A stretch of 64,000 nucleotides of DNA from a virus. Its lineage: Duplodnaviria; Caudoviricetes. Each line of letters starts with the position of its first letter. Position 1 is the stretch's first letter. The notes beneath the pieces were generated by a model. That model did not search any database and was not told the origin of the DNA. It worked only from the letters and a program-made list of their open reading frames with translations. Positions 1 through 64,000 of the stretch are shown here, piece by piece. The position numbers and the translations under genes are program-made. The stretch is from the IMG/VR virus record IMGVR_UViG_3300011335_000487, positions 1,701 to 65,700 of that record. One strand, written 5' to 3'.

Positions 1-182
1 AGCTTGGATAGTGGGCGTGGCTTGGGCCTGCACTCCTTACAGTACTTCGATACCAAGGTCATGCGTACTGCGCCTTCCTTGCCCCACGCTCGCATCTGAG
101 AGGGCGTTGCCAATTTCCTGAATGATTTCATAGGCTTAACTAATTTGCACTTCGGGCATAGCCCGTGACTATAGTCTGTCAT
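1..182 (-). CDS. Partial early gene, CxxC...CxxC zinc-finger-like protein (runs off window start)
   Basis: Manual translation MTDYSHGLCPKCKLVKPMK...KYCKECRPKPRPLSK; TAAGGAG RBS upstream; not in ORF track. Confidence 0.6.
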   Translation of the reverse strand, partial: MTDYSHGLCPKCKLVKPMKSFRKLATPSQMRAWGKEGAVRMTLVSKYCKECRPKPRPLSK

Positions 183-203
183 TATGACTCCTTAAAAAAT
201 TGA

Positions 204-505
204 CGGGCTTGAAACCCGCATGGTTATTAGCTTAGCACTACACTCGTCTTTACGTCCAACACTTTTATGGTTTTGGCGGGGTAATGGGCGTGCTGTGAAC
301 CCGCATAAACATTGGGTGTAGAAGGGTAGAGTCTTGAACGTCTATGGGTTTTAGAGTATACACAGCCAATTAGAGTTAAAGAAAACGGACAAGTCCGTCC
401 AACAAAAATACACATATATATTTCTTTAGAATTATATAGATATATATATAGACGTTTTCTACGGACGGCGGGACAACGCTAATAAACATGCGGGTCTTGA
501 CCCCG
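204..505. repeat. 28-bp imperfect inverted repeat (204-231 / 478-505) flanking an AT-rich core
   Basis: GCTAATAAACATGCGGGTCTTGACCCCG vs reverse complement of 204-231, 23/28 identical; TA-rich tract ~412-451. Confidence 0.7.
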
Positions 506-583
506 CCCATATACCCGCTCGAACGCTTTCATATTGGACGAACGTCCGAGGGGGTAAAGATACAGCAACGTGTTGTGGAGAAC

Positions 584-805
584 TCAAACTAATGAGGCGA
601 TGTGGTTGATGGCGTCTGCCTTGGGGACGATGGAGGCGTGACCATAGCCCCCTGCCTTGCGGTATGCCTTGAGTGCGTTGACGTAGCCTTTGTAGAGCTT
701 GGGTGGGTTGCCATCGAGGAAGGACACGAAGTATGCGCCTACGTTGCGGCACTTGTAAGTGGTGGTGTAGTCCTTGATGATGCTGTTGATCATGTTGTCG
801 CTCAT
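584..805 (-). CDS. Hypothetical early protein (73 aa)
   Basis: ORF track 584..844; start moved to MSDNMIN because AAGGA RBS precedes it. Confidence 0.7.
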   Translation of the reverse strand: MSDNMINSIIKDYTTTYKCRNVGAYFVSFLDGNPPKLYKGYVNALKAYRKAGGYGHASIVPKADAINHIASLV

Positions 806-825
806 GTTGATTCCTTGGTGAGTTG

Positions 826-846
826 TTGTGGAGGAAGTCTCCACAA
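826..846. promoter_or_regulatory. Palindrome TTGTGGAG-N5-CTCCACAA, copy 1
   Basis: Perfect 8-bp arms just upstream of the RBS of gene 584-805; recurs at 1298, 57830 and 61412. Confidence 0.65.
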
Positions 847-902
847 AGCTAGCAAGTGCCAGCCCCTAAACCCTGCACGCAAGGCTTAGAGAGGACACTT
901 AA

Positions 903-1055
903 TTACGGCAGCACTCTGAACGAGAGCACACCAAAGCCCATGCCTACAAAGAACGAGAGCACCCCGAATGAGGGGTAGGCTATCGCAAGGATAAAGAAAA
1001 CGAGGGCGATGCAGCAGCAAGCGGCTGCAAGCAGCATTTCAATTAGTTCGCTCAT
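903..1055 (-). CDS. Small two-TM membrane protein (50 aa)
   Basis: Manual translation MSELIEMLLAAACCCIALVFFILAIAYPSFGVLSFFVGMGFGVLSFRVLP; TAAGGA RBS; below ORF-track cutoff. Confidence 0.65.
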   Translation of the reverse strand: MSELIEMLLAAACCCIALVFFILAIAYPSFGVLSFFVGMGFGVLSFRVLP

Positions 1056-1093
1056 AGTTAGTCCTTAAAATGAAAGTGAAACTAAAATAGACA

Positions 1094-1127
1094 GCGAGGG
1101 TGAACAGCGGCAAAGCTGTGCCCTCGC
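1094..1127 (-). promoter_or_regulatory. Intergenic stem-loop with internal loop (processing site or terminator)
   Basis: GCGAGGG/CCCTCGC plus ACAGC/GCTGT stems, followed on - strand by a U-rich tract. Confidence 0.45.
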
Positions 1128-1157
1128 ATCGAGATACCCAAACTTGTTGCCACAAAC

Positions 1158-1616
1158 TTACTTCGCAGCTTTCTTAGCCTGCTTGCGTGCCCACGCTGCG
1201 TAGATGTCCGCAACGAGTTTGTCTACGTCACGCTTGGACTGCTCGTCACGGATAATCGAGTCCGCACGTTTCGCCCTCGTATCCACTTGGTTACTCGTTG
1301 TGGAGGACTTCGCCACAACAGCTTTAGGTGTGTAGTACACAAGCATGGTACGAGCCGCTTCGCTCTTATCAGAACCACCCGCTTGCTTCGCCTTGAACCC
1401 GAGCAGCCCTTTGTTGCTACCCCTGTCCATCGTGATGCACTTCACACCAGTACGCTCTGAGATACGTTGTGCAATAGCGTTACGCGCCTCGCCTTGTTCC
1501 TCTTTGGTAAACGTGTTGTACCCAACAACGAACTCGCTCTGCGCTTTGCTGATAGCGATGCGTGATGCGATGTGGCTGTCGATTGCTACTAGATACTTGC
1601 TAGTGATAGCGTTCAT
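1158..1616 (-). CDS. First early gene, Ala/Lys-rich hypothetical protein
   Basis: ORF track 1158..1628; start moved to MNAITSK after GGAG RBS. Confidence 0.75.
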   Translation of the reverse strand: MNAITSKYLVAIDSHIASRIAISKAQSEFVVGYNTFTKEEQGEARNAIAQRISERTGVKCITMDRGSNKGLLGFKAKQAGGSDKSEAARTMLVYYTPKAVVAKSSTTSNQVDTRAKRADSIIRDEQSKRDVDKLVADIYAAWARKQAKKAAK

Positions 1617-1695
1617 TTGAAACTCCAAAACAAAATGCCAAGCAATGTGGCTCGGCTCACAGGACAGGCAATCAATCTACCCAATCCATAGAACT

Positions 1696-1704
1696 ATTAT
1701 AGCA
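1696..1704 (-). promoter_or_regulatory. Extended -10 sigma70-type early promoter (TGCTATAAT)
   Basis: Perfect TGn-TATAAT upstream of gene 1158-1616; -35 position occupied by AGGACAGGG repeats. Confidence 0.7.
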
Positions 1705-1906
1705 TTTGGAATTATCAGGACAGGGTAGGACAGGGCAGGATACGAACCCCACCCACCCCCCACCAAGGCTTATAGGGCACGACATACCCTATACCCGAGA
1801 ACACTATTCCCCAACCACACTTTAATTTTCTGTCAAACTTTGTATAACCCTCTAAATTTTGTAAAAAATCTAACCGACTCTTGTCAAACATTTGACACGT
1901 ACAGAC

Positions 1907-1937
1907 AAAAAAAGCCCCCGAACGTGAGTACGAGGGC
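1907..1937 (-). terminator. Intrinsic terminator of the putative sRNA
   Basis: GCCCUCG...CGGGGGC stem followed by UUUUUUU on - strand. Confidence 0.75.
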
Positions 1938-1981
1938 CAAGAATTTCCCACCAAGGAAATTGTCACTAAGGAGTAAGCAAC
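1907..1981 (-). ncRNA. Putative ~75-nt three-hairpin antisense sRNA targeting early-gene RBS leaders
   Basis: Extended -10 TGATACACT at 1988-1996; hairpin 1 loop UACUCCUU; hairpin 2 loop UUGGUG; terminal GC hairpin plus U7. Confidence 0.6.
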
Positions 1982-1987
1982 GCCCCC

Positions 1988-2020
1988 AGTGTATCAAAAA
2001 ATAAAAAAACAAGATATACT
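1988..2020. promoter_or_regulatory. Back-to-back -10 elements: TGATACACT (-, sRNA) and TATACT (+, putative late promoter)
   Basis: Two divergent -10-like hexamers separated by an A-tract; neither has a good -35. Confidence 0.45.
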
Positions 2021-2098
2021 CAAAAAAATTAGCTCCACACGAATACGCCAGTCCGGGAAAATGCCGGACGTAGCCCGGCGCTCACGAAAAGGGAAAAA

Positions 2099-2680
2099 GT
2101 GCTGTTAGATCACTTGGTTAGCGCGAATGCCGCAGACTATGTACCGGAGATTGAACCCGGTGTGCCCAGCTTTACGCCCTTAGAAAAACTTGACGCCGCG
2201 CAAACACTCAACGCGCAGCTCAACACAGCCGACTGGCTGCGTAAAGTCACCGGCAACGATGACGAGATCATCACCAAAACCCAAGAGACCAAAGCAGTCA
2301 ACGCATTTGCTGCGCTGACGACGAGCTCGCCCGATACCAAGAACCAGTTATTGAACATGCAGGTGCCCGAAGAGATTCGTGCGACCATTGCGATGGTAAG
2401 CGCCTATCAGTGGAAGTTTATCGAGCAGGCTGAGAGCCTACGCAGCATGGCGCTGACCAAGATTGTGCAAGAAACCGAGCACCCCGACGCTAAAGTGCGA
2501 CTCAAAGCGCTAGAGATGCTGGGTAAAGTGACAGAAGTCGCCCTATTTACTGACCGAATTGAAGTCAAGAAAACGGAGATGACTGATGAAGAACTTGCTA
2601 GCAAGATTAAAGACAAACTTAGCCGATATATGGGCAAGGTTGACATCGTGGATGCCGAAGTTTTAAAAGAAGTAGTATGA
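2099..2680 (+). CDS. terS: Terminase small subunit (putative)
   Basis: Directly precedes and overlaps TerL; RLKALEMLGK and LFTDRIEV-type C-terminal motif typical of this position. Confidence 0.7.
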   Translation: MLLDHLVSANAADYVPEIEPGVPSFTPLEKLDAAQTLNAQLNTADWLRKVTGNDDEIITKTQETKAVNAFAALTTSSPDTKNQLLNMQVPEEIRATIAMVSAYQWKFIEQAESLRSMALTKIVQETEHPDAKVRLKALEMLGKVTEVALFTDRIEVKKTEMTDEELASKIKDKLSRYMGKVDIVDAEVLKEVV

Positions 2681-4206
2681 ATCTCGACTTCCTGACCCCA
2701 CAAGAGGCGCTAGCTGCACAGTTGGCCCTCAAACACATGAGTCGGGTAGAGAAGATTGCGTTTTTAGCTGAACTTGAAGAGCAAGATAGGCGGTTTGGGC
2801 TGAATAAGGCGCAGACTGACCCCATTGAGTTTGCCAAACGTGTGTATCCGGGGTTTAAGGTAGGGCCCCACCACAGAAAACTGGCAAAAATCTTCCAAGA
2901 TGTGGTGGACGGCAAGAAAAAACGCGTAATTATCAACATCGCGCCACGTATGGGTAAGTCTGAGTTCAGCTCCTACCTGTTCCCCGCGTACTTCTTGGGG
3001 CGTTACCCCGAGAAGAAGATCATTATGGCAACGCACACTGCCAGTTTGTCAGAAGACTTCGGTAGGCGCGTGCGTAATTTGCTTGAGAGCGAAGAGTATG
3101 GCGAGGTTTTTAGGGACACCGTGGTCGCCGATGATCAAAAAGCTGCTGGTAAATGGTCTACTGGTGCTGGTGGTCAGTACTACGCTGTTGGTGTGGGTGG
3201 CGCTCTTGCTGGTCGTGGCGCAGACCTCTTCGTAATTGACGACCCGCACTCTGAGCAGGACATGAAGGCTAACAGCCGACTGTCGTTTGATACAGCATGG
3301 AGCTGGTTCCAGACTGGCCCACTACAGCGACTGATGCCCAACGGGGCCATCATCATAATTATGACGCGCTGGAGTCTGTTGGACTTGACCGGCAGGCTGC
3401 TCGACTTTCAAATGCGCAACCCAGACGCGGACAACTGGGAGCTGGTGGAGCTGCCCGCCATACTGAACGAGGACACCGAGGACGAGAAGAGTCTCTGGCC
3501 AGAGCAGTGGCCACTCGACCAGTTGCGCGCCAAAAAGATGCAGTTGGACCCGAGGTTCTGGAACGCGCAGTACATGCAACAGCCGACCTCAGACACGAGT
3601 GCGGTGATATCCAGAAAAAGTTGGAAAGTGTGGGAGCCAGAGGACCCACCTACTTGTGAGTACGTGATACAGAGCTGGGACACGGCGTTTGAAACAACGA
3701 ACACAGCCGACTACAGCGCGTGCACAACGTGGGGTGTCTGGTACAACGAGGACGACGGAGGTAGCCCCAACTTGATATTGCTGGATGCGTTCAAGGACAG
3801 AATGGCGTTCCCCGAGCTCAAGGCCACCGCACTCAAGCACTACAAGGAGTGGACGCCAGATGCGTTCATCGTTGAGAAAAAGGCAGCGGGGGCACCACTC
3901 ATACAGGAGCTGCGGCGCATGGGCATCCCCGTGCAGGAGTTCAGCCCGAGTCGCGGTAACGACAAGCACGTCAGGTTAAACGCGGTGTCAGACTTGTTTG
4001 CGTCCGGTAAAGTGTGGGCACCCGACACGCGTTGGGCGCGCGAGGTCATCGAAGAGGTGGCGTCGTTCCCCGTGGGCGAGCACGACGATTATGTTGATAC
4101 GGTGTCACAAGCGCTGTTACGATACCGGCAGGGCGGGTTCATCAGTTTGAACAGCGATGAGCAAGACGATAAATACTTCAGGGCGCGCAGAGCCGCGTAC
4201 TATTAA
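2677..4206 (+). CDS. terL: Terminase large subunit
   Basis: APRMGKS Walker A, FVIDDPH Walker B, QSWDTA and HDDYVD RNase H-like nuclease motifs. Confidence 0.95.
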   Translation: MNLDFLTPQEALAAQLALKHMSRVEKIAFLAELEEQDRRFGLNKAQTDPIEFAKRVYPGFKVGPHHRKLAKIFQDVVDGKKKRVIINIAPRMGKSEFSSYLFPAYFLGRYPEKKIIMATHTASLSEDFGRRVRNLLESEEYGEVFRDTVVADDQKAAGKWSTGAGGQYYAVGVGGALAGRGADLFVIDDPHSEQDMKANSRLSFDTAWSWFQTGPLQRLMPNGAIIIIMTRWSLLDLTGRLLDFQMRNPDADNWELVELPAILNEDTEDEKSLWPEQWPLDQLRAKKMQLDPRFWNAQYMQQPTSDTSAVISRKSWKVWEPEDPPTCEYVIQSWDTAFETTNTADYSACTTWGVWYNEDDGGSPNLILLDAFKDRMAFPELKATALKHYKEWTPDAFIVEKKAAGAPLIQELRRMGIPVQEFSPSRGNDKHVRLNAVSDLFASGKVWAPDTRWAREVIEEVASFPVGEHDDYVDTVSQALLRYRQGGFISLNSDEQDDKYFRARRAAYY

Positions 4207-4215
4207 GGATAGATT

Positions 4216-6672
4216 ATGTCGATTGAGAAGTCACTATATCAAGCACCTGTGGGGCTATCAGCACTTGCAGAAGAGCCCGATCTTGAGATTGAGATCGAAG
4301 ACCCTGAGTCGGTAACTATCAGATCAGGCGAGACTGAGATTGAGATTGAGCCGGGTGAGGTTGACAATGAGTTCAATGAGAACTTGGCCGATGTGTTGGA
4401 TGAAGGCGACGTTTTGTCGTTGGCCAGTGACTTGGCAGGTGACATTGAGAATGACCTAGCCAGCCGTAAAGACTGGGAGAAGATGTACAAGGACGGCATT
4501 ACGTTGCTGGGCTTAAAGTTTGAGGAAAGAACAGAGCCGTGGGACGGCGCGTGCGGCGTGTTTCACCCGATGATTACCGAAGCCGTGGTGCGGTTCCAGT
4601 CTGAGACCATCATGGAGACATTCCCCGCCAAGGGGCCTGTGCGCACTAACATCGTCGGTAAAGAGACGCCCGAGAAAAAAGAAGCCGCCTCGCGCATCGA
4701 GGAGGACATGAACTGGCAGTTGACTGAGAAGATGCCCGAGTTTCGTCTTGAGCACGAGAAGATGCTGTGGAACCTGCCAAGCGCGGGCTCTGCTTTTAAA
4801 AAGGTGTACTACGATCCGAGCCTTGAGCGCCAAGTGTCGGTGTTTGTCCCAGCAGAAGACGTTATCCTGCCATACGGCACGAGTGACCTGAAAACAAGTT
4901 ACCGTATTACGCACCGCATGCGTAAAAGCAAGAATGACTTAGTTAAGCTCATGCACGCCGGGTTCTACCGAGAGGTGGAGTTAGGCGAGCCCGCCAAGTA
5001 TCTGTCTGATATTCAAGACAAAAAAGACAAAGAGACTGGGTTCTCGGCAAGCTACGACGACAGGTTCGAGCTCTACGAGGTGCACGCCGATTTAGATTTG
5101 CCGGGGTTTGAAGACGCAGATGACGAAGGGCCAACAGGCATCGCACTCCCGTACGTGGTGACAATGATTCGCGGCACGAACGACGTGCTGGCCATCCGCC
5201 GTAACTGGAAGGAAGAAGATGACCTCCAGCTCAAGCGTGACCACTTCGTGCATTACCAGTACATCCCCGGCTACGGCGCGTACGGCTTCGGGTTATTTCA
5301 CCTAATCGGTGGTTTTGCCAAGTCAGCGACCAGCATCATGCGCCAGTTGGTTGACGCAGGCACCCTGAGTAACTTGCCGGGCGGCTTAAAAGCGCGTGGT
5401 TTGCGCATCAAGGGTGACGACACACCAATAGCTCCGGGTGAGTTCCGAGACGTAGACTTGGGCTCAGGCAACATCCGCGACAACATCTTGCCACTCCCAT
5501 ACAAAGAGCCGTCGGCAGTGCTTGCTGCGCTGATGGACAAGATCGTCGACGAAGGGCGCAGATTTGCCGCCACCGCTGACTTAAAGATCAGTGACATGTC
5601 CAACCAAGCACCGGTTGGCAGTACGTTGGCTATCTTAGAGCGCACCCTCAAGGTGATGTCGGCAGTTCAAGCGCGTGTGCACTATGCGTTCAAGCAAGAG
5701 CTGCAGTTGTTAGCGGGCATCATCCGCGACTACACGCCGGTGGACTACGAGTATGAGCCAGAAGACGGTAGCCGTAACATTAAGCAGGACGACTACCATA
5801 ACGTCGAGGTTGTACCAGTCAGTGATCCTAACGCTGCAACCATGTCACAACGTGTTGTGCAGTATCAGGCTGTCATTCAGTTAGCCGCGAGCGCACCACA
5901 GATATACAACCTGCCGATGCTGCACAGACAGATGCTCGACGTGCTGGGTATCAAGCACGCTGACAAGCTCGTGCCGCTGGAGGAAGATCAGAAGCCGACA
6001 GACCCAGTAACCGAGAACATGAACACGCTGATGGGTAAGCCCGTCAAAGCGTTCCTGTACCAAGACCACGAGTCACACATTAAAGTGCACATGGCGGCAA
6101 TGCAGGACCCGACTGTTCAACAACTTGTTGGCCAGAACCCACAGGCACAGATGATCATGGGCGCGATGCAGGCGCACATTGCCGAGCACGTTGGTTACGC
6201 TTACCGCCAGAAGATCGAGCAAGCGTTAGGTGTGTCGTTGCCTAACCCAGAAGACGAGTTGCCACCGCAGATGGAGAAAGAAATTAGCCGCCTGATGGCA
6301 GAGGCAGCACCACAGGTCTTGGCACAGAGTCAGGCACTGCAGGCGCAGCAACAAGCTCAGCGGAACGCACAAGACCCAGTCTTGCAAATGCAGATGCAGG
6401 AGCTGCAGATCAAACAAGGTGAGCTCGACCTCAAGAAACAGAAATTATCGGTTGACGCGGCGGCTAAAGCAGACGAGTTGCGTCTCAAAGAAACCGAGAT
6501 TCAGAACAAGAGCCAGCTTGAGGGCACGCGCATTGGGGCGGACTCCGCTAAAACCCGTCTGCAGCTTGATGCTAAAAACCAGCTTGATGGGCTACGCATT
6601 GGGAGCGACATCGCACACAAACGCGCGCTATTAGCAGCACAGAAAAACAACCCACCTAAAGGAAACAAATAA
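4216..6672 (+). CDS. Portal protein (P22-like, long Q-rich coiled-coil barrel)
   Basis: 818 aa right after TerL; GSAFKKVYYD motif; Q-rich C-terminal helix. Confidence 0.9.
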   Translation: MSIEKSLYQAPVGLSALAEEPDLEIEIEDPESVTIRSGETEIEIEPGEVDNEFNENLADVLDEGDVLSLASDLAGDIENDLASRKDWEKMYKDGITLLGLKFEERTEPWDGACGVFHPMITEAVVRFQSETIMETFPAKGPVRTNIVGKETPEKKEAASRIEEDMNWQLTEKMPEFRLEHEKMLWNLPSAGSAFKKVYYDPSLERQVSVFVPAEDVILPYGTSDLKTSYRITHRMRKSKNDLVKLMHAGFYREVELGEPAKYLSDIQDKKDKETGFSASYDDRFELYEVHADLDLPGFEDADDEGPTGIALPYVVTMIRGTNDVLAIRRNWKEEDDLQLKRDHFVHYQYIPGYGAYGFGLFHLIGGFAKSATSIMRQLVDAGTLSNLPGGLKARGLRIKGDDTPIAPGEFRDVDLGSGNIRDNILPLPYKEPSAVLAALMDKIVDEGRRFAATADLKISDMSNQAPVGSTLAILERTLKVMSAVQARVHYAFKQELQLLAGIIRDYTPVDYEYEPEDGSRNIKQDDYHNVEVVPVSDPNAATMSQRVVQYQAVIQLAASAPQIYNLPMLHRQMLDVLGIKHADKLVPLEEDQKPTDPVTENMNTLMGKPVKAFLYQDHESHIKVHMAAMQDPTVQQLVGQNPQAQMIMGAMQAHIAEHVGYAYRQKIEQALGVSLPNPEDELPPQMEKEISRLMAEAAPQVLAQSQALQAQQQAQRNAQDPVLQMQMQELQIKQGELDLKKQKLSVDAAAKADELRLKETEIQNKSQLEGTRIGADSAKTRLQLDAKNQLDGLRIGSDIAHKRALLAAQKNNPPKGNK

Positions 6673-6878
6673 TGGATTTACTGGTCATAGATTTTATTGA
6701 AGCGATGCGCAAAAAACTTCGCGACGATATGAATAATTACACTGATGATTTGGCAAATGGTCAGTGCACAGACTTTGCTACGTACAAAGAGCTTTGCGGG
6801 GTGATTCGGGGTCTAGCCTTTGCAGAGCGCCACTTGTTAGACCTCGCTGAGTATTTAAAGGAAGATCGCGATGAGTGA
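6672..6878 (+). CDS. Conserved hypothetical head-module protein
   Basis: Coupled to the portal stop; YKELCGVIRGL motif. Confidence 0.75.
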   Translation: MDLLVIDFIEAMRKKLRDDMNNYTDDLANGQCTDFATYKELCGVIRGLAFAERHLLDLAEYLKEDRDE

Positions 6879-7311
6879 AACCATCGTTTTACCGGAAAAA
6901 GGCCTAATCTTGCCTCCCGGCGTAGCACAGTCCGTAGCACCAGTAGATGAAGAGTACGAGGCAGCAGAACAAAAAGCCACGCAACTTCCAAAAGCAAAAG
7001 GTTGGAGGATTCTGTGCGCTTTGGTGACTGCCGATAATGAGTACGAGAGCGGCCTTGCTAAAGCAGGCATAACCAAGAAGAACGAAGAACTAACTTCACC
7101 GGTCTTGTTTGTGCTGCAGAAAGGGCCTCTGTGCTACTCCGACCTCAGTAAATTTCCAGACGGAGTTCACTGGTGCGAGGAAGGTGAGTTCATTATCACG
7201 CGCCCCTACACGGGCACGCGCATCATGATCCACGGTAAAGAATTTCGGATTATCTACGACGATCAAGTCGAAGCCACAATTGAAGACCCTCGCGGAATTT
7301 CGCGCGTTTAA
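6871..7311 (+). CDS. GroES-like co-chaperonin
   Basis: GWRILC...GPLCYSD...WCEEGEFII...YTGTRIMIHGKEFRIIYDDQV, Cpn10-like pattern common in phage head modules. Confidence 0.8.
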   Translation: MSETIVLPEKGLILPPGVAQSVAPVDEEYEAAEQKATQLPKAKGWRILCALVTADNEYESGLAKAGITKKNEELTSPVLFVLQKGPLCYSDLSKFPDGVHWCEEGEFIITRPYTGTRIMIHGKEFRIIYDDQVEATIEDPRGISRV

Positions 7312-7317
7312 CAGGAG

Positions 7318-8298
7318 TTGCACATGCCAGAAGCCTATAAGTTCCCAGATGAAATTGAGAGTACGGGTAAACCCGAAGATGATGACGTAAATGTCAGTGT
7401 TGACGGCGAGGGCGATATTGAAATTGATATCGAAGACGATACCCCCGAACGTGATCGGTTTGCTAAGCCTTTAGGTCGTGAAGTTGCCGAGCCTACAGAC
7501 GAAGAACTTGAAACCTATGGCAGTAAAGTAAAAGCTCGCATCAAAGAGCTTACGCATGCGCGCCACGATGAACGCCGAGAGAAAGAAAAGCTTTCGCGCG
7601 AGAAGACTGAGCTAGAACGCGTGACGCAGCAACTGATGGAAGAGCGCCGCCGTTACGTGCAGTACATCAACGATGGTACGCAAACCCATGTTGAAACGTT
7701 GAAAGCCAAAGCCGAGGGTGAGCTTGAAATGGCACGGCGTAAGTACAAAGAAGCACAAGAGTCTTACGACTCCGACGCTATGCTTCAGGCTCAAGAAGAT
7801 TTGACTGATGCAAAAATGCGACTAGAGGCTGCAAGAAATTTTCGTCCTACCCCTTTACAAGTAGAACCGGAAGTAGTACAACAGCAACAACAGGTACAAA
7901 GACCGGAACTCGACGATAAGACCTTGCGCTGGCAAGCCAAAAACCAGTGGTTCGGGAATCCGGGGTACGAAGAACTTACAGCTTTTGCACTAGGGCTGCA
8001 CCAAAAACTAGTTACGACGGGCTACGACCCTCGCTCAGACGAATATTTCGAGAGAATCGACTCTCGCATGCGTAGTGTCTTTCCTGAAGTCTTTCAAGGC
8101 GCTCAAGGAAACGACAAGACCACAAGGGCTGAACCAGCTCGAAGACCCGCTACTGTAGTCGCTTCGGCTTCTCGCTCGACGGGGGCTAAGAAGAATGTAA
8201 AGTTAAGCACATCCGCCGCAGCTATCGCTGATCGGCTTGGTGTTTCACACGCAGACTATGCTAAAGAGTTTTTAAAACTGGAGGCTAACAATGGTTAA
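7318..8298 (+). CDS. Putative capsid scaffolding protein
   Basis: Acidic N-terminus, long coiled coil, position upstream of MCP. Confidence 0.65.
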   Translation: MHMPEAYKFPDEIESTGKPEDDDVNVSVDGEGDIEIDIEDDTPERDRFAKPLGREVAEPTDEELETYGSKVKARIKELTHARHDERREKEKLSREKTELERVTQQLMEERRRYVQYINDGTQTHVETLKAKAEGELEMARRKYKEAQESYDSDAMLQAQEDLTDAKMRLEAARNFRPTPLQVEPEVVQQQQQVQRPELDDKTLRWQAKNQWFGNPGYEELTAFALGLHQKLVTTGYDPRSDEYFERIDSRMRSVFPEVFQGAQGNDKTTRAEPARRPATVVASASRSTGAKKNVKLSTSAAAIADRLGVSHADYAKEFLKLEANNG

Positions 8299-8749
8299 CC
8301 CACGCAATTCGAGAGATTTGGACACTCGTGAAAAAAATCCTACCCGTTACGTGTACACGCCCGTAAGCGCGCTCCCTGATCCAACGCCCGAACCCGGATA
8401 CAAATTCCATTACTGTGCTGTAACAGTTTTGGGCAATGTTAATCCGACAAATATGTCACAAAAATTTCGTGACGGATGGGTGCCGGTTAAAGCTGTAGAT
8501 CATCCTGAATTGCAAATTGCTGGCAATAAAGATGGCAACGTCGAAATTGGTGGTCTTATTTTATGTAAGGCTCCTGAAGAGATGGTTATAGGTCGCCATG
8601 AATACTACGCCCGTGCTGCGCAAAACCAGATGGACTCGGTAGACAACCACTTTATGAAAAACAATGATGCCCGTATGCCACTGTTGGCCCCAGAACGTAA
8701 GAGTTCTGTGACACGAGGGGGTACAGGGTTTGGTAATGGCTCTAAATAA
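8291..8749 (+). CDS. Conserved hypothetical head-module protein
   Basis: GWVPVKAVDHPE and IGGLILCK motifs; operon position. Confidence 0.7.
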   Translation: MVNPRNSRDLDTREKNPTRYVYTPVSALPDPTPEPGYKFHYCAVTVLGNVNPTNMSQKFRDGWVPVKAVDHPELQIAGNKDGNVEIGGLILCKAPEEMVIGRHEYYARAAQNQMDSVDNHFMKNNDARMPLLAPERKSSVTRGGTGFGNGSK

Positions 8750-8768
8750 CCCAAATCGGAGGACTTAA

Positions 8769-9425
8769 ATGTCTACAGTATCCAGCCCCTACGGGCTAAA
8801 GCCGATTAACTTAATCGGCGGTCAGGCGTTTAACGGAGGAGTAATCCGTGAAATTCTGATGACCACAAACAACACCGCGCCTATCGGCTTTGGTGACTTG
8901 GTTCAACTTGGTGCCGCTGTTGCGGGTCAACCAACTGTTGTAACTGCTACTCCTACCACTTCGTCTGTCGGTATCGTCGGCGTTTGTGTTGGCGTACGTT
9001 ATCAGTTGCCCGGTCAACAACTTGGGTATCCTCTGTATGCTCAGTATTTGCCTGTTAACTCAGTCACTGCTGGTTATACCAACATCTACGTTCGCGTGAT
9101 GGATGATCCAGATGCACTGTTTCAAGTGCAGTCGTTAGGTTCAATTACCGTGGCTTCTATCGGTAAAACCATTGCTTTGGGCAACTTTACTGGTGGTACA
9201 GGCTCTACAACTGTTAACACTACATCTGGTAACTCAGTTGTTGCGTTGTCAGCCACTGTAGCCAACACCAGTGCATTAGCTTGCAAGATTGTTGACTTGG
9301 TTAACGCTAGCTCTTCATTCGGCGGCAACTTCCCATCTAACCCCGGTGACGCGTACACCGATTGCATCGTCAAGCTGAACTTCGGCGTGCACTCGTACTA
9401 CCAGTCTGCTGGTACAACTGCTTAA
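8769..9425 (+). CDS. Putative capsid decoration/auxiliary protein
   Basis: PYGLKP N-terminal motif, small-residue rich, immediately before MCP. Confidence 0.65.
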   Translation: MSTVSSPYGLKPINLIGGQAFNGGVIREILMTTNNTAPIGFGDLVQLGAAVAGQPTVVTATPTTSSVGIVGVCVGVRYQLPGQQLGYPLYAQYLPVNSVTAGYTNIYVRVMDDPDALFQVQSLGSITVASIGKTIALGNFTGGTGSTTVNTTSGNSVVALSATVANTSALACKIVDLVNASSSFGGNFPSNPGDAYTDCIVKLNFGVHSYYQSAGTTA

Positions 9426-9440
9426 TAAAGGAGCTAACAA

Positions 9441-10358
9441 ATGGCTATTTCACGTTCGCAGCTCCTTAAAGAGCTACTCCCCGGCCTCAACGCCTTGTTT
9501 GGTCTTGAGTACAAACGCTACGGCGAAGAGCATAAAGAACTGTACGAAACTGAGAAATCAGAGCGTTCGTTCGAGGAAGAGACCAAGTTGTCTGGTTTCT
9601 CTGCTGCTCCTGTAAAGTCTGAGGGTGCGCAAATCGCTTACGATAACGCACAAGAAGCTTTCACAGCTCGCTACTCACACGAAACCATTGCTTTGGGTTT
9701 TTCGATTACCGAAGAGGCGATTGAAGATAACCTGTACGACAGCCTGTCTGCTCGTTACACCAAAGCTCTGGCTCGCGCGATGTCGTACACCAAGCAAGTT
9801 AAAGCTGCTTCGGTGTTGAACAACGGCTTCACCAACTCGACACAGTATTATGGTGGCGATGGCGTGCCTCTGTTTAGCGCTTCGCATCCGCTCGTGTCTG
9901 GTGGCACTAACAGCAACATCGCATCTACCCCTGTGGATTTGAACGAAACGTCGCTGGAAAGCGCGTGCATTCAGATCGCTGCATGGACTGATGAGCGTGG
10001 TTTGCTGATTGCCGCTAAACCACGCAAGTTGATCATTCCCCCAGCGTTAATGTTCGTTGCTACTCGTCTGTTAGAGACTAACCTCCGTGTTGGTACTAAC
10101 AACAACGATATCAGCGCAATTGTTAACAACGGTTCTGTGCCTGAAGGCTACTCTGTAAACCACTTCTTGACTGACACAAACGCTTGGTTTTTGTTGACCG
10201 ACGTTCCAAACGGCCTGAAGCATTTTGAGCGTATGCCTTTGGAAACAAAAATGGATGGAGATTTCGACACGGGCAACGTCCGTTACAAAGCCCGCGAGCG
10301 TTATTCGTTTGGCTGGTCTGATCCCTTGGCTGCATGGGGTTCGGCAGGTTCGTTCTAA
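9441..10358 (+). CDS. Major capsid protein (Mu gpT-like, HK97 fold)
   Basis: MAISRSQLLKELLPGLNALFG start, DFDTGNVRYKARERYSFGWSD end; strong RBS and downstream terminator. Confidence 0.92.
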   Translation: MAISRSQLLKELLPGLNALFGLEYKRYGEEHKELYETEKSERSFEEETKLSGFSAAPVKSEGAQIAYDNAQEAFTARYSHETIALGFSITEEAIEDNLYDSLSARYTKALARAMSYTKQVKAASVLNNGFTNSTQYYGGDGVPLFSASHPLVSGGTNSNIASTPVDLNETSLESACIQIAAWTDERGLLIAAKPRKLIIPPALMFVATRLLETNLRVGTNNNDISAIVNNGSVPEGYSVNHFLTDTNAWFLLTDVPNGLKHFERMPLETKMDGDFDTGNVRYKARERYSFGWSDPLAAWGSAGSF

Positions 10359-10385
10359 TAAAATCAAGCACTTAGCTAGATTTGG

Positions 10386-10413
10386 CCCCACCCACAAGGT
10401 GGGGTTTTCTTTT
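10386..10413 (+). terminator. Intrinsic terminator after MCP
   Basis: CCCCACC-cacaa-GGTGGGG followed by TTTTCTTTT. Confidence 0.8.
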
Positions 10414-10464
10414 GTGTAATAACGGTTTATAATTACCTGTAACTAAGTTCTTATGGAGATAATT

Positions 10465-11046
10465 ATGAACCAACCTAAAACACGAAAAGAAGCAAAAGCC
10501 ACTGGCGCTACGCACTACTACACAGGCAAACCTTGCAAGCACGGGCATATAGCCTTACGCAAAACCAAAGGGGCTTGTGTTGAATGTATAAAAATAGAAT
10601 GGCAACTTAGCAATGAATCCCGCGCAGAATATTTTAAAAAATACAATAAACGCGAAGATATTAAAGATCAAAAAAATGATTGGTATCAAGCTAACCGCGC
10701 TGCGGTAATTGATCGCGCAAAAACCAGACCTTACGAAGAGACAAAAGAATACAAAAAACGATGGAAAGAAAATAACCAAGTGTGGGTTCGTGCCGACACA
10801 AAAGCGCGTAGACGTAAACATAGGGATGCCACGCCGCCGTGGTTAACCACAAAACAAAAATTTGAAATTAGGCAGCTTTATCAAATAGCTATTACCATGT
10901 CTAAAACAACTGGTGAGCAATACGTGGTTGATCATATCGTGCCTTTGCGTAGCCCCAACGTTTGTGGATTGCATGTACCGTGGAATTTGCGAGTTATTAC
11001 GCAAAAAGAGAACCTTACAAAATCAAACAAACTGCTTGCGCCGTAA
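10465..11046 (+). CDS. Free-standing HNH homing endonuclease
   Basis: VDHIVPL...VCGLHVPWNLRVITQKENLTKSN; start at second Met after GGAG. Confidence 0.85.
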   Translation: MNQPKTRKEAKATGATHYYTGKPCKHGHIALRKTKGACVECIKIEWQLSNESRAEYFKKYNKREDIKDQKNDWYQANRAAVIDRAKTRPYEETKEYKKRWKENNQVWVRADTKARRRKHRDATPPWLTTKQKFEIRQLYQIAITMSKTTGEQYVVDHIVPLRSPNVCGLHVPWNLRVITQKENLTKSNKLLAP

Positions 11047-11064
11047 CAAAATAAAGCGTATAAA
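11036..11064 (+). promoter_or_regulatory. Sigma70-like promoter
   Basis: TTGCGC-17 nt-TATAAA. Confidence 0.6.
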
Positions 11065-11070
11065 TAGCAC

Positions 11071-11140
11071 ATCTGGGTGTTAACCTTACCGGACTGCCCC
11101 AGCAGACGATGCAACGATTGGTAAGGTTCTTTTGCATAAG
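11071..11140 (+). ncRNA. Structured (pseudoknotted) leader RNA, candidate Mu-gpT-DE-like motif
   Basis: Stems AACCTTACC/GGTAAGGTT, CTGGG/CCCAG and ATGCAA/TTGCAT; lies downstream of a gpT-like MCP. Confidence 0.55.
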
Positions 11141-11148
11141 GAATTATT

Positions 11149-11844
11149 ATGGCACGCTCCACCTTTGAAGGCCCAATTCTGTCTGGTGACATTCGTTTTG
11201 GAGCTCTGCGTAACGTCGGTTACGCTATTTTAGCCCAATCTGCAACGCTAAACCTTGCTAACGTAACTGCAAACACTGCTGGTTATGCTGGTGCATCAGG
11301 TTCGTTCGTAGATTCAAACGGCATTCCTAACACCGTTGGGGTTGTTTATACGCCTTCATCTTCGGTTAATCCCCCCGTTGCAGCAACTATCCCTGCGGAT
11401 AGCGCAACAAACATTTATCGGGGTTTCGTAGCATATCTACCAGCAGGTAGTCGTATCCTTGATATGCTCATTGATATTGGTGTTGTTACTGCTGTTACTG
11501 CAGGTACATTGACTTCAACTACTGTGTACGTCTCCAACAACTACACAGCCGCAGCGGGCACACCTACATACGGTGCTACGGCTGTTTTGACTTCCCCAGC
11601 AGTTGGTCGCCAGTCACTAGCTACATTTACAGCTACGCAGTTGGCTAACCAGCAAGCAACTTCGTCAGACATTACCAACTCAGGCCAACCTTCACTTCTT
11701 TCGCAAGTTGTGTTTACGCTTGCGCTGGTGGGCACCTCAATGACAACTCCTTCAGCCGGTACGTTTTACTTTACCGTTCGATATACACAGGCTGACGGTA
11801 ATATCGGTACTGCTACTGCTTACCCATACGGCAACTTTGACTAA
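11149..11844 (+). CDS. Virion structural protein (putative)
   Basis: MARSTFEGPILSG start, T/A/G/S-rich beta composition, followed by terminator. Confidence 0.75.
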   Translation: MARSTFEGPILSGDIRFGALRNVGYAILAQSATLNLANVTANTAGYAGASGSFVDSNGIPNTVGVVYTPSSSVNPPVAATIPADSATNIYRGFVAYLPAGSRILDMLIDIGVVTAVTAGTLTSTTVYVSNNYTAAAGTPTYGATAVLTSPAVGRQSLATFTATQLANQQATSSDITNSGQPSLLSQVVFTLALVGTSMTTPSAGTFYFTVRYTQADGNIGTATAYPYGNFD

Positions 11845-11852
11845 TTGATCGC

Positions 11853-11873
11853 GGGGCTTCGGCCCCTTTCTTT
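11853..11873 (+). terminator. Intrinsic terminator with C(UUCG)G tetraloop
   Basis: GGGGC-TTCG-GCCCC then TTTCTTT. Confidence 0.8.
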
Positions 11874-11890
11874 GATTTAGGAGATCAATT

Positions 11891-12403
11891 ATGGCTATGC
11901 AATATGATGTAAAACAAGCGCACCTAAACGGCAGCGGTATTTTGGTTCCGTTTGGCACCCGTATCAAAGGTGTTTCTTTCACCGGCAGTGCTTCCGCTGG
12001 CCAACTTATTATTTTTGATACGGTAACTGCCCCCACTACCACGGCAACGTACGGGCGTTCTGGGACTACGGTAACCATAACGCAAACGGCTCATGGCCTA
12101 ACCACCGGACAAACTGTTGGTATTAACTTTGCTGCTGGTACAGGCGGCACGGCTACTAATGGCAATTACGCAGTTACAGTTACAAGCTCCAGCGTGTTTA
12201 CGGTTACAGACATTAACAGCGGCACAATTACTGCCAGCCCAACGCTTGTGTATTCCACGGGTAAATTGCTAATGTCATATGACGTAGCAGCTTCTGATTC
12301 GTTTAACAATGCACCATTTATTCCGGGCGAAGGCGTAAAAGCCGTAACGGGCGTTTATGCGTATATGGTTAACCTAGCGGCAGCAAACATTTATTATGGC
12401 TAA
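11891..12403 (+). CDS. Virion structural protein (putative)
   Basis: MAMQYDVK start, GGAG RBS, T/G-rich. Confidence 0.7.
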   Translation: MAMQYDVKQAHLNGSGILVPFGTRIKGVSFTGSASAGQLIIFDTVTAPTTTATYGRSGTTVTITQTAHGLTTGQTVGINFAAGTGGTATNGNYAVTVTSSSVFTVTDINSGTITASPTLVYSTGKLLMSYDVAASDSFNNAPFIPGEGVKAVTGVYAYMVNLAAANIYYG

Positions 12404-12638
12404 GAAAACCCCATCCCTTGCTGTTGGTCGCGGTGAAAAGCTACCGGTCAAACAGGGAGCGGGTTTAACTGCCAAAGGTCGCGCTAAATACAACGCAGCT
12501 ACAGGATCAAACCTAAAGGCTCCACAGCCCGAAGGTGGTCCACGCAAGAAGTCGTTTTGTAGTAGAATGGCTCCTATCGCAGAAAAAAGTGAAAGGGGTA
12601 GTCGTGCTAGAGCATCAATGCGCCGATGGAAATGTTGA
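12396..12638 (+). CDS. Small basic conserved phage protein
   Basis: GLTAKGRAKYNAATGSNLKAPQPEGGPRKKSFC motif; ends RRWKC. Confidence 0.75.
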   Translation: MAKKTPSLAVGRGEKLPVKQGAGLTAKGRAKYNAATGSNLKAPQPEGGPRKKSFCSRMAPIAEKSERGSRARASMRRWKC

Positions 12639-12639
12639 A

Positions 12640-13083
12640 ATGTGGGCTGACATCCGTGGTTATGAGGGTCGGTATCAAGTAAGCACTCTAGGCAGGGTTA
12701 AGTCTCTTGCCCGTATGCGCCGTGGTAAAAGCGGGTGTGACGTTCCTATGCCAGAAATAATTATGGCGCTAACGCCTAAAAAAGAAACCGCTCGAACCAA
12801 GCCGTATGTTGAAGTTAAGTTTAGAAATGGCGGGTTACGCACAGAGCGTTGTAAATCATTTTTAGTTCACAGGCTTGTTGCAAATGCTTTTATTAAGCCG
12901 TTAGAGCAACGCGAGCAAGTTGACCATATTAACGGTATTCACGGCGATAATCGTGTAAAAAATCTTAGGGTAATGCACTACACTGAACACGCTAGATTGC
13001 ACCCATTGCTAGTCAATGGGGAGCTGCAAAAACTAGGAACAGCGGCAAACAAAGCCGCAAGTCTTAAACGGTGGAAATGTTAA
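12640..13083 (+). CDS. NUMOD4-HNH homing endonuclease
   Basis: WADIRGYEGRYQVSTLGRVKS (NUMOD4), VHRLVANAF, VDHINGIHGDNRVKNL (HNH); start at ATG 12640. Confidence 0.88.
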   Translation: MWADIRGYEGRYQVSTLGRVKSLARMRRGKSGCDVPMPEIIMALTPKKETARTKPYVEVKFRNGGLRTERCKSFLVHRLVANAFIKPLEQREQVDHINGIHGDNRVKNLRVMHYTEHARLHPLLVNGELQKLGTAANKAASLKRWKC

Positions 13084-13550
13084 TGCCAAGCGTATCGGAC
13101 AAACAACACAAATTTATGGAAGCAGTTGCAAACAATCCTAAATTTGCAAAGAAAGCAGGTGTACCGCAGTCCGTAGGACAAGACTTTGCCGAGGCCGACA
13201 AAGTTAAGATGCCAAAAAACAGGCCTGATTTGCAGGGTGTTAACAAACCAAAAACTGATCACGGTTCAATGAATCTTTTTAACAAGGGTGGTGCTATGAA
13301 AGAGTCCAAAGCAATGATGGGAAAAGAACTTTCTTTCATGAAAAAGAAAGGTGCTCCGGCGGGTATGATGAAGCACGAAAAATCCGAAATGGGTATGCCT
13401 ATGAAAAAAGGCGGCATGCCAATGATTATGAAAGACGGCAAAAAAATGCCTGCGTTTGCTGCCAAGAAAGGTGGTATGGCTAAATTTGCTAAGGGTGGCG
13501 CGATTGACGGTATTGCCCAAAAAGGCAAGACACGCGGCAAAGTTTGTTAA
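13083..13550 (+). CDS. Lys/Met/Gly-rich small protein (likely internal virion protein)
   Basis: MPSVSDKQHKFM start coupled to upstream stop; repeated xxKGG motifs. Confidence 0.75.
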   Translation: MPSVSDKQHKFMEAVANNPKFAKKAGVPQSVGQDFAEADKVKMPKNRPDLQGVNKPKTDHGSMNLFNKGGAMKESKAMMGKELSFMKKKGAPAGMMKHEKSEMGMPMKKGGMPMIMKDGKKMPAFAAKKGGMAKFAKGGAIDGIAQKGKTRGKVC

Positions 13551-13559
13551 GGGGTTGGT

Positions 13560-13835
13560 ATGAGAGCCAGCCGAGGCATGGGGCCGATACTTCCAAGTAA
13601 ACGTCCTAAAGCTAGCGTAAACACTCCGGCAAAAGGCTCGCCGGTGCCCGGCATTAAGAAGGGCGGTAAAGTCAACGCTGCTGGCAATTACACAAAACCC
13701 AGCCTGCGCAAAAGTATTGTGTCGCAAGTAAAAGCTGCAGCAACCCACGGCACAAGCGCAGGTCAGTGGTCGGCGCGTAAAGCGCAGTTGGTAGCCAAGA
13801 AGTATAAAGCTGCTGGCGGAGGATATCGAGATTGA
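13560..13835 (+). CDS. Small basic protein, DUF5872-like N-terminal part
   Basis: YTKPSLR...GQWSARKAQLVAKKYKAAGGGY motif. Confidence 0.7.
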   Translation: MRASRGMGPILPSKRPKASVNTPAKGSPVPGIKKGGKVNAAGNYTKPSLRKSIVSQVKAAATHGTSAGQWSARKAQLVAKKYKAAGGGYRD

Positions 13836-14065
13836 AAGCCCCGCAAAAATCTTTGAAAGATTGGGGTGACCAAAAATGGACAACCAAGTCAGGCAAGAAA
13901 TCGTCTGAGACAGGTGAGCGGTATTTGCCCAAGAAAGCGATTGAGTCCCTTAGCCCTGCGGAGTATGCAGCCACAACTAAGGCAAAGCGTAAAGGTAAGG
14001 CGGCAGGCAAACAGTTTGTAGCCCAACCAAAAAGTATTGCTAAAAAAACGTCAGGGTTTAGATAA
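13832..14065 (+). CDS. Small basic protein, DUF5872-like C-terminal part
   Basis: QKSLKDW...TGERYLPKKA motif; TTG start overlapping upstream TGA, GGAGG RBS. Confidence 0.7.
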   Translation: MKAPQKSLKDWGDQKWTTKSGKKSSETGERYLPKKAIESLSPAEYAATTKAKRKGKAAGKQFVAQPKSIAKKTSGFR

Positions 14066-14811
14066 TGACCGTTACAAACACCGCCTCGTTTAACCTCGAT
14101 CTCTCGGAGATTGTTGAAGAAGCGTATGAGCGTTGCGGCTCTGAGCTTCGTACGGGGTATGACTTGCGCACAGCGCGTCGCTCGATGAACCTGTTGTTTG
14201 CGGATTGGGCGAATCGCGGCATTAACCTGTGGACTGTTGAGCAAGGGCAGATTGCAATGATGCAGGGCACAAACACATACGACTTGCCAGTCGATACTGT
14301 GGACTTAATTGAACACGTTATCCGCACCAATGCAGGTCAACAGAACAACCAGTCAGACCTCACAATCTCTCGCATTTCGGTTTCGACCTATGCAACGATA
14401 CCAAACAAGTTGCAACAATCTCGCCCAATTCAGGTCTGGATCAATCGGCAATCCGGTGCTACATACACTCCGCCGGGTCCTGATGGCACAAGTGCTACAA
14501 CGGGTGTAGACGCGCCTAAGATTGTGGTCTGGCCAACGCCTGATGGCTCGCAGACCTATACGTTTGTGTACTGGCGATTACGCCGTATCCATGATGCTGG
14601 CAACGGCAGTAGCACTTTTGATATTCCCTTTAGGATGTTGCCTTGCTTGACTGCGGGGCTTACGTATTACCTTTCGTTAAAAGTCCCCGGCGCTATGGAA
14701 AGAACGCAGTTGCTAAAGCAACAGTACGACGAGGCGTGGGAGTTTGCTGCTACCGAAGATAGAGATAAGTCGCCAGTGCGTTTTGTGCCCCGACGCATGT
14801 TCATAACTTAG
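14065..14811 (+). CDS. Head-tail adaptor / tail tubular-type protein (putative)
   Basis: ARRSMNLLFADWANRGINLWT and WPTPD motifs. Confidence 0.7.
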   Translation: MTVTNTASFNLDLSEIVEEAYERCGSELRTGYDLRTARRSMNLLFADWANRGINLWTVEQGQIAMMQGTNTYDLPVDTVDLIEHVIRTNAGQQNNQSDLTISRISVSTYATIPNKLQQSRPIQVWINRQSGATYTPPGPDGTSATTGVDAPKIVVWPTPDGSQTYTFVYWRLRRIHDAGNGSSTFDIPFRMLPCLTAGLTYYLSLKVPGAMERTQLLKQQYDEAWEFAATEDRDKSPVRFVPRRMFIT

Positions 14812-14821
14812 GGGAAAACGT

Positions 14822-15244
14822 GTGTCTAGTGAATTTGCATCAGGCAAGTTTTCGATTGCACAGTGTGATCGCTGTGGATTTAGGTTTAAATTAACCGACC
14901 TAAAGAAAGAAATTATCAAGACTAAGAAGTACGATTTAAAAGTATGCCCCCAGTGTTGGGACCCTGATCAGCCGCAGTTGCAGTTGGGTATGTACCCTGT
15001 ATCAGACCCTATAGCTGTAAGAGAACCAAGGTCCGATACGACGTACTACTCGGCAGGTTTAACCGGGTTGCAGTTAACTGATGTAGGTGGTCCTAGCGTT
15101 AATGCTTCAGGCACACCTACGGGCGGTAGTAGGCAGATTCAGTGGGGATGGAACCCTGTAGGTATGCGATACGATTTTAACGAAACGCCTAATGACTTAA
15201 ATGCCAACGGGCTTGTGGGTACAGTTACGGTAACCGGAGTTTAA
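14822..15244 (+). CDS. Conserved protein with CxxC...CxxC
   Basis: CDRCGFRFKL...VCPQCWDPDQPQLQLG. Confidence 0.7.
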   Translation: MSSEFASGKFSIAQCDRCGFRFKLTDLKKEIIKTKKYDLKVCPQCWDPDQPQLQLGMYPVSDPIAVREPRSDTTYYSAGLTGLQLTDVGGPSVNASGTPTGGSRQIQWGWNPVGMRYDFNETPNDLNANGLVGTVTVTGV

Positions 15245-15245
15245 T

Positions 15246-15434
15246 ATGGATAAGAAACAGGTAAAATCAATTGCTGATGTTGAAGCTAACAAAGTGGTTA
15301 AAGGCCATGAGTCGCGTATGCACAAAATGGCCAAGGGTGGCAAAACTAACGCAGGCATGCTCAAAGACGGGCGTAATCGCGATAAGTTGGTCAATCAGTT
15401 TGGTAGCGTTAAAATCGGTTCAAGGGGTCGGTAA
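15246..15434 (+). CDS. Small basic protein with MAKGG motif
   Basis: ORF track, tight operon packing. Confidence 0.65.
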   Translation: MDKKQVKSIADVEANKVVKGHESRMHKMAKGGKTNAGMLKDGRNRDKLVNQFGSVKIGSRGR

Positions 15435-15724
15435 TGGCTAAGATCAATAACCTTCCAGCGACAGCGTACGCTAAGCCTCACAAAATGAGCGGAGTTACGC
15501 TAAAAGGTTTTGGCAAAGCATCTTATACTGCGGAGCAGTCTTTGATTGGGTCAAACATGCAAGACCCAAATACTATTGCCGCAAACAAGATGACTAAAGA
15601 AACTGCTGTTCCACGCGTAAGTGCGGGTGATCCAGCGCGACAAGACGTTAAGACAACGGGCCTTGAGACTCGCGGCAACGGTGCAGCAACCAAGGGTCGT
15701 ATGGCTCGTGGACCTATGTGCTAA
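15434..15724 (+). CDS. Small basic protein
   Basis: RGNGAATKG...RGPM C-terminal motif; coupled start. Confidence 0.7.
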   Translation: MAKINNLPATAYAKPHKMSGVTLKGFGKASYTAEQSLIGSNMQDPNTIAANKMTKETAVPRVSAGDPARQDVKTTGLETRGNGAATKGRMARGPMC

Positions 15725-15726
15725 CT

Positions 15727-16383
15727 ATGAATTACGCTCAACTTGTCACTGCGATTGAGGAATACACTGAAACAAGTGAGGCAACTTTTGTCTCGCAAAT
15801 ACCCAATTTTGTGCAGCTTGCTGAAGAGCGTATTTATAACACCGTTGATTTACCGTCGTTACGCAGAAACGTGACTGGTACGTTAACCATTAACAACAAA
15901 TACCTTTCAGTACCCAGCGACTTTTTGTCCGTGTATTCGCTTGCTGTTATCAACGCTGCTGGAGAGTACGAATACTTGTTAAACAAAGACGTTAACTTTA
16001 TTCGCCAAGCGTACCCACAGCCAACAGACACCGATATTCCGAAGTACTACGCCATTTTTGGTCCTGATAGTAGCTCGCCAACTAATTTAACTATTATTCT
16101 TGGACCGACTCCAGATGCCGCATACAGTGTTGAGTTCCACTACTTCTACTACCCAGAGTCAATTGTGACCGCAAGTACCTCATGGATTGGTGATAACTTT
16201 GAATCGGCATTGCTTTATGGTGCATTGCGGGAAGCTGTAATCTTCCAAAAAGGCGAGCAGGATATGGTTGCTTACTATGAGAAGATGTACACAGAGTCAC
16301 TGGGCTTACTGAAGAACTTGGGCGATGGCAAGTTACGTCGTGATGCTTATCGTTCCGGTCAATTACGGTTACCGGTGAAATAG
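15727..16383 (+). CDS. Head-tail connector/adaptor-type protein (putative)
   Basis: MNYAQLVTAIEEY...FVQLAEERIY...LGPTPD...ALLYGAL. Confidence 0.75.
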   Translation: MNYAQLVTAIEEYTETSEATFVSQIPNFVQLAEERIYNTVDLPSLRRNVTGTLTINNKYLSVPSDFLSVYSLAVINAAGEYEYLLNKDVNFIRQAYPQPTDTDIPKYYAIFGPDSSSPTNLTIILGPTPDAAYSVEFHYFYYPESIVTASTSWIGDNFESALLYGALREAVIFQKGEQDMVAYYEKMYTESLGLLKNLGDGKLRRDAYRSGQLRLPVK

Positions 16384-16384
16384 C

Positions 16385-16798
16385 ATGCTTACACAGACCA
16401 TGACCACAAGCTTTAAAGCCCAAATTCTTCAGGGCGTGCATGATCTTTCAACAGATGTTATTAAGATCGCTTTGTATACCTCAAACGCTACGCTTAACGC
16501 CGACACAACCGTGTACACGGCAACCGAAGAGGTTGTTGGCACTGGGTACACTGCCGGTGGCTTAGTGGCTACGGGGATCACAATCAACACGTCTGATGGC
16601 GTAGCGTATGTTGGGTTTAGTAACGCTGTGTGGAACCCCGCAAGTTTTACAGCATTTGGTGCGTTGATTTACAACAGCAGCGCGGCCAATAAGTCAGTGG
16701 CAGTTTTGAGTTTTGGGTCTGACAAAGCAAGTGGCACTTCATTTACAATTCAAATGCCGTCTAATAATGCAACAGACGCATTGCTTCGTATTTCATAA
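16385..16798 (+). CDS. Tail-associated protein
   Basis: TSFKAQIL...IKIALYT...GYTAGG...GALIYN motifs. Confidence 0.7.
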   Translation: MLTQTMTTSFKAQILQGVHDLSTDVIKIALYTSNATLNADTTVYTATEEVVGTGYTAGGLVATGITINTSDGVAYVGFSNAVWNPASFTAFGALIYNSSAANKSVAVLSFGSDKASGTSFTIQMPSNNATDALLRIS

Positions 16799-16807
16799 GG
16801 ATTAAAA

Positions 16808-17386
16808 ATGTTAAACGATAAAACAACTATGTTAGACCAAGTGGCGAGTACCGTAACGCTTGGTTCTCAATCTGTAGATACAGCCGCAGCTACTGGGGTT
16901 TACAAGATTCAATGCCACGACGCACAAGGCAACCTGAAGTGGGAAGCAGAATCTAAGAACCTCGTGGTCAACGTTGGCTTGCAAGACATGAACGCCAAAT
17001 ACTTCACAGGCAGTGCTTATACAGCCGCTTGGTATATCGGGCTGTACGGTGCTGGTGCATCTAACACGCCTGCCGCAAGTGACACCATGTCTTCTCATGC
17101 AGGGTGGACTGAAAACACGGGCTACAGTAACGCGACTCGCCCCGTATGCACGTTTGCAACACCAACTACGGCTAACCCCTCGGTGGCTACAAACTCAGCC
17201 TCTCCCGCCTCGTTTACCATCAACGCTACTTCTACCGTAGGCGGTGCGTTCTTGACAAGCAACAACACTGTTGGCGGGTCAACAGGAACCTTGTATTCAG
17301 CAGCAGACTTTGGCGCACCGGGAGACCGTTCAGTAGCAAACGCTGACGTTCTTACTGTGACTTATACACTTTCATTGGCGGGTTAA
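16808..17386 (+). CDS. Tail-associated protein
   Basis: NLVVNVGL...WYIGL...FTINATSTVGGAFL...LYSAADF. Confidence 0.7.
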   Translation: MLNDKTTMLDQVASTVTLGSQSVDTAAATGVYKIQCHDAQGNLKWEAESKNLVVNVGLQDMNAKYFTGSAYTAAWYIGLYGAGASNTPAASDTMSSHAGWTENTGYSNATRPVCTFATPTTANPSVATNSASPASFTINATSTVGGAFLTSNNTVGGSTGTLYSAADFGAPGDRSVANADVLTVTYTLSLAG

Positions 17387-17388
17387 TC

Positions 17389-17556
17389 ATGTTTAAAAAA
17401 GACGAAATTGTTAAGGTTAAAGCTGTTATCCCTTCGGGTCCTATCCAAGCATTGCGCTTTAATGGTGAAGGCAATGTTGAGTATTTGGTTGAATGGACAG
17501 ATGTTAACGGTAACGCGCAGCAACGGTGGTTTACTGAAGACCAGCTAGAGGCTTAA
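17389..17556 (+). CDS. Small conserved tail-module protein (55 aa)
   Basis: Manual translation MFKKDEIVKVKAVIPSGPIQALRFNGEGNVEYLVEWTDVNGNAQQRWFTEDQLEA; fills the gap exactly. Confidence 0.75.
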   Translation: MFKKDEIVKVKAVIPSGPIQALRFNGEGNVEYLVEWTDVNGNAQQRWFTEDQLEA

Positions 17557-17557
17557 T

Positions 17558-18271
17558 ATGCCTGATGGCGGCTGGAGTTCTGGTACTTGGGGGCAAGCTG
17601 GATGGGGCATGTCAGTATATGACCGCCCTGTTAGTGAGACCGCAATGGCAACAGACGCAGACATAAGTGGTGTAACTTTTGTAAGCGCAGTAAGTGAAAC
17701 ATCTAGTGCAGTAGATGCGCTTGTTTCTGGGGGTTCTTTTGGATCAACTGTAAGCGAAAGTTCTACAGCAACAGATAGCGTAATTAGTTTGGCGTCGTTT
17801 GGCGCAGTGGTTGTTGAAACGGCAACAGCAACAGATTTAATTACAAGCAGGGCTATTTTTGGCGCAGCGGTTAGTGAAACAAGTTCTGCGACAGATGCGG
17901 TGAATGCAAGTGCAAATTACGCAAGGTCAGTAAGCGAGACGAGTTCGGCGGCAGATTCTTTAAATGTTGGTTTCTTGTTTAATGCGCTAATAACAGAAGC
18001 AGCCACGGCAACAGATAACATAGACTCATTTAATGGTTTAGGAGCTTTAATTAACGAGGCGGCTAGTGTTTCAGAAATCAACACTGCAAAAGTTAATTTT
18101 GGTGCGTCTGTAGTTGAATCGGCAAATGTTATAAGTACATTAGGGCTATCAGGCGTCTTTTTAGTCTCAGTACAAGAAAATGCAACGGCTTCGGATCAAG
18201 CAGCTTCAGCGTTTTTGTGGAATTTAATTAACGACACCCAGAATGCAAATTGGATTGATGTTGTAACGTAA
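17558..18271 (+). CDS. Repetitive tail fibre-like protein
   Basis: Repeated (V/I)SETxxAxD units of about 20 aa. Confidence 0.7.
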   Translation: MPDGGWSSGTWGQAGWGMSVYDRPVSETAMATDADISGVTFVSAVSETSSAVDALVSGGSFGSTVSESSTATDSVISLASFGAVVVETATATDLITSRAIFGAAVSETSSATDAVNASANYARSVSETSSAADSLNVGFLFNALITEAATATDNIDSFNGLGALINEAASVSEINTAKVNFGASVVESANVISTLGLSGVFLVSVQENATASDQAASAFLWNLINDTQNANWIDVVT

Positions 18272-18279
18272 GGATTATT

Positions 18280-19587
18280 ATGCCAACCACCTATACCCCG
18301 ATACTTCAATTAGCTTTACCCGCAACAGGTGAACTCAACGGCACTTGGGGTACAACAGTCAACGACAACATTACGTCGATGGTTGAACAAGCTATTGCGG
18401 GTCTAGCCACGATTAGCACTTGGACTGCCGCTAGTCATACCCTCACCACAGCTAACGGAACCACAGACGAAGCACGTTGTGCCATCCTTGAGTGTTCAGG
18501 CGCACCGGGCGCAGCAGCTACGGTTATCTGCCCTACAGCATCTAAAGTCTACATTATTAAGAACTCGGTGACGGGCGGCTACGCAGTTACTTTGAAGACA
18601 TCTGCTGGTACAGGCATTTCGGTTCCTAATGGTTCGACAGCGTTGTTGTACTGCGATGGTACAAACGTGGTGAGCGGTGCGACCTACATGGCAACGATTG
18701 TTGCAACGTCTATTACAGACACGGGTTTAACTTCAGGTCGAGTAACGTATGCGGGAACAGGTGGGCTTTTACAAGACGCAGCAGCGTTTACGTTTGATGG
18801 CACAATTCTTTCAGCTACGAGGTTTGCAGGTGCTTTAAACGGCACTGTAGGCGCAACCACAGCTAGTACGGGTGCGTTTACAACAGTCTCTGTTACGGGT
18901 GCAATTACTTCGACTCTGGTAACAGGCACAGCGCCTTTGGTTGTGGCATCGACCACGAACGTAGCTAACTTAAATGCCTCAAGTTTAAGTGGCGCAACCT
19001 TTGCCGCCCCCGGCTCAATTGGTTCAACAACGGCAGGCTCAGGCGCTTTCACAACGCTTTCGGCAACTGGAGTTACTACTCTTGCCGCTGGAACGCTAGG
19101 CGCTCCTGCCCTGACGACTTCTGGCGATACGAACACGGGCATGTTTTTCCCCGCCGCTGACACGATTGCGCTTGTTGAGGGCGGTGTGGAAGTTATCCGC
19201 ATTAACTCTAGTGCTAACGTCGGTATCGGCACATCTAGCCCCGGCGCTAAACTCGCCGTAGTAGGCACTGGCTACTCGCCAGCTATCACTCTGACTGACG
19301 GTGCTACGCTTAACTGGGATACATCTCTGGGTCAAGTCGCGCAAGTCACGTTGGGTGGCAACAGGACATTTGCTGCGCCGACTAACTTAGTCAACGGCGG
19401 GTTCTACTCTTTGCTGATTATCCAAGACGGTACAGGCTCACGCACAATTAGCTGGAACGCTGTGTTTGACTTCACGGGCGGCGCAGCACCAACATTGTCC
19501 ACAGCGGCGGGTTCCAAGGACTTAATAGCATGGCGCTCAGACGGCACAAACCTGCTTGAAGTGGGTCGCAGCTTAGGGGTCGCGTAA
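18280..19587 (+). CDS. Tail fibre protein
   Basis: MPTTYTPILQLALPATGELNGTWG start, G/T/A-rich repeats, GIGTSSP and LSTAAGSKD motifs. Confidence 0.8.
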   Translation: MPTTYTPILQLALPATGELNGTWGTTVNDNITSMVEQAIAGLATISTWTAASHTLTTANGTTDEARCAILECSGAPGAAATVICPTASKVYIIKNSVTGGYAVTLKTSAGTGISVPNGSTALLYCDGTNVVSGATYMATIVATSITDTGLTSGRVTYAGTGGLLQDAAAFTFDGTILSATRFAGALNGTVGATTASTGAFTTVSVTGAITSTLVTGTAPLVVASTTNVANLNASSLSGATFAAPGSIGSTTAGSGAFTTLSATGVTTLAAGTLGAPALTTSGDTNTGMFFPAADTIALVEGGVEVIRINSSANVGIGTSSPGAKLAVVGTGYSPAITLTDGATLNWDTSLGQVAQVTLGGNRTFAAPTNLVNGGFYSLLIIQDGTGSRTISWNAVFDFTGGAAPTLSTAAGSKDLIAWRSDGTNLLEVGRSLGVA

Positions 19588-21992
19588 TGTTTGTCTTTGG
19601 CGGTAACTCTGCATCCACAGGCTACAACCTCACACGCTCGCTGCGGACGAGGGCTAGTGCGAGTGCGTATTTGAATCGGACGCCATCAACCACAGGCACG
19701 GGCGGCTCTAAAACTTGGACATATTCGCTTTGGGTTAAGCGGGGCATATTGGGTTCAAGGCAAGTCATTCTTGATGGGTACGCAGCATCTGCTGGGCATG
19801 AACTTGAGTTTGGTTCAAATGACGTTATAGAATTTGCCGCATGGGGCGGTGCAGCCGCACTTGATTTAATTACAACTCAAGTGTTTCGTGACCCATCTGC
19901 TTGGTATCACATTGTTTTAGCTGTTGATACAACTCAAGCAACCGCTGCCAATCGAATTAAGTTATATGTCAACGGCGCACAAGTTACGTCATTTAGCACA
20001 GCAACATACCCTGCACAAAATGCGTTGACGTATATCGGCAGTAATGTTCTGCAAGAAATTGGAAGGCGTGGGGATGCTCAATTTTATTTTGATGGTTATA
20101 CAACTGAAGTAAACTTCATTGACGGTCAAGCCTTAACCCCATCATCTTTCGGCTCAACCAACGCTCTCACAGGCGTATGGCAACCCGCACGGTACACAGG
20201 CACTTACGGCACAAACGGTTTCTATTTGCCGTTCACAGACAACTCTGCGCTGACCACAAGCAGCAACGTAGGCTTGGGTAAAGACTTCTCAGGCAACGGC
20301 AATTACTGGACTACGAACAATATCAGCATCACGGCTGGTGTGACGTATGACTCCATGACGGATGTGCCTACGTTGACGAGTACTACGGCGGCTAATTTTG
20401 CAACTTGGAATCCATTAGATTTTGCAGGGTCACCTACTTTTAGTAACGGTAATTTGTATGTTTCTGGCGCATCAAAAACGCGCTCAACAATTGCGTTGCC
20501 ATCCGGTGTTAAAACGTATGTTGAGGCGTACCAAACAGGGACAGCAGCATCAGTAGATGTGTTTGTTGGTCTGCTTTCTTCTGCTGCTGCGTTCCCTAGT
20601 GTTCATGCAAATCCTGGGGTTAATTGGTACGCAACTGACACAATATATGGTCAGTTGAATGGTTCAACGTCTTTTTCTTTTGCGGGAACACTTGCAGCGG
20701 GAGCAATTCTTCAAATAGCTTATGACGGGTCAACGGGAAAAGTTTGGCTTGGCATTAACAATACTTGGTACACCTCTGCGGGTGCAACATCAGGCAATCC
20801 TAGTGCGGGTACTGGTGAGTTTGCAACTTTAAGCACAAGCACATCATGGTCTGTGTATTGCGGCACTACAACCGGCTTTCAAACTATTACTGCTAAGTTT
20901 GGGCAAAATGGTCAATCATACACACCCCCCACAGGCTTTGTAGCCTTGAGCACATACAACTTGCCGACAAGCACCATCTTGCAGGGTAACAAGGTGATGG
21001 ATGCTACGTTGTATACGGGTACGGGGTCTAACCAAAACATCGTCAATGCAGCGGGTTTCAAACCTGACTTTGTATGGGGCAAACTTCGCAATGGCGCAGA
21101 CCAAAATTTCTTAGCCAATTCGGTTGCTGGTGCGACTAATTACCTTGTATCAAACTCAACACAGCAAGAAACTGCTGATGCCACAACTGTTGTGTCATTA
21201 AACTCAAACGGGTTTACAGTCGGAACAAGCACTAACTTAAACCGCAGCGGTGGATACAACTTTGTCGGCTGGCAATGGCAAGCAGGACAAGGCTCAACAT
21301 CAAGCAACACAAACGGCACAATCACATCGACTGTAAGCGTTAATGCTAGTGCTGGATTTAGTGTGGTGACATGGACAGGCACAGGGGCTAATGCGACTGT
21401 TGGGCATGGGTTGGGTGTTGCACCGCAATTGATTATTAACAAGCCCCGCAATGCGGCTGATAATTGGGTTAGTTGGCATACATCATTAGGTTCAACTGGA
21501 TATATCTATTTGAACCTGACAAACGCATCAACTACTCTTGCGGCTATGTGGAATAGCACCTTGCCAACTTCATCTGTATTTAGCGTTGGTACAAACTCAA
21601 ACATTAATACTAGCGCACAAACAATGGTGTCTTACTGCTGGACACCCATAGCCGGATACAGCGCATTTGGCTCATATTCAGGGAACAATTCAACAGATGG
21701 TCCTATGGTTTACACAGGATTCCAGCCAAAGTTTGTTCTTATTAAGGGAACAGGAAACGCATCAGGTTGGCAATTGCAAGACTCTGCAAGAAATACATAC
21801 AACGTGGTTAATGCTGTGTTGCGCCCCGATTTGTCGGCGGCTGAATCAACCGGATACGGTGGCGTGTTGGACTTTTTATCTAACGGCTTTAAGTTAAGAA
21901 CTACAGATACTAATTACAATAGCTCATCGTATGGACCATATATTTATATGGCATTTGCGACCAATCCTTTTAAGCAAAGTTTGGGGTTCTAG
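19587..21992 (+). CDS. Tail fibre / receptor-binding protein with ConA-like lectin and SPRY-like domains
   Basis: VFRDPSAWYHIVLAVDTTQ, FGTNGFYL-type motif, PDFVWGK repeats, FLSNGFKLR. Confidence 0.85.
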   Translation: MFVFGGNSASTGYNLTRSLRTRASASAYLNRTPSTTGTGGSKTWTYSLWVKRGILGSRQVILDGYAASAGHELEFGSNDVIEFAAWGGAAALDLITTQVFRDPSAWYHIVLAVDTTQATAANRIKLYVNGAQVTSFSTATYPAQNALTYIGSNVLQEIGRRGDAQFYFDGYTTEVNFIDGQALTPSSFGSTNALTGVWQPARYTGTYGTNGFYLPFTDNSALTTSSNVGLGKDFSGNGNYWTTNNISITAGVTYDSMTDVPTLTSTTAANFATWNPLDFAGSPTFSNGNLYVSGASKTRSTIALPSGVKTYVEAYQTGTAASVDVFVGLLSSAAAFPSVHANPGVNWYATDTIYGQLNGSTSFSFAGTLAAGAILQIAYDGSTGKVWLGINNTWYTSAGATSGNPSAGTGEFATLSTSTSWSVYCGTTTGFQTITAKFGQNGQSYTPPTGFVALSTYNLPTSTILQGNKVMDATLYTGTGSNQNIVNAAGFKPDFVWGKLRNGADQNFLANSVAGATNYLVSNSTQQETADATTVVSLNSNGFTVGTSTNLNRSGGYNFVGWQWQAGQGSTSSNTNGTITSTVSVNASAGFSVVTWTGTGANATVGHGLGVAPQLIINKPRNAADNWVSWHTSLGSTGYIYLNLTNASTTLAAMWNSTLPTSSVFSVGTNSNINTSAQTMVSYCWTPIAGYSAFGSYSGNNSTDGPMVYTGFQPKFVLIKGTGNASGWQLQDSARNTYNVVNAVLRPDLSAAESTGYGGVLDFLSNGFKLRTTDTNYNSSSYGPYIYMAFATNPFKQSLGF

Positions 21993-21993
21993 C

Positions 21994-22599
21994 ATGGCGC
22001 ACAAAAAAGAAATCATTGGCAACATCTACGGACGGCTCATGCCGATACTTGAGTGCGGCAAAAACAGCAGCGGTCAGTATCGCTACCTGTCTGTGTGCGA
22101 GTGCGGCGAAAGCAAGGTGGTTACTGGCTCGTCAATGGTTCAAGGAAAAGTGCTGTCATGCGGATGCTTGCGGCGTGACACGATGGTTGCTAAAAATACC
22201 AAGCACAACGGTTGCGGCACAGCAACATACGAAACTTGGCAAGGCATGAAGTCACGATGCACCAATCAAAACCAATCGGCGTATCTTAATTATGGCGCAA
22301 GAGGAATTACGTTTGACCCTGCTTGGGCTGACTTTGCTGTGTTTGCCGCTGATATGGGTGAGCGCCCTGATGGTTGTACTTTGGAACGCATAGACAACGA
22401 CAAAGGCTACTCAAAAGATAATTGCAAGTGGGCTACGGCAGCAGAGCAATCACGCAACACCCGTCAAAACGTCAATCTCACACTCAATGGCAAAACGCAA
22501 TGTATGACTGATTGGGCTAAAGAATTGTCTATCCCGTATCCAACAATCCAAGACCGTGTTCGCAAAGGCTGGTCTGCTGAAAAAACTTTGACGAGGTAA
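21994..22599 (+). CDS. HNH-type homing endonuclease
   Basis: CECG...SCGC, WQGMKSRC, YGARGI, TLERIDNDKGYSKDNCKWAT. Confidence 0.85.
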   Translation: MAHKKEIIGNIYGRLMPILECGKNSSGQYRYLSVCECGESKVVTGSSMVQGKVLSCGCLRRDTMVAKNTKHNGCGTATYETWQGMKSRCTNQNQSAYLNYGARGITFDPAWADFAVFAADMGERPDGCTLERIDNDKGYSKDNCKWATAAEQSRNTRQNVNLTLNGKTQCMTDWAKELSIPYPTIQDRVRKGWSAEKTLTR

Positions 22600-22602
22600 T
22601 CC

Positions 22603-23109
22603 ATGTTCGCCATTATCCAAAATAATCTTATCGCCCTCCTAGTACCCGCTGGCACAGCCTTTGAGTGGGACGGTGTCCAATACCCTGCCAACTGGTGCAA
22701 CCTGTCTAGCCCCGAAGAAAAGGCGGCTATCGGCATGGTTGATGTGGTGTATGGCGCACAACCCTCAGATGTCTACTACTGGATCAGCCAAGACGCTCCT
22801 GTCTACAACGGCACGGTGGTTGAGATTAACTACACCGCTACGCCTAAAGACCTAGCCCAATGCCAAACGCAAGCCGTGGATGCAACAAACGCTGCTGCCT
22901 ACTCAATCTTGCTGCCTACCGATTGGATGGTGGTCAAAGCTGTCGAGACAGGCGGCACAGTAGCACCCGCATGGAACACATGGCGGCAAACCATTCGCAC
23001 ACAGGCTTCTGACTACGTTGCGGTGATTAGTGCTTGTACAACCGTGGCTCAGTTAGCTGCGCTGCCTTCTGTGCAATGGGCAAATGATCCTAACTACACA
23101 GGCGTTTAA
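22603..23109 (+). CDS. Tail fibre assembly-type protein (putative)
   Basis: YPANW...PTDWMVVKAVE...WRQTIRT; follows fibre genes. Confidence 0.65.
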   Translation: MFAIIQNNLIALLVPAGTAFEWDGVQYPANWCNLSSPEEKAAIGMVDVVYGAQPSDVYYWISQDAPVYNGTVVEINYTATPKDLAQCQTQAVDATNAAAYSILLPTDWMVVKAVETGGTVAPAWNTWRQTIRTQASDYVAVISACTTVAQLAALPSVQWANDPNYTGV

Positions 23110-23111
23110 TC

Positions 23112-23366
23112 ATGGACTGGCAAAATCTCATAAACATTGGCGGTGGAACGGCTTTAGCTGTAGCGGGTTGGTTGTTTCGCCAACTGTGGGACGCTGTACA
23201 AAAACTCAAGATTGACACCGCTGACTTACGCCTGCATGTGAGCGAAACTTACGTCAAAAAGAGTGAGATGGAAACGCTTGAAGCCCAGATGGATAAACGC
23301 TTTGACCGTGTTGAGCAGATGATTGTGAAGCTGTATGACAAAATCGACCAGAAGGTGGACAAATGA
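23112..23366 (+). CDS. Holin-like / lysis membrane protein (one TM plus coiled coil)
   Basis: N-terminal hydrophobic helix, first gene of lysis cassette. Confidence 0.6.
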   Translation: MDWQNLINIGGGTALAVAGWLFRQLWDAVQKLKIDTADLRLHVSETYVKKSEMETLEAQMDKRFDRVEQMIVKLYDKIDQKVDK

Positions 23367-23434
23367 TTGCATACCTAATAGAAGAGTGGGAAGCGTTCAA
23401 GGCGTGGTTTTGGCGCATGATGGCTAAGTTCTGA
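23363..23434 (+). CDS. 23-aa micro-ORF in lysis cassette
   Basis: MIAYLIEEWEAFKAWFWRMMAKF; overlaps both neighbours (ATGA and TGATG). Confidence 0.55.
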   Translation: MIAYLIEEWEAFKAWFWRMMAKF

Positions 23435-23631
23435 TGGACAGGTGGAAAAATCGTCGGCGTATGGCGTGGCTGTCTATGCTCGCTGGGCTGGTCTTTCCGC
23501 TGCTTATTCTGGCTACTGAGTCACCTACTCTTGGCACAATAGCGATGCCGTTTTATGTGTTTGTCTCGGCGGTCGTTGGCTCGTACATAGGCTTTGCCAC
23601 CATTGATGACAACAACTTCAAGGGTAAGTGA
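23434..23631 (+). CDS. Putative holin (two TM)
   Basis: Basic N-terminus RWKNRRR plus two hydrophobic helices. Confidence 0.7.
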   Translation: MDRWKNRRRMAWLSMLAGLVFPLLILATESPTLGTIAMPFYVFVSAVVGSYIGFATIDDNNFKGK

Positions 23632-24038
23632 TGTTTCCGATACCCTCTGCGCTCTTAATCAAGGCTGGCATTGTGCTTGCGGGCTGTGCGGTTTTTTACT
23701 TTTTGGGTTGGAATCAGGAACATAAAAGATTTGTTGCTTTTAAAGCAGAAGTCGCCGCTGTCGGCAAGGCGCAAGAAGTCATCAACGAAGCCAAGGTAAA
23801 AGAGCATGAAGTTATATCAAATTCAATCGCAAATCAGTATGAAGCTCGCCTTAGTGCTGTGCATAGTTATTATTCTGAGCGGGTGCAGCCAAATCCCAGT
23901 AGCGGTAGTGTGTCCACCGTTCCCAAACCCACCGTCTGCGCTAATGCAACCCCCACCGACACAGAATTTACTCGACAATGCGCTGAAACGACTCTAATGC
24001 TTACTGAATTACAAAACTGGATAAAGAACATTAAATGA
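23628..24038 (+). CDS. i-spanin (Rz-like)
   Basis: N-terminal TM then coiled coil; contains an embedded lipoprotein gene. Confidence 0.8.
   Translation: MMFPIPSALLIKAGIVLAGCAVFYFLGWNQEHKRFVAFKAEVAAVGKAQEVINEAKVKEHEVISNSIANQYEARLSAVHSYYSERVQPNPSSGSVSTVPKPTVCANATPTDTEFTRQCAETTLMLTELQNWIKNIK
23836..23997 (+). CDS. o-spanin (Rz1-like lipoprotein), fully embedded in the +1 frame
   Basis: MKLALVLCIVIILSG-C lipobox, Pro-rich CPPFPNPPSALMQPPP. Confidence 0.85.
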   Translation, partial: SMKLALVLCIVIILSGCSQIPVAVVCPPFPNPPSALMQPPPTQNLLDNALKRL

Positions 24039-24574
24039 AAGAGAATTGGGACAACGCTTTTAACTTAATGCTCAAGTCGGAAGGCGGCTTTAGCGATGAC
24101 CAACGTGATTCTGGCAATCACCTGCCTGATGGTCGCACAGGTTCAACCATGCTCGGCGTGACTCAGTACAACTGGGAAAACTGGGTTGGGCATGAAGTCA
24201 ACCACGACCAGATGCGTAAGCTGACTCCTGAAGATGTGAAGCCGTTATATAAACAAAAATATTGGGATGCTGTGCGTGGGGATGAAATTGAAAATGGTGG
24301 TGTTGCATACCTTTTGTTTGATTTCGCCGTAAACGCAGGAGTGGGTCGTTCGATAAAGACCCTGCAAACCGCAGTAGGAGTCACGCCCGATGGTGGTTTT
24401 GGTCCGATGACGATGGCTGCTGTCTTAGCTGCTGACCCTGTTAAGCTAATTGAAAAGTTTAGTCAAGAAAAAGAGGCGTTTTACCGCAGCCTAAATGATT
24501 TCACAACATACGGCACAGGCTGGCTTAATCGTGTTGTCGCAGTTAAACAGAAAGCATCTTCAATGGTGGCGTAA
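24035..24574 (+). CDS. Endolysin, glycoside hydrolase family 108 with PG-binding domain
   Basis: SEGGFSDD, TMLGVT, YWD, FDFAVNAG, GWLNRV motifs. Confidence 0.9.
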   Translation: MKENWDNAFNLMLKSEGGFSDDQRDSGNHLPDGRTGSTMLGVTQYNWENWVGHEVNHDQMRKLTPEDVKPLYKQKYWDAVRGDEIENGGVAYLLFDFAVNAGVGRSIKTLQTAVGVTPDGGFGPMTMAAVLAADPVKLIEKFSQEKEAFYRSLNDFTTYGTGWLNRVVAVKQKASSMVA

Positions 24575-25101
24575 TGAAAACACTACTTGTACTCCTCTTG
24601 CTGGCGTTCAATGCCCAAGCTCAAAACCTAGCCATCTGTCAGGGTGAATACGCCCTGTGTGCAGCGTCTCCTGCAACGCCTACTGGCAACTCAATCGTGG
24701 TGGGCAACAAGGTCTTTAAAGAAGGCATGGCTGTCTGCCCTGTCTTAGATGGGTCAAGCATTGCAAACTTAGACTTGATGGGTGGTAGCTGCAACGCCGC
24801 CAAGGGTAAAGTCTGGAGCCTGTTTGGTTTCCCCCCTGTTTCATCGTATCCACAAGCCCCGACATGGGAAGTACAACCCGCCGTGGCTCGCACCTTTGTC
24901 ACCACTGCAACGTCTGGCATGAGCAACATGTGGTCGTTTGAATGCGTGAAGACCAAGAAGGTTAACGGGGTGCAGCTTGCTGACTGTTTCGGACCACTAA
25001 ATGAGTCGCCCTTTGATGGTGGACATGTTAAAGTTGGCTCGACTGTTATTACTCAAGCGCCTGTGGGTGCAACCTTCCCAGTCGGTGGTAATTTACCGTA
25101 A
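24574..25101 (+). CDS. Secreted Cys-containing protein of unknown function
   Basis: Signal peptide MKTLLVLLLLAFNAQA, six Cys. Confidence 0.75.
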   Translation: MKTLLVLLLLAFNAQAQNLAICQGEYALCAASPATPTGNSIVVGNKVFKEGMAVCPVLDGSSIANLDLMGGSCNAAKGKVWSLFGFPPVSSYPQAPTWEVQPAVARTFVTTATSGMSNMWSFECVKTKKVNGVQLADCFGPLNESPFDGGHVKVGSTVITQAPVGATFPVGGNLP

Positions 25102-25110
25102 GGTTTAGTT

Positions 25111-27018
25111 ATGCCGTTACAAAAACTAACTTTTAGACCGGGTGTAAACCGCGAAGGAACCAACTATGCCAACGAATCGGGCTGGTACGACTGCGACAAT
25201 ATTCGTTTTCGTTCAGGATTCCCCGAAAAGATTGGTGGCTGGATTCGTTTAACAGCAAACACGTTTCAAGGCGTTTGTCGTTCTTTATGGAACTGGGTCA
25301 CCTTGGGCGGCGCTAATCTGCTTGGCGTTGGCACACACTTAAAGTATTACATTGAAGTTGGTGGCGTTTATAACGACATTACGCCTATTCGCAAAACCAC
25401 AACTGGCACAGCTACCTTTGCAGCAACAAACGGTTCAGCGGTATTAACAGTGACTGATGCTGCTCATGGTTGTATTGTGGGCGATTTTGTAACCTACACG
25501 CTTGCCGTGTCTTTGGGCGGTGCGATTACTGCTACGGTACTAAATCAAGAGTACCAAATTGTCTCTGTACCCACAGCAAACACTTACACAATCAACGTCA
25601 CGACCTTAGCCAACGCAAGCGATACAGGCAACGGCGGCGCATTAACGGTAGCAAATTATCAAATTAATATTGGCGCACCAATTGCTATTCCTGTTGTTGG
25701 GTGGGGCGCTGGCGGCTGGGGTCTAGGTACTTGGGGTATTGGTACTTCATCAAATACTGAGTTGCGTATTTGGTCTAACGATAATTACGGTCAAGATTTA
25801 GTTATAGCACCAAGAAACGGTGAGGTTTATTACTGGGAAGCTAGTAATGGTGTTACGGTCAGGGCAAAGTTTTTGTCTGCCTTATCTACGGCTGCGGGTT
25901 ATGCTGGCGATTATGTACCCAATCAAACTCTTGAGGTTTCAGCGTCTTCTATTCAACGTTTTGTTATTTGCTTTGGTGCAAATCCGTATTTTGCGGGAGA
26001 CCCTAATACTGTCTTTAATCCGATGTTGGTGCGTTGGTCAGATCAAAATAATCCATATGAATGGGTTCCAGCAATTACCAATCAATCTGGTGAGTTTCCT
26101 TTATCAGTCGGCTCAACCATTATTACAAGTATTAATACGCGCCAAGAGATTTTAATCTGGACTGATTCTGCTTTATATTCAATGCAGTATCTAGGACCTC
26201 CGTATGTTTGGAAGTTTGAAATTTTAATGGATAATATATCCATTGCTTCGCCTAATGCCGCAATTACAGTTAATAACATTACTTACTGGATGGGCGTTGA
26301 CAAGTTTTATCAATATTCTGGGCGCGTTGATACTTTGCCCTGTTCGTTGCGTCAATACGTTTTTAACGATATTAATATTGAACAAGCGTTTCAAATATTT
26401 TGTGGCAGCAACGAAGGTTATAACGAGGTCTGGTGGTTCTATTGCTCAACAGATTCAACGGCTATAGACAAGTACGTCATCTATAACTACCTTGATAAGG
26501 TCTGGTACTACGGCTCAATGTCTAGAACCGCGTGGCTAGATTCAAGTATTCGTCAGTATCCAATGGCAACCAACTACGATGCCAGTGTTGTAACGGGCAG
26601 AACGCTGTACCACGAAGCCAGCGTAGATGATGTTGCCGGTACGACGCCTGTGGCAATTGATGCGTTTATTCAGTCATCAGACTTTGATATTGGGGATGGT
26701 CATAACTTTGGGTTTGTGTGGCGCATCCTGCCGGACATTAACTTTAACGGTTCAAATGTGGATCAACCTTACGTCACCATGACCGTCAAACCCCGTCAAA
26801 ACTCTGGCGCGGCTTATAGCGCATCAAACAGTCCTGAAGTGCAAAGCGCAGACAATTACGCAGTGAGTCGGTCATACAACATTCAGCTTTTTGACGGGCA
26901 GGTCTATACAAGAATTCGTGGCAGGCAAATGGCGTTTCGTATTGAGTCCAATGAACTGGGCGTGGCATGGCAGCTAGGCGCACCAAGAATTGACATCAGA
27001 AATGACGGCAGGAGGTAG
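25111..27018 (+). CDS. Tail stabilization / tail tubular B-like protein
   Basis: MPLQKLTFRPGVNRE...RFRSGFPEKIGGW start, VRWSDQ, WQLGAPRIDI end. Confidence 0.8.
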   Translation: MPLQKLTFRPGVNREGTNYANESGWYDCDNIRFRSGFPEKIGGWIRLTANTFQGVCRSLWNWVTLGGANLLGVGTHLKYYIEVGGVYNDITPIRKTTTGTATFAATNGSAVLTVTDAAHGCIVGDFVTYTLAVSLGGAITATVLNQEYQIVSVPTANTYTINVTTLANASDTGNGGALTVANYQINIGAPIAIPVVGWGAGGWGLGTWGIGTSSNTELRIWSNDNYGQDLVIAPRNGEVYYWEASNGVTVRAKFLSALSTAAGYAGDYVPNQTLEVSASSIQRFVICFGANPYFAGDPNTVFNPMLVRWSDQNNPYEWVPAITNQSGEFPLSVGSTIITSINTRQEILIWTDSALYSMQYLGPPYVWKFEILMDNISIASPNAAITVNNITYWMGVDKFYQYSGRVDTLPCSLRQYVFNDINIEQAFQIFCGSNEGYNEVWWFYCSTDSTAIDKYVIYNYLDKVWYYGSMSRTAWLDSSIRQYPMATNYDASVVTGRTLYHEASVDDVAGTTPVAIDAFIQSSDFDIGDGHNFGFVWRILPDINFNGSNVDQPYVTMTVKPRQNSGAAYSASNSPEVQSADNYAVSRSYNIQLFDGQVYTRIRGRQMAFRIESNELGVAWQLGAPRIDIRNDGRR

Positions 27019-27020
27019 GT

Positions 27021-27329
27021 ATGTCTACTGGCACAACTAAAGCTCCAAACTTACCTATTGCACCGTTTGAATATGATCAACGGTTTATGGACATGTTTGC
27101 TAACACTTTGCGGTTATATTTTGCGCAAGTAGATAATGCAGGACCTTCCGTAATGTCCACACAGCGTAATGGAACAGAAGTTATTTCAGCGCTTAATTTT
27201 AGTGCTTTAAATACAGCAACAAATACTTACACTTTAAGCCTACCTACTCAAACAGAATTTGCACAGCTTCGTGCAGGAGACGTGTATGTTGACACGGCTG
27301 CAGGGTACGTCTTAAAGGTAAAGCCGTGA
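27021..27329 (+). CDS. Conserved hypothetical tail protein
   Basis: APNLPIAPFEYDQ...LRLYF motif. Confidence 0.7.
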   Translation: MSTGTTKAPNLPIAPFEYDQRFMDMFANTLRLYFAQVDNAGPSVMSTQRNGTEVISALNFSALNTATNTYTLSLPTQTEFAQLRAGDVYVDTAAGYVLKVKP

Positions 27330-27357
27330 TAACATTTAACAAATTTATGAGGCACCT

Positions 27358-29583
27358 ATGAGCCTGCACCAGTTAGCCCAACAAATTCAAGCCAGTGGTC
27401 GAGGCAACGATACCCAATTGGTGCACATGGCACCCGCTGAAGTGCGCGCGATGCGCAAGCTAGCTCAACAGCACGGCGGCGACTTGTCGATTAACCCGCG
27501 TACAGGGTTGCCCGAGGCTGGGTTCCTTGAGAGTATCTTACCCACAGTTGTTGGTGCAGGTGTTGGCATTATGACGGGTAACCCCATGATCGGCGCGGCA
27601 GCCGGTGGCGCGATGGGTATGGCGATGAACAAGGGCAGTATTCAGAGTGGCTTGGTAGCGGGTCTGGGTGCTTACGGTATGGGCTCGTTGGGTGCGGGGC
27701 TGATGGCTACTGGTGCAAGTACGTTGAGTGCTGAAGCTGCTACTGCTGCTGGTGCTGAAACTGCTGCCGCTGCAAATTCGTTGTATAGCCCTGCTGAAAT
27801 TGCTTCGATGCAAGCCGCTGGTATGACCCCCGCGCAAATTACGGCGTCTGCTGCGGACTACGCAGGTGGTGCTTCGGGCGTTGGTACTCCAGCAATGCCA
27901 TTTAGCCAAGCTACCCAAGCTGTAGTTGATAAGAGCATGAACCCGAGTACGTTTGACCAGTTACAAGCGGGCTACAAGGGCACAAAGTTTGACATGGACT
28001 TTCTTAAAAAGAACATGTTTCCTATCGGCATGGCCGCAGCGCCTCTGTTGTTGAACGCATCTTCATTGTCTGGGCAGAACCAGCAAGCTGAAGCTAATAA
28101 GGGAATGATCCGCCCCCATACGTTTAGCCAGACACAGAACCCACGTTACGGCGAACCGGGGCAAGCACAGCTTATTCAACAGTACACAGCACAAACACCT
28201 ATTGCGGCGTCTGATTACGGTTCGCGCACAATGATGGCCAACGGCGGTCTGGCAAGTATCCGTATGGCTGAGGGCGGTAATCCTACTGACCCACGTTTTA
28301 CTGAACCGGGGATTACTGACGCGGACCGCTATCGTTATTTAGCATCACAAACTGCGCCTCCTCCAGCGTACGCTAGCATGCCGCTAGCCCCTCAAGCGCA
28401 ACAACCAATGTACCCCGCGTACACACCACCACCTATCATTCAGCCTACCCAAGCGCCTATTCAACAACGCTACGCGGCTCCTACGCGCGACGTTAACCCG
28501 TCAGTAGTGCAGTACAACCAGATGTTGATGGATCGCGCAACCAGCGAGTATGTTAATGGGCAACCTATTGGCGGTACGTACAACCCTGCAAATATGGGGT
28601 CGGGCGTTGGCTATCATGGGGTTGATTACAGTAAGTTGATTAACCCTGTTACCGGCGTCAAGCCCGGTACTCCTGCGTCTGCGGCTGCTGCTGCTGCTAA
28701 AAATCCTAACAACCCCAACAACCCCAACAACCCCAACAACCCCAACAACCCCAACAACCCCAATAATGGTGCAGGACACTATCCCGGCCCTGCTCCCGGG
28801 GGTGGCGGAGAAGAAGGTCCTGCTCCCGGCGTAATTGGCCAAGATACTGTTGACGACAGCGAAGACGACAGCGAGTCAGAGTCAGAGTCAGAGTCAGAGT
28901 CAGAGTCAGAGTCAGAGTCAGATTCAGATTCAGATTCAGATTCAGATTCAGATTCAGATTCAGATTCAGATTCAAGCGATTCTTCTGATTCAAGTGATTC
29001 TGAAGGTGTAGCTTCTGACGGTGAAGGTGAAGGTGAAGGTGAAGGTGAAGGGGGCAGTGGTAGTGATGGTGGTGATGGGGGCGGCGGCGGTGACGGAGAT
29101 AAACGTGGCGGTTTAATCCATAGACGGTACGCCCTTGGCGGAAATATCCACGACCTTATGCAACGCTACGCAATGGGTGGGGGCATTGGTAATTACTACG
29201 CATCTCCCGATGATGGCAACCGTAACTTTGGCGGCATTGGTGCTTTAAACCAAGGTCCACAATACCCAATGCAAGGTATTGGCTACGCTATGGGTGGGCA
29301 GTTAGGCGGTTACTCTGATGGTGGTCAACTATTAAGGGGACCCGGCGATGGTGTCAGCGATGATATTCCTGCTCAAATTGGTGAGCGTCAGCCTGCTCGT
29401 CTTGCTGATGGTGAGTTTGTCATTCCTGCTCGGATTGTTTCTGAACTGGGAAATGGGTCTACAGATGCCGGTGCTAAAAGACTGTATGCCATGATGGAAC
29501 GTATACAAGCAAATCGAAGCAAGACTGTCGGTAAAGATAAAGTAGCGGTTGACTCAAAGGCAAGAAAGCATTTACCGGCATGA
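27358..29583 (+). CDS. Putative internal virion/ejection protein with low-complexity insert
   Basis: LSINPRTGLPEA and GPGDGVSDDIPA...RLADGEFVIPA motifs; NP/SE/SD/GE repeats. Confidence 0.75.
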   Translation: MSLHQLAQQIQASGRGNDTQLVHMAPAEVRAMRKLAQQHGGDLSINPRTGLPEAGFLESILPTVVGAGVGIMTGNPMIGAAAGGAMGMAMNKGSIQSGLVAGLGAYGMGSLGAGLMATGASTLSAEAATAAGAETAAAANSLYSPAEIASMQAAGMTPAQITASAADYAGGASGVGTPAMPFSQATQAVVDKSMNPSTFDQLQAGYKGTKFDMDFLKKNMFPIGMAAAPLLLNASSLSGQNQQAEANKGMIRPHTFSQTQNPRYGEPGQAQLIQQYTAQTPIAASDYGSRTMMANGGLASIRMAEGGNPTDPRFTEPGITDADRYRYLASQTAPPPAYASMPLAPQAQQPMYPAYTPPPIIQPTQAPIQQRYAAPTRDVNPSVVQYNQMLMDRATSEYVNGQPIGGTYNPANMGSGVGYHGVDYSKLINPVTGVKPGTPASAAAAAAKNPNNPNNPNNPNNPNNPNNPNNGAGHYPGPAPGGGGEEGPAPGVIGQDTVDDSEDDSESESESESESESESESDSDSDSDSDSDSDSDSDSSDSSDSSDSEGVASDGEGEGEGEGEGGSGSDGGDGGGGGDGDKRGGLIHRRYALGGNIHDLMQRYAMGGGIGNYYASPDDGNRNFGGIGALNQGPQYPMQGIGYAMGGQLGGYSDGGQLLRGPGDGVSDDIPAQIGERQPARLADGEFVIPARIVSELGNGSTDAGAKRLYAMMERIQANRSKTVGKDKVAVDSKARKHLPA
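28708..28761 (+). repeat. (AACAACCCC)x6 in-frame tandem repeat (NNP)
   Basis: Counted directly. Confidence 0.95.
28873..28974 (+). repeat. (GAGTCA)x8 then (GATTCA)x9 in-frame microsatellite (ES/DS)
   Basis: Counted directly. Confidence 0.95.
29020..29049 (+). repeat. (GGTGAA)x5 in-frame repeat (GE)
   Basis: Counted directly. Confidence 0.9.
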
Positions 29584-29993
29584 ACATACAGCATGTGCCA
29601 GTTGAGTTTGTAAATCAAGTGTGGCCTAAAATAGAGGGCTTCCTCGATGCGGCAATTAAACAGCAAGATGGTGAGCACGACTACACGCTAGACCAAGTAC
29701 GCACTCTTGTTACAACAGGGCAGTGGTTGTTGGTAGTTGCTTCAACAGAAGACGAAGGGCTGAAAGGCGCTGCAACGGTTAGTTTTTCTAATCGCCCAAG
29801 TCATCGTGTTGCTTTTATTACGTACATTGGTGGTCGTTTAGTTACAAACCCCGGCACATTTAAGCAGTTGTGCGCAATACTTAAAAGCTATGGGGCTACG
29901 AGCATAGAAGGCGCGGTTAATAAGTCTGTGGCTAGGCTGTGGCGGCGTTATGGATTTATTGAAAAATATTCGATAGTCGGGGTAACTATATGA
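29580..29993 (+). CDS. GNAT-like internal virion protein (putative)
   Basis: WPKIEGFL...YTLDQVRTLV...VAFITYIGG...ARLWRRYGF; position typical of podoviral internal-protein modules. Confidence 0.6.
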   Translation: MNIQHVPVEFVNQVWPKIEGFLDAAIKQQDGEHDYTLDQVRTLVTTGQWLLVVASTEDEGLKGAATVSFSNRPSHRVAFITYIGGRLVTNPGTFKQLCAILKSYGATSIEGAVNKSVARLWRRYGFIEKYSIVGVTI

Positions 29994-31093
29994 AGTACAA
30001 CCATTTTGATATGTTGCCAGATCGGGCTTTCTTAAAAGTCGGGGGCAAAATTATGCCTCAAGGCGGCGGTTCTTCTGCGCCTACGAGCTCGACAGTTACG
30101 CAAACCAATATCCCTGAGTACGCGCAGCCCTACGTAGAAAACGCACTGGGGCAAGCTGCAGCGCTGACGGACATTGGCCAGAACCCCTATCAGCCGTACC
30201 AAGGGCAGCGCGTAGCTGGGTTTGACCCCATGCAAGCGCAAGCTATGCAAAACGTTGCTGGGCAACAAGTTGCCCCACAGTTAAACGATGCGTCAAACAT
30301 GGCGTACATGACTGGGCAGTACGGGCTAGGCACGCAGGGTGCAGCCGCGCAGTTACAGAATCAAGCTCTTGGGTATGGCGCGCAGGCTGCCGGTGCTGGG
30401 CAACAGTACGCGATGAACTCTACCAACCCGGGCGTGACTCAGGCGTACATGAACCCGTACCTGCAGAACACGTTGCAGCCAGCCTTGCAAGAGATCAACC
30501 GCCAGTACGACATTACCGGTGCTAAAGAGATGGGGGACGCAACGCGCTCGGGTGCGTTCGGGGGTAGTCGTGAAGCCCTGATGGCTGCTGAAAATCAGCG
30601 TGCCAAGAACTCGGCAATGAATCAACTCATTGGCCAAGGGTACAGTACTGCCTACGATAAAGCCATGCAGAATCAACAGTTTGGCGCTAACCTTGGGCTT
30701 CAGGGTTTACAAACTGCGGGTCAAGGCGTTGGTCAAGCTACAAACGCCGGACAGTATGGGCTACAAGGACTTAACACAGCGGGTCAAGCGGCTAGTACAT
30801 TAGGCGCGTTGGGGCAGACTCAGTTCGGGCAACAGCAAGCCGCCAACCAAGCCATGATGCAGGCGGGCAACCAACAGCAGCAGAACCGCCAGCAAGGGTT
30901 AGACGTCGCATATCAAGACTATCAGTCGCAGCTTAACTACCCATACCGCCAGCTTGGCTTTATGTCTGACTTGATGCGCGGGCTACCGCTTACTCAGCAG
31001 TCGCAGTCAGTCTATCAAGCGGCACCCCCTGTGTCTCAGCAGTTAATGGGTATGGGTCTGGGCGCTGCAGGTCTCTCAAAAGCTTTTAGTTAG
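29990..31093 (+). CDS. Putative DNA ejection protein
   Basis: TNIPEYAQPYV, GAFGGSR and Q/G/A-rich helical composition. Confidence 0.7.
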   Translation: MKYNHFDMLPDRAFLKVGGKIMPQGGGSSAPTSSTVTQTNIPEYAQPYVENALGQAAALTDIGQNPYQPYQGQRVAGFDPMQAQAMQNVAGQQVAPQLNDASNMAYMTGQYGLGTQGAAAQLQNQALGYGAQAAGAGQQYAMNSTNPGVTQAYMNPYLQNTLQPALQEINRQYDITGAKEMGDATRSGAFGGSREALMAAENQRAKNSAMNQLIGQGYSTAYDKAMQNQQFGANLGLQGLQTAGQGVGQATNAGQYGLQGLNTAGQAASTLGALGQTQFGQQQAANQAMMQAGNQQQQNRQQGLDVAYQDYQSQLNYPYRQLGFMSDLMRGLPLTQQSQSVYQAAPPVSQQLMGMGLGAAGLSKAFS

Positions 31094-31102
31094 GGAATAA
31101 TT

Positions 31103-33037
31103 ATGAATCCAGCAATGGCCGGTCTTGGTGCACTGACAAAACAAAGCGGACAGCCTACGGGCAGGTCACCGGAGAGCATGTCGCAGACTATGGCGTTGGC
31201 CAAGCAGATGTCTGATATGCAGCTTGCCGACGTGCTGGCTGGTAAAAGCATGAACATCCCGCAGTACGTAGCGATGACTGAGGCTATGGGGCGCAAGCAG
31301 TTGCGCACAGCCATGCAGGGTATGACGGCTATGACTTCTGCTAAACAACCCACTGAGCGTGAGAAGTTGTTGTCGGAGATGATGCCCCGTCAGGCGGCAC
31401 CGTCAATCATGAACGCTCCTCCTCAAGGCGCAGGGCTCGATCAGTTACCCGCAGATAACATGCAGGGGCTTGGGCACGCTGATGGCGGCATTATTGCGTT
31501 TAAAGATAGAGCTAAAGTTGAAGACCCCGACGCCTACGATGTAGATACGTACCAAACGGATCAAGACATGGGGCGCGCCATGCGCAAACGTGATCAGGGT
31601 TTTCTTGGTTCTGTTGGTGAAGAGCTGGGTGCGTTTGGTCGGTTCATTAAGAACCCACTTTCAAGCAAAGACCCTAAAGCCAACTACATGCGTGAGTTGG
31701 AAGCTCAGGCGCAACGAGACGAAGAAAGTCAATTCCGTGCTGGTACATCCGCACCAGTCGGGGGTCGCCCTAACAACGTGCCGTTGGGTATTTCTCCTGA
31801 CATGTTAGAACGAGTTAAAGGACAAAAAGAACAAGTGCAAGAACAAGCGCGCGTTGGAGCGCCGCCAATTAAGTATGCCCGAACAGATTCACTTATTCCC
31901 GCATTAACGGGTGTGGCTAGTAGTGTAAAAGATGCGGTGATGGCTACTCCTTTAGGTAGAACAGCCGTAGATAAAGCTTCTGATATTAGCAATATTGCTG
32001 ACAGAACTGCGTTGCGGGTTAGGCTAGCAGAGCAATATGGTCCTATGGCTTTAGGTACAGCATCGGGGTCTAATGCAGATCAAGCAATCGCTAGACAAAT
32101 TTTAAATCGTTTGCCTAATATGAGCATGGAAGAATTAACTGCTTTAGCCGAGCAAAAAGGTCTGCCTGCTTCGCAAGTTGCAGTACCTTCAGAAAAACTG
32201 CCCGTTGCAGGCGGAAATCTTGGTCAATTTCAAGCCGCAGATAGAGAAGCATTGACTGCCCCCGGAGTAGCACCGCCAAACTCACCCGCAGCAGCACCAA
32301 AACCAGATGCAGGGCCAAGTACAGGTAGCGGACCGGGTGCAGGTGGCGGTGGGGGTGGCACTGGCGGTGGTGGACCCAGCGGTGGTGGGTACGGCGTTGG
32401 TTTGCCCGGCACGGCTTTGTCAAAATTTGCTACAGAACAAGCTGAGCTCTTACGCCCTAAAGAACGCAATAAGGATTACTACGCGGCGCTTGAAGCTGAC
32501 AGCGCAAACAATGCTAAACAGATTGAAAGCGGTAAGAGTCAAGCACAAGGCGAGTTCTTGATGAACATTGGCGCAGCGCTTATGTCTACACCCAACATTG
32601 GTATTGCCCTGAGTAAAGGCGTTCAGGCGGGATTGCCGGGACTTGCTGCTAGCCGTAAAGAGATCAATGCGCTTACTAAAGATCAACGTGACTATAAGTT
32701 CAACATTGCCAAGGCTAAAGAAGCTCGTGATCAGGGCGATGAGATGTTGGCGTTGAACTACCTGAAGCTTGCAGAAGAAAGCACGTACCACGCCGGTATG
32801 GTTGGTGCATACATGGCTCGCGCGAGTGCTGATAAACCGTGGGGACGAACAAATATTACCGCGCAACAAGGTATAAAAGATTGGAAAGACCTTCGCCCAA
32901 GCGAAAGACAAGAACTTCAACAACAAGGTATTACCCCCTATAATTTCTTTGAGTACGTAAACAGTAGGGGTACTTGGGTGCCTACAGTTTCGGCACCGCC
33001 CGACAAAGCACAAGTACTACAATTGCCTAAACTTTAA
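31103..33037 (+). CDS. Putative DNA ejection protein
   Basis: IPQYVAMTE, HADGGIIAF, GLPGLAAS; Gly/Pro linker. Confidence 0.7.
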   Translation: MNPAMAGLGALTKQSGQPTGRSPESMSQTMALAKQMSDMQLADVLAGKSMNIPQYVAMTEAMGRKQLRTAMQGMTAMTSAKQPTEREKLLSEMMPRQAAPSIMNAPPQGAGLDQLPADNMQGLGHADGGIIAFKDRAKVEDPDAYDVDTYQTDQDMGRAMRKRDQGFLGSVGEELGAFGRFIKNPLSSKDPKANYMRELEAQAQRDEESQFRAGTSAPVGGRPNNVPLGISPDMLERVKGQKEQVQEQARVGAPPIKYARTDSLIPALTGVASSVKDAVMATPLGRTAVDKASDISNIADRTALRVRLAEQYGPMALGTASGSNADQAIARQILNRLPNMSMEELTALAEQKGLPASQVAVPSEKLPVAGGNLGQFQAADREALTAPGVAPPNSPAAAPKPDAGPSTGSGPGAGGGGGGTGGGGPSGGGYGVGLPGTALSKFATEQAELLRPKERNKDYYAALEADSANNAKQIESGKSQAQGEFLMNIGAALMSTPNIGIALSKGVQAGLPGLAASRKEINALTKDQRDYKFNIAKAKEARDQGDEMLALNYLKLAEESTYHAGMVGAYMARASADKPWGRTNITAQQGIKDWKDLRPSERQELQQQGITPYNFFEYVNSRGTWVPTVSAPPDKAQVLQLPKL

Positions 33038-33055
33038 TATTTTTGAGTCTTAAAT

Positions 33056-36000
33056 ATGGCATACGTAAAGCTACCAAACGGTTCGTACTTGGAAGTGCCC
33101 AAAGGCATGCAGCCTATTCAGGCTTTGCAAGAAGCGCGTTCAGCTTTCCCCCGCGCATTTATGTCAGAGGAAGAACTGTCGTCGAAACAAGGGTTTGTAC
33201 CTGCAGCAGGGCAAGCGTTTGGTGAGTTTAAGACAAAGTCGTTGGTGGGTCTGGGCGAACTTACAGGCAACGCAACACTTCAAAAAATGGCGCAAGACGC
33301 TAGTGAAGCCGACGAGAAAGCTAAAAAAGAAGGCAAGAACGAATACCTTCCTACCGAAGAAGAAGACATTGAATTAGCCCGTAAAAAAGGGTTGTTGCCA
33401 TTAGCGGGTGCGTACGCTCGCAAATACATTTCAGAACCCCTTGGGGGTATTGCAGGTCGATACGGCGCGCCTATGGCTGCAGGTGCCGGTGCTGCGGGTC
33501 TTGCTGCTCTTGCTGCTCCCGCTTCTGGGGTTACTGCTGCTGGGGCGCTTGGTGCAGGGCTTCTTGCTAAAGGCGTTACGTCTCTTGTGGATGCCCCCGC
33601 TGAGATTGGCGAAAACATTCAACAGCAGATTGATGTTGACGCGCCCATTAACTCTACAAAAGCTATTGCTTATGGTTTGGGGCAAGCAGCGTTAGCGGGT
33701 TTTGGTATTCCGGGCATGGGCAAGTTGGCTGCGCCGGTGCAAAAATTGCTTGGTAAAGAAGCTGCTGTATTAGCTAAAGAAATTGTAGCAAGAACCACTA
33801 CCAAAGAACAAGCTCTTGCGCAATTAAGTGGCACGTTGAAAAACGTTATTACTGGTACAGGCAGCGCCGCCGTGACTGGCGCAGGGCTAATGGTTGGCAC
33901 GCAAGCTATGCGTCGGGCGTCGGCTGATCAAGACATTACAAGCCCTGAAGCGCTTGAAGAATACAAACAAAACTTAATCGGTGCAGCCGAGCTTGCCCCA
34001 TTGTTTGGCGTTATGCACGGCGTACCTAAACGCGGTAAAGACAAGAAGTTAATTGATCAAGCTTCACAAAAACTTGAAGCTATTAAAAATCGAGAAAAGC
34101 GCGCGCGTGAAGATGTTGAAGCCGCAACGCTTGCAGACGAGCAAGCAAGAACTCAAGAAGCAGCAGGGTATAACGAAGCTGTTCAAAAAACTTTTGGTCC
34201 TGCCGAGAACGTTGCAGAGGGTGTGCAAGGGCGCACAGCCGATATGTTTGGCGGCACATACGCTGCCCCTGAAGGTGCGTTACCTCCTCAACGTGCCTTG
34301 GGTGACAACTTGTTGCCTCGCGAACGCGAGCGTGCGGTACAAGAACAGTTTGTTGAGAGTAAGTCACCGCAAGAGGTGATGAGCCAAGAGCGCAACCTCA
34401 AGCAGTACGTAACAGGTCTGCGCGATCAGGTATCTGCCGCTGCGGCTAAAGCTGATATTAAAACGCTAGGCGAGCTGACACCAAAACTGAAAGAAGTCGA
34501 AGCCGCTTACGCCGCTGCTTATAAAGAGTACTCTGCGCTCGATATCCCTGAAGTTAAATTTCAACAGCTTACTGAGCAGATTGCGCGCAAAACAAAAGAA
34601 TTGCAAAAAGCCGGTGATGTGCAAGGTGACTTTGCCAAGATCGAGAAGTTAACCAACGACATTCAAAAATTACAAGCCGAGCTTGAGAAGGTTAAGCCGC
34701 CAGCAGGCCCTGATTTGTTTGCTGTTGAGAAAGAAGTTGTTGCTAAAGGAAAAGCCGAGGCGGCTGAAGCGTTAGCTCAAGGGCAGCAAGACTTTCTTGC
34801 ACAGGTTGGAAAACCGGAAACTCGTATTGATGCGCGTCAACGGCAAACGCTTGAGCGGTACAACGACAACGTACGTCAGTTAGACGAAGCTTATGCGGCC
34901 AACGCGGACAAACGAATTATTGATAAACTCGTTGATTCTGTGCAAGCTGATGCCGCTGAACGTGCGGCAATTATGGCTAAAACTTCTGACGTAGTTAGCG
35001 CAGAAAAAATAGCTGCGCAGCAACAACGTGTTGAGCGGATTACTCGCGCTATTGCAGAAGCAGAAGTCAAGGGTGACACGGCAAGCGTAGCGGGATTACG
35101 CAATCAATTAGCCAAAGCTATTGTTGAGACGGCACGACCTGATGCGCCAACTAAACGTAATCGTGCTCTTGAAGATCAACAAGCCGCCATTGAAGAATTA
35201 CGTTCGCAGGTAGAAGATTTAAAAGCCAAACGCTACTTGGGCGAAGGCGCGCGTGACATGACCACCGCTGCGTCTATGAAAGCGGGGCTTGAGCGCAAAG
35301 CTAACGAAACTATTGGGCGTTACGTTGAGGCAGCCATCCGTGATGTAAACGCGGTGCGTGAGCAAAACAACACAAAAAAATTAACGCAAACTGAAGCCAT
35401 TCGGTTAGCTATGGATGTGCGTGGGCATTTAGAAAACGCGGTACGTAATTTAAATGTAACAGCGTTGCGCATGCCAAAAGAAAGTACGGTAAGCACGCTT
35501 GAAAAACAGCTTGCGCAGATTAAACGTAAACACCACAAAGGTGAATACGCTGGACCTAAACGTGCCGAAGAGTTTGCGCTGCGCCCAGAGTTTGATACGT
35601 TGCGCGCGCGGCAAGAACAAGGTAAAAAAGTTGAAGGCGGCACACCATTTGAAACTGAAGCGCGTAAAACTGAACGCTTAGCGGAAGAAGAGAAAGAACG
35701 CGTAGCTAAAGAACGCATGGCGCACGATGTTGGGCACGTTGCGCAAAATGAATTGTTTAAGCCAAAAGAACTTCAGACTGTTTTTAAAGAGCAAGAACCG
35801 GGTGTTGCCGCTAACGTCCGCGCTACGCCTGAAAACTTTATGCGGCTGTTGCGGTCAGGTACTGTAGCTAACCTACGCGCAAAAATGGTTGCTTTGCGTA
35901 AACCCGCCGAAGCAATTAAAGTAGCAAAAAACAAACCATTTGTTTACGACTCTAGTTTAAAGCGCGTAATTGCGCAGCAAGAACGTTTTGCGCTAGAAGT

Positions 36001-39000
36001 TAAAAATACGCATGAAGCTCTTGAGGGGTTAAAGAAAGATATTGTTGCTACGCAAGAAGCCGCAGATAAACTTAAAACGTATATTGAATCTTCAGTACCC
36101 GATAAATCTATTTGGCCTATTGAATCAGCGCTACAGCACGAAGTTGCAATAGACCCCGCCAAAAAACAACACAAAAAATTACTTGAGTCTGTTGCTGAAA
36201 AAACAAAAGCCCTTGAGTCTTTCCGAAAAGAATATGCTGAACACCTAGATTCTAGCGTAGCTTTTGAACGCGCTATGCTTAAAGACTTCCAAAAAAAGTT
36301 TGAAAAAATGGAAGCGGGCACGCCAGAACAACGTAGGTTAAAACAAGAAGCCGATGCTTCGCGCGCGCGTGCTGTTGTTGTAGAGCGCGAAGCAAAAGAA
36401 AATGCTGAAGCTGCTGCAATTGAAAAACAAAAAGCTGAACAAGCCAGACTAGAGGCTAGCGCACAAGCTTCTGAAATGTCGGTACGCAACGAAGTTGTTA
36501 CAACAAAGTATAAAGTTACAGACCCAAAACAACTAAAACAGCTAAAACAATACAAAGCAAAACTTGCTGATGAGCTGGCTAAAAAAGAAGTTGACCCCGC
36601 CGTTGTTGAAGACCTTCAGAAAAAAATATCGCAGATTGCGCCTGATGAACCAGTGTTGCGCACAAAAATTACAAACCCAATACCGTTTAATAAAAGCGAA
36701 ACATTAAAAGACTACGCCTCACCTCGTACTGCAAATGAGACTCGTGCAGAACGCGCCGAGAAAAAACTTGCGCAACAAGCACAAGAGCGTGAAGATGTTA
36801 TTGCGCGCGGTGAAAGCCAACGCCAAGAAAAAGAAAATCGCGTATCTCTTCAAGACGCGCGCAAACGCGAATCTGAGTTAAACACACAGCTAAAAAGTGT
36901 GCAAAAAGAATTAGGGAAAGTCACTAAAGAAAAAGCAAGTTTAGAAAAAGCCATTACAAACGCTAAGACTGAAAAAGGCAAAACGCATTGGCAAACTAAA
37001 TTAGATGCGTTTGTTAAAGAACACAGTATTGAGGATTTGCTTAAACGCGAGCAAGTTCTTAAAAGTGGTCTTGAACAAGTCAAAGATATTGGCGTTAAAG
37101 CTGAACGCGCGTTAGTTGTGCTTGGCAACAAGGCCGGTAGAGAAACTACAACTAAAGTTAAAGGCGTTGAAAAGACTGCTGAAGAAAAAGAACTGGCAAG
37201 AATAAGGGCAGCGCACGAAAGAGCTATAGCAAAAAGTTTTGAAGCATATTTAGAAGCTGAAGCACCTTCTAGGCGTGGAAACATAACGCAAGCAGAGTAC
37301 AGAGGACCTAGTGGCACTGACTTCCGTATTGTTAAACCTACAGAGCAACGCCTTGATTCTGACCAGAGCAAGCGTGTAACTGACGCTATCGAAAAGAACT
37401 TGCCTAAAGATATCAAGGTCAAGTCTGTTGATTCGTTTGCTGAGTTACCTAAAGACGTTAAAGACATAATTGCGCGCGATGGCATTGTTGAAGGGTCTGT
37501 ACACGCCGATACAGTTCGTGGTTTTGTTACGCCAAATGGTGACGTGTATGTTGTTCGGAACAACCATGCCACCGTTAAAGACCTTGAAGCTACGTACGTC
37601 CACGAGATTATTGGTCACGCCGGTGTTGATCGTATCCTTGGCAGAGAGGGCATGGAGAAGTTGGCTGATCGCATTCGCACGCAAGACGGTGGTGCGCAAG
37701 AACTTGCTTCTAAACTAGGCGCGGACGTACGTAAAAACTTTGATGGTTCGATGGCTGACTATGCGTTAAGCATTGAGGCTATGCGGCGTCGTGGCGAACC
37801 ACAGGCTAAGATTGATGCGGCTATTAAAGAGATGGACATCAAAGCTACGCAAGAACTTATTGCGTACACGGCAGAGCTGCGCGTAGATGAAAACTTGCGT
37901 ACTAAAGCTGGCCGGTGGATGAAAGAGATTGTGGGCATGGTTCGCCAATGGTTGCGTGACCACGGGTTTGCTGAGCTTTCAAAAGTATCAACCAGTGATA
38001 TCTACAACATACTTCGTCAGTCGCAACGCAACTTTAATCGCGGCGAGCTAGGCGCGTTCCGTGAGGTTAGTGGGCAAGTATCTTTTCGCACGCAAAAAGC
38101 CAAGTTTAACGACTCGTTTGACTCCGAATTAAGCAAATCTATTCAACAGACTGTGCCATCACAGAAGCCTTGGTTAGACCGCATTTTTGGTAACGCGATG
38201 GGCATGACCATGATGCACCGGTTTGAGGATAACTTTGCCGGTCTTGCGCATATGGCAACGGTAAACAAACGCTTGACTGGCAGCATTGAAGGTACGCAGA
38301 TGATGTACTTTAACCGCCTGTCGCATAATATTAGCAACATGGTAGGCGAGTGGATGACTCACGGACCGGTTGGGATTGCAATGACTCGCGGTAAAAAAGG
38401 TGAACCTACTGCTGAGTATCAGTACGTTAACAAAACAAAAAAGTACAAGCTAGAACTTGCCGAAGAACGCGCAAACAAAACTCCTGATCAAGCTAAAATT
38501 GTTGACCTTGAACAGAAAATTAAAACTGGTGTTAACGGGTTAGCCCCTGCATATGAAGCTATTGGTAAAGCTGCGCCTGAGATCGGCAACACCGAGGCAG
38601 CGTTTCAAGCGTTTACTTATTACATGGCGGGGGAGCGCGTTACCGGTTTAGCGCAACGCGAAGGTATAAGTTTTAAAGAAGCGCTTAAAAAACTTGACCT
38701 TGGTGAAAAACTTAGCGAGGCTGACGTACAACGTGGGTTGCAGTTTGGGCGTAACAACAAACACTTTCAAGAAGCGCGCAAGTTTAACAAAATCTATAAC
38801 GATGCGCAGATAGACTTTCTTGTTGAAACTGGGTACCTTACACCGGCAAAAGCGGCTGAGCTTAAAAAGGGCGATTTTGTGCCGTTCTATCGCGAACGCA
38901 ATGGTGAGATAGTAGACAACGAATACAACATTCGTGTGGGCGACTTAACTACGCAGAAACATCTTAAAGAATTAATAGGCGGCGATCAACCTATTCTGCC

Positions 39001-40891
39001 ATTTCATATCAGCTCGCTGCAAAATACCCGCATGCTTGCTGAAATGGGCATGAAAAACATTGCCACTAAAAACACCGCATACACGCTGAACAACTGGGGT
39101 ATTGCTGAGGTGCGTCCGGGTGATGGCCCTGCTGCAGCTAACGTCATTCGTTTTTACGACAAGGGTGAGAAGAAACATGCCATCTTAAATTTTAAAGATG
39201 CGTACATTGGCATGGAGAAAAAACTTGAAGAAATGAAGAAAGACGGAAAAGCCAACACGCCTGAGTACAAGAAGTTGCGTGAAAAAGCCGAAGCAAGCCG
39301 CGAGAACTCTGAGTTGTTTGGCAACATACCCGCCGAGCTTGTTGTGCGCGGCATGGAAGGCATAGCTCTAACATTACCCGCCGCAGTAAGTTGGCTTCGC
39401 GGTCCTGCAGACTTGTTACGTAAAGGCGTTACGCGCAACCCTCTCTACGCGGTACGCAGCTTGTACAAAGAATCGCTCAGTAGTTGGATTACAACTGGCG
39501 CTGATGTTACGCCTTTGCTTAGCTCGTTAAAAGCAGCTAAACAAGTGTTGGGCAAAGAAACGCCTACTACGCTTAAAGAATTGCGAGCAGCGGGCATAAC
39601 CGGTGGGCATGTGTACTCTGGCACAATGTCTGACCTTAACACTATTGCGCTACAGATTGCCTCTGGTAAATCAGGGTGGGAAAAAACATGGGCAGGGCTA
39701 GATCGTTTAGCAATTAGGGCGGATGAAGCAGGGCGCGTGGCGTTGTACGATGGGTTTGTTAGGAAGGGCATGTCGCAGATGGAGGCGCATCTTGCCACCC
39801 TTGAATCGCAAAACTTTACTAAGCGTGGCTACTCGCCCACTATGAGCATGCTGAGCGTGATGATTCCGTTCTTTAACTCGCAAGTGTCAGGGTTGTCTAC
39901 GTTTGTTCGTAACATGTCGGGCAAATCAATATTTGAAGACAAGTTAAATTTGCAAAGAACTGCGATGATGCGCGGCGCAGTTATGGCGGGTTCAACGCTG
40001 TTGTACACATCGTTGATGCAGAACAACAAAGCGTACAAGAACGCAACTGATGAACAAAAACTTAACAACTGGTTTGTGCCAATTCCATTTTTTGAAGAGC
40101 CTCTTCGCGTAGCAATACCTTTTGAAGCTGGTACGGTGTTCAAAGCTGTGCCTGAAGCCCTATACAACTTAATGGCAACTGATGCCAAAGCTAAGTTTGT
40201 ACTGCCAGCGTTGCGTGATCAAATACTGCAAAGCGTTCCGGGGTATTCATCAAAGTTTGTGCCGCAAGGAGTCAAGCCAATTCTTGAGGCATACACTAAC
40301 AAAGACTTTTTTTCTGGCCAAGATATTGAAAGCAAGCGGCAGCTAGATGAATTGCCCGGTTACAGAGAAAATGCTAACACTACGGAAGCAGCTAAAACGT
40401 TTGGCAAACTAATAGGTATTTCGCCTATTCAACTAGACCATGCGCTTAACTCATACACCGGCGGTGCGGGTATTGCCATTCTGTCAATGCTTAACCCTGT
40501 GCTGCGCTCATCTACGCCGCCTGATCTCAAGCCGAGTCAATACGCGGTTTTTGGTAGTTCGTTTCAGCCTGTAGATGGGGCAGGGATTATTAACAAAGCG
40601 TTTAAAGAAGCCGAAGAAATTGAACAAATTAACAAGACGTACAAAAATTTGGAAGAGAAAAACCCCTCTGAAGCTATTGCATTTGCTAACAAAAATATTC
40701 GCGCAGTTGACTTTGGTTCTGAAGCCGGAAGGTTTAAACGACAGATGGGTGAATACGCCAAAGAAGAACGCGAGATACGTGCGTTGCCTAGAGCAGCTAT
40801 GTCTTCAGCAGAGAAAACAAGGCTGATTGACAAAATCAAACAAGAGAAGATTGATTACGCCAAAGAATTTAGGGCTAGCGTAAACGGGTAA
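33056..40891 (+). CDS. Giant internal virion protein (2611 aa): coiled coils, zincin-like HEIIGH motif, C-terminal LPD38-like domain
   Basis: HEIIGHAG at 37601; NNWFVP...IPFEAG...SPIQLDHALNSYTGG in the C-terminus. Confidence 0.8.
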   Translation: MAYVKLPNGSYLEVPKGMQPIQALQEARSAFPRAFMSEEELSSKQGFVPAAGQAFGEFKTKSLVGLGELTGNATLQKMAQDASEADEKAKKEGKNEYLPTEEEDIELARKKGLLPLAGAYARKYISEPLGGIAGRYGAPMAAGAGAAGLAALAAPASGVTAAGALGAGLLAKGVTSLVDAPAEIGENIQQQIDVDAPINSTKAIAYGLGQAALAGFGIPGMGKLAAPVQKLLGKEAAVLAKEIVARTTTKEQALAQLSGTLKNVITGTGSAAVTGAGLMVGTQAMRRASADQDITSPEALEEYKQNLIGAAELAPLFGVMHGVPKRGKDKKLIDQASQKLEAIKNREKRAREDVEAATLADEQARTQEAAGYNEAVQKTFGPAENVAEGVQGRTADMFGGTYAAPEGALPPQRALGDNLLPRERERAVQEQFVESKSPQEVMSQERNLKQYVTGLRDQVSAAAAKADIKTLGELTPKLKEVEAAYAAAYKEYSALDIPEVKFQQLTEQIARKTKELQKAGDVQGDFAKIEKLTNDIQKLQAELEKVKPPAGPDLFAVEKEVVAKGKAEAAEALAQGQQDFLAQVGKPETRIDARQRQTLERYNDNVRQLDEAYAANADKRIIDKLVDSVQADAAERAAIMAKTSDVVSAEKIAAQQQRVERITRAIAEAEVKGDTASVAGLRNQLAKAIVETARPDAPTKRNRALEDQQAAIEELRSQVEDLKAKRYLGEGARDMTTAASMKAGLERKANETIGRYVEAAIRDVNAVREQNNTKKLTQTEAIRLAMDVRGHLENAVRNLNVTALRMPKESTVSTLEKQLAQIKRKHHKGEYAGPKRAEEFALRPEFDTLRARQEQGKKVEGGTPFETEARKTERLAEEEKERVAKERMAHDVGHVAQNELFKPKELQTVFKEQEPGVAANVRATPENFMRLLRSGTVANLRAKMVALRKPAEAIKVAKNKPFVYDSSLKRVIAQQERFALEVKNTHEALEGLKKDIVATQEAADKLKTYIESSVPDKSIWPIESALQHEVAIDPAKKQHKKLLESVAEKTKALESFRKEYAEHLDSSVAFERAMLKDFQKKFEKMEAGTPEQRRLKQEADASRARAVVVEREAKENAEAAAIEKQKAEQARLEASAQASEMSVRNEVVTTKYKVTDPKQLKQLKQYKAKLADELAKKEVDPAVVEDLQKKISQIAPDEPVLRTKITNPIPFNKSETLKDYASPRTANETRAERAEKKLAQQAQEREDVIARGESQRQEKENRVSLQDARKRESELNTQLKSVQKELGKVTKEKASLEKAITNAKTEKGKTHWQTKLDAFVKEHSIEDLLKREQVLKSGLEQVKDIGVKAERALVVLGNKAGRETTTKVKGVEKTAEEKELARIRAAHERAIAKSFEAYLEAEAPSRRGNITQAEYRGPSGTDFRIVKPTEQRLDSDQSKRVTDAIEKNLPKDIKVKSVDSFAELPKDVKDIIARDGIVEGSVHADTVRGFVTPNGDVYVVRNNHATVKDLEATYVHEIIGHAGVDRILGREGMEKLADRIRTQDGGAQELASKLGADVRKNFDGSMADYALSIEAMRRRGEPQAKIDAAIKEMDIKATQELIAYTAELRVDENLRTKAGRWMKEIVGMVRQWLRDHGFAELSKVSTSDIYNILRQSQRNFNRGELGAFREVSGQVSFRTQKAKFNDSFDSELSKSIQQTVPSQKPWLDRIFGNAMGMTMMHRFEDNFAGLAHMATVNKRLTGSIEGTQMMYFNRLSHNISNMVGEWMTHGPVGIAMTRGKKGEPTAEYQYVNKTKKYKLELAEERANKTPDQAKIVDLEQKIKTGVNGLAPAYEAIGKAAPEIGNTEAAFQAFTYYMAGERVTGLAQREGISFKEALKKLDLGEKLSEADVQRGLQFGRNNKHFQEARKFNKIYNDAQIDFLVETGYLTPAKAAELKKGDFVPFYRERNGEIVDNEYNIRVGDLTTQKHLKELIGGDQPILPFHISSLQNTRMLAEMGMKNIATKNTAYTLNNWGIAEVRPGDGPAAANVIRFYDKGEKKHAILNFKDAYIGMEKKLEEMKKDGKANTPEYKKLREKAEASRENSELFGNIPAELVVRGMEGIALTLPAAVSWLRGPADLLRKGVTRNPLYAVRSLYKESLSSWITTGADVTPLLSSLKAAKQVLGKETPTTLKELRAAGITGGHVYSGTMSDLNTIALQIASGKSGWEKTWAGLDRLAIRADEAGRVALYDGFVRKGMSQMEAHLATLESQNFTKRGYSPTMSMLSVMIPFFNSQVSGLSTFVRNMSGKSIFEDKLNLQRTAMMRGAVMAGSTLLYTSLMQNNKAYKNATDEQKLNNWFVPIPFFEEPLRVAIPFEAGTVFKAVPEALYNLMATDAKAKFVLPALRDQILQSVPGYSSKFVPQGVKPILEAYTNKDFFSGQDIESKRQLDELPGYRENANTTEAAKTFGKLIGISPIQLDHALNSYTGGAGIAILSMLNPVLRSSTPPDLKPSQYAVFGSSFQPVDGAGIINKAFKEAEEIEQINKTYKNLEEKNPSEAIAFANKNIRAVDFGSEAGRFKRQMGEYAKEEREIRALPRAAMSSAEKTRLIDKIKQEKIDYAKEFRASVNG

Positions 40892-41072
40892 ACCACACGC
40901 CAAGTCTGCCGTCTTTCTCAACGAACTCAGCCTTACCGCGAAGTTTGAGAAAGACGGCAGCACGAAGCCCATCTTCTTTAATCTCATCGAGCTTGAGCGT
41001 TGGAACAAAAAAACCCCCACGTATGGGGGTCTTCTGCCAAGGGTAGTGAATCCTAATCTTGCGAGCGTTCAT
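40875..41072 (-). CDS. Small conserved phage protein
   Basis: HYPW...GGFFVPTL...GVWFTR; start moved to MNARK. Confidence 0.65.
   Translation of the reverse strand: MNARKIRIHYPWQKTPIRGGFFVPTLKLDEIKEDGLRAAVFLKLRGKAEFVEKDGRLGVWFTRLR
41007..41030 (-). terminator. Possible intrinsic terminator (inside gene 40875-41072)
   Basis: CCCCC-atacgt-GGGGG then U7 on - strand. Confidence 0.45.
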
Positions 41073-43947
41073 CGTCAACAACAGGCGTTGATATACAGAT
41101 CGAGTACATGCGGGTCTCAGGTCCACGGGTACGCGCTAGCATGTTCTTGCGCTCAAACCAAACCTTGAAATGAGAGTTGGCTGAAAGCTCTTTGACCATG
41201 TCGGCGTAACCATGACTCATCGCCGCGCAGTGCGCTTTAAGTTGTGATATCTCGATGTAGTAGTCGATGCGGTTAGGCGATATATCGTGCTCAACGCGCC
41301 CTGCAATCTGCGAACGAGAGATAGACTGGTCAATGAGCCCCTGACCCCCAAGGTTCGCGCTAAGCTTACCCTCTACGTTTTTGACCACAATGAACTTGCC
41401 GTAGTTCTCGCGCGTGTAGGCGTTCAGGATATCCTCGGCGCTGCGCTTACTACCGCGCAATGCCTCACGCCCGTTGTCTACCATCGAGCGCAGCACGTCC
41501 ATAATAGGCTGCATGGGTATATCAATAACGTCTGCGTACTTCTTGCCCAACAAGATGATGGCAGCGATGATACAGCTATTGCCACCGAACCAGTACCGCT
41601 CGTCACCAGAGTACCCAAACTGTTCCTTGAGCATGGTCTCGGCGTTCTTGCGTATGTCTGACGCTGTTTGACGGTTTGTTACCAACCACTTAATGTACTT
41701 CTCGCCACTCACACCGTAATTTTCTTTGAGGTTAATAATGTGCTGAGACTCTTGTGCATCGAACTCTAGTATCTCGGTGAGCTTTAACTCTAGGAGTCGC
41801 ATGATCTCAGCGTGCGATGAGTGGCTACGCGCGCCGCCGAAGTAGTCTAGGACGTGAGTGTTAGACGACAGCAAGTCCATGTTCTTCCACTCAGTCGTGT
41901 TCACGCGCTCTTTGTTCGCGCCCGACTCTGACCTGTCCTTGCCCTTACCCTGCGTCTTGTCTAACAGGTGGGCGCTCATCCACTCGAAGTCGTTACGGTT
42001 CTTGGCGGTGATCTCGTCCATAATGAGTGGCAAGTTTTTTAAGAACCCCGCGCGTTGCTGCGCTGCAATAGATGAGGTGCTGTGTGCCACCTTGTACTTC
42101 TCGGGGTGACCATAAAAACTAGCCGCTAGCATCTGTGCCAAGCTCTTGCCGGTGCCTGACTCGGACGACCCCATGTGATAGACGATGCCTGAGTGATTAG
42201 ACAGCCCCATGAGCAGCGATGCCGGTCCGACTAACCCCATCGCAAGGACGTTCCACAGCTCGCGCGCTATGAGCATATTCACCGAATCACGCCACGTATC
42301 AAGGTCGCCTGTCGGTACACAGAACGAGTTGATGTTGGTCAGGTTGGGCATGGGCACAAATATCTTTGAGCCATCGGGGGAGTAGATGCTGCTGCTGTAT
42401 ACAAACGTGTTGTCAGACTGCCAACCGTAGCTGTTGGGCACCTTGATCGGGCTCTTGTTGGCGCTAGCATGCTCAACACACGAGCGCACGTACTCAAACA
42501 AGTTCTTGTCATTACCCGCCCCGAACGCTGCCACGATGTTCTGTGATGCTAACGCCTTGAGTGTCTCGTCCTTACTGATAATCGCCTTCTGTGGGAACGT
42601 GAGCTCGACCATACCGATCTTGCGCATGGCAGTCATGTGAACCAAGTGCTCGCCCTCGACATGCAGAATATCTGTCACAAACAAGTCGTAGCCAAGCACC
42701 ATGATCTGCTTAGACATCTTCGTGCCATCGGCGTCTTCGATAACTTTGTCGATGTAGATGCCGCCATAATCGCCGTAGCTAAAGCCCTTGGGCGGTGCGG
42801 GTTTGTTCAGCACAATAGGCTGAAACACGTTCTGAGAAATCTCTCTGCTTACGATGATCTCAGCAGCTTCGGTGTTGGTCTTGTACTCGCGGCTAAAGAT
42901 GAGTGGGTTAGTGATCTTGCCGAAGTGTGGGCACTTGTCGCAAACTCCGGGGTTTAGCGTATCAAATTTGATACAGGGTGTCGGACCTTTTGTGTGGTTC
43001 CACTTCTCAACAAGCCTATCGTAATCATAGGGGTGCATGTCAGCCAGAACTTTAGCGCGGTCAAACCCGTCTTCACACCGTCTTGCTAAAGATATCAGGG
43101 CAAACCACAACGGCTCCATGCCATCTTCTGCTGCGTGCTCTTGGTAGTATGCGAGCTGCTCACACCCCGTACCCTCAGCGGTGGCTTGCTCAATGTTGCG
43201 AAAGAAACTCACGGTGTTCTCGACCATCACCACCTTGTTGGCATCAGGTACGGTGTTAGGTCTAGTCCCCGGCAAGTCTAGCTTAGGCTTGGGCATTTGA
43301 ATCTCGTACGCTTGCCCGTTCATCTGGGCGCGCAGCGCATCGGCAACGGTCTGGAAATCAAACGTCTGTGGGCTCGCCTCCACCATGATCTTCACACGGC
43401 GGGGCTTGTCTTTCTTGTAGTTAAACGTGTCCGGCACGCGCAAGATACGCGAGGCATCGCCCGTCACGCTGAAGTCGATCTTGAACCCCTGCTTCTTGCA
43501 CAGACGCTTTAAGTTCTCAGCAACAGGTTTCCACTCGGCGATATCGACCTCTTCGGTGAAAGGCCAATACACATGCAAACCACCACCGCTGGAGACGATC
43601 CACGGTGTGCCAAGTTCTGCTAAAGCTGTTTCAGAGAGAAAGGCATCTAGCGCCTCGGCAGCTTCGCCTTTGCTAGCGTACTCCCTGATACCTTTGCCGT
43701 TGCAGTCTATGTCGAGAAAAAGCGATTTAATCTTGACCGCGTTCTTAGCCACGCGCTCTTTAGCCTCACCGAACGTAGCCAACGCATAATACGCATCTAA
43801 CCCCCTTTTATCGAACGCCACAGCGGCGTCGTGCATTTCTTGTATCGTCTTAACGTAGACGTGCTCTTTTTTTACTGTGTTGAGTTCGACGGCGCAATAA
43901 TTACCGGAAGTCGGCAACACAGTCGCTAGGAAATCCTGCGACCTCAT
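41053..43947 (-). CDS. Primase-helicase (AEP/RepB-like N-terminus, DUF927-like, SF3-type P-loop)
   Basis: FLDIDC, SSGGGLHVYW, RILRVPDTFN; SESGTGKS Walker A; LIMDEI Walker B. Confidence 0.85.
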   Translation of the reverse strand: MRSQDFLATVLPTSGNYCAVELNTVKKEHVYVKTIQEMHDAAVAFDKRGLDAYYALATFGEAKERVAKNAVKIKSLFLDIDCNGKGIREYASKGEAAEALDAFLSETALAELGTPWIVSSGGGLHVYWPFTEEVDIAEWKPVAENLKRLCKKQGFKIDFSVTGDASRILRVPDTFNYKKDKPRRVKIMVEASPQTFDFQTVADALRAQMNGQAYEIQMPKPKLDLPGTRPNTVPDANKVVMVENTVSFFRNIEQATAEGTGCEQLAYYQEHAAEDGMEPLWFALISLARRCEDGFDRAKVLADMHPYDYDRLVEKWNHTKGPTPCIKFDTLNPGVCDKCPHFGKITNPLIFSREYKTNTEAAEIIVSREISQNVFQPIVLNKPAPPKGFSYGDYGGIYIDKVIEDADGTKMSKQIMVLGYDLFVTDILHVEGEHLVHMTAMRKIGMVELTFPQKAIISKDETLKALASQNIVAAFGAGNDKNLFEYVRSCVEHASANKSPIKVPNSYGWQSDNTFVYSSSIYSPDGSKIFVPMPNLTNINSFCVPTGDLDTWRDSVNMLIARELWNVLAMGLVGPASLLMGLSNHSGIVYHMGSSESGTGKSLAQMLAASFYGHPEKYKVAHSTSSIAAQQRAGFLKNLPLIMDEITAKNRNDFEWMSAHLLDKTQGKGKDRSESGANKERVNTTEWKNMDLLSSNTHVLDYFGGARSHSSHAEIMRLLELKLTEILEFDAQESQHIINLKENYGVSGEKYIKWLVTNRQTASDIRKNAETMLKEQFGYSGDERYWFGGNSCIIAAIILLGKKYADVIDIPMQPIMDVLRSMVDNGREALRGSKRSAEDILNAYTRENYGKFIVVKNVEGKLSANLGGQGLIDQSISRSQIAGRVEHDISPNRIDYYIEISQLKAHCAAMSHGYADMVKELSANSHFKVWFERKNMLARTRGPETRMYSICISTPVVDDERSQD

Positions 43948-43963
43948 ATACTTCTCCCAATCA

Positions 43964-44128
43964 TTACAGCGTGCGTTCGGCTAGGCGGTTCAGTATTTCT
44001 TTCTGCCACTCGATAGGCAAACCATCGGGGTAGATGTAGTGGTCAGCTAGGCGCACTAGCTCTTTGTCGGTCAGGACTCGGGGATTGATTGATATGTTGT
44101 TTTCAAGCGTAGCGGTTTCGGGTTGCAT
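43964..44128 (-). CDS. Small hypothetical protein (54 aa)
   Basis: Manual translation MQPETATLENNISINPRVLTDKELVRLADHYIYPDGLPIEWQKEILNRLAERTL. Confidence 0.6.
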   Translation of the reverse strand: MQPETATLENNISINPRVLTDKELVRLADHYIYPDGLPIEWQKEILNRLAERTL

Positions 44129-44376
44129 TTTCTTAGTGCCTCTTCGACTGTGCTGCTGTTTTGTAAGATGTTTAGCAGTGATTGCACGCGGTCTCTATAA
44201 GACTTGGTGACTTCTGTCCCGCTAAACCAGTTGTATACCGTTTGCCGCGTTGCGCCAGTAAAGTTTGAGATTTGGATGACTGGGAAATCCAAGTGTATCG
44301 CCCACCGCCCTAACTGGTTGCCTAGCGACTTCGGCGCAGCCAAGGTAGTGGTACGTATTTCATTTGAGTAGGGCAT
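44071..44376 (-). CDS. HTH DNA-binding regulator
   Basis: PVIQISNFTGATRQTVYNWFSG helix-turn-helix. Confidence 0.8.
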   Translation of the reverse strand: MPYSNEIRTTTLAAPKSLGNQLGRWAIHLDFPVIQISNFTGATRQTVYNWFSGTEVTKSYRDRVQSLLNILQNSSTVEEALRKCNPKPLRLKTTYQSIPES

Positions 44377-44430
44377 TGTGTTTCCGTGTTGGGTGGGGGT
44401 ACTCGCAGTTTCTACTTTCCCCCCAAGACT

Positions 44431-45393
44431 TTACTCGTCGTCAGCATCCCAGTTATCAACTACCGCAGCAAGCCCAGTAGCTTTCTTGGGCACAGCAGTT
44501 GGTTTGGCAGCAGACTTACGCTTCTCAGGTTCAGCAACCGGTTCAGCTTCTGGCAATTCTTCAGGCTCTTGCGCGTCAGGCGGTTCTACTGGCTGAACAT
44601 ACGGTTTAGGCTTAGCAGCAGTAGGGCGTTTGCCTTCGATAGCCAACGGCGCAGGGGTCTTGACGTTATCGGCTTGCGACACCGTCATGGTGATAGCGCG
44701 TGTAGCGTCCTCAGACTGACCCTTCTCAAGCGCAACGGCGTACTCATCATCCGCGAGCCAACGTGCGGGTTTAAAGAACAGCTTGGGCACAGCAGCCTTG
44801 GTATCGAACTTGAGCTGTGTCACCACCATCTCAGGGCTGATGTTCTGCGCGGCTAGGTAGCGTGCGTAGGCTTGGAGTGGTCGGCGATCATCGCCTTCTT
44901 CCTTGCCGAAGATAGACGTAGCAGAGAGCGTTAACTGCATCACGTCACCGCCCTGCACATCGTTTGCCAACACTACAGCAAGACGTTGTGAGAAACGACA
45001 TGCGCGGCTGTCGCCTTGACCTGAGCCCTTGATGTTCATTGGGCAGGTCGCGCAAGATGGTGCCTGTGGTTCTTTAATGCTTGCATCAGGCAGGTTGCCA
45101 TCAGCAGACCAACAGTCGGGAGCCTTGGCTTCACCCTCAACATACTGCCCCTCGTAGTACGTACGGCTCACCTTGGGCGCAGCGTTAACAATCACCACAT
45201 CAAGATGGCGATCTTCGATGGCTGCAACTTCTTTGCCACCGGCGATCAGACGGAACACACCGCCCTTGACTGAGATACGTTTGACGCTGATACCACTACC
45301 ACCACCGGTTAAAGCCTTGGCGGTTGAAGAGAGTTCACCTGAACGAGCGAATGAGGGAGTTTGCGTAGGATTGAAATTAGTAATATTAGACAT
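44431..45393 (-). CDS. Single-stranded DNA-binding protein (putative)
   Basis: RISVKGGVFR, CWSADG, CATCP, CRFSQRLAV, acidic tail NWDADDE. Confidence 0.8.
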   Translation of the reverse strand: MSNITNFNPTQTPSFARSGELSSTAKALTGGGSGISVKRISVKGGVFRLIAGGKEVAAIEDRHLDVVIVNAAPKVSRTYYEGQYVEGEAKAPDCWSADGNLPDASIKEPQAPSCATCPMNIKGSGQGDSRACRFSQRLAVVLANDVQGGDVMQLTLSATSIFGKEEGDDRRPLQAYARYLAAQNISPEMVVTQLKFDTKAAVPKLFFKPARWLADDEYAVALEKGQSEDATRAITMTVSQADNVKTPAPLAIEGKRPTAAKPKPYVQPVEPPDAQEPEELPEAEPVAEPEKRKSAAKPTAVPKKATGLAAVVDNWDADDE

Positions 45394-45417
45394 TTAGGTT
45401 TCCTTGAGATTTGCGTA

Positions 45418-45822
45418 TTACTTCGTTGGTTTGCGAACGGATACATCGTATTCCGTCATACTGTTAAGCCCCGCCGGTACAACGCCGGGGTTCTCTTCTA
45501 GAAACGTAACCATATTGGTCTGGTGGATGCGTTTCTCAAACAGGTCAAGGGCTTCGTGCTCAACGACAAACGTCTTGAACGAGTCCCAATCATCTGTGTA
45601 ATAGCGCACCTTCTGAGCCAATATAATCGTGCCTTCAGAAGTCCTGATGGACGAACTACCAAGCGCAAGCATTTGGTCTTTCATCGCAATCTTAATCTCA
45701 TTTTGCTGAGCCTTGAGCTCTTCAACTTGAGAATCAAATTCTTTAGTTAGTAACTGCACGCGGTCACGTATCTTACGGTAGACTCGCGCGAGGGTGTCGA
45801 GGGGGATTGCTTCTTCAGTCAT
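45418..45822 (-). CDS. Conserved replication-module protein
   Basis: DWDSFKTFV...DLFEKRIHQ...VPAGL; adjacent to SSB. Confidence 0.75.
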   Translation of the reverse strand: MTEEAIPLDTLARVYRKIRDRVQLLTKEFDSQVEELKAQQNEIKIAMKDQMLALGSSSIRTSEGTIILAQKVRYYTDDWDSFKTFVVEHEALDLFEKRIHQTNMVTFLEENPGVVPAGLNSMTEYDVSVRKPTK

Positions 45823-45846
45823 TTTTAAATCTCCTTGGTGTCAAAT

Positions 45847-45875
45847 ACTTTACATCATTAAAGGTGGGAGTGCAA
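45847..45875 (-). promoter_or_regulatory. Sigma70-like promoter for the SSB/HTH/primase operon
   Basis: TTGCAC-17 nt-TAAAGT. Confidence 0.6.
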
Positions 45876-45894
45876 CCCCAATTAGGGTTTGCGA

Positions 45895-47451
45895 TTACTT
45901 GATTACTTCTTCGTACAACTTCAACAGCATATTGTGGTCTTGTACTCGTTCTTCGAGTCGCTTGAACATCTTGCGCTCGATCTCACTTCCTTGCAAGTGT
46001 ATTACCGTAACTTTTGTTGAGTCCTGCCCGATACGATCTGAGCGTGCAATACATTGTGTGTACGTCTCAACCGACATCACCGGACCGTAGAACACGACTG
46101 TGTCAGCCGCTGTCAGGGTGACTCCATGTGATGCAGCTTGTGGCTGTATCACTAGCACGCGAGGGCTCGCTGTCTCCTGAAACTGTTTGAATATCTTGGT
46201 GCGCTTAGTCACACTCACGTCACCGTGAATAACGTCAGCGTCTATGTTGTGCTTGGCGAGGTGTGCCGCGATAGCAGCGATGCTGTGACGGTAGGGGGCG
46301 AACACCAACACCTTACGGCTTGTCTCCTCCATAACTTCTAGCAACACGTTTAAGCGCGGCGCGCAGTCGAACTCCACCACCTCATGCCCGTCCGTGTACG
46401 CTGCACCCGCAGATATCTGCAACAACTTGTTGACCACACCCGCTGCGTTGATAGCCGTGATGGTCTCACCCGCAGCACTCACAAGCATCTGTTCCTTGAG
46501 CATGCGGTAGTACTTCACCTGCTGCGCTGTGAGCGGTATGTCGCGGGTCTCTGTAAGCACTGGTGGTAAGTCGGTGCACTCCTCCTTGGTGTAGCGTATG
46601 GCAGGTTGTAGCGCATCGAACACGAGCTCACTCGACCCTTCCTTGGGAGCCCACTTAAACATCGTGATTTTGTTCATCACTTTGTCTCGCCACGCTGTAG
46701 CAAACTTGGGTACTTTAGTAGGGTTAACAAGTCTAGCTAACCCATACGCATCTAGTGGGGACTGCGAGGCGGGTGTGCCCGTCATCATCCACAAGAGCGT
46801 GTCAGGCGTGAGTATGCTGTTGAGCGACTTCCATCTCTTTGTAGACACGTTCTTGTACGCGTTGGCTTCATCGACAATCACGAGGTCGAACCGACCATCG
46901 TTAGCTATCTCCTCGGCGATGAGGTTCAAGCCATCGTAGTTGACGATAACAAACTCATAGTCACCCTGCACCATCTCGATACGCCGCGATGCTTGCGAGT
47001 GATGCGCTGCGATAGCAGAGCGGTGAATGACGCTCTTGGCGATACCACTCATCCACGCATCGTGCATGATGGACAGAGGGCACAGCACAAGACAACGCCG
47101 CACTTTATTGAGTGACATGAGGTAGTCAGCCGCCCACAACGCAGAGAGCGTCTTACCAGTTCCGGGGTCGTTAAACACGAACGCTCGGCGGTGTAGTGTC
47201 AAGAACGATGACGTGTCGATCTGATGCGCAAACGGTTTGTGCTTGCCCGGCCACTTGTAGCGAGTTGTTATGGGCGACTGAATATCTTTGAGCCCCAGAT
47301 TGCGCAACACCCGCGCTTCATCTAAGCCCCAGTACACCGCCATCTCAAACACGCCGTTGTTCTCAGCGAGTATCTTGCTCTTAGGGATAATGCTGTACTT
47401 GGTGGGTTGCCGTGTCTTAAAGAGTACGGCTTTGTTATCGAGGATGTGCAT
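45895..47451 (-). CDS. SNF2/SF2 helicase
   Basis: PGTGKT, IVDEA, MTGTP, HGVTLTAA, ARSDRIGQ. Confidence 0.9.
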   Translation of the reverse strand: MHILDNKAVLFKTRQPTKYSIIPKSKILAENNGVFEMAVYWGLDEARVLRNLGLKDIQSPITTRYKWPGKHKPFAHQIDTSSFLTLHRRAFVFNDPGTGKTLSALWAADYLMSLNKVRRCLVLCPLSIMHDAWMSGIAKSVIHRSAIAAHHSQASRRIEMVQGDYEFVIVNYDGLNLIAEEIANDGRFDLVIVDEANAYKNVSTKRWKSLNSILTPDTLLWMMTGTPASQSPLDAYGLARLVNPTKVPKFATAWRDKVMNKITMFKWAPKEGSSELVFDALQPAIRYTKEECTDLPPVLTETRDIPLTAQQVKYYRMLKEQMLVSAAGETITAINAAGVVNKLLQISAGAAYTDGHEVVEFDCAPRLNVLLEVMEETSRKVLVFAPYRHSIAAIAAHLAKHNIDADVIHGDVSVTKRTKIFKQFQETASPRVLVIQPQAASHGVTLTAADTVVFYGPVMSVETYTQCIARSDRIGQDSTKVTVIHLQGSEIERKMFKRLEERVQDHNMLLKLYEEVIK

Positions 47452-47785
47452 AGTGAGGTTCTTCTCTTAGGTAGTACGCTTCCGTGGTTTTGTCGTAATC
47501 TAAATATCCTGCTATTGCTAGCCTTTGCCCTACGGCTTGCAAGTAGTTGTCTTGTTCAAGTATGCCTTCATCGTGGATTGTTGTTGATGGCACTACCTCA
47601 CCAAAACGTGCAAGCCAGATGTTGTACAACGCACTCATCGGAACTTTTGATACTTCATCGTTGTAAATGTTTTTATCCATTTTGTTGTGAAACCAAGTTG
47701 CAGGGTCGCCGTAGTACTGATCAGAAAATATTTTGTCGAGTCCGGGCAACAGTTCTTTAAGTAGCTGCGCTCTGCTGATTACCAT
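47435..47785 (-). CDS. Hypothetical protein with MCP-like N-terminal 20 aa
   Basis: MVISRAQLLKELLPGLDKIF vs MCP MAISRSQLLKELLPGLNALF. Confidence 0.75.
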   Translation of the reverse strand: MVISRAQLLKELLPGLDKIFSDQYYGDPATWFHNKMDKNIYNDEVSKVPMSALYNIWLARFGEVVPSTTIHDEGILEQDNYLQAVGQRLAIAGYLDYDKTTEAYYLREEPHYAHPR

Positions 47786-47787
47786 AG

Positions 47788-48240
47788 CTACTCAATGATC
47801 CGGTACACAGGCAACGAGATTTGCGTGAGGTGATGCGTTTCCATCTTCTTTGCTTTTATCAATCGCGCTACCGCAACTTTATAGAACTCATCAAGCTCAG
47901 GATGCTGCACCCACTTGCTGCCGTACTTAACGAGCCATAGGTTTTCGAGTTCTGATATTGCCGCAGCCCACGCGCCTTCTTCTAAGTTTACCGGTGGCGC
48001 AGTATCTCCATTACCTGCGTAGAACACTTGCCCCATACCTTGCGTATTCATTGCACCAAGAGCTTTTTGCCCCATGCCTTGTGTGTTTTGATACGGGCTA
48101 AGATACCCGCCTGTAGTTCTTAGTTTTTCTTGTTCTGCCCTAAGCTGATCAAGATGCTCTTCGAATTGGTTTTTCTCAAGCTGCTGTTGATGCCCTCGCA
48201 GTAAATCGTACGCGTACCTGCCTATTGCTTTTATCTTCAT
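47788..48240 (-). CDS. Hypothetical protein, C-terminus similar to that of 47435-47785
   Basis: ISELENLWLVKYG vs MSALYNIWLARFG. Confidence 0.7.
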   Translation of the reverse strand: MKIKAIGRYAYDLLRGHQQQLEKNQFEEHLDQLRAEQEKLRTTGGYLSPYQNTQGMGQKALGAMNTQGMGQVFYAGNGDTAPPVNLEEGAWAAAISELENLWLVKYGSKWVQHPELDEFYKVAVARLIKAKKMETHHLTQISLPVYRIIE

Positions 48241-48261
48241 ATCATTTCCTTGGTGGGTTGA

Positions 48262-48528
48262 TTACTTCAAGCTACTGTCTTTGTTACGCTTAACCGATCT
48301 GTTAGTGCTTGCCGGTACTGCGCGTAAGTTACCGCGAGTTGTTGTGCCACCTTTGCTTAGCGGTGTCTTGTGATCGACATCTTTGCCATCGCCCTTGTGC
48401 ACAACACCTTCACGTTCTAACATGCGCCGCGCTTTGTTACGCTGCGCTCGTTTCTTCTTTACCATTTCCGTGCCATCGTATTGCGCGTACTCCTTTGCAT
48501 ACGGGCGAGGTTTGTTGACATAGGGCAT
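48262..48528 (-). CDS. Small HNH-motif protein
   Basis: KDVDHKTPLSKGG...NLRAVPASTNRS. Confidence 0.8.
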   Translation of the reverse strand: MPYVNKPRPYAKEYAQYDGTEMVKKKRAQRNKARRMLEREGVVHKGDGKDVDHKTPLSKGGTTTRGNLRAVPASTNRSVKRNKDSSLK

Positions 48529-48558
48529 AACGCCTCCAAAAAAGATTGATGACCGACA

Positions 48559-49224
48559 CTAGTGCTTCTTGTTGAACTCACAACTGCGTACAGGACACCA
48601 CCCACAAAGCGGTGTTTGTGTTGGGTTCCATACGTTTGCATCGACTGACTGCGCTAATCTAGCGACCCGCTCGCGGTACTTCCACCAATGTTCCTCGGCT
48701 TCGTCACGCGACATTTTATGCTTTACTATAGAGTCTTTCACGACAAAGAGCAATGCTGAATTGACCTGCCTGATGTGCGGGAAGTGCACGAACACCATCA
48801 AGGTCATGAGGATCAACTGGTCGCGATCAGGGTACTTGTCGTTGCCTGTCTTGTAGTCGAACACCCACGCCTTGAGCCCATCATCGTCAATGATCAACAG
48901 GTCAGCAATACCGCGCACCCACACGTTCTCGTCCTTAAACCCGCAGGGGCGCAAGTCTTCGGTGATACCCATCTCGTGCTCGGCGAGCTTGCGCCCTTCC
49001 TTCTTCATGAGCGAGTCTAGTACAGGCTGCATGTACGCGAACTCAGGGGGCAACGGCTTCTTAACCTTGACGTACAACTCAGCGTGCTCATGTGCTTGTT
49101 TACCGTAGATCGTATGTACTGTGTCTGTGAACGGGTAGTTCTTCAACACCTTGATCTCGTGATAACGTCTTGCACAGCCCTCGTAGTCTTTTAGACCGGA
49201 GTGCGACCACTTGAGTTTATTCAT
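48559..49224 (-). CDS. Cas4-like PD-(D/E)XK exonuclease
   Basis: WSHS...C, RGIADLL, DYKTG, CGWCPVRSC Fe-S ligand pattern; start at MNKLKW. Confidence 0.85.
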   Translation of the reverse strand: MNKLKWSHSGLKDYEGCARRYHEIKVLKNYPFTDTVHTIYGKQAHEHAELYVKVKKPLPPEFAYMQPVLDSLMKKEGRKLAEHEMGITEDLRPCGFKDENVWVRGIADLLIIDDDGLKAWVFDYKTGNDKYPDRDQLILMTLMVFVHFPHIRQVNSALLFVVKDSIVKHKMSRDEAEEHWWKYRERVARLAQSVDANVWNPTQTPLCGWCPVRSCEFNKKH

Positions 49225-49481
49225 TTTGGGTTCCATAATTTCCATTCGTCTATCCACCGTATAACTGTATATACGTTTTGAGTAAACGCGGGCTTAGCTA
49301 GTGGATGTATAGGTGTGACATTGTTGTTTGCGATGCCTACGCGTAGGGGCGTGTTAATCCACGGCGCAATTTTTTCAATTCTAAACAAGCCCTTATCGTA
49401 CGTGATAGGCACGCCCTGTATCTCACACAGGTCGAGCACCGCTTGCACTTCAGGACTTAAACTTGGCTGTTGTGATTGCAT
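49221..49481 (-). CDS. Hypothetical protein
   Basis: ORF track; stop overlaps the nuclease start; start uncertain. Confidence 0.5.
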   Translation of the reverse strand: MQSQQPSLSPEVQAVLDLCEIQGVPITYDKGLFRIEKIAPWINTPLRVGIANNNVTPIHPLAKPAFTQNVYTVIRWIDEWKLWNPK

Positions 49482-49749
49482 TGGTTAGCCTATCAGAAAA
49501 CATTGAGACGAAGTTCTCGTTGTGGTACAGGTCAGAGCCCATGTCCTCTAGTATGGCGTGAGTAAGCTCATGCCAAAACGTATTGAACTTCTGCTTGGGT
49601 GTGAACTTACATGACGCCCCCTGACTTGCAATCAACATCTCTTTGTATTCGTAAGTAACGCAGCCTCGGTTGTATCCATCTCTTAATTGCTTTACACGCG
49701 TTACCGTATACCAGTCCTCGCCTACTTTAACCTTGGTGGGTATCTTCAT
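49450..49749 (-). CDS. Small HExxH metallopeptidase-like protein
   Basis: TFWHELTHAIL...NENFV. Confidence 0.7.
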   Translation of the reverse strand: MKIPTKVKVGEDWYTVTRVKQLRDGYNRGCVTYEYKEMLIASQGASCKFTPKQKFNTFWHELTHAILEDMGSDLYHNENFVSMFSDRLTNAITTAKFKS

Positions 49750-50378
49750 TTTGCTTCTCCTTTAATTGCGTTGGTTACTGAAAATCCTTGTTTAACGCGC
49801 CGATAAAAAGTACTTTTGTTAGTGCCGTAGCGCGCAAGCCATTCTGTCAAACTAAGAACAACACCATCTACATTTATTAAGCGCACGCGCGAAGAGTTGT
49901 ACACCTGCTCTTTCCGTGTTGCCCATTTACAGTTGTTCGGCGTGTAATCTCCATCGTTGTTTATCCTGTCGAGTGTGTGCCCTTTAGGCGGCACCCCCAT
50001 ATCTGTTAAAAAATTTTTAAAACTTTTATCCCACCGTTCACAGACTTTTATACCGCGCCCACCGTACCGATGGTAGTCTTTACGGTTTTTGTTTTTGCAC
50101 CTGTCTCGCATTGCTTGCCACACGCCGTATGCTTTGTTTGAGTACCCCGTAATCCGCGAGTTTGACATTCCATGCGTTCTTGAGTTATCCCCAAGAACGT
50201 TTCTTTTTAAACACCCGCAAGATTTGTTATTGCCGCTCGCGAGTCTGTGCCAGCGAACTACGACTTTAGTGCCGCACTCGCAGACACACGCCCAATTTCC
50301 AGAGGACACTTCGCCCACCGTAGTTAGACGCCCAAACACTTCATTTGATGTCACCGTACCTATCACCAAAACCTCCAT
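49746..50378 (-). CDS. HNH-type homing endonuclease
   Basis: CECG...SCGC, WQAMRDRC, YGGRGI, TLDRINNDGDYTPNNCKWAT. Confidence 0.85.
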   Translation of the reverse strand: MEVLVIGTVTSNEVFGRLTTVGEVSSGNWACVCECGTKVVVRWHRLASGNNKSCGCLKRNVLGDNSRTHGMSNSRITGYSNKAYGVWQAMRDRCKNKNRKDYHRYGGRGIKVCERWDKSFKNFLTDMGVPPKGHTLDRINNDGDYTPNNCKWATRKEQVYNSSRVRLINVDGVVLSLTEWLARYGTNKSTFYRRVKQGFSVTNAIKGEAK

Positions 50379-52308
50379 CAGCAGCTAAGGGTATTCCGGG
50401 CATGTACCACGGATCGGCGGTCATACACTCAACAACAAACTTATATGCGTCTTCCGCTTCGTCTTCTGGGCATATGATACAACACTCGTCATGTACAGTC
50501 AACACGCACTTGTAGCGTTCCTGTATCCTTAACATGCCGTCCGTCATGACGCACCTAGCCACAGCTTGCACGATGTTTTCGACAAGCTTGCCGCCATACA
50601 ACTTCTTCTTATGCTCGCCGTACACCCATTGCGTGCGCCCGATAGCATCACTATCCGTAGCACGTAGGTCAGGGTACTTCAAGCTCAAACCACTCGGTAA
50701 TAGTATACGCTCTTTGTCAAAAGTTAAACACTTATATTCGTACGACTTACCCTTAGCGAGGGAGTAACCGATCAGCTCATCGCACAGCCCCCACAGACTC
50801 ACCACAGGCCATGCGCGTGCACGATACTTGTTGATGATGCTTCTAGCTGCGGCTGAGTGGGTGAGAATCTGTTTCAGCTCGTAACGTGTAGGTATGCTGC
50901 CCAACGTGTTGAGGCGTGACTCGTTCTCAAGGAACCAATTGACGTCTGATCGGTTTACACCAAGACGTTTAGCAAAGTCCTTGGAGTACATCGTGGGCGG
51001 CGCGCCTAGAAAGCCCGTCAGAAGCTGCGCTGAAAAGGACGCCCAACCCATCCCGTACCCGCAACCCAGTAGCGCAGACTTCGCGCTTTGCCGTAGATCG
51101 GGGTGGCTCTCTTTGGTGAGGTCAGGGATGCCAAACATCTGTGCGCCGAACGCGGCGTACGCATCCTGTCCAGAGGCGAAAATGTCGAGTAGCTCTTTAT
51201 AGTCTGCAAGATACGCCAGTACTCTAGGTTCAATCTGCGCGAGATCAGCCACCACGAGTTTATATCCTTGCGGGGCTTGGATACTCTTGCGTAAGAACGA
51301 TCCGCGCTTGAGGTTCTGTAGGTTAAGGCTTGACCCTTTGCTTGCTGACCATCGCCCTGTGTGTGCGCCGTAGTAGTTAAGCGGGACAGGTAGCGCGCCT
51401 CTTCCTGCAATATCGAGAAAACGCTGCGCTCGTGTTCGTTCCAACGTGCTTTTGACTTTAAGACGGGCTTCGCACAGTAATGAAATTTCTTCATTGTCGC
51501 TGTTGAGCAGGGATTGGAAAAGCGCGTCATTCTTAGCAAACGCATAAGCTTCTTTGCCTGTCGTCTTACTAACTTTGCGCGGGGGTTCGACCCCAATCGC
51601 AAGCAGTACTTGCGCAAACTGTTGATTACTAGCGAGCGACGCCTCTTCAATTTCAAGCTTCGCAAGAAGACCCTCTCTTTTGTCCTTCTCATCTTCGATG
51701 GCTTCACTTAACATCTCCGCATCAAGCCGTAGTACAGGTTCAGTAAACATCTTCAAGGTCATGTCGATCAAGCGCAGCTCTGACTCAGGGTAGCCGCCCT
51801 CGACCTCGGCATTGAGTCGGTTGAACACCTCCTCACACAAGAACACATCGTGCAAGCAGTACTCAGCAAGCTCTTGCTCTACCTCCTCGGTCAGGCGTGT
51901 CATGCCGTTGGTGTTGTTGACCGCCTTGCCCTTGGGGGGTAGCTCGTATATCTCAGCAAGTTTGGCTAAGCTGTTACCCGCCTCCACCCCACGCAGCGCA
52001 CGCGCCATACTGAGCGAGTCGTAGATGAACAGGGGCTCGACTCCATAGACCCACGATAGGATCGACACATCGAACTGCGCGTTGTGCGCGAGCACAGAGG
52101 TGACAGACCAATCAACAGACTCAGCCCAGTCACGGATATCACAACCTGTTATCCAACGCGCATCGTCCTTACCGTAAGTCTTCACACCAATGCCGAACGC
52201 TGTGAATCGTTTGTCGCGCACATACTCCTCGGTGGTCATCTTCGATAGCGTGTACTCCTTGCTATCCCAACGTGTTTCAAAGTCCACTACGAGCGTGTTC
52301 TCATTCAT
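50341..52308 (-). CDS. polA: DNA polymerase family A with 3'-5' exonuclease
   Basis: DFET and AHNAQFD (exo); DLAQIEPR (motif A); RQSAKSALLGCGYG (motif B); VHDE (motif C). Confidence 0.92.
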   Translation of the reverse strand: MNENTLVVDFETRWDSKEYTLSKMTTEEYVRDKRFTAFGIGVKTYGKDDARWITGCDIRDWAESVDWSVTSVLAHNAQFDVSILSWVYGVEPLFIYDSLSMARALRGVEAGNSLAKLAEIYELPPKGKAVNNTNGMTRLTEEVEQELAEYCLHDVFLCEEVFNRLNAEVEGGYPESELRLIDMTLKMFTEPVLRLDAEMLSEAIEDEKDKREGLLAKLEIEEASLASNQQFAQVLLAIGVEPPRKVSKTTGKEAYAFAKNDALFQSLLNSDNEEISLLCEARLKVKSTLERTRAQRFLDIAGRGALPVPLNYYGAHTGRWSASKGSSLNLQNLKRGSFLRKSIQAPQGYKLVVADLAQIEPRVLAYLADYKELLDIFASGQDAYAAFGAQMFGIPDLTKESHPDLRQSAKSALLGCGYGMGWASFSAQLLTGFLGAPPTMYSKDFAKRLGVNRSDVNWFLENESRLNTLGSIPTRYELKQILTHSAAARSIINKYRARAWPVVSLWGLCDELIGYSLAKGKSYEYKCLTFDKERILLPSGLSLKYPDLRATDSDAIGRTQWVYGEHKKKLYGGKLVENIVQAVARCVMTDGMLRIQERYKCVLTVHDECCIICPEDEAEDAYKFVVECMTADPWYMPGIPLAADGGFGDRYGDIK

Positions 52309-52465
52309 CGTCTTGTGCCTCGTGTTTGACGGTGAGCATTGCGTCTGCTAGTTGATACGCTCTGCGTGCTGTGCTTTTGAAATCATCACGAAAACATTCT
52401 CCCTCTGCCAACAAGCCTTGCAATGCCAGCCCCGCAAACAAGTCCCTCAGTTCTTCATCGTTCAT
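52301..52465 (-). CDS. Small conserved phage protein
   Basis: LRDLFAGLALQGLLA...AYQLADAML. Confidence 0.75.
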   Translation of the reverse strand: MNDEELRDLFAGLALQGLLAEGECFRDDFKSTARRAYQLADAMLTVKHEAQDDE

Positions 52466-52674
52466 TTTGCTTTCTCCGTGACTTCGATTAACTTCTGTAG
52501 GTAGTGCTGCGCCTTCTTCAGGTCCTCGATGCCGCCTTTGTCTTTCCACCTGCTAACGTACTTCACTATGTTGCCCTCAAGATAGCCCAAGTTGTTGGCG
52601 ATGATGTAGTCCCACGGCTGTATAGCTTTGACTGCGTAGTGTGCGCCACCTACCTGTTGTTCATTTGCTTTCAT
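52462..52674 (-). CDS. DUF3310-like protein
   Basis: QVGGAHY...GNIVKYVSRWKDKGGIEDLKKAQHYL. Confidence 0.85.
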   Translation of the reverse strand: MKANEQQVGGAHYAVKAIQPWDYIIANNLGYLEGNIVKYVSRWKDKGGIEDLKKAQHYLQKLIEVTEKAK

Positions 52675-52973
52675 ATCGGATTCCTTAACCATTCTGATGC
52701 TACGTCTGCGTGAGGGATAAAAGCTACTTTGTCGTTACGCATAACAGGCTCTCGCGCATCATCACCGTCACCCCATGCCCATATCTTAGCTACTTGACCA
52801 CGCTTGTTAACTTCGTAGCCGCCGATGTGAATCTTGCTTTGGTGATGCAGATTTTTAAGCGTGTTGATGACAGACTTCTGCGTTCTGCCCGTTAGCTTTA
52901 TTAACGCACTCGCCGTAGCGCGGCTTACCTCTTCCAATGCGCGAGCGACTGTGACATTTGGTGATTCACTCAT
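52671..52973 (-). CDS. Winged-helix-like DNA-binding protein
   Basis: TASALIKLTGRTQKSVINTLKNLH...IHIGGY...WAWG. Confidence 0.6.
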   Translation of the reverse strand: MSESPNVTVARALEEVSRATASALIKLTGRTQKSVINTLKNLHHQSKIHIGGYEVNKRGQVAKIWAWGDGDDAREPVMRNDKVAFIPHADVASEWLRNPI

Positions 52974-53271
52974 TTTTCTTCCTCTGCTCCGCGTACATCC
53001 CCGCACGATAGCCAATCTCGTACGCCTTACGCAGGGTCATCATGCCCAGTTCAATTGCATCAGTATCCGTTATGAAATTCAACGCACTCTCTTGTGCTGC
53101 GCGGCGTATGCTGTCCTCAACCTTCTGCTGTTGGGCGCGTTCAAGCTCGGCAAAGGCTTCGTCTTCTTCGGTCATAGTTTTTGTCCTTGATTTAATCACT
53201 TGTATATGGTCAAACATTTTCTTGCCAAGGTCGTAGAACTCCTTGTCTTTGCCTGTGCTGTTATCTTTCAT
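52966..53271 (-). CDS. Hypothetical protein
   Basis: ORF track, coupled overlaps. Confidence 0.65.
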   Translation of the reverse strand: MKDNSTGKDKEFYDLGKKMFDHIQVIKSRTKTMTEEDEAFAELERAQQQKVEDSIRRAAQESALNFITDTDAIELGMMTLRKAYEIGYRAGMYAEQRKKNE

Positions 53272-53624
53272 TCTTCACCCCTAAATTTACGTTTAATGTC
53301 ATCATCTGCCTCTCGTACTTTCCTGCGGCACTCACGCAAATCGCACCCACGCTCAGGCTGTGCGAGTTTGGGTGGTGCGGTGTAGAGTGGAATTTTGAAT
53401 CGAGTTCCTTCGTGGTTTTCGCTAGAATGTTTGCAAATAAATGTATCCCAATTGCAATCTTTAGCTAGGTCTAAAGCATCTGCATATGCAACAGGCTCTT
53501 GCTCAGGCTGTGCGAGTGCTTGTAATGCTCTATCAATAATCGCACGGTCTTCGTCTGACCCATCAATGCAACACTTGCCGCTAGGATCACAAAGCACGGC
53601 TCTAAGTTGGTCAATCGGACTCAT
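53268..53624 (-). CDS. Hypothetical protein (LAQPEQEPVA...PLYTAP type)
   Basis: ORF track, common phage modular motif. Confidence 0.7.
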   Translation of the reverse strand: MSPIDQLRAVLCDPSGKCCIDGSDEDRAIIDRALQALAQPEQEPVAYADALDLAKDCNWDTFICKHSSENHEGTRFKIPLYTAPPKLAQPERGCDLRECRRKVREADDDIKRKFRGEE

Positions 53625-53865
53625 GCTTCACCTCATCAAGTGCGTAAAGTGGTGTGTTTAAATGCGGGTGTGTTGTTTTATTAAACAGTATTCCTTTGTT
53701 ATCCATGTAGCCCACAGGCTGCAACGCTTTCAGTTCACGCAAATAGTCTTGGCGCACAAGTTCGGCAAAGCGTTCAAGTTCTTGGTCACGAACAATATAT
53801 CCACTACCCAAAAAATATTTTTGGAACCCCGCTTGTTCAGCCAATTCTTTTAATCGTTCGTTCAT
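53611..53865 (-). CDS. Hypothetical protein (MNERLKELAEQAG type)
   Basis: ORF track, start moved to the ATGA overlap. Confidence 0.7.
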   Translation of the reverse strand: MNERLKELAEQAGFQKYFLGSGYIVRDQELERFAELVRQDYLRELKALQPVGYMDNKGILFNKTTHPHLNTPLYALDEVKHESD

Positions 53866-54038
53866 TTGTACACCTCTACTTTGACGCAAACATAAAAATC
53901 CCATTTGCTTGACGCAGAAGGTCTAGTTGAAGCCGCTTGCTTCATAGCCACACAAGCCGCCTCTGTTGCAACTGGCGGCGAGTATTGAAAACCCGAATGA
54001 TACGAAACGTAAGTCATCAAAATCCATGCGGTAATCAT
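53862..54038 (-). CDS. Small hypothetical protein (58 aa)
   Basis: Manual translation MITAWILMTYVSYHSGFQYSPPVATEAACVAMKQAASTRPSASSKWDFYVCVKVEVYK; ATGA overlaps at both ends. Confidence 0.7.
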   Translation of the reverse strand: MITAWILMTYVSYHSGFQYSPPVATEAACVAMKQAASTRPSASSKWDFYVCVKVEVYK

Positions 54039-54277
54039 TTCACACCCCCTGCCATAGCACGGTCAACCTCGTCGTTCATCTGCTGCTCAGTCACCATGAA
54101 CAACTGACTGGTGTACTTGTTTAGCCACCTGTAACGCAGTGCATCTTTAGCTATGCTAGGTGCAAGGCTAGTCACGTTGTTGAGCATTTTATGTAGCGAT
54201 TCAATCTCTGCGTCTTGCAACTTGATGTGAGCGTTAAGCTCGTCAATATGTGTTTGCATTTCACGTTGTTCTTTCAT
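54035..54277 (-). CDS. Coiled-coil protein, paralog A
   Basis: MKEQREMQTHIDEL...GGVK. Confidence 0.7.
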   Translation of the reverse strand: MKEQREMQTHIDELNAHIKLQDAEIESLHKMLNNVTSLAPSIAKDALRYRWLNKYTSQLFMVTEQQMNDEVDRAMAGGVK

Positions 54278-54483
54278 TTCACACCCCCAAGTATCTCAAT
54301 GCTCTTGCGACCCAGTTCCACGGTCACCACACGGCGTAGCCTGATAATCTCGTCTGAGTATTTGACGCAAGTAGACAACAGCGATTTGTTCGATGCTTGC
54401 AAAGATTCAATTTGCTCGGCTTGTTCAATAATGTGACGCTCAAGCTCGTCAATCAGTGTTTGTAATTCTCTATGCTCTTTCAT
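54274..54483 (-). CDS. Coiled-coil protein, paralog B
   Basis: MKEHRELQTLIDEL...GGVK. Confidence 0.7.
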   Translation of the reverse strand: MKEHRELQTLIDELERHIIEQAEQIESLQASNKSLLSTCVKYSDEIIRLRRVVTVELGRKSIEILGGVK

Positions 54484-54719
54484 TTCATCTCCGGAAGTTT
54501 AAACGTCACGTTAATCTTTAGACCATCCATTGAATACGGGTCTTTCATTTCGTACACTCGCGTAACAATCTGCTTTGTGTACTCTTCAAGAATCGGTTCA
54601 ATATCTTTGGTAATCATTTCAACAAACCGTTGCCTGATTTCGTTTTTTATTGTCGCGTGTATTGCGCTAGATACAACTGACGCTACGCCAATACCACTTG
54701 TAATAGCCATTATTTGCAT
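54480..54719 (-). CDS. Hypothetical protein
   Basis: ORF track, ATGA overlap. Confidence 0.6.
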   Translation of the reverse strand: MQIMAITSGIGVASVVSSAIHATIKNEIRQRFVEMITKDIEPILEEYTKQIVTRVYEMKDPYSMDGLKINVTFKLPEMK

Positions 54720-54911
54720 CCCCTTTTTTGTAGTTCCTCACACCACTCACCCAAAGCCATGATTGCAAAGAACACCCACCACACCCAGTGTGCTTCAAAC
54801 TGGTACAGCATGAACGCTGCGATAAGCCCAATCAAAACATCACCCATATAATTAGACAGACCGCAAGGTAGAAGTACCCGACCCACTCAATCACTGCGCT
54901 TGATGTATTCA

Positions 54912-55169
54912 TTAGTTTATCGTCCTGTTAACGTATCGGTTAACAATGTCAGCGCGTAGTTTATCAACGGCTTCGATCAGGGCGACTGACAACTCTAGCT
55001 CGCCCATGTTAAGCCCGTAGATACGCATGCGCCCACCATCGCCCTCCTTACCACTACCTTCTTGAAAGATCAACACCGCAGCAGACAGGTTGCTGTCTTC
55101 CTCGGTGCACTTAGTGAGCTCTTCTATAACGTGTTTGTAAGCGGCTACCTTGTCTTGATAGTTATTCAT
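54912..55169 (-). CDS. Hypothetical protein
   Basis: ORF track, ATGA overlap. Confidence 0.65.
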   Translation of the reverse strand: MNNYQDKVAAYKHVIEELTKCTEEDSNLSAAVLIFQEGSGKEGDGGRMRIYGLNMGELELSVALIEAVDKLRADIVNRYVNRTIN

Positions 55170-55459
55170 GATTTTTTAAACTCCTCTAGTACTGCGCGCA
55201 CAACGTGCACGTTGACCTCGTTGATAAGAATCGCCATACCCCCTGCTGCGTTCACCTTACCCATCTCGCGCTCTTGCAGGGCGGTGGGCTTGTTCTTACC
55301 CGCCTTGCACTCGATGGCTAAAAAGAATCCGCGATAGCATGCGATGATGTCAGGCACACCACTACGTCCGAACCCACCTGTCATGGGCGAGAAGTAGTAC
55401 GCGCCAAACTCTTTAAGTATTTTCGTCACGCTTGCTTTGACTTTCGCTTCCGGTGTCAT
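55166..55459 (-). CDS. VRR-NUC domain nuclease (Holliday junction resolvase-like)
   Basis: MTPEAKVK...GVPDIIAC...AIECKAGKNKPTALQ. Confidence 0.88.
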   Translation of the reverse strand: MTPEAKVKASVTKILKEFGAYYFSPMTGGFGRSGVPDIIACYRGFFLAIECKAGKNKPTALQEREMGKVNAAGGMAILINEVNVHVVRAVLEEFKKS

Positions 55460-55796
55460 AAACTTCCTTCAGTATGTGTGCAGCCATTACGTTTTTGGTT
55501 TGAATCATTTTCTGAGCAAGAGCGTCCGTTATCGGCGTAGCCCCTCTGTATACACCGATGCCCTCAAAGAACGCGTCCATGTCCTCGCCCTTCAGGTACT
55601 TAGGGTCTGTGCCCTCTTCGACAACTAGCACACCGATAGCGCGCAGCTCTTTGTACCTGTTGGCGTACATCTCTGCTTTTTCAAGCGCGCCATGCAGTGC
55701 TCTTATTTCATTAGTCTTAGCGTTATTTTCTTGCTGTAACGCATGAATGATCTTGTCCTTCGGGAACAACGCCTCTTCAATTTGCTTGTTGTGCAT
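55413..55796 (-). CDS. Hypothetical protein
   Basis: ORF track. Confidence 0.6.
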   Translation of the reverse strand: MHNKQIEEALFPKDKIIHALQQENNAKTNEIRALHGALEKAEMYANRYKELRAIGVLVVEEGTDPKYLKGEDMDAFFEGIGVYRGATPITDALAQKMIQTKNVMAAHILKEVYDTGSESQSKRDENT

Positions 55797-55977
55797 TACG
55801 ATTCCTTATGATGTCGATGGTTTGTAGGGCTTCGCTGATCTTCATCAACTGCTCATTCAAAGCTAGCTCGTTGCCATGCCCTGCCTCGTACAACTTCATG
55901 GCAATCACAACCTCTGCCTCAAGCACACACAAGGCAGCGTTCTCGCGCATCATGGATATGATCTCGCGCTCATTCAT
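55777..55977 (-). CDS. Hypothetical protein
   Basis: ORF track. Confidence 0.6.
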   Translation of the reverse strand: MNEREIISMMRENAALCVLEAEVVIAMKLYEAGHGNELALNEQLMKISEALQTIDIIRNRNAQQAN

Positions 55978-55978
55978 A

Positions 55979-56260
55979 CTAAACTCCTTCGATCTGTTTA
56001 AGGTAGTTTTTGCCTACCTCGGTTAAGAAAACTTGGGTATAGCGTTTGTCCTTCTTACTGCGTTCCTGCTGCACATACCCCGCCGTGATTAAATTGGTGA
56101 GGTACTTGTGTGCAGTAGCTTCAGCCATCGTGTTGACGGCTGAAGCGAGTACGTCAGTAACATTCGCTCTACCACAAGCACTCACCGCGCCAAGCATGAA
56201 CTCTTCTGCCCAAGCCATGCCATGCTCATTGCGGATATGTTGCGTTAGATAAATGTTCAT
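55979..56260 (-). CDS. MarR-like winged-helix protein
   Basis: TAHKYLTNLITAGYVQQERSKKDKRYTQVFLTEVG wing motif. Confidence 0.75.
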   Translation of the reverse strand: MNIYLTQHIRNEHGMAWAEEFMLGAVSACGRANVTDVLASAVNTMAEATAHKYLTNLITAGYVQQERSKKDKRYTQVFLTEVGKNYLKQIEGV

Positions 56261-56265
56261 TAAGT

Positions 56266-56487
56266 TTACTCAGGTTGTTTGCGTTTGACGTAATTGTCGG
56301 GGTGACAGATGTACTTGTTACCCATTGCCTCAATGGCGCGCTGCACTTTAATCTTGTGCCTACGCGCTGCTTCATCGCGGACATCTTCTGTCCACAGCAC
56401 ATCGGGCGTGTTCTTGTCACGGAAACCTAGCGCACCTCGCAAGCGTTTGATGGGGTCGAATAACGTGCCGTTTCTAAAGATAAACAT
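56266..56487 (-). CDS. Hypothetical protein
   Basis: AIEAMGNKYICHP motif; ORF track. Confidence 0.65.
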   Translation of the reverse strand: MFIFRNGTLFDPIKRLRGALGFRDKNTPDVLWTEDVRDEAARRHKIKVQRAIEAMGNKYICHPDNYVKRKQPE

Positions 56488-56501
56488 GATGACCGATCCT
56501 T

Positions 56502-56906
56502 TTATTTGAGGCGAAGAATCTCGACCTTGCCATTGTTGATCGTAGTCATGACTGACTCGTTACCCCACACCTTACCCGCGAGCGAACTGCTCACGCCACG
56601 CACCCGCTTGATGTCAAGCCCCGCAGCGTCAATCAACAACACGTCACCGATGTTCATGTCGAGCAAGCCCTGTTTCTTGACGTGCGCGGTGAACGTGCCA
56701 TAGGGTTCGTTATTCCGATTGCGCTGCCCCTTGGTTGCCTTGACCTTCTTGATGGGGTCACCATGCGTGTGGGTTACGCCTGACTCATCGCGTACGATGT
56801 AATGCGTGCCCATGTTACGCAGCATCTCAAGTGCTTTGCTAACAGCTTTGTCCTTGAGCGTAGATTGAGGGGCAATTTCTAGGTTTAATGTGTTTTGCAT
56901 TGTCAT
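56502..56906 (-). CDS. Hypothetical protein
   Basis: ORF track; start moved to MTMQN after AAGGA RBS. Confidence 0.7.
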   Translation of the reverse strand: MTMQNTLNLEIAPQSTLKDKAVSKALEMLRNMGTHYIVRDESGVTHTHGDPIKKVKATKGQRNRNNEPYGTFTAHVKKQGLLDMNIGDVLLIDAAGLDIKRVRGVSSSLAGKVWGNESVMTTINNGKVEILRLK

Positions 56907-56928
56907 AATATATCCTTGATGGGTTAGT

Positions 56929-57801
56929 TTAAAACGAGAACTTGCTACGGATTGCATCAACACTTGCCTTAACATCTTTGCGTACGGGCAGGTTCGTACG
57001 TAACTCCTTGACATCTACTCCGTTGATCGACTCGAACAACGCCTTGCGTGCGTCCTCTAGGGTCTGGTCGTTGGTGAGGTTGAGCACCTTGACCATGTCG
57101 CACAAGTCGTGCGCTGTATCTAACAACGAGTCGTGAAACTTGCGCGTCACGATGGTGCCGTTAGCTGCATCAACGGCTAGCCTGTCAGACATACGATCAA
57201 GATGTTCTTTGAGTCGAGTCTTAACGTCACGCATGGCGAACTCCACGCGCTCATCAGCAAGTTTGGATAACTTCTCTTGCAACTCCTTCTGAGCATCGTT
57301 GCCTACGTCAACACGGAAGTCACCCGCAGCAGGCACAGGCATGTAGTTCAGTCGGAAGCTGAACTTGTGCTGTAACTCGTTGGGTGACGGGAACTCATCG
57401 CGCTTGAACATATCGCCCAACGCCATAGCTTGCGCTGTGATCAGCGTGGGGTAGATGCCAATGAACTCGCGCACTAAGTCCTCGAACGCATTGTGATGCT
57501 TGGTCATCTCTGCATCGAACAGCATGAACGATGGCGCGGGCAGTAAGCGGATACCTGAGTCAGACCAAGGTAGCGTGTGCTCGTAGACGTATTGACGTAC
57601 GAAGCCCACATGCTGGTTGATGATCTCTAACTCTTTGCGCCCCGCTAGCAGGTTCTTGTTGACGCGTGCTGCGCCTTTCTCCCCTGCGTTCTTGTCGCGC
57701 ACCACCTCGTCAGAGGTAGACCTGTCTAGCTTGCGTGCAGTCCATTGAGATGCGTTGAACTCAACGAGCATTGCACAAGTGTCGATGTTATAGCGTGCCA
57801 T
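56929..57801 (-). CDS. DUF3150-like protein
   Basis: SQWTARKLD, TLPWSDSGIRLLP, KFSF...PVPAAGDFRV. Confidence 0.75.
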   Translation of the reverse strand: MARYNIDTCAMLVEFNASQWTARKLDRSTSDEVVRDKNAGEKGAARVNKNLLAGRKELEIINQHVGFVRQYVYEHTLPWSDSGIRLLPAPSFMLFDAEMTKHHNAFEDLVREFIGIYPTLITAQAMALGDMFKRDEFPSPNELQHKFSFRLNYMPVPAAGDFRVDVGNDAQKELQEKLSKLADERVEFAMRDVKTRLKEHLDRMSDRLAVDAANGTIVTRKFHDSLLDTAHDLCDMVKVLNLTNDQTLEDARKALFESINGVDVKELRTNLPVRKDVKASVDAIRSKFSF

Positions 57802-57829
57802 AGTATTTCCTTTAAGTGGTGGGATAACA

Positions 57830-57854
57830 GGTTGTAGAGAACACCTCTACAACC
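57830..57854. promoter_or_regulatory. Palindrome copy with compensatory change (GGTTGTAGAG-N5-CTCTACAACC)
   Basis: 10-bp perfect arms, intergenic. Confidence 0.65.
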
Positions 57855-57863
57855 GAACTGCGG

Positions 57864-59135
57864 TTAAGAATAGATACGAACTGTCTTGCCCTTGCTTGCT
57901 ACGAAGTTGTCGTTGTCAACAACGCCGAACAACACAGGTGCCTCGGGTAAGCGGTAGTTAGACTCGATGTAGCCATCAGTCAGGTAGACCACAGCCTTGG
58001 GCTTGTACTTCTTCGCTTCGATGTACTCGACTACGCATGACACACGGGTGCCTCCGCCACCCACAGGTTGTAACAACTTACCGATGCCTTGGTACTGGTG
58101 CTGCTTGAACACTTGCTCACCTGCTACTGAGTCCTCCCACCAGATGACGCGCACCGACTCAGGGTTGACGTTCTCGCAGATGCGTGCGATCTCACCAAGC
58201 ACAGTAGGATAGATGCCCATCATCGAGCCGGACATATCGCACGCGATGATGATCTCGCCCGTAGCCTCAGAGAAGTGCGAGGGCATGATGCAGAACGGCA
58301 GCATACGTTTGTTGGGTGGGCAGAACCGTGAGTGCTCGTCACCCTCGGTGATCTCAGTAAAGAACTGCCAAATGTACTGACGCCAGTTAGTGTCACGCTT
58401 CTGCATCGCGTTGTCTAACTTGCCACCCATGCTGCCGCGCCCTGCGATCTTCTCTTGCAGCATCTTGCCCTGCTGATTGCCATCGTCGATGTCGCGCTTG
58501 AGATCATCAAGTGCCTTGCCCGTCTTGGGGTTGCGCTTGTGCTCATCGAACGACTCGCCGATCTTCTTGCCGTCAGGGTCGAAGAACTCCTTGCCGCCCT
58601 TGGTAGGCTTGTCACCGCCATCGGTAGGGTTACCACGCCCACTGCCATCGGGCTGCTGCGGTTCTTGCTTGGGCTTGGCGTTCTTGAGCAAGTCCTTGAG
58701 CACAGCGATGAACGACCAGTCGTAATACTTCTTGTGCAACAGTATGTCGATGGTCGCGGGGTGCTCGATGAACTTGTGGTCAGGGTCGATCTGCTCGATG
58801 AGCGAGTTCACAACGTAGTCCATCGCGATGTTGCTCGCCTCCTTCTCGTGCATACACACGTCTTGGTACTCGACACAGTGGCGCAACGACTTGTGAAACG
58901 TCTCGTGCAGCTTGACCCACCGCAACTGCTTGCGGTTCTGCGCGAGCATGAACTCAAGCCCGAACCACACGTTCTCGCCGTCAGTCGCAGCGGTAGGCAT
59001 ACCCGCCACGACAATGTCACGACCAAGGCACGTCACACCCGCAAGGCGGGAGAACTGGTCATGCGTGGAGATGTCCACGTTGATAGCGATGAGCCGTTGC
59101 TCGGGCGTCATAGCATTGAATTTAGCATCACTCAT
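57864..59135 (-). CDS. Metallopeptidase + vWA protein (DUF2201-like)
   Basis: TAATDG, LHETFH (HExxH), NIAMD, CDMSGS (MIDAS), GGGGT, YLTDGY. Confidence 0.88.
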   Translation of the reverse strand: MSDAKFNAMTPEQRLIAINVDISTHDQFSRLAGVTCLGRDIVVAGMPTAATDGENVWFGLEFMLAQNRKQLRWVKLHETFHKSLRHCVEYQDVCMHEKEASNIAMDYVVNSLIEQIDPDHKFIEHPATIDILLHKKYYDWSFIAVLKDLLKNAKPKQEPQQPDGSGRGNPTDGGDKPTKGGKEFFDPDGKKIGESFDEHKRNPKTGKALDDLKRDIDDGNQQGKMLQEKIAGRGSMGGKLDNAMQKRDTNWRQYIWQFFTEITEGDEHSRFCPPNKRMLPFCIMPSHFSEATGEIIIACDMSGSMMGIYPTVLGEIARICENVNPESVRVIWWEDSVAGEQVFKQHQYQGIGKLLQPVGGGGTRVSCVVEYIEAKKYKPKAVVYLTDGYIESNYRLPEAPVLFGVVDNDNFVASKGKTVRIYS

Positions 59136-59156
59136 TTAGTGCTCCTTGGTGGTTGA

Positions 59157-60278
59157 TTACTTGTTGCTGAAGTAAATCTTGTTAGCTGCCAACATCTTCT
59201 GAAACGGTGCGACTGTTAAGAAGTGCGACAGGCGGGACGTGGTGTTAGCCACACGGTTAACGAACAAGTTCTGCATCTCACCCTTGAGTCGTGCAACGTA
59301 CTCGGTAGCCGCCTCGGCATCGTCTCTGTCCTGCGTATTAGTGACGAGCTTGAACGCCATAACGATCTGTGCAACAGGCGATGACGCTACCCTAGCGTGA
59401 GCAGGGTTAGCGCGTACCTCATCGAACGAGGGGTTGTCCTGACCGAACCGAATGTATGCAGCCAGTGCCTCGGCAGCAGTCGCACCAATTGCGCCTTCTA
59501 AGAACGCTTGCATGGTGTCGGTGTCCATCGTGTCCTTGTTGAGCACGATGTCGCTTGCTGTGTGCAAGGTACGAGGTGAGACGTAGCCATCTTGTGCCTC
59601 GTTGGGGTTGAACGGTATCGGGTTGTCCTTGGACATAACCTTGCCGTGATGCTTACCCCCTGCCATGTAGTCAAGGAACGAATCGAACCACATGGGGTGC
59701 TCGTCAGCGCACGCGATAACCTCTGCTGCCATACTCACGTCAGTCGCGTGCTGCACCCACTCATCACACGTTGGCTTAGCCATGTTGACCATGACAAGGC
59801 GCGAGCGCAAGTGCGGTTGAATGACATCGCCTAGCCCCTCCATTGCAAGGTTGGTCGCGCACACAACGAGTGAACCCTCAACGAAGTGATACGAACCCAC
59901 ACGCCTGTCGTACATGATGGGGGCGATGGTGTCCTTGATGTACTGACGAGTCTTGAGAATCTCATCGAGGAAGATGAGCACAGGGCGCGAGCCGTTGATG
60001 CCCTTCTGATTGACCTTGCTGACACCGAACCGTTCATTGGGCAGCTCGCGCGAGATACCCTGCTCGCGATCAACGTCAGGCATCCAAATCGAACCGTCCG
60101 ACAACTGCGTGCAGTCAACGGGTGCGACCTTGATGTGGTTGGCATACTTGGGGTCACGGCACAGCTCGTGGAAGATAGCCGTCTTGCCGACACCATTCTC
60201 TGCGCTCACTACTACGGTACGCAGATGAGCAACAGCTTTGATACCGGAGATGACTTGTTTTCTGTTAAGCAATTTCAT
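59157..60278 (-). CDS. MoxR-like AAA+ ATPase
   Basis: AENGVGKT Walker A, IFLDE Walker B, CATN, LRSR, SPRT sensor. Confidence 0.88.
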   Translation of the reverse strand: MKLLNRKQVISGIKAVAHLRTVVVSAENGVGKTAIFHELCRDPKYANHIKVAPVDCTQLSDGSIWMPDVDREQGISRELPNERFGVSKVNQKGINGSRPVLIFLDEILKTRQYIKDTIAPIMYDRRVGSYHFVEGSLVVCATNLAMEGLGDVIQPHLRSRLVMVNMAKPTCDEWVQHATDVSMAAEVIACADEHPMWFDSFLDYMAGGKHHGKVMSKDNPIPFNPNEAQDGYVSPRTLHTASDIVLNKDTMDTDTMQAFLEGAIGATAAEALAAYIRFGQDNPSFDEVRANPAHARVASSPVAQIVMAFKLVTNTQDRDDAEAATEYVARLKGEMQNLFVNRVANTTSRLSHFLTVAPFQKMLAANKIYFSNK

Positions 60279-60321
60279 AGTATTTCCTTGGTTAGGTACT
60301 GCTTGGTGGGTACTGTTAAGA

Positions 60322-60350
60322 ATTATACATCAACATTACAACAATAACAA
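60322..60350 (-). promoter_or_regulatory. Sigma70-like promoter of the AAA/vWA operon
   Basis: TTGTTA-17 nt-TATAAT. Confidence 0.7.
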
Positions 60351-60380
60351 AAGGACTGAGGTAAACCCTACCCCCAGTCC
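60348..60380 (-). terminator. Intrinsic terminator after gene 60405-61388
   Basis: GGACTG...CAGTCC extended stem followed by TTTTG on - strand. Confidence 0.6.
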
Positions 60381-60404
60381 TGTTTACAAACGTGTTGCTG
60401 AGAA

Positions 60405-61388
60405 CTACTTGGTGACGATATGCCTTGCCACCCTGCTAGCGATGTACCACTTGCGCGGCAGCTTCTCGCGGAACTGACCCCATATCTTGAAGCCTGTGCC
60501 CTCTTTTATACCAACAAGTTTCTGTAACCTACTACGGTATGACTTGAGGAAGTCCTCGGTGCTGACCCCCTTGATGATGGCGTGCTTGGCTTCATCGACC
60601 CCGTTGGGGTGCGCTCGGCTAGCGTACCAACCTAGCAACTCTGCCTCATACGCACGCTTGCTAGCGAGAATATCGAACACGCCCTGACCCATCTCGACAA
60701 GGTTGTCGATCACGTTGGGGTCGTTCATGGCTGCGTTGATATCTTCTAACTCATCAGCATCTACCCTGCACATACGGATGGAGTCAGGCTGATGGTATCC
60801 TTGCGAGAAGGGTCTGCCGTAGTTAGCATCGAGTGTGCAGTTAGCGCGGTACTGGTCGATGCGTAACCCGATGAGCATCACGAACCCATCGAGCTGCTTG
60901 AGCAACTCCTTGCGCTTGTTCTTATCCTCGGTGGTGCTCACGCGTGTGGCGATGTCAGCGTGCCATGACTGACTGACGATGAGCTTGCCGTCCTTGTCCA
61001 TCATGAGCTTGGCAGTCGCGGGCTTGGGGTCGCCGTAAGGCGCATAGGAGTGAACGTATGGTACGCACACCTCCTTGCCCTCGGTGGTGGGCAGTCGGTA
61101 GTAACAAATATTGTTAGTCCCCATAAAGGTATTGGTGAGAGGTGAGTCGTAGTAGCAGCACTCAACGAGCGTGTTGCCCTCTGCGTTGGGTGGGTAGATA
61201 GTCGCTACGTTGGTCTCGTACAGGCGGTAGATGATGGCTTGGTCTTCGTTGCGCTTGTGTATGCCGTAGTGCGCGTAGGCGGTGCGCTGTAGTGGTCGAG
61301 CGTTGTTGGGCATCGCTGCCCACTTCTTGCTGCGTGGTGGCACAGGGCGTGAGAAGTAATGATCTAAAGCATCTTGATAGCTACGCAT
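60405..61388 (-). CDS. Hypothetical early protein
   Basis: 327-aa ORF with class-B leader and palindrome upstream. Confidence 0.8.
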   Translation of the reverse strand: MRSYQDALDHYFSRPVPPRSKKWAAMPNNARPLQRTAYAHYGIHKRNEDQAIIYRLYETNVATIYPPNAEGNTLVECCYYDSPLTNTFMGTNNICYYRLPTTEGKEVCVPYVHSYAPYGDPKPATAKLMMDKDGKLIVSQSWHADIATRVSTTEDKNKRKELLKQLDGFVMLIGLRIDQYRANCTLDANYGRPFSQGYHQPDSIRMCRVDADELEDINAAMNDPNVIDNLVEMGQGVFDILASKRAYEAELLGWYASRAHPNGVDEAKHAIIKGVSTEDFLKSYRSRLQKLVGIKEGTGFKIWGQFREKLPRKWYIASRVARHIVTK

Positions 61389-61411
61389 AGCGTTTCCTTG
61401 GTGGGTTGATA

Positions 61412-61436
61412 CGTTGTGGAGGGAGTCTCCACAACG
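61412..61436. promoter_or_regulatory. Palindrome CGTTGTGGAG-N5-CTCCACAACG
   Basis: 10-bp perfect arms just upstream of the RBS leader. Confidence 0.7.
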
Positions 61437-61459
61437 AGGGGTAATAAAAATACTACTGT

Positions 61460-62053
61460 TTAAAAGTTGATAGTGATGGTCTTGCGTGACAGAATCTCAA
61501 CGAGCTTGTCTTCTAGTATGTTGTCCAAGCACTCGCCTACCTTAGACTCCAACACATCATCGAGCACCTCGCTGACCTCATCGCTCAGGCACTCGTTCAA
61601 CTCGTCACGCACTTTCTCTTCTACGTTGACGTGGTCTTCGATGTCGAAGCTGTTGTTCATGTAGCTCTCGATGTGGTCAGATACGTTGTCTTCTAACTCG
61701 CTACGCACTACTGCTGAGATGTCGTAGCCCTCGAAGTGCTCCTCGACCTTGTCCTCGACTTGTTTGTCGAACCACGTTGCTCGTTCGAGTACGGTGTTTA
61801 TCGTGTCCTTGAAGTCCTCGGTGTAGCTTTTGGTTTGTTGCTGCTGAGAGGTGATGACCGACACTAACTGCGTGAGCAGGGTGCTGATCTGTGCCACGAT
61901 TTGGTGTGGCGTAGGCTGCGCTTGGGGTGATGTGTCCATCGGCACATACTGTGCGCCTGATGCGCCTGTGATAATTTGATTGGTGTCAGGCATGGCGATG
62001 TCCTTGTTTGTTGGTTGTGTGCAGTTCAGGTACTCGGTGTTGATAGCGTTCAT
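61460..62053 (-). CDS. Acidic helical-repeat hypothetical protein
   Basis: Repeated VEDKVEEH/LEDNVSDH/VEEKVRDE/LESKVGEC units. Confidence 0.75.
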   Translation of the reverse strand: MNAINTEYLNCTQPTNKDIAMPDTNQIITGASGAQYVPMDTSPQAQPTPHQIVAQISTLLTQLVSVITSQQQQTKSYTEDFKDTINTVLERATWFDKQVEDKVEEHFEGYDISAVVRSELEDNVSDHIESYMNNSFDIEDHVNVEEKVRDELNECLSDEVSEVLDDVLESKVGECLDNILEDKLVEILSRKTITINF

Positions 62054-62058
62054 GTGTA

Positions 62059-62247
62059 CTACTCCTTGATGTGAAAAGAAAAGTCACGCACCCATGTGAA
62101 GTGCGTGTTGGTGGGAAGGTACTGCCTTAACTCGTACGCCTTATCGGAATACACTTCATAACAGATAGCGATGCCCTTGTCGGACATACCTAGCACCTCA
62201 ACGATTTTGCCATTGAGTAACTTACCTGCGGTAAAACTAATCTTCAC
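62059..62247 (-). CDS. Hypothetical early protein
   Basis: ORF track; ends in the AAGGAGTAG junction. Confidence 0.65.
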   Translation of the reverse strand: MKISFTAGKLLNGKIVEVLGMSDKGIAICYEVYSDKAYELRQYLPTNTHFTWVRDFSFHIKE

Positions 62248-62657
62248 GGTTTACACTCCTCGCCCCCGTATGGGGTGTAGTCTTGGTTGAATGATGTGCT
62301 GATGGAGGTCACCGTGTATGAGTCCTCGTAGTCATCGAGGTCACCGCCAGTACATTCGTTCTGTACATCACCGTCTTCTTCGCCGACACGACTGAACCGC
62401 CAGTCGGCATCGTCCTCGTACAACTCCTTCGCCCATGCCATCATGCGGTGATGGGCTTGTACTGCGGGGTAGCTGTCGTACCACTTCCAATGTGGTGCGT
62501 AGAAGTTAACGGTTGGCGTGTCTTTAGCTACCTCGCAATGGTTGAGTGCCTCGATCAACAGCGCATCTTGCTTAGCTAGTATGAGGTTAACGAACTGATT
62601 ACGCAGAGGCACATCTCTGAAGCGTATAACGTACGCCACTTCGCTACGGTATCCCAT
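62244..62657 (-). CDS. Conserved hypothetical early protein
   Basis: MGYRSEVAY...KWYDSYP...FSRVGEEDGD. Confidence 0.8.
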   Translation of the reverse strand: MGYRSEVAYVIRFRDVPLRNQFVNLILAKQDALLIEALNHCEVAKDTPTVNFYAPHWKWYDSYPAVQAHHRMMAWAKELYEDDADWRFSRVGEEDGDVQNECTGGDLDDYEDSYTVTSISTSFNQDYTPYGGEECKP

Positions 62658-62920
62658 TACTCACTCCTCTCAATTATGGTTACGCCAGTATCGGCATAGT
62701 TACCAACAAAGTCTTCCTCTGCCAGCACAGGTTTAGACAACGCCTCTTGATGCCACCCCATTACACGCCTAACGCCCTCGATGGTGTCACAACCTACATA
62801 CACCGCACCGTGGCAGATGGGTACACCGTTGTTGTCGTACACCACCTCACGAACCTCAAAGACTATGTCGCCGCAACAATCTTCGGGCAAACGTACCAGT
62901 CTGAAATCACCGTGTGCCAT
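62657..62920 (-). CDS. Conserved hypothetical early protein
   Basis: FEVREVVYD...ALSKPVL. Confidence 0.75.
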   Translation of the reverse strand: MAHGDFRLVRLPEDCCGDIVFEVREVVYDNNGVPICHGAVYVGCDTIEGVRRVMGWHQEALSKPVLAEEDFVGNYADTGVTIIERSE

Positions 62921-62921
62921 A

Positions 62922-63053
62922 TCAATTTACCCCCAAGAATTTATTCCACATCTCTTTGTTAACCTTGATCACCACCTTGTCACCGTCTGGTTCTACTACT
63001 TCGGCGTACTCCAGTATGTCGAACGCCAACTCACACTTTTCAAAATCGTCCAT
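62922..63053 (-). CDS. Small early protein (43 aa)
   Basis: Start moved to MDDFEK behind the TAAGGAGTAGTGAC leader. Confidence 0.7.
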   Translation of the reverse strand: MDDFEKCELAFDILEYAEVVEPDGDKVVIKVNKEMWNKFLGVN

Positions 63054-63057
63054 GTCA

Positions 63058-63258
63058 CTACTCCTTATCGGTTTGTTTTGATTTAATACGCTCGACATTG
63101 TCAATGAAGAACTCTGTGTTGAGGTCATCGAGGGGCTTATCCCAGTCCCACAACTCTGCCGCTAGCGCGTCCCTCTTCGCCTCGTCCATGTTGGCTGCCT
63201 CGAACGTAACGTGTTGAGATACACGCATCACAATGATGGCTTCAAACTTAGGCATCAC
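63058..63258 (-). CDS. Small early protein
   Basis: ORF track. Confidence 0.7.
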   Translation of the reverse strand: MMPKFEAIIVMRVSQHVTFEAANMDEAKRDALAAELWDWDKPLDDLNTEFFIDNVERIKSKQTDKE

Positions 63259-63449
63259 TTCACCCCCATAAAAAGATGTTGGTTATTGCAAGCCCACGCT
63301 GTGATAGCAGCGCGCACCTTGGGCTCGTTCTTGTAGTGCCACATCAGCACTTCGGGTGTCATACGCTTTAACAATCTGTCGATCAACGCAGCGTTGCTCT
63401 TGTCGATCTGCTCTTGTGGAACTTCTTGAATTATCATAGCCATACCCAT
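63255..63449 (-). CDS. Small early protein
   Basis: ORF track; class-A leader. Confidence 0.7.
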   Translation of the reverse strand: MGMAMIIQEVPQEQIDKSNAALIDRLLKRMTPEVLMWHYKNEPKVRAAITAWACNNQHLFMGVK

Positions 63450-63460
63450 GTCACTACTCC

Positions 63461-63550
63461 TTATCTATACAAATGTTTGAACAACCTACCCCACACACCA
63501 CCGCCGCGCTTAACCGTAGTCTTGCGCTTCAATCTTTTCTCAACACTCAT
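63461..63550 (-). CDS. 29-aa basic micro-ORF
   Basis: MSVEKRLKRKTTVKRGGGVWGRLFKHLYR; fills the gap, stop is part of the next RBS. Confidence 0.5.
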   Translation of the reverse strand: MSVEKRLKRKTTVKRGGGVWGRLFKHLYR

Positions 63551-63797
63551 CACCGTCCTCCTCGATGTCATCTGAGTAATCAACTACAGGTTTCGTATAC
63601 TCCTCGGCGATCACATCGTCTTGCTCAGGTAACTCGAACACACAGAAGGCGTTCTGCCCACCCTCTCGCCAACCATGCGTATCGTGTAGCTTATACGTTA
63701 GATCATAAGCCTTGACCTTGTCTGTGAACAGACCCACTACGTTAGATGACACACCGCACTCGATGCACCCAATGTTGAACACCATGTACTTAGCCAT
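63540..63797 (-). CDS. Small early protein with CxxC
   Basis: GCIECGVSS; class-A leader. Confidence 0.75.
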   Translation of the reverse strand: MAKYMVFNIGCIECGVSSNVVGLFTDKVKAYDLTYKLHDTHGWREGGQNAFCVFELPEQDDVIAEEYTKPVVDYSDDIEEDGDEC

Positions 63798-63801
63798 GTC
63801 A

Positions 63802-63876
63802 CTACTCCTTAAATAAAATAACGAACACTACGAACTTGACTACTACGAACCCAACGACTGCCGCTACTATGTCCAT
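63802..63876 (-). CDS. 24-aa hydrophobic micro-ORF
   Basis: MDIVAAVVGFVVVKFVVFVILFKE; AAGGAG RBS; ends in junction motif. Confidence 0.55.
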   Translation of the reverse strand: MDIVAAVVGFVVVKFVVFVILFKE

Positions 63877-63879
63877 GCC

Positions 63880-64000
63880 TCACGCACTCCTTCTTATCGG
63901 TGGGTACTTGTACGAGGCGAACTGTGCCTCCTCCTCACTACGCGCATCAGCCCACATCGTTACCTCCTGATAGCTGCGAGCGAAGCGATGCTTGGCATCA
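63880..64000 (-). CDS. Partial early gene (3' end)
   Basis: Open frame from the window edge ...DAKHRFARSYQEVTMWADARSEEEAQFASYKYPPIRRSA. Confidence 0.5.
   Translation of the reverse strand, partial: DAKHRFARSYQEVTMWADARSEEEAQFASYKYPPIRRSA

Follow-up and report, generated by a model that had tools for sequence, protein, structure and literature searches.

The stretch of DNA analysed here (the window, 64,000 nucleotides) was taken from an IMG/VR virus record of 65.7 kb (bases 1701-65700), which has terminal repeats of 127 bp and a GC content of 49.5%. Late genes occupy the plus strand from 2099 to 40891, a block that contains a 2611-aa ORF; replication and early genes lie on the minus strand, in one stretch running from ~63800 to 41053 and another from 1616 to beyond the start of the window, the two joining across the record ends. 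The divergent control region (1628-2099) harbors the locus described here, a candidate sRNA gene. The source is an uncultured freshwater phage of lytic type, in which no lysogeny genes were noticed. Its closest cultured phages by TerL are the Pelagibacter phages HTVC027P and HTVC023P and the lake phage DSL-LC04, at only ~50% identity, and a Megablast search of the first 6 kb of the window against 50,697 phage records returned no match. The gene order upstream of TerL differs in HTVC027P and DSL-LC04, where no unit comparable to the sRNA locus was found. The features of the control region and of the adjacent terminase genes are the following:

1988-1996, minus strand: sRNA promoter, an extended -10 box (TGATACACT) of the TGnTAnnnT type with a T-rich tract upstream
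1907-1981, minus strand: candidate sRNA, ~75 nt from the +1 to the end of the U tract, based on its fold, its strand asymmetry and positional homologues in 71 relatives
1962-1981, minus strand: hairpin 1 (from the fold), with a 6-bp stem including two G-U pairs
1968-1975, minus strand: 8-nt loop of hairpin 1 (UACUCCUU), CU motif 1
1942-1961, minus strand: hairpin 2 (from the fold), with a stem of 7-8 bp
1947-1960, minus strand: CU motif 2 (AUUUCCUUGGUGGG), formed by the 5' arm of hairpin 2, its loop and the start of its 3' arm
1907-1938, minus strand: intrinsic terminator, a GC-rich hairpin followed by U7
1747-1768, minus strand: G-rich element that starts with CCUUGGUGGG of motif 2 (10 nt) and continues as G runs
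1696-1704, minus strand: main early promoter, an extended -10 box (TGCTATAAT) conserved in relatives
start at 2099, plus strand: presumed small terminase
2677-4206, plus strand: TerL

The minus-strand anatomy put forward in the preliminary description (an extended -10, a +1 at ~1981, two hairpins and a terminator, with no ORF) is present in the sequence in all its parts. The predicted +1 is G1981, 7 nt downstream of TGATACACT. The sRNA folds with an MFE of -26.8 kcal/mol (z = -3.66), a stability that none of 200 shuffles equals. The plus-strand fold of the same locus is weaker (-17.6 kcal/mol) and loses hairpin 1, because the G-U pairs turn into A-C. Neither an AUG nor an SD was found within the sRNA, from 1981 to 1907, and the locus displays the generic make-up of a trans-encoded sRNA gene: its own promoter and a Rho-independent terminator, without an ORF. 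To note, a consensus promoter/terminator scan missed both the sRNA promoter, which lacks a -35, and the terminator, whose 10-nt loop exceeds the 8-nt limit of the tool; the limitation is that of the tool. Relative L005 has a terminator loop with 14 inserted nt, which rules out an overlapping 83-aa frame. A plus-strand RNA (with CsrA-sponge-like GGA loops) and small plus-strand ORFs were likewise rejected, given the polarity of promoter and terminator, the G-U pairs and the weaker plus-strand fold.

The conservation of the unit was analyzed in the best 80 of 596 confirmed TerL relatives from IMG/VR. Each of the 71 relatives with sufficient upstream DNA has it, always at the same position and in the same, divergent orientation with respect to the terminase genes; these relatives display TerL identities of 79-99% and represent 52 distinct unit sequences. 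The unit comprises a promoter, a 5' hairpin that begins at the predicted +1, one or two additional CU-rich segments and a strong terminator. The promoter has a TGnTATA(A/C)T-type box, whose distance to the 5' hairpin is unchanged. The terminator is present in the 52 distinct sequences, with 7-10 GC-rich pairs and 6-11 U, and its stem sequences differ. In most relatives, the stem of hairpin 1 measures 7-11 bp and its loop ~14-20 nt; the core of this majority loop, CUCCUUCGUUUGG, is nearly invariant, and the stems vary freely. Covariation was measured on this majority form (model R1). When the covariance model was realigned on all loci, 95.2% of the cells were paired, as compared to 17-52% in slid controls, and double-sided changes were observed in six of nine pairs (33 cells), a result matched by none of 500 shuffles; although this alignment had been fitted to the model, compensatory changes can also be read directly from the raw sequences. 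G-U pairs make up about 15% of the paired cells, and this assigns the hairpin to the minus strand. Between the window and its sister clade L008, four stem pairs of hairpin 1 differ, and pairing is retained at all of them. That 1907-1996 (minus strand) is a real, conserved non-coding unit with its own promoter and terminator is therefore supported at the level of sequence.

The window's own clade has departed from the majority form: its loop is shortened and motif 2 is folded into a second hairpin. Model R1 gives 38 minus-strand matches in relatives and does not match the short-loop form of the window at E<=1. The proposed assignment of the window's RNA to the family rests on its position, its collinear parts and the intermediate forms L008 and L012. 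In viral contigs, a 29-nt gapped pattern matched the window's clade and the L008 clade only (8 contigs); a 14-mer scan of the same type of contigs was swamped by chance matches. The 17-mer of the majority loop gave at least 120 matches in bacterial genomes, spread across unrelated taxa, for ~140 expected by chance (an estimate from the size of the collection), and is thus uninformative as to the host.

At least one CU-rich anti-SD motif is found in the 52 distinct sRNA sequences and at least two in 42 of them, amounting to 1.83 motifs per RNA as compared to 0.17 in shuffles (~10x). Their predicted probability of being unpaired is 0.77, versus 0.41 at the other positions of the 52 sequences. 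Conserved, accessible seeds are a feature of the family, with the window's own motif 2 lying partly in a stem. The second CU seed is single-stranded in most relatives; that of the window is mostly stem-buried and its opening would cost ~12 kcal/mol. Loop 1 of the window, for its part, exceeds a generic SD complement by 3 nt only. In several relatives (L027, L036, L037, L043, L061, L066, L067 and others), a conserved block, GAUUAGUACAUCC, is located between hairpin 1 and the terminator, and is often trailed by a third CU motif.

Motif 2 is the perfect complement, over 14, 13, 11 or 10 nt, of a stereotyped leader, CCCACCAAGGAAAU, found before 8-10 minus-strand genes (class B below). A second type of leader (class A) is complementary to loop 1:

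48244-48257, minus strand: class-B leader, perfectly complementary to motif 2 over 14 nt and located 3 nt before the ATG of a 150-aa gene; net -10.2 kcal/mol
61393-61405, minus strand: class-B leader, 13 nt, 327-aa gene; net -11.1 kcal/mol
60282-60292, minus strand: class-B leader, 11 nt, 373-aa ATPase gene (phrog_1297)
59143-59152, minus strand: class-B leader, 10 nt, 423-aa DUF2201/VWA-like gene
57805-57823, minus strand: split class-B-like leader (CCCACC...AAAGGAAAU), 290-aa gene
56911-56923, minus strand: class-B leader with one G-U pair, 134-aa gene
45832-45840, minus strand: class-B leader, 9 nt, 134-aa gene
811-820, minus strand: class-B leader, 10 nt, small gene
63054-63067, 63450-63463 and 63798-63811, minus strand: class-A leader UAAGGAGUAGUGAC in three copies, with 9 contiguous pairs to loop 1

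The leader matches previously listed from the sequence all exist at their sites, and the claim that exposed CU segments of the RNA are complementary to the RBS leaders of minus-strand early and middle genes holds beyond shuffles. Allowing one mismatch at most, CCACCAAGGA occurs in 16 copies, versus 3.2 +/- 1.7 in shuffles, none of 100 reaching 16; outside the control region, 13 of its 14 copies are on the minus strand, almost always just upstream of a start codon. Across both strands of the whole genome, the exact complements of the 44-nt sRNA body measure 14, 13 and 11 nt, plus seven of 10 nt. Since chance alone should give an RNA of 44 nt about four 10-nt matches in this genome, it is the 13-14-nt matches and the RBS position that carry the signal: six of the ten longest complements (14, 13, 11, 10, 10 and 10 nt, the three longest included) end 3-8 nt before minus-strand start codons. 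Over 64 start regions, the top-8 mean duplex energy is -25.8 kcal/mol, as compared to -21.5 +/- 1.5 for shuffles preserving both CU cores, none of 200 being as good; bases outside the generic anti-SD therefore contribute. In the same type of scan, minus-strand leaders bind better than plus-strand leaders (p=0.0025). The complementarity nevertheless follows in part from the fact that any CU motif will meet any SD.

The two classes of leaders are not equivalent in predicted energy. The best class-B sites (48240, 61388 and 59135) retain a net -10 to -11 kcal/mol after opening costs, as compared to -3.5 to -4.8 kcal/mol for the class-A sites. The proposal that loop 1 reads the class-A leaders is borne out as far as its 9 contiguous pairs at three leaders are concerned (AAGGAGTAGTGAC has three occurrences, at 63054, 63450 and 63798); to extend further, the pairing needs one bulge and two G-U pairs, and its low net energy makes it thermodynamically marginal in these predictions. 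Among the predicted targets are the ATPase and the DUF2201/VWA-like protein, the other genes being without known family. The leader of the small terminase, inspected by eye in the window and in relatives, exhibits no contiguous complementarity to the sRNA. An alternative role of the extended leader, pairing with the 3' end of 16S rRNA, was set aside on what we take to be the general character of 16S 3' tails.

Other elements were observed around these leaders. A 9-bp hairpin or palindrome (GUUGUGGAG..CUCCACAAC) is located 5-15 nt upstream of three class-B leaders, at 826-846, 61413-61435 and 57831-57853 (minus strand). Its third copy displays a compensatory change from G-C to A-U, and the element is not followed by a U tract; it might serve RNA processing or stability, or act as an operator, and mark the starts of middle units. 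A promoter-like sequence, TTGATGTATAAT, lies at 60322-60333 (minus strand) inside the minus-strand gene array, and the leader that follows it, before the ATPase gene, carries both CCCACCAAG and ACCAAGGAAAU. A single plus-strand gene, a 68-aa late gene located after an 818-aa gene, has a class-B-like leader (CCCACCUAAAGGAAAC, 6651-6666).

Do the seeds and leaders vary together? To address this, seven whole or large genomes of relatives were added to that of the window, with genes in the relatives called by a crude script. In the window, the sRNA sequence UCCUUGGUGG faces the leader CCACCAAGGA (likewise AUUUCCUUGG and CCAAGGAAAU). The sister clade L008/L010 combines GUAGUUCCUUGG in the sRNA with leaders CCAAGGAACUAC, over 14 nt. 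Relative G005 harbors two different seeds, each with its own leader class (15, 12 and 12 nt for one, 12 and 11 nt for the other), and G008 pairs the seed UUUUCCUUUAG with the leader CUAAAGGAAAA (16, 12, 11 and 10 nt). Matches of 16 nt and 14 nt are found in L065 and L022, respectively, where the base beside the SD core differs in step with the loops. In relative L349, a C-to-U change turns the orthologue of the 811-820 leader into a complement of motif 1. Permutation of cognate versus non-cognate combinations yields p=0.0017 for 8 genomes and p=0.011 for 26 sRNA types, on relatives that are not phylogenetically independent; the window ranks 1st of the 26, and the own-leader rank falls in the lower half for 10 of them. 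The co-variation of loops and leaders that was suggested as a check is therefore observed in several lineages and is not general: in G002, G003 and G004, extended matches to the phage's own leaders are few or absent. The predicted pairing with these leaders is well supported by the sequence comparisons in some lineages, that of the window included. As the loop is nearly invariant even in G002-G004, where the leaders are not stereotyped, selection must come from more than the phage leaders, host mRNAs or a protein partner being possible sources.

Taken as a whole, the RNA probably throttles the translation of the phage's own early and middle genes. The host RNA polymerase would transcribe it from the extended -10, the intrinsic terminator ending the transcript. 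The RNA would then present two CU-rich anti-SD seeds, one in the loop of the 5' hairpin and one in the 5' arm and loop of hairpin 2, which would base-pair in trans with translation-initiation regions, the best sites in the window's phage being the CCCACCAAGGAAAU-type leaders of 8-10 early and middle minus-strand genes. At hairpin 2, the loop would presumably make the first contact (UUGGUG with CACCAA), after which strand displacement would extend the duplex. By covering the SD and its flanking bases, the pairing would compete with the 30S subunit and decrease the translation of the gene set. We infer that the RNA accumulates, that it binds the leaders in vivo and that repression is the effect. 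The chances that the locus is, as a whole, such a trans-acting, multi-target anti-RBS sRNA gene, lowering translation through seeds paired to early and middle leaders, appear to us about even.

The moment at which this control might operate is best approached through the promoter. The only intergenic extended -10 boxes of the window are those of the sRNA and of the main early promoter, and both belong to the same host-type class; synthesis of the sRNA therefore probably begins at the onset of infection. As the sRNA promoter looks as early as that of its proposed targets, a simple switch-off between early and late stages does not follow readily, and the RNA may exert threshold or dosage control, or act as an accumulation-driven switch, rather than as a late-induced one. 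Of the timed translational off-switch initially proposed, the complementarity to RBS leaders, a predicted one, stands; with an early-type promoter, the timing can only be a matter of inference. A bolder and more tentative version, which we would not expect to hold, is that a clade of freshwater phages possesses an RNA counterpart of T4 RegA: an immediate-early sRNA whose seeds co-evolve with “address” sequences in the RBSs of chosen early and middle genes and which sets the translational timing or dosage of these genes via an sRNA threshold.

Several other readings have to be weighed against an sRNA directed at the phage's own leaders. The anti-SD sRNA may be real and act mainly on host mRNAs, for host takeover or metabolic reprogramming, possibly by mimicking CU-rich sRNAs of the host; in that case, the phage-leader matches would be of secondary importance or have been added in particular lineages. 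The hairpin-1 loop that stays nearly invariant where phage leaders are not stereotyped, the immediate-early host type of the promoter and the weak full-length resemblance to betaproteobacterial and Neisseria CU-rich sRNAs (anti-hemB, NmsRb, tsRNA) all point in this direction, as does the slower growth caused by overexpression of one such sRNA, ncS27 (PMC5688073). We nonetheless regard it as unlikely, since the seeds differ between lineages in step with the phage leaders, which would be needless for a purely host-directed RNA, and since the Rfam scores are far below the gathering thresholds. The near invariance of a ~14-20-nt loop atop covarying stems is also typical of loops recognized by proteins or ligands; together with a U-rich spacer followed by the terminator and U tract, resembling an Hfq module, and with the relatives devoid of extended targets, it could designate the pyrimidine-rich loop as a site or decoy for S1, Hfq or a phage translational regulator. 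This we judge quite improbable: the window's clade has cut the loop from ~14-20 to 8 nt and kept only the CUCCUU core, which fits a pairing seed better, and each RNA harbors two or three different CU motifs, each with a matching leader class.

Two further explanations dispense with a function of the RNA in trans. In the divergent control region, the unit and the presumed late promoter stand back-to-back, and further early promoter-like elements lie just downstream, so that the transcript might be a by-product of a promoter and terminator acting in cis, as an early/late insulator, an origin-priming or R-loop transcript, or a read-through leader for the early operon. Such a role has little probability in our view, as it leaves unexplained the compensatory changes in the hairpin, the invariant CU loops and the co-variation of seeds and leaders, and the terminators are strong (7-10 GC-rich pairs, 6-11 U). 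Finally, CCCACCAAGG was considered as a double-stranded DNA site for a regulator protein, of which the sRNA would merely contain one copy. Copies do exist in both orientations in the control region (plus strand, 1759-1768 and 1947-1956), the former being the extra plus-strand copy already pointed out in the preliminary description and found to be real, and others lie upstream of many genes. The exact pre-gene copies are, however, a few bases before the start codon with AAGGA as the SD, which is an arrangement of the mRNA level; the coding strand carries 13 of the 14 copies found outside the control region; and the motif, which sits in an RNA loop or single strand, changes along with the sRNA seed in relatives. 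A DNA site is accordingly very hard to credit.

The initial impression that the RNA belongs to no described family agrees with Rfam, of which no model reaches its gathering threshold anywhere in the window. Below threshold, anti-hemB (RF02837) scores 20.5/25.6 bits (GA 49.5), the toxic sRNA (RF02278) 14.6/18.2 bits (GA 50) and NmsRb (RF02877) 22.1 bits (GA 52). The sRNAs of these families, namely the Burkholderia double-hairpin or toxic sRNAs, anti-hemB/ncS04 and Neisseria NmsR, resemble the phage sRNA in being ~60-100 nt long with two or three hairpins, the last a terminator. CU-rich sRNAs of the Burkholderia type carry two CU-rich unpaired stretches complementary to the RBS regions of many mRNAs, and 55-80% of their predicted interactions fall at start sites (PMC5688073); compared with that description, the phage sRNA exhibits the same design of two CU stretches and two or three hairpins. 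Its full-length alignments to RF02278, RF02837 and RF02877 are weak (14-26 bits), and it is not a member of them. Moreover, it is encoded by a lytic-type phage, whereas the betaproteobacterial CU-rich sRNAs are chromosomal, and its seeds, unlike theirs, extend past the SD into a phage-specific leader.

A conserved loop motif on stems that vary by compensation is also shared with the cuckoo RNAs of Alphaproteobacteria (CcsR/RSs0680, alpha-r14), modular hairpins in which only the anti-SD-like loop motif is conserved and stem mutations are compensatory (PMC4615179). Their loop motif is CCUCCUCCC, as compared to CUCCUUCGUUUGG or UCCUUGGUGGG in the phages; they are chromosomal or plasmid-borne and often clustered, and no sequence relationship to the phage sRNA was found. 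Known phage sRNAs are mostly prophage-derived with host targets, or single-target immunity RNAs such as c4, sar and OOP; c4 of P1/P7 and sar of P22 have loops that pair around the RBS of the target and block its translation (PMC12197685). By analogy, c4 would be the closest of the phage RNAs, although it controls a single operon (antirepressor, ant) of a temperate phage and is the basis of heteroimmunity, whereas the phage sRNA has its own promoter and terminator and many candidate targets dispersed over ~20 kb. The c4 model (RF01695) is absent from the permissive Rfam matches to the sRNA, even at E<=10. With respect to function, T4 RegA competes with the ribosome at the initiation regions of ~30 early and middle mRNAs (PMC3014915). 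It is a functional analogue only, being a 122-aa protein that binds A+U-rich sites, whereas the factor proposed here is an RNA that would recognize its sites by base-pairing.

If correct, the interpretation would extend the temporal control of phage translation by a mechanism based on RNA and directed at the phage's own early and middle genes, a role previously assigned to proteins such as RegA. Should the counterpart of RegA be confirmed, anti-RBS riboregulators would represent a common layer of phage gene control that has yet to be described. The seed and leader variants of more than 50 sequence types form a natural set of compensatory mutants, so that reporters in a surrogate host would allow the idea to be tested directly.

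The control region harbors other conserved elements. The G-rich element at 1747-1768 has G-tracts at the equivalent place in relatives, and may form a G-quadruplex or provide early transcripts with a second anti-leader segment. Two TTGACA-containing elements (1802-1836 and 1882-1897, minus strand), located in the interval from the sRNA terminator to the early promoter, are conserved across relatives, one being the inverted repeat TGTCAAA..TTTGACA and the other ending in GGAATAGTG; they do not fit a sigma-70 -10 and may be middle promoters or regulator sites. A terminator-like hairpin followed by a U-rich run (1637-1656, minus strand), also conserved in relatives, directly precedes the SD of the first early gene on its 5' side and may be an attenuator or a 5' stabiliser. 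Absent from the window is a perfect palindrome (GAGTACAC..GTGTACTC) found at the small-terminase start of L022, L025, L027, L039, L061 and others; located between the sRNA promoter and the terminase genes and followed by T5-6, it may be a late-promoter operator.

What the first reader, a model, noticed from the sequence alone, without database searches (positions are those of the whole stretch)
47435..47785. Replication-region protein whose N-terminus mimics the major capsid protein N-terminus
Seen: MVISRAQLLKELLPGLDKIF vs MCP MAISRSQLLKELLPGLNALF, 15/20 identical with a 10-residue exact run. Eight of the 15 identical residues use different codons (e.g. AGC/TCA, AGA/CGT), so the peptide rather than the DNA is conserved. 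The remainder is unrelated to MCP, and the gene lies on the opposite strand 38 kb away. Inference: the capsid N-arm was grafted on as a functional tag. It could be a decoy for a capsid-sensing defence system (capsid-triggered immunity such as CapRel is established), a signal that docks cargo to the scaffold, portal or chaperonin, or a timed inhibitor of premature or competitor capsid assembly.
Basis: partly seen in the sequence, partly recalled or inferred. Interest (0 to 1): 0.8.

Follow-up and report, generated by a model that had tools for sequence, protein, structure and literature searches.

The report
Capsid-protein end tags on early proteins
A small early phage protein really does begin with a conserved copy of the capsid protein's N-terminal arm, and it belongs to an undescribed family whose members carry copies of capsid or scaffold end-peptides, probably to dock onto the assembling head.

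Summary
ORF 47435-47785(-) (116 aa) shares 15/20 N-terminal residues with the MCP (9441-10358), and 8 of the 15 use different codons.

The finding is larger than reported.
- The protein is a winged-helix-like domain (AF2 pLDDT 86.6) with an N-terminal helix tag.
- In 13 relatives the winged-helix part has drifted to 22-48% identity, and the MCP-like peptide is its best-conserved segment.
- The domain family occurs as 1-4 tandem paralogs upstream of an SNF2 helicase in many uncultured relatives.
- Sister paralogs start with other capsid-assembly peptides: the MCP C-terminal tail, or the putative scaffold's C-terminal helix-turn-helix-like peptide (HMM E 3e-7 and 2e-8).
- MCP-N and MCP-C tags swap on one winged-helix lineage.
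- An unrelated small protein family also carries the MCP-N tag.

So the peptide is a selected, portable tag. In P22 and 80alpha the coat N-arm binds the scaffold C-terminus. I therefore infer that the tags dock these early proteins onto the MCP-scaffold interface, either as cargo or tether, or as a competitor.

MCP termini are nearly invariant, so tracking of the tag to each phage's own MCP could not be tested. I found no description of such tags in the few papers I searched.

The parts
47435..47785 (-). Target gene: 116-aa early protein made of an MCP N-arm tag plus a winged-helix-like domain
   Evidence: ORF. 14 close homologs in conserved synteny. Distant homologs.
47714..47785 (-). Tag: codons 1-24, a copy of MCP residues 1-24, predicted helix 5-25
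   Evidence: BLASTP E 8e-9. Residues 1-16 identical in the 13 full-length close homologs, window A2V. First 17 residues of the homolog consensus are identical to 29 of 120 MCP N-termini. AF2 helix at pLDDT about 77.
47450..47668 (-). Winged-helix-like domain (residues 40-112) with the LWxxRFG motif; W57 is invariant
   Evidence: AF2 with an 86-sequence alignment gives pLDDT 94 or more over residues 41-112, apart from a dip to about 89 at residues 71-80; topology H-E-H-H-E-E. Top structural matches are mostly winged helices, but Z is at most 4.1. No Pfam or PHROG family.
47788..48240 (-). Upstream tandem paralog (150 aa) with the same domain. Its N-terminus MKIKAIGRYAYD may be a degenerate MCP C-tail tag
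   Evidence: BLASTP on the LWxxxG motif, E 0.007. Groups with the D/E paralog class in the domain tree. The stop lies 2 nt before the target ATG.
45895..47451 (-). SNF2-family helicase. Its start overlaps the target's 3' end by 17 nt. Conserved anchor of the paralog array
   Evidence: PF00176 and PF00271, phrog_62. The same arrangement occurs in the 72 of 78 IMG/VR loci that carry a family member upstream of the helicase.
9441..10358 (+). Major capsid protein (305 aa), the donor of the tag sequences
   Evidence: phrog_371, PF25209. At least 8000 relatives.
9441..9512 (+). MCP N-arm, codons 1-24, the source of the target's tag
10278..10355 (+). MCP C-terminal tail (VRYKARERYSFGWSDPLAAWGSAGSF), copied at the N-terminus of sister paralogs in related phages
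   Evidence: The motif RY..GW.DP occurs only here in the window. BLASTP E 8e-6 and 2e-5. HMM gives 9 hits, E 3e-7 to 9e-3, all starting at residues 2-8 of the proteins. Blind tblastn.
7318..8298 (+). Putative scaffolding protein (326 aa, acidic N-terminus, coiled-coil middle). The role is inferred from position and composition
   Evidence: Lies between the portal and the MCP. Only weak coiled-coil-type Pfam hits.
8188..8295 (+). Scaffold C-terminal peptide (KKNVKLSTSAAAIADRLGVSHADYAKEFLKLEANNG), copied at the N-terminus of a third paralog class in related phages
   Evidence: HMM of 10 scaffold tails hits residues 2-35 of L084, L080 and L091 proteins at E 2e-8, 5e-8 and 1e-5. Blind tblastn hits only scaffold homologs.

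Best explanation
The target is a real early/replication-module gene. It encodes a two-part protein: an N-terminal helix copied from the first 24 residues of the phage's own major capsid protein, joined to a small winged-helix-like domain.

The domain belongs to an undescribed family that sits as 1-4 tandem paralogs just upstream of an SNF2 helicase in a large group of uncultured phages. Several lineages of the family have replaced their N-terminal extension with terminal peptides of the head-assembly proteins. These are the MCP N-arm (this gene), the MCP C-terminal tail, or the C-terminal helix-turn-helix-like peptide of the putative scaffold.

Shown here: the copies are real, are kept under purifying selection at the peptide level, have been exchanged for one another on the same domain lineage, and also occur on an unrelated small protein.

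Inferred: the tags work as address labels for the MCP-scaffold interface. In P22 and 80alpha the scaffold C-terminus binds the coat N-arm helix. An N-arm copy should therefore bind the scaffold C-terminus, and a scaffold-tail copy should bind MCP. The tagged proteins would then be recruited to assembling procapsids, or compete there. They could be encapsidated DNA-binding cargo, or a tether between the helicase/DNA and the procapsid. Less likely, they are timed competitors that delay assembly.
For: - Real copy.
- Close homologs: residues 1-16 are identical in the 13 full-length close homologs (the window has A2V), with 3 synonymous sites and otherwise no replacement. The rest of the gene reaches dN 0.43.
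- Distant homologs: 13 at 22-48% identity still start with MA(I/L/V)(S/T)R..(L)(L)KELLPGL.xLFxxxY, and this is their best-conserved block.
- Identity with MCPs: 29 of the 120 nearest MCPs start with the same 17 residues as the homolog consensus.
- MCP C-tail tag on sister paralogs.
- Scaffold C-terminal tag on a third class.
- Position: all significant HMM hits start at residues 1-8 of family members, in a database of 1556 ORFs.
- Tag swapping: P0144 and P0154 (MCP-N tag) nest inside an MCP-C-tagged subclade (100/93 support). The P0144 domain is 46% identical to an MCP-C-tagged protein, and the alignment starts only after the tag.
- Second, unrelated carrier of the MCP-N tag: P0149 and P0152, beside a VRR-NUC-like gene (by eye).
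- Published basis for the interface: the P22 scaffold C-terminal helix-turn-helix binds the coat N-arm (PMC9965877). The 80alpha scaffold C-terminal helix-and-hook binds the capsid protein N-arm helix (PMC5644958). T4 internal proteins share only a short capsid targeting sequence (PMC3012670).
Against: - No binding evidence of any kind.
- The genes sit in the early/replication operon on the strand opposite the head genes. This is not where head cargo genes are usually expected.
- The scaffold assignment of 7318-8298 rests on position and composition only.
- The role of the MCP C-tail in assembly is unknown. Why N-arm and C-tail tags should be interchangeable is not explained by the P22/80alpha model alone.
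- Most paralogs in the wider family carry N-terminal extensions with no detectable capsid counterpart.
- A variant tag (P0145) has no matching MCP N-terminus in the database. Some tags therefore drift, although MCP N-termini in the genomes examined stay nearly constant.
Confidence: 0.5

Rival explanations
1. Decoy or blocker for host immunity that senses capsid-assembly proteins. The early-made proteins would display the exposed termini of MCP and scaffold, occupying or inactivating host sensors before the real late proteins appear.
For: The genes are expressed from the early/replication operon. Tags come from MCP and scaffold, both reported as triggers or escape loci of defence systems such as CapRel(SJ46) and type I CBASS (review PMC13728456). 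The domain part evolves fast and is mosaic (dS up to 1.8, dN up to 0.43, versus helicase dS 0.05-0.45). The tags are patchy and swap between lineages. Both features are typical of arms-race genes.
Against: A faithful copy of a trigger would be expected to trigger, not block. No defence system is known to read the extreme N- or C-terminal 20 residues of an MCP. The host and its defences are unknown. The conserved partner domain and the fixed position next to the helicase are not explained.
Confidence: 0.15
2. A borrowed interaction pair used among the paralogs themselves. The N-arm tag on one paralog binds the scaffold-tail tag on another, so that the paralogs form hetero-oligomers on DNA or on the helicase, with no link to head assembly.
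For: L099 encodes a possible degenerate scaffold-tail-like tag (by eye; not significant in the HMM search), an MCP-N tag and an MCP-C tag in adjacent genes. L080 has scaffold-tail and MCP-C tags side by side.
Against: The window genome has an MCP-N-tagged protein but no scaffold-tail-tagged paralog. Its only cognate partner would be the real scaffold. The tags stay close to the capsid-protein sequences. Free co-evolution of a private pair would be expected to let them drift.
Confidence: 0.1
3. A signal for a chaperone or protease. The MCP termini would be the segments recognised by GroEL with the phage GroES-like protein, or by a host protease. The small proteins would use them for folding, for timed degradation, or to titrate that machinery.
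For: The phage encodes a GroES-like protein at 6871-7311 (phrog_3188, E 3e-5; annotated as GroES in Pag-Yong1). The N-arm is an amphipathic helix and the C-tail is rich in aromatic residues.
Against: The scaffold-tail tag does not fit a model specific to MCP folding. A 116-aa winged-helix protein should not need a chaperonin. No evidence shows that these termini are recognition elements.
Confidence: 0.07
4. A neutral relic of an illegitimate recombination, or a chance resemblance with no function of its own.
For: Among the closest homologs, the tag's synonymous divergence (0.04-0.37) equals the genomic background measured in the helicase (0.05-0.45). Its DNA conservation in that shallow clade is therefore not in itself special.
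Against: The tag is the best-conserved block across homologs of 22-48% identity. It is saturated at synonymous sites against the MCP gene, yet 15/20 residues are kept. There have been independent grafts of three different capsid-assembly peptides, plus tag swaps. Pairwise E 8e-9 excludes chance.
Confidence: 0.03

Closest known systems
T4 capsid targeting sequence (CTS) of the internal proteins IPI-III and Alt
   Same: A short N-terminal peptide is the only thing shared by otherwise diverse small proteins, and it addresses them to the scaffolding core of the prohead (PMC3012670). Here too, one short N-terminal peptide sits on two unrelated small protein families, and alternative tags sit on one domain family.
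   Different: The T4 CTS is not a copy of the MCP or scaffold terminus. It is removed by the prohead protease, and encapsidation is demonstrated. Here the tags are copies of the MCP and scaffold ends. No protease was identified, and encapsidation is only inferred.
SaPI1 CpmB, an alternative scaffold that competes with the 80alpha scaffold C-terminal helix-and-hook at the capsid protein N-arm
   Same: A non-scaffold protein occupies the scaffold's binding site at the capsid protein N-arm (PMC5644958). The scaffold-tail-tagged paralogs (L080, L084, L091) would be an analogous case.
   Different: CpmB is encoded by a satellite that parasitises the phage, and it redirects capsid size. Here the proteins are encoded by the phage itself (a complete genome with terminal repeats). 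They have a winged-helix body, and the target mimics the MCP side of the interface, not the scaffold side.
P22 scaffold-fusion cargo loading (engineered) and encapsulin cargo-loading peptides
   Same: A short interface peptide is enough to load unrelated cargo into an HK97-fold shell (PMC9962691 is listed but was not read in detail; the encapsulin part is from my own knowledge).
   Different: Those peptides come from the scaffold or are dedicated cargo tags. A natural use of the MCP's own N-arm or C-tail as a tag is not known to me.
Generic winged-helix domains (MarR/IclR-type regulators, cullin WHB, RPA32C)
   Same: The same H-E-H-H-E-E topology. These were the top structural matches. RPA32C is a protein-binding winged helix that recruits the SNF2-family enzyme SMARCAL1 (PDB 4mqv, listed). 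That recalls the tight linkage to an SNF2 helicase here.
   Different: Z is at most 4.1, and there is no sequence family match. Conservation peaks in helix 1 (LWxxRFG), not in the recognition helix. Neither DNA binding nor helicase binding is established.

Membership tests
HK97-fold major capsid protein (paralog of the MCP) | Similarity beyond the N-arm (E-loop, P and A domains) | tested here: not met
   BLASTP similarity ends at residue 27-29. The AF2 model of residues 40-112 is a winged-helix-like alpha/beta domain.
Winged-helix fold | H1-S1-H2-H3-S2-S3 topology in a confident model, with structural matches to solved winged helices | tested here: inconclusive
   The topology is met at pLDDT 94 or more over most of the domain. 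The best rows are mostly winged helices, but Z is at most 4.1 and Foldseek E is 0.05 or higher. This is fold-level resemblance only.
Winged-helix DNA-binding regulators (MarR/IclR-like) | Sequence membership in a curated family, or demonstrated DNA binding | tested here: not met
   No Pfam or PHROG hit for any of 20 family members at E up to 1. DNA binding cannot be tested with these tools.
T4-type CTS-addressed internal head proteins | A short N-terminal peptide shared by otherwise unrelated proteins | tested here: met
   The MCP-N tag occurs on the winged-helix family and on the unrelated P0149/P0152 family.
T4-type CTS-addressed internal head proteins | The protein is present in proheads or virions, and the tag is removed by a prohead protease | not testable with these tools
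   No cultured phage carries the family. No prohead protease gene was recognised in the head module.
Scaffold-mimicking capsid-redirecting proteins (CpmB-like) | Carries a copy of the scaffold's C-terminal MCP-binding peptide | tested here: not met
   The target carries the MCP N-arm, not the scaffold tail. Sister paralogs in L080, L084 and L091 do carry a scaffold-tail copy.
Scaffold-mimicking capsid-redirecting proteins (CpmB-like) | Encoded by a satellite or other parasite of the phage | tested here: not met
   The gene lies in the phage's own 65.7-kb genome, which has direct terminal repeats. It sits in conserved synteny with the replication genes.
New family proposed here: helicase-linked winged-helix proteins with capsid-derived N-terminal tags | An LWxxRFG winged-helix-like domain encoded directly upstream of the SNF2 helicase | tested here: met
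   Alignments A2 and A5 (W57 invariant). Found in 72 of 78 IMG/VR helicase loci.
New family proposed here: helicase-linked winged-helix proteins with capsid-derived N-terminal tags | The N-terminal extension is significantly similar to a terminus of the MCP or scaffold | tested here: met
   Target versus MCP N-arm, E 8e-9. Family-wide HMM statistics.

The most novel reading that the evidence does not exclude
This phage group has a natural, modular capsid-addressing system. A family of early winged-helix proteins linked to an SNF2 helicase carries interchangeable copies of the head-assembly interface peptides: the MCP N-arm, the MCP C-tail and the scaffold C-terminal helix-turn-helix. With these tags the proteins plug into the MCP-scaffold interaction. 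They would either be loaded into heads as DNA-bound cargo delivered to the next host, or they would couple replication and DNA processing physically to procapsids.
Probability: 0.35. Interest if true: 0.85.

Novelty: new variant of a known kind. Interest (0 to 1): 0.78.

Why it matters
- It would be a natural case of a virus re-using the end-peptides of its own shell and scaffold proteins as portable address labels on unrelated proteins. To my knowledge this has so far been seen only in engineered P22 cargo loading, in the dedicated T4 targeting sequence, and in satellite scaffold mimics.
- It predicts which 20-30-residue segments mediate MCP-scaffold recognition in a very abundant but uncultured phage group. 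More than 8000 MCP relatives exist, and the nearest isolates infect Pelagibacter, Planktothrix and Roseobacter. Those MCP termini are almost invariant.
- It gives a simple, testable handle. The tags can be fused to a reporter and co-expressed with MCP and scaffold.
- It may reveal either a new class of encapsidated early effectors or a physical link between replication and packaging.

Tried and rejected
No verdict.
- Covariation of the tag with each phage's own MCP:
  - MCP N- and C-termini are nearly invariant in seven related genomes and in 120 MCPs.
  - Contigs with divergent tags are 31 kb or shorter and lack the MCP.
  - Assemblies loci cannot be extended.
  - A search for MCPs with the variant P0145 N-terminus found none (weak evidence).
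  - Pattern scans of IMG/VR for variant tags gave 0 and 1 hits.
- Nucleotide-level constraint on the tag (RNA or DNA element): rejected. Its synonymous divergence among close homologs equals that of the flanking helicase, and its codons differ from those of the MCP.
- Cultured relatives carrying the family, for proteomics or host information: none in 50,697 phage records.
- Known families for the domain: none in Pfam, PHROGs, the PDB sequence search on the MCP, or the Atlas.
- Capsid counterparts for other N-terminal extension classes: none found for MEKMS..., MTK...TWLTT or MELLKSLF.... The MGISDEDYA class matches the scaffold tail only weakly (E 0.04-1.6) and is left unassigned.
- The small protein as a rearranged MCP fragment: a weak secondary BLAST match (28% over 68 aa, E 0.004) is not supported by the fold.
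Full report
**The observation**

The window is bases 1701-65700 of a 65.7-kb IMG/VR phage genome with direct terminal repeats. ORF 47435-47785 on the minus strand encodes 116 aa beginning MVISRAQLLKELLPGLDKIF. ORF 9441-10358 on the plus strand begins MAISRSQLLKELLPGLNALF. It is the major capsid protein (phrog_371, E 2e-23; PF25209, E 8e-13).

BLASTP aligns residues 1-27 with MCP residues 1-29 (18/29 identical, E 8e-9) and finds nothing credible elsewhere. Of 20 residues, 15 are identical, and eight of these use different codons. Synonymous divergence between the two 5' ends is saturated, at dS about 1.8 over codons 1-17.

The neighbours are replication genes:
- an SNF2 helicase whose start overlaps the target's end by 17 nt;
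- a PD-(D/E)XK nuclease;
- PolA;
- a DUF927 primase/helicase.

**A real, conserved gene**

Fourteen close homologs (55-94% identity) occur on metagenome contigs, always between a 108-173-aa ORF and the helicase. In the 13 full-length homologs, residues 1-16 read MAISRAQLLKELLPGL without exception. The window copy has A2V. Across seven distinct DNA sequences, these codons show three synonymous sites and no other replacement.

The tag's synonymous divergence (0.04-0.37) matches that of the adjacent helicase (0.05-0.45). There is therefore no sign of a nucleotide-level element. The rest of the gene is much more divergent (dS 0.2-1.8, dN up to 0.43). It looks hypervariable or mosaic.

**Deep conservation of the tag**

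An exhaustive profile search of 1.84 billion representatives found further full-length homologs at 22-48% identity. Thirteen still begin with an MCP-like peptide. Examples are MAISRAQLVKELLPGLDELF, MALTRTQLLKELLPGLNELF, MAVSRQQLAKELLPGLNKLF and MAITRHELLKTLAPELNAAF.

In the joint alignment the peptide is the best-conserved block. Only one residue of the C-terminal domain (W57) is invariant. Of the 120 MCPs nearest to the window's, 29 begin with exactly the 17 residues of the small-protein consensus. A relic decaying neutrally is excluded.

**The body of the protein**

- With an 86-sequence alignment, AlphaFold2 gives pLDDT 86.6. Confidence is 94 or more over most of residues 41-112, with a dip to about 89 at residues 71-80.
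- The model has a helix at residues 5-25 (pLDDT about 77) and an H-E-H-H-E-E domain at residues 50-106.
- The best structural matches are mostly winged helices, such as cullin WHB, MarR/IclR, MecI, RPA32C and ESCRT-II. They are weak (Z at most 4.1; Foldseek E 0.05 or higher).
- No Pfam or PHROG family matches.

**The family and its other tags**

I fetched 80 IMG/VR loci through the helicase (68-83% identity). In 72 of the 78 loci examined, one to four tandem genes upstream of the helicase encode the same domain (motif LWxxRFG), with very different N-terminal extensions.

One class begins M..LKYKATDRYEMGWTDPR or MKFKTTERYSMGWTDPRGMF. The motif RY..GW.DP occurs only once in the window, at the C-terminus of the MCP: VRYKARERYSFGWSDPLAAWGSAGSF.
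- Pairwise BLASTP gives E 8e-6 and 2e-5.
- An HMM of MCP C-tails, searched against all 1556 ORFs of the helicase loci, hits nine proteins (E 3e-7 to 9e-3). All are family members, and every hit starts at residues 2-8.

A third class begins MGKVKQ.I.LT.SQ.AIA.K.G....(D/Q)YA. This matches the C-terminal peptide of the 326-aa coiled-coil protein encoded between the portal and the MCP (window 7318-8298). I take that protein to be the scaffold, from its position and composition.
- An HMM of ten scaffold tails hits residues 2-35 of three family members at E 2e-8, 5e-8 and 1e-5.

Blind tblastn against 50,697 phage genomes agrees with both assignments. The MCP-C-tagged protein hits only the 3' ends of MCP genes. 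The scaffold-tail-tagged protein hits only scaffold homologs. Both sets of hits are weak (E 0.04-0.5).

Locus L099 has four paralogs in a row. By my reading they are an untagged one, a possibly degenerate scaffold-tail-like one (not significant in the search), an MCP-N-tagged one and an MCP-C-tagged one, followed by the helicase.

**Tag swapping and a second carrier**

In a tree of the domain alone, all MCP-tagged proteins (N or C) fall in two clades on either side of the (arbitrary) midpoint root. P0144 and P0154, which carry the MCP-N tag, nest inside an MCP-C-tagged subclade with 100/93 support.

BLASTP confirms this. The P0144 domain is 46% identical to an MCP-C-tagged protein, and the alignment starts only after the tag. 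By contrast, P0144 is 33% identical to the window target overall, and that figure includes the shared tag. N-arm and C-tail tags have therefore replaced one another on one lineage.

Two unrelated 82-86-aa proteins (P0149, P0152) also start with the MCP N-arm peptide. They lie among small early-type genes, next to what looks by eye like a VRR-NUC nuclease. The peptide thus behaves as a portable module.

**Mechanism**

Shown:
- copying from the capsid proteins;
- purifying selection on the peptide;
- recurrent grafting of three different head-assembly peptides;
- constant placement at the N-terminus of early proteins next to the helicase.

Inferred: in P22, the scaffold's C-terminal helix-turn-helix binds the coat N-arm helix (PMC9965877). 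In 80alpha, the scaffold's C-terminal helix-and-hook binds the capsid protein N-arm (PMC5644958). The tags found here come from the two proteins of that interface. I therefore think they dock the winged-helix proteins onto scaffold or MCP during procapsid assembly.

Two outcomes fit this model. The first is loading or tethering, which is analogous to the T4 capsid targeting sequence (PMC3012670). The second is competition, which is analogous to CpmB. I rank loading or tethering first, because a phage gains little from poisoning its own assembly.

The model does not explain why the MCP C-tail is interchangeable with the N-arm.

**Rivals**

- Decoy for capsid-sensing immunity (0.15).
- A private interaction pair among the paralogs (0.10).
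- A chaperonin or protease signal (0.07). The phage has a GroES-like gene at 6871-7311.
- A neutral relic (0.03).

**Limits**

- No cultured phage carries the family.
- MCP termini are nearly invariant, so covariation cannot be tested. The one variant tag I could query has no MCP counterpart in the database.
- The earlier notes on this genome did not bear on this finding.

**Novelty**

The concepts of a capsid-addressing peptide and of scaffold mimicry are known. Copies of the MCP's own N-arm and C-tail, and of the scaffold tail, on a helicase-linked family of early proteins are not described in the few papers I searched and read. I do not know of any such description either.

Noticed in passing
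L109:792-1040 and L108:467-727 (proteins P0152, P0149): A second, unrelated family of 82-86-aa proteins begins with the MCP N-arm peptide (MAISRAELLKELLPGLNELFGT.Y). It lies among small overlapping early-type genes, next to what looks by eye like a VRR-NUC nuclease gene.
   Followed up: partly
window 45418-45822 (-): The 134-aa gene just downstream of the helicase matches PHROG 13900, annotated 'minor head protein' (E 4e-22), and Pfam DUF7307 (Pam3 gp33-like), below the curated cut-off. It sits in the replication operon. If the annotation is right, this operon already encodes a head-associated protein.
   Followed up: partly
window 6871-7311 (+): A GroES-like co-chaperonin gene (phrog_3188, E 3e-5; annotated as GroES in Planktothrix phage Pag-Yong1) lies between the portal and the putative scaffold.
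   Followed up: partly
window 47435-48240 and loci L004-L013: The winged-helix parts of the target and its upstream paralog are far more divergent between otherwise near-identical phages (dS up to 1.8, dN up to 0.43) than the flanking helicase (dS 0.05-0.45). The upstream paralog varies from 108 to 173 aa. This is a local hypervariable or mosaic spot.
   Followed up: partly
window 9981-10010 (MCP residues 181-190): The MCP contains an internal motif, GWTDERGLLI, that resembles its own C-tail (GWSDPLAAWG) and the MCP-C tags (GWTDPRGMF).
   Followed up: no
window 48262-48528 (-): A small HNH-like 88-aa gene (phrog_4590; weak PF01844) is conserved just upstream of the paralog array. In some relatives it directly abuts the helicase.
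   Followed up: no
proteins P0159, P0163, P0166, P0176, P0178: Public protein sets contain many MCP N-terminal fragments fused to unrelated or frameshifted sequence. These are probably assembly or gene-calling artefacts. They could be mistaken for further tagged proteins.
   Followed up: no
L019:1211-1708, L021:1543-1950, P0145: Some long family members keep an MCP-like region out to about MCP residue 41 (DAHEY.TEAK versus EEHKELYETEKS). L019 combines an MCP-C tag with a degenerate N-arm region. This hints that a whole N-arm was once part of the family's architecture.
   Followed up: no
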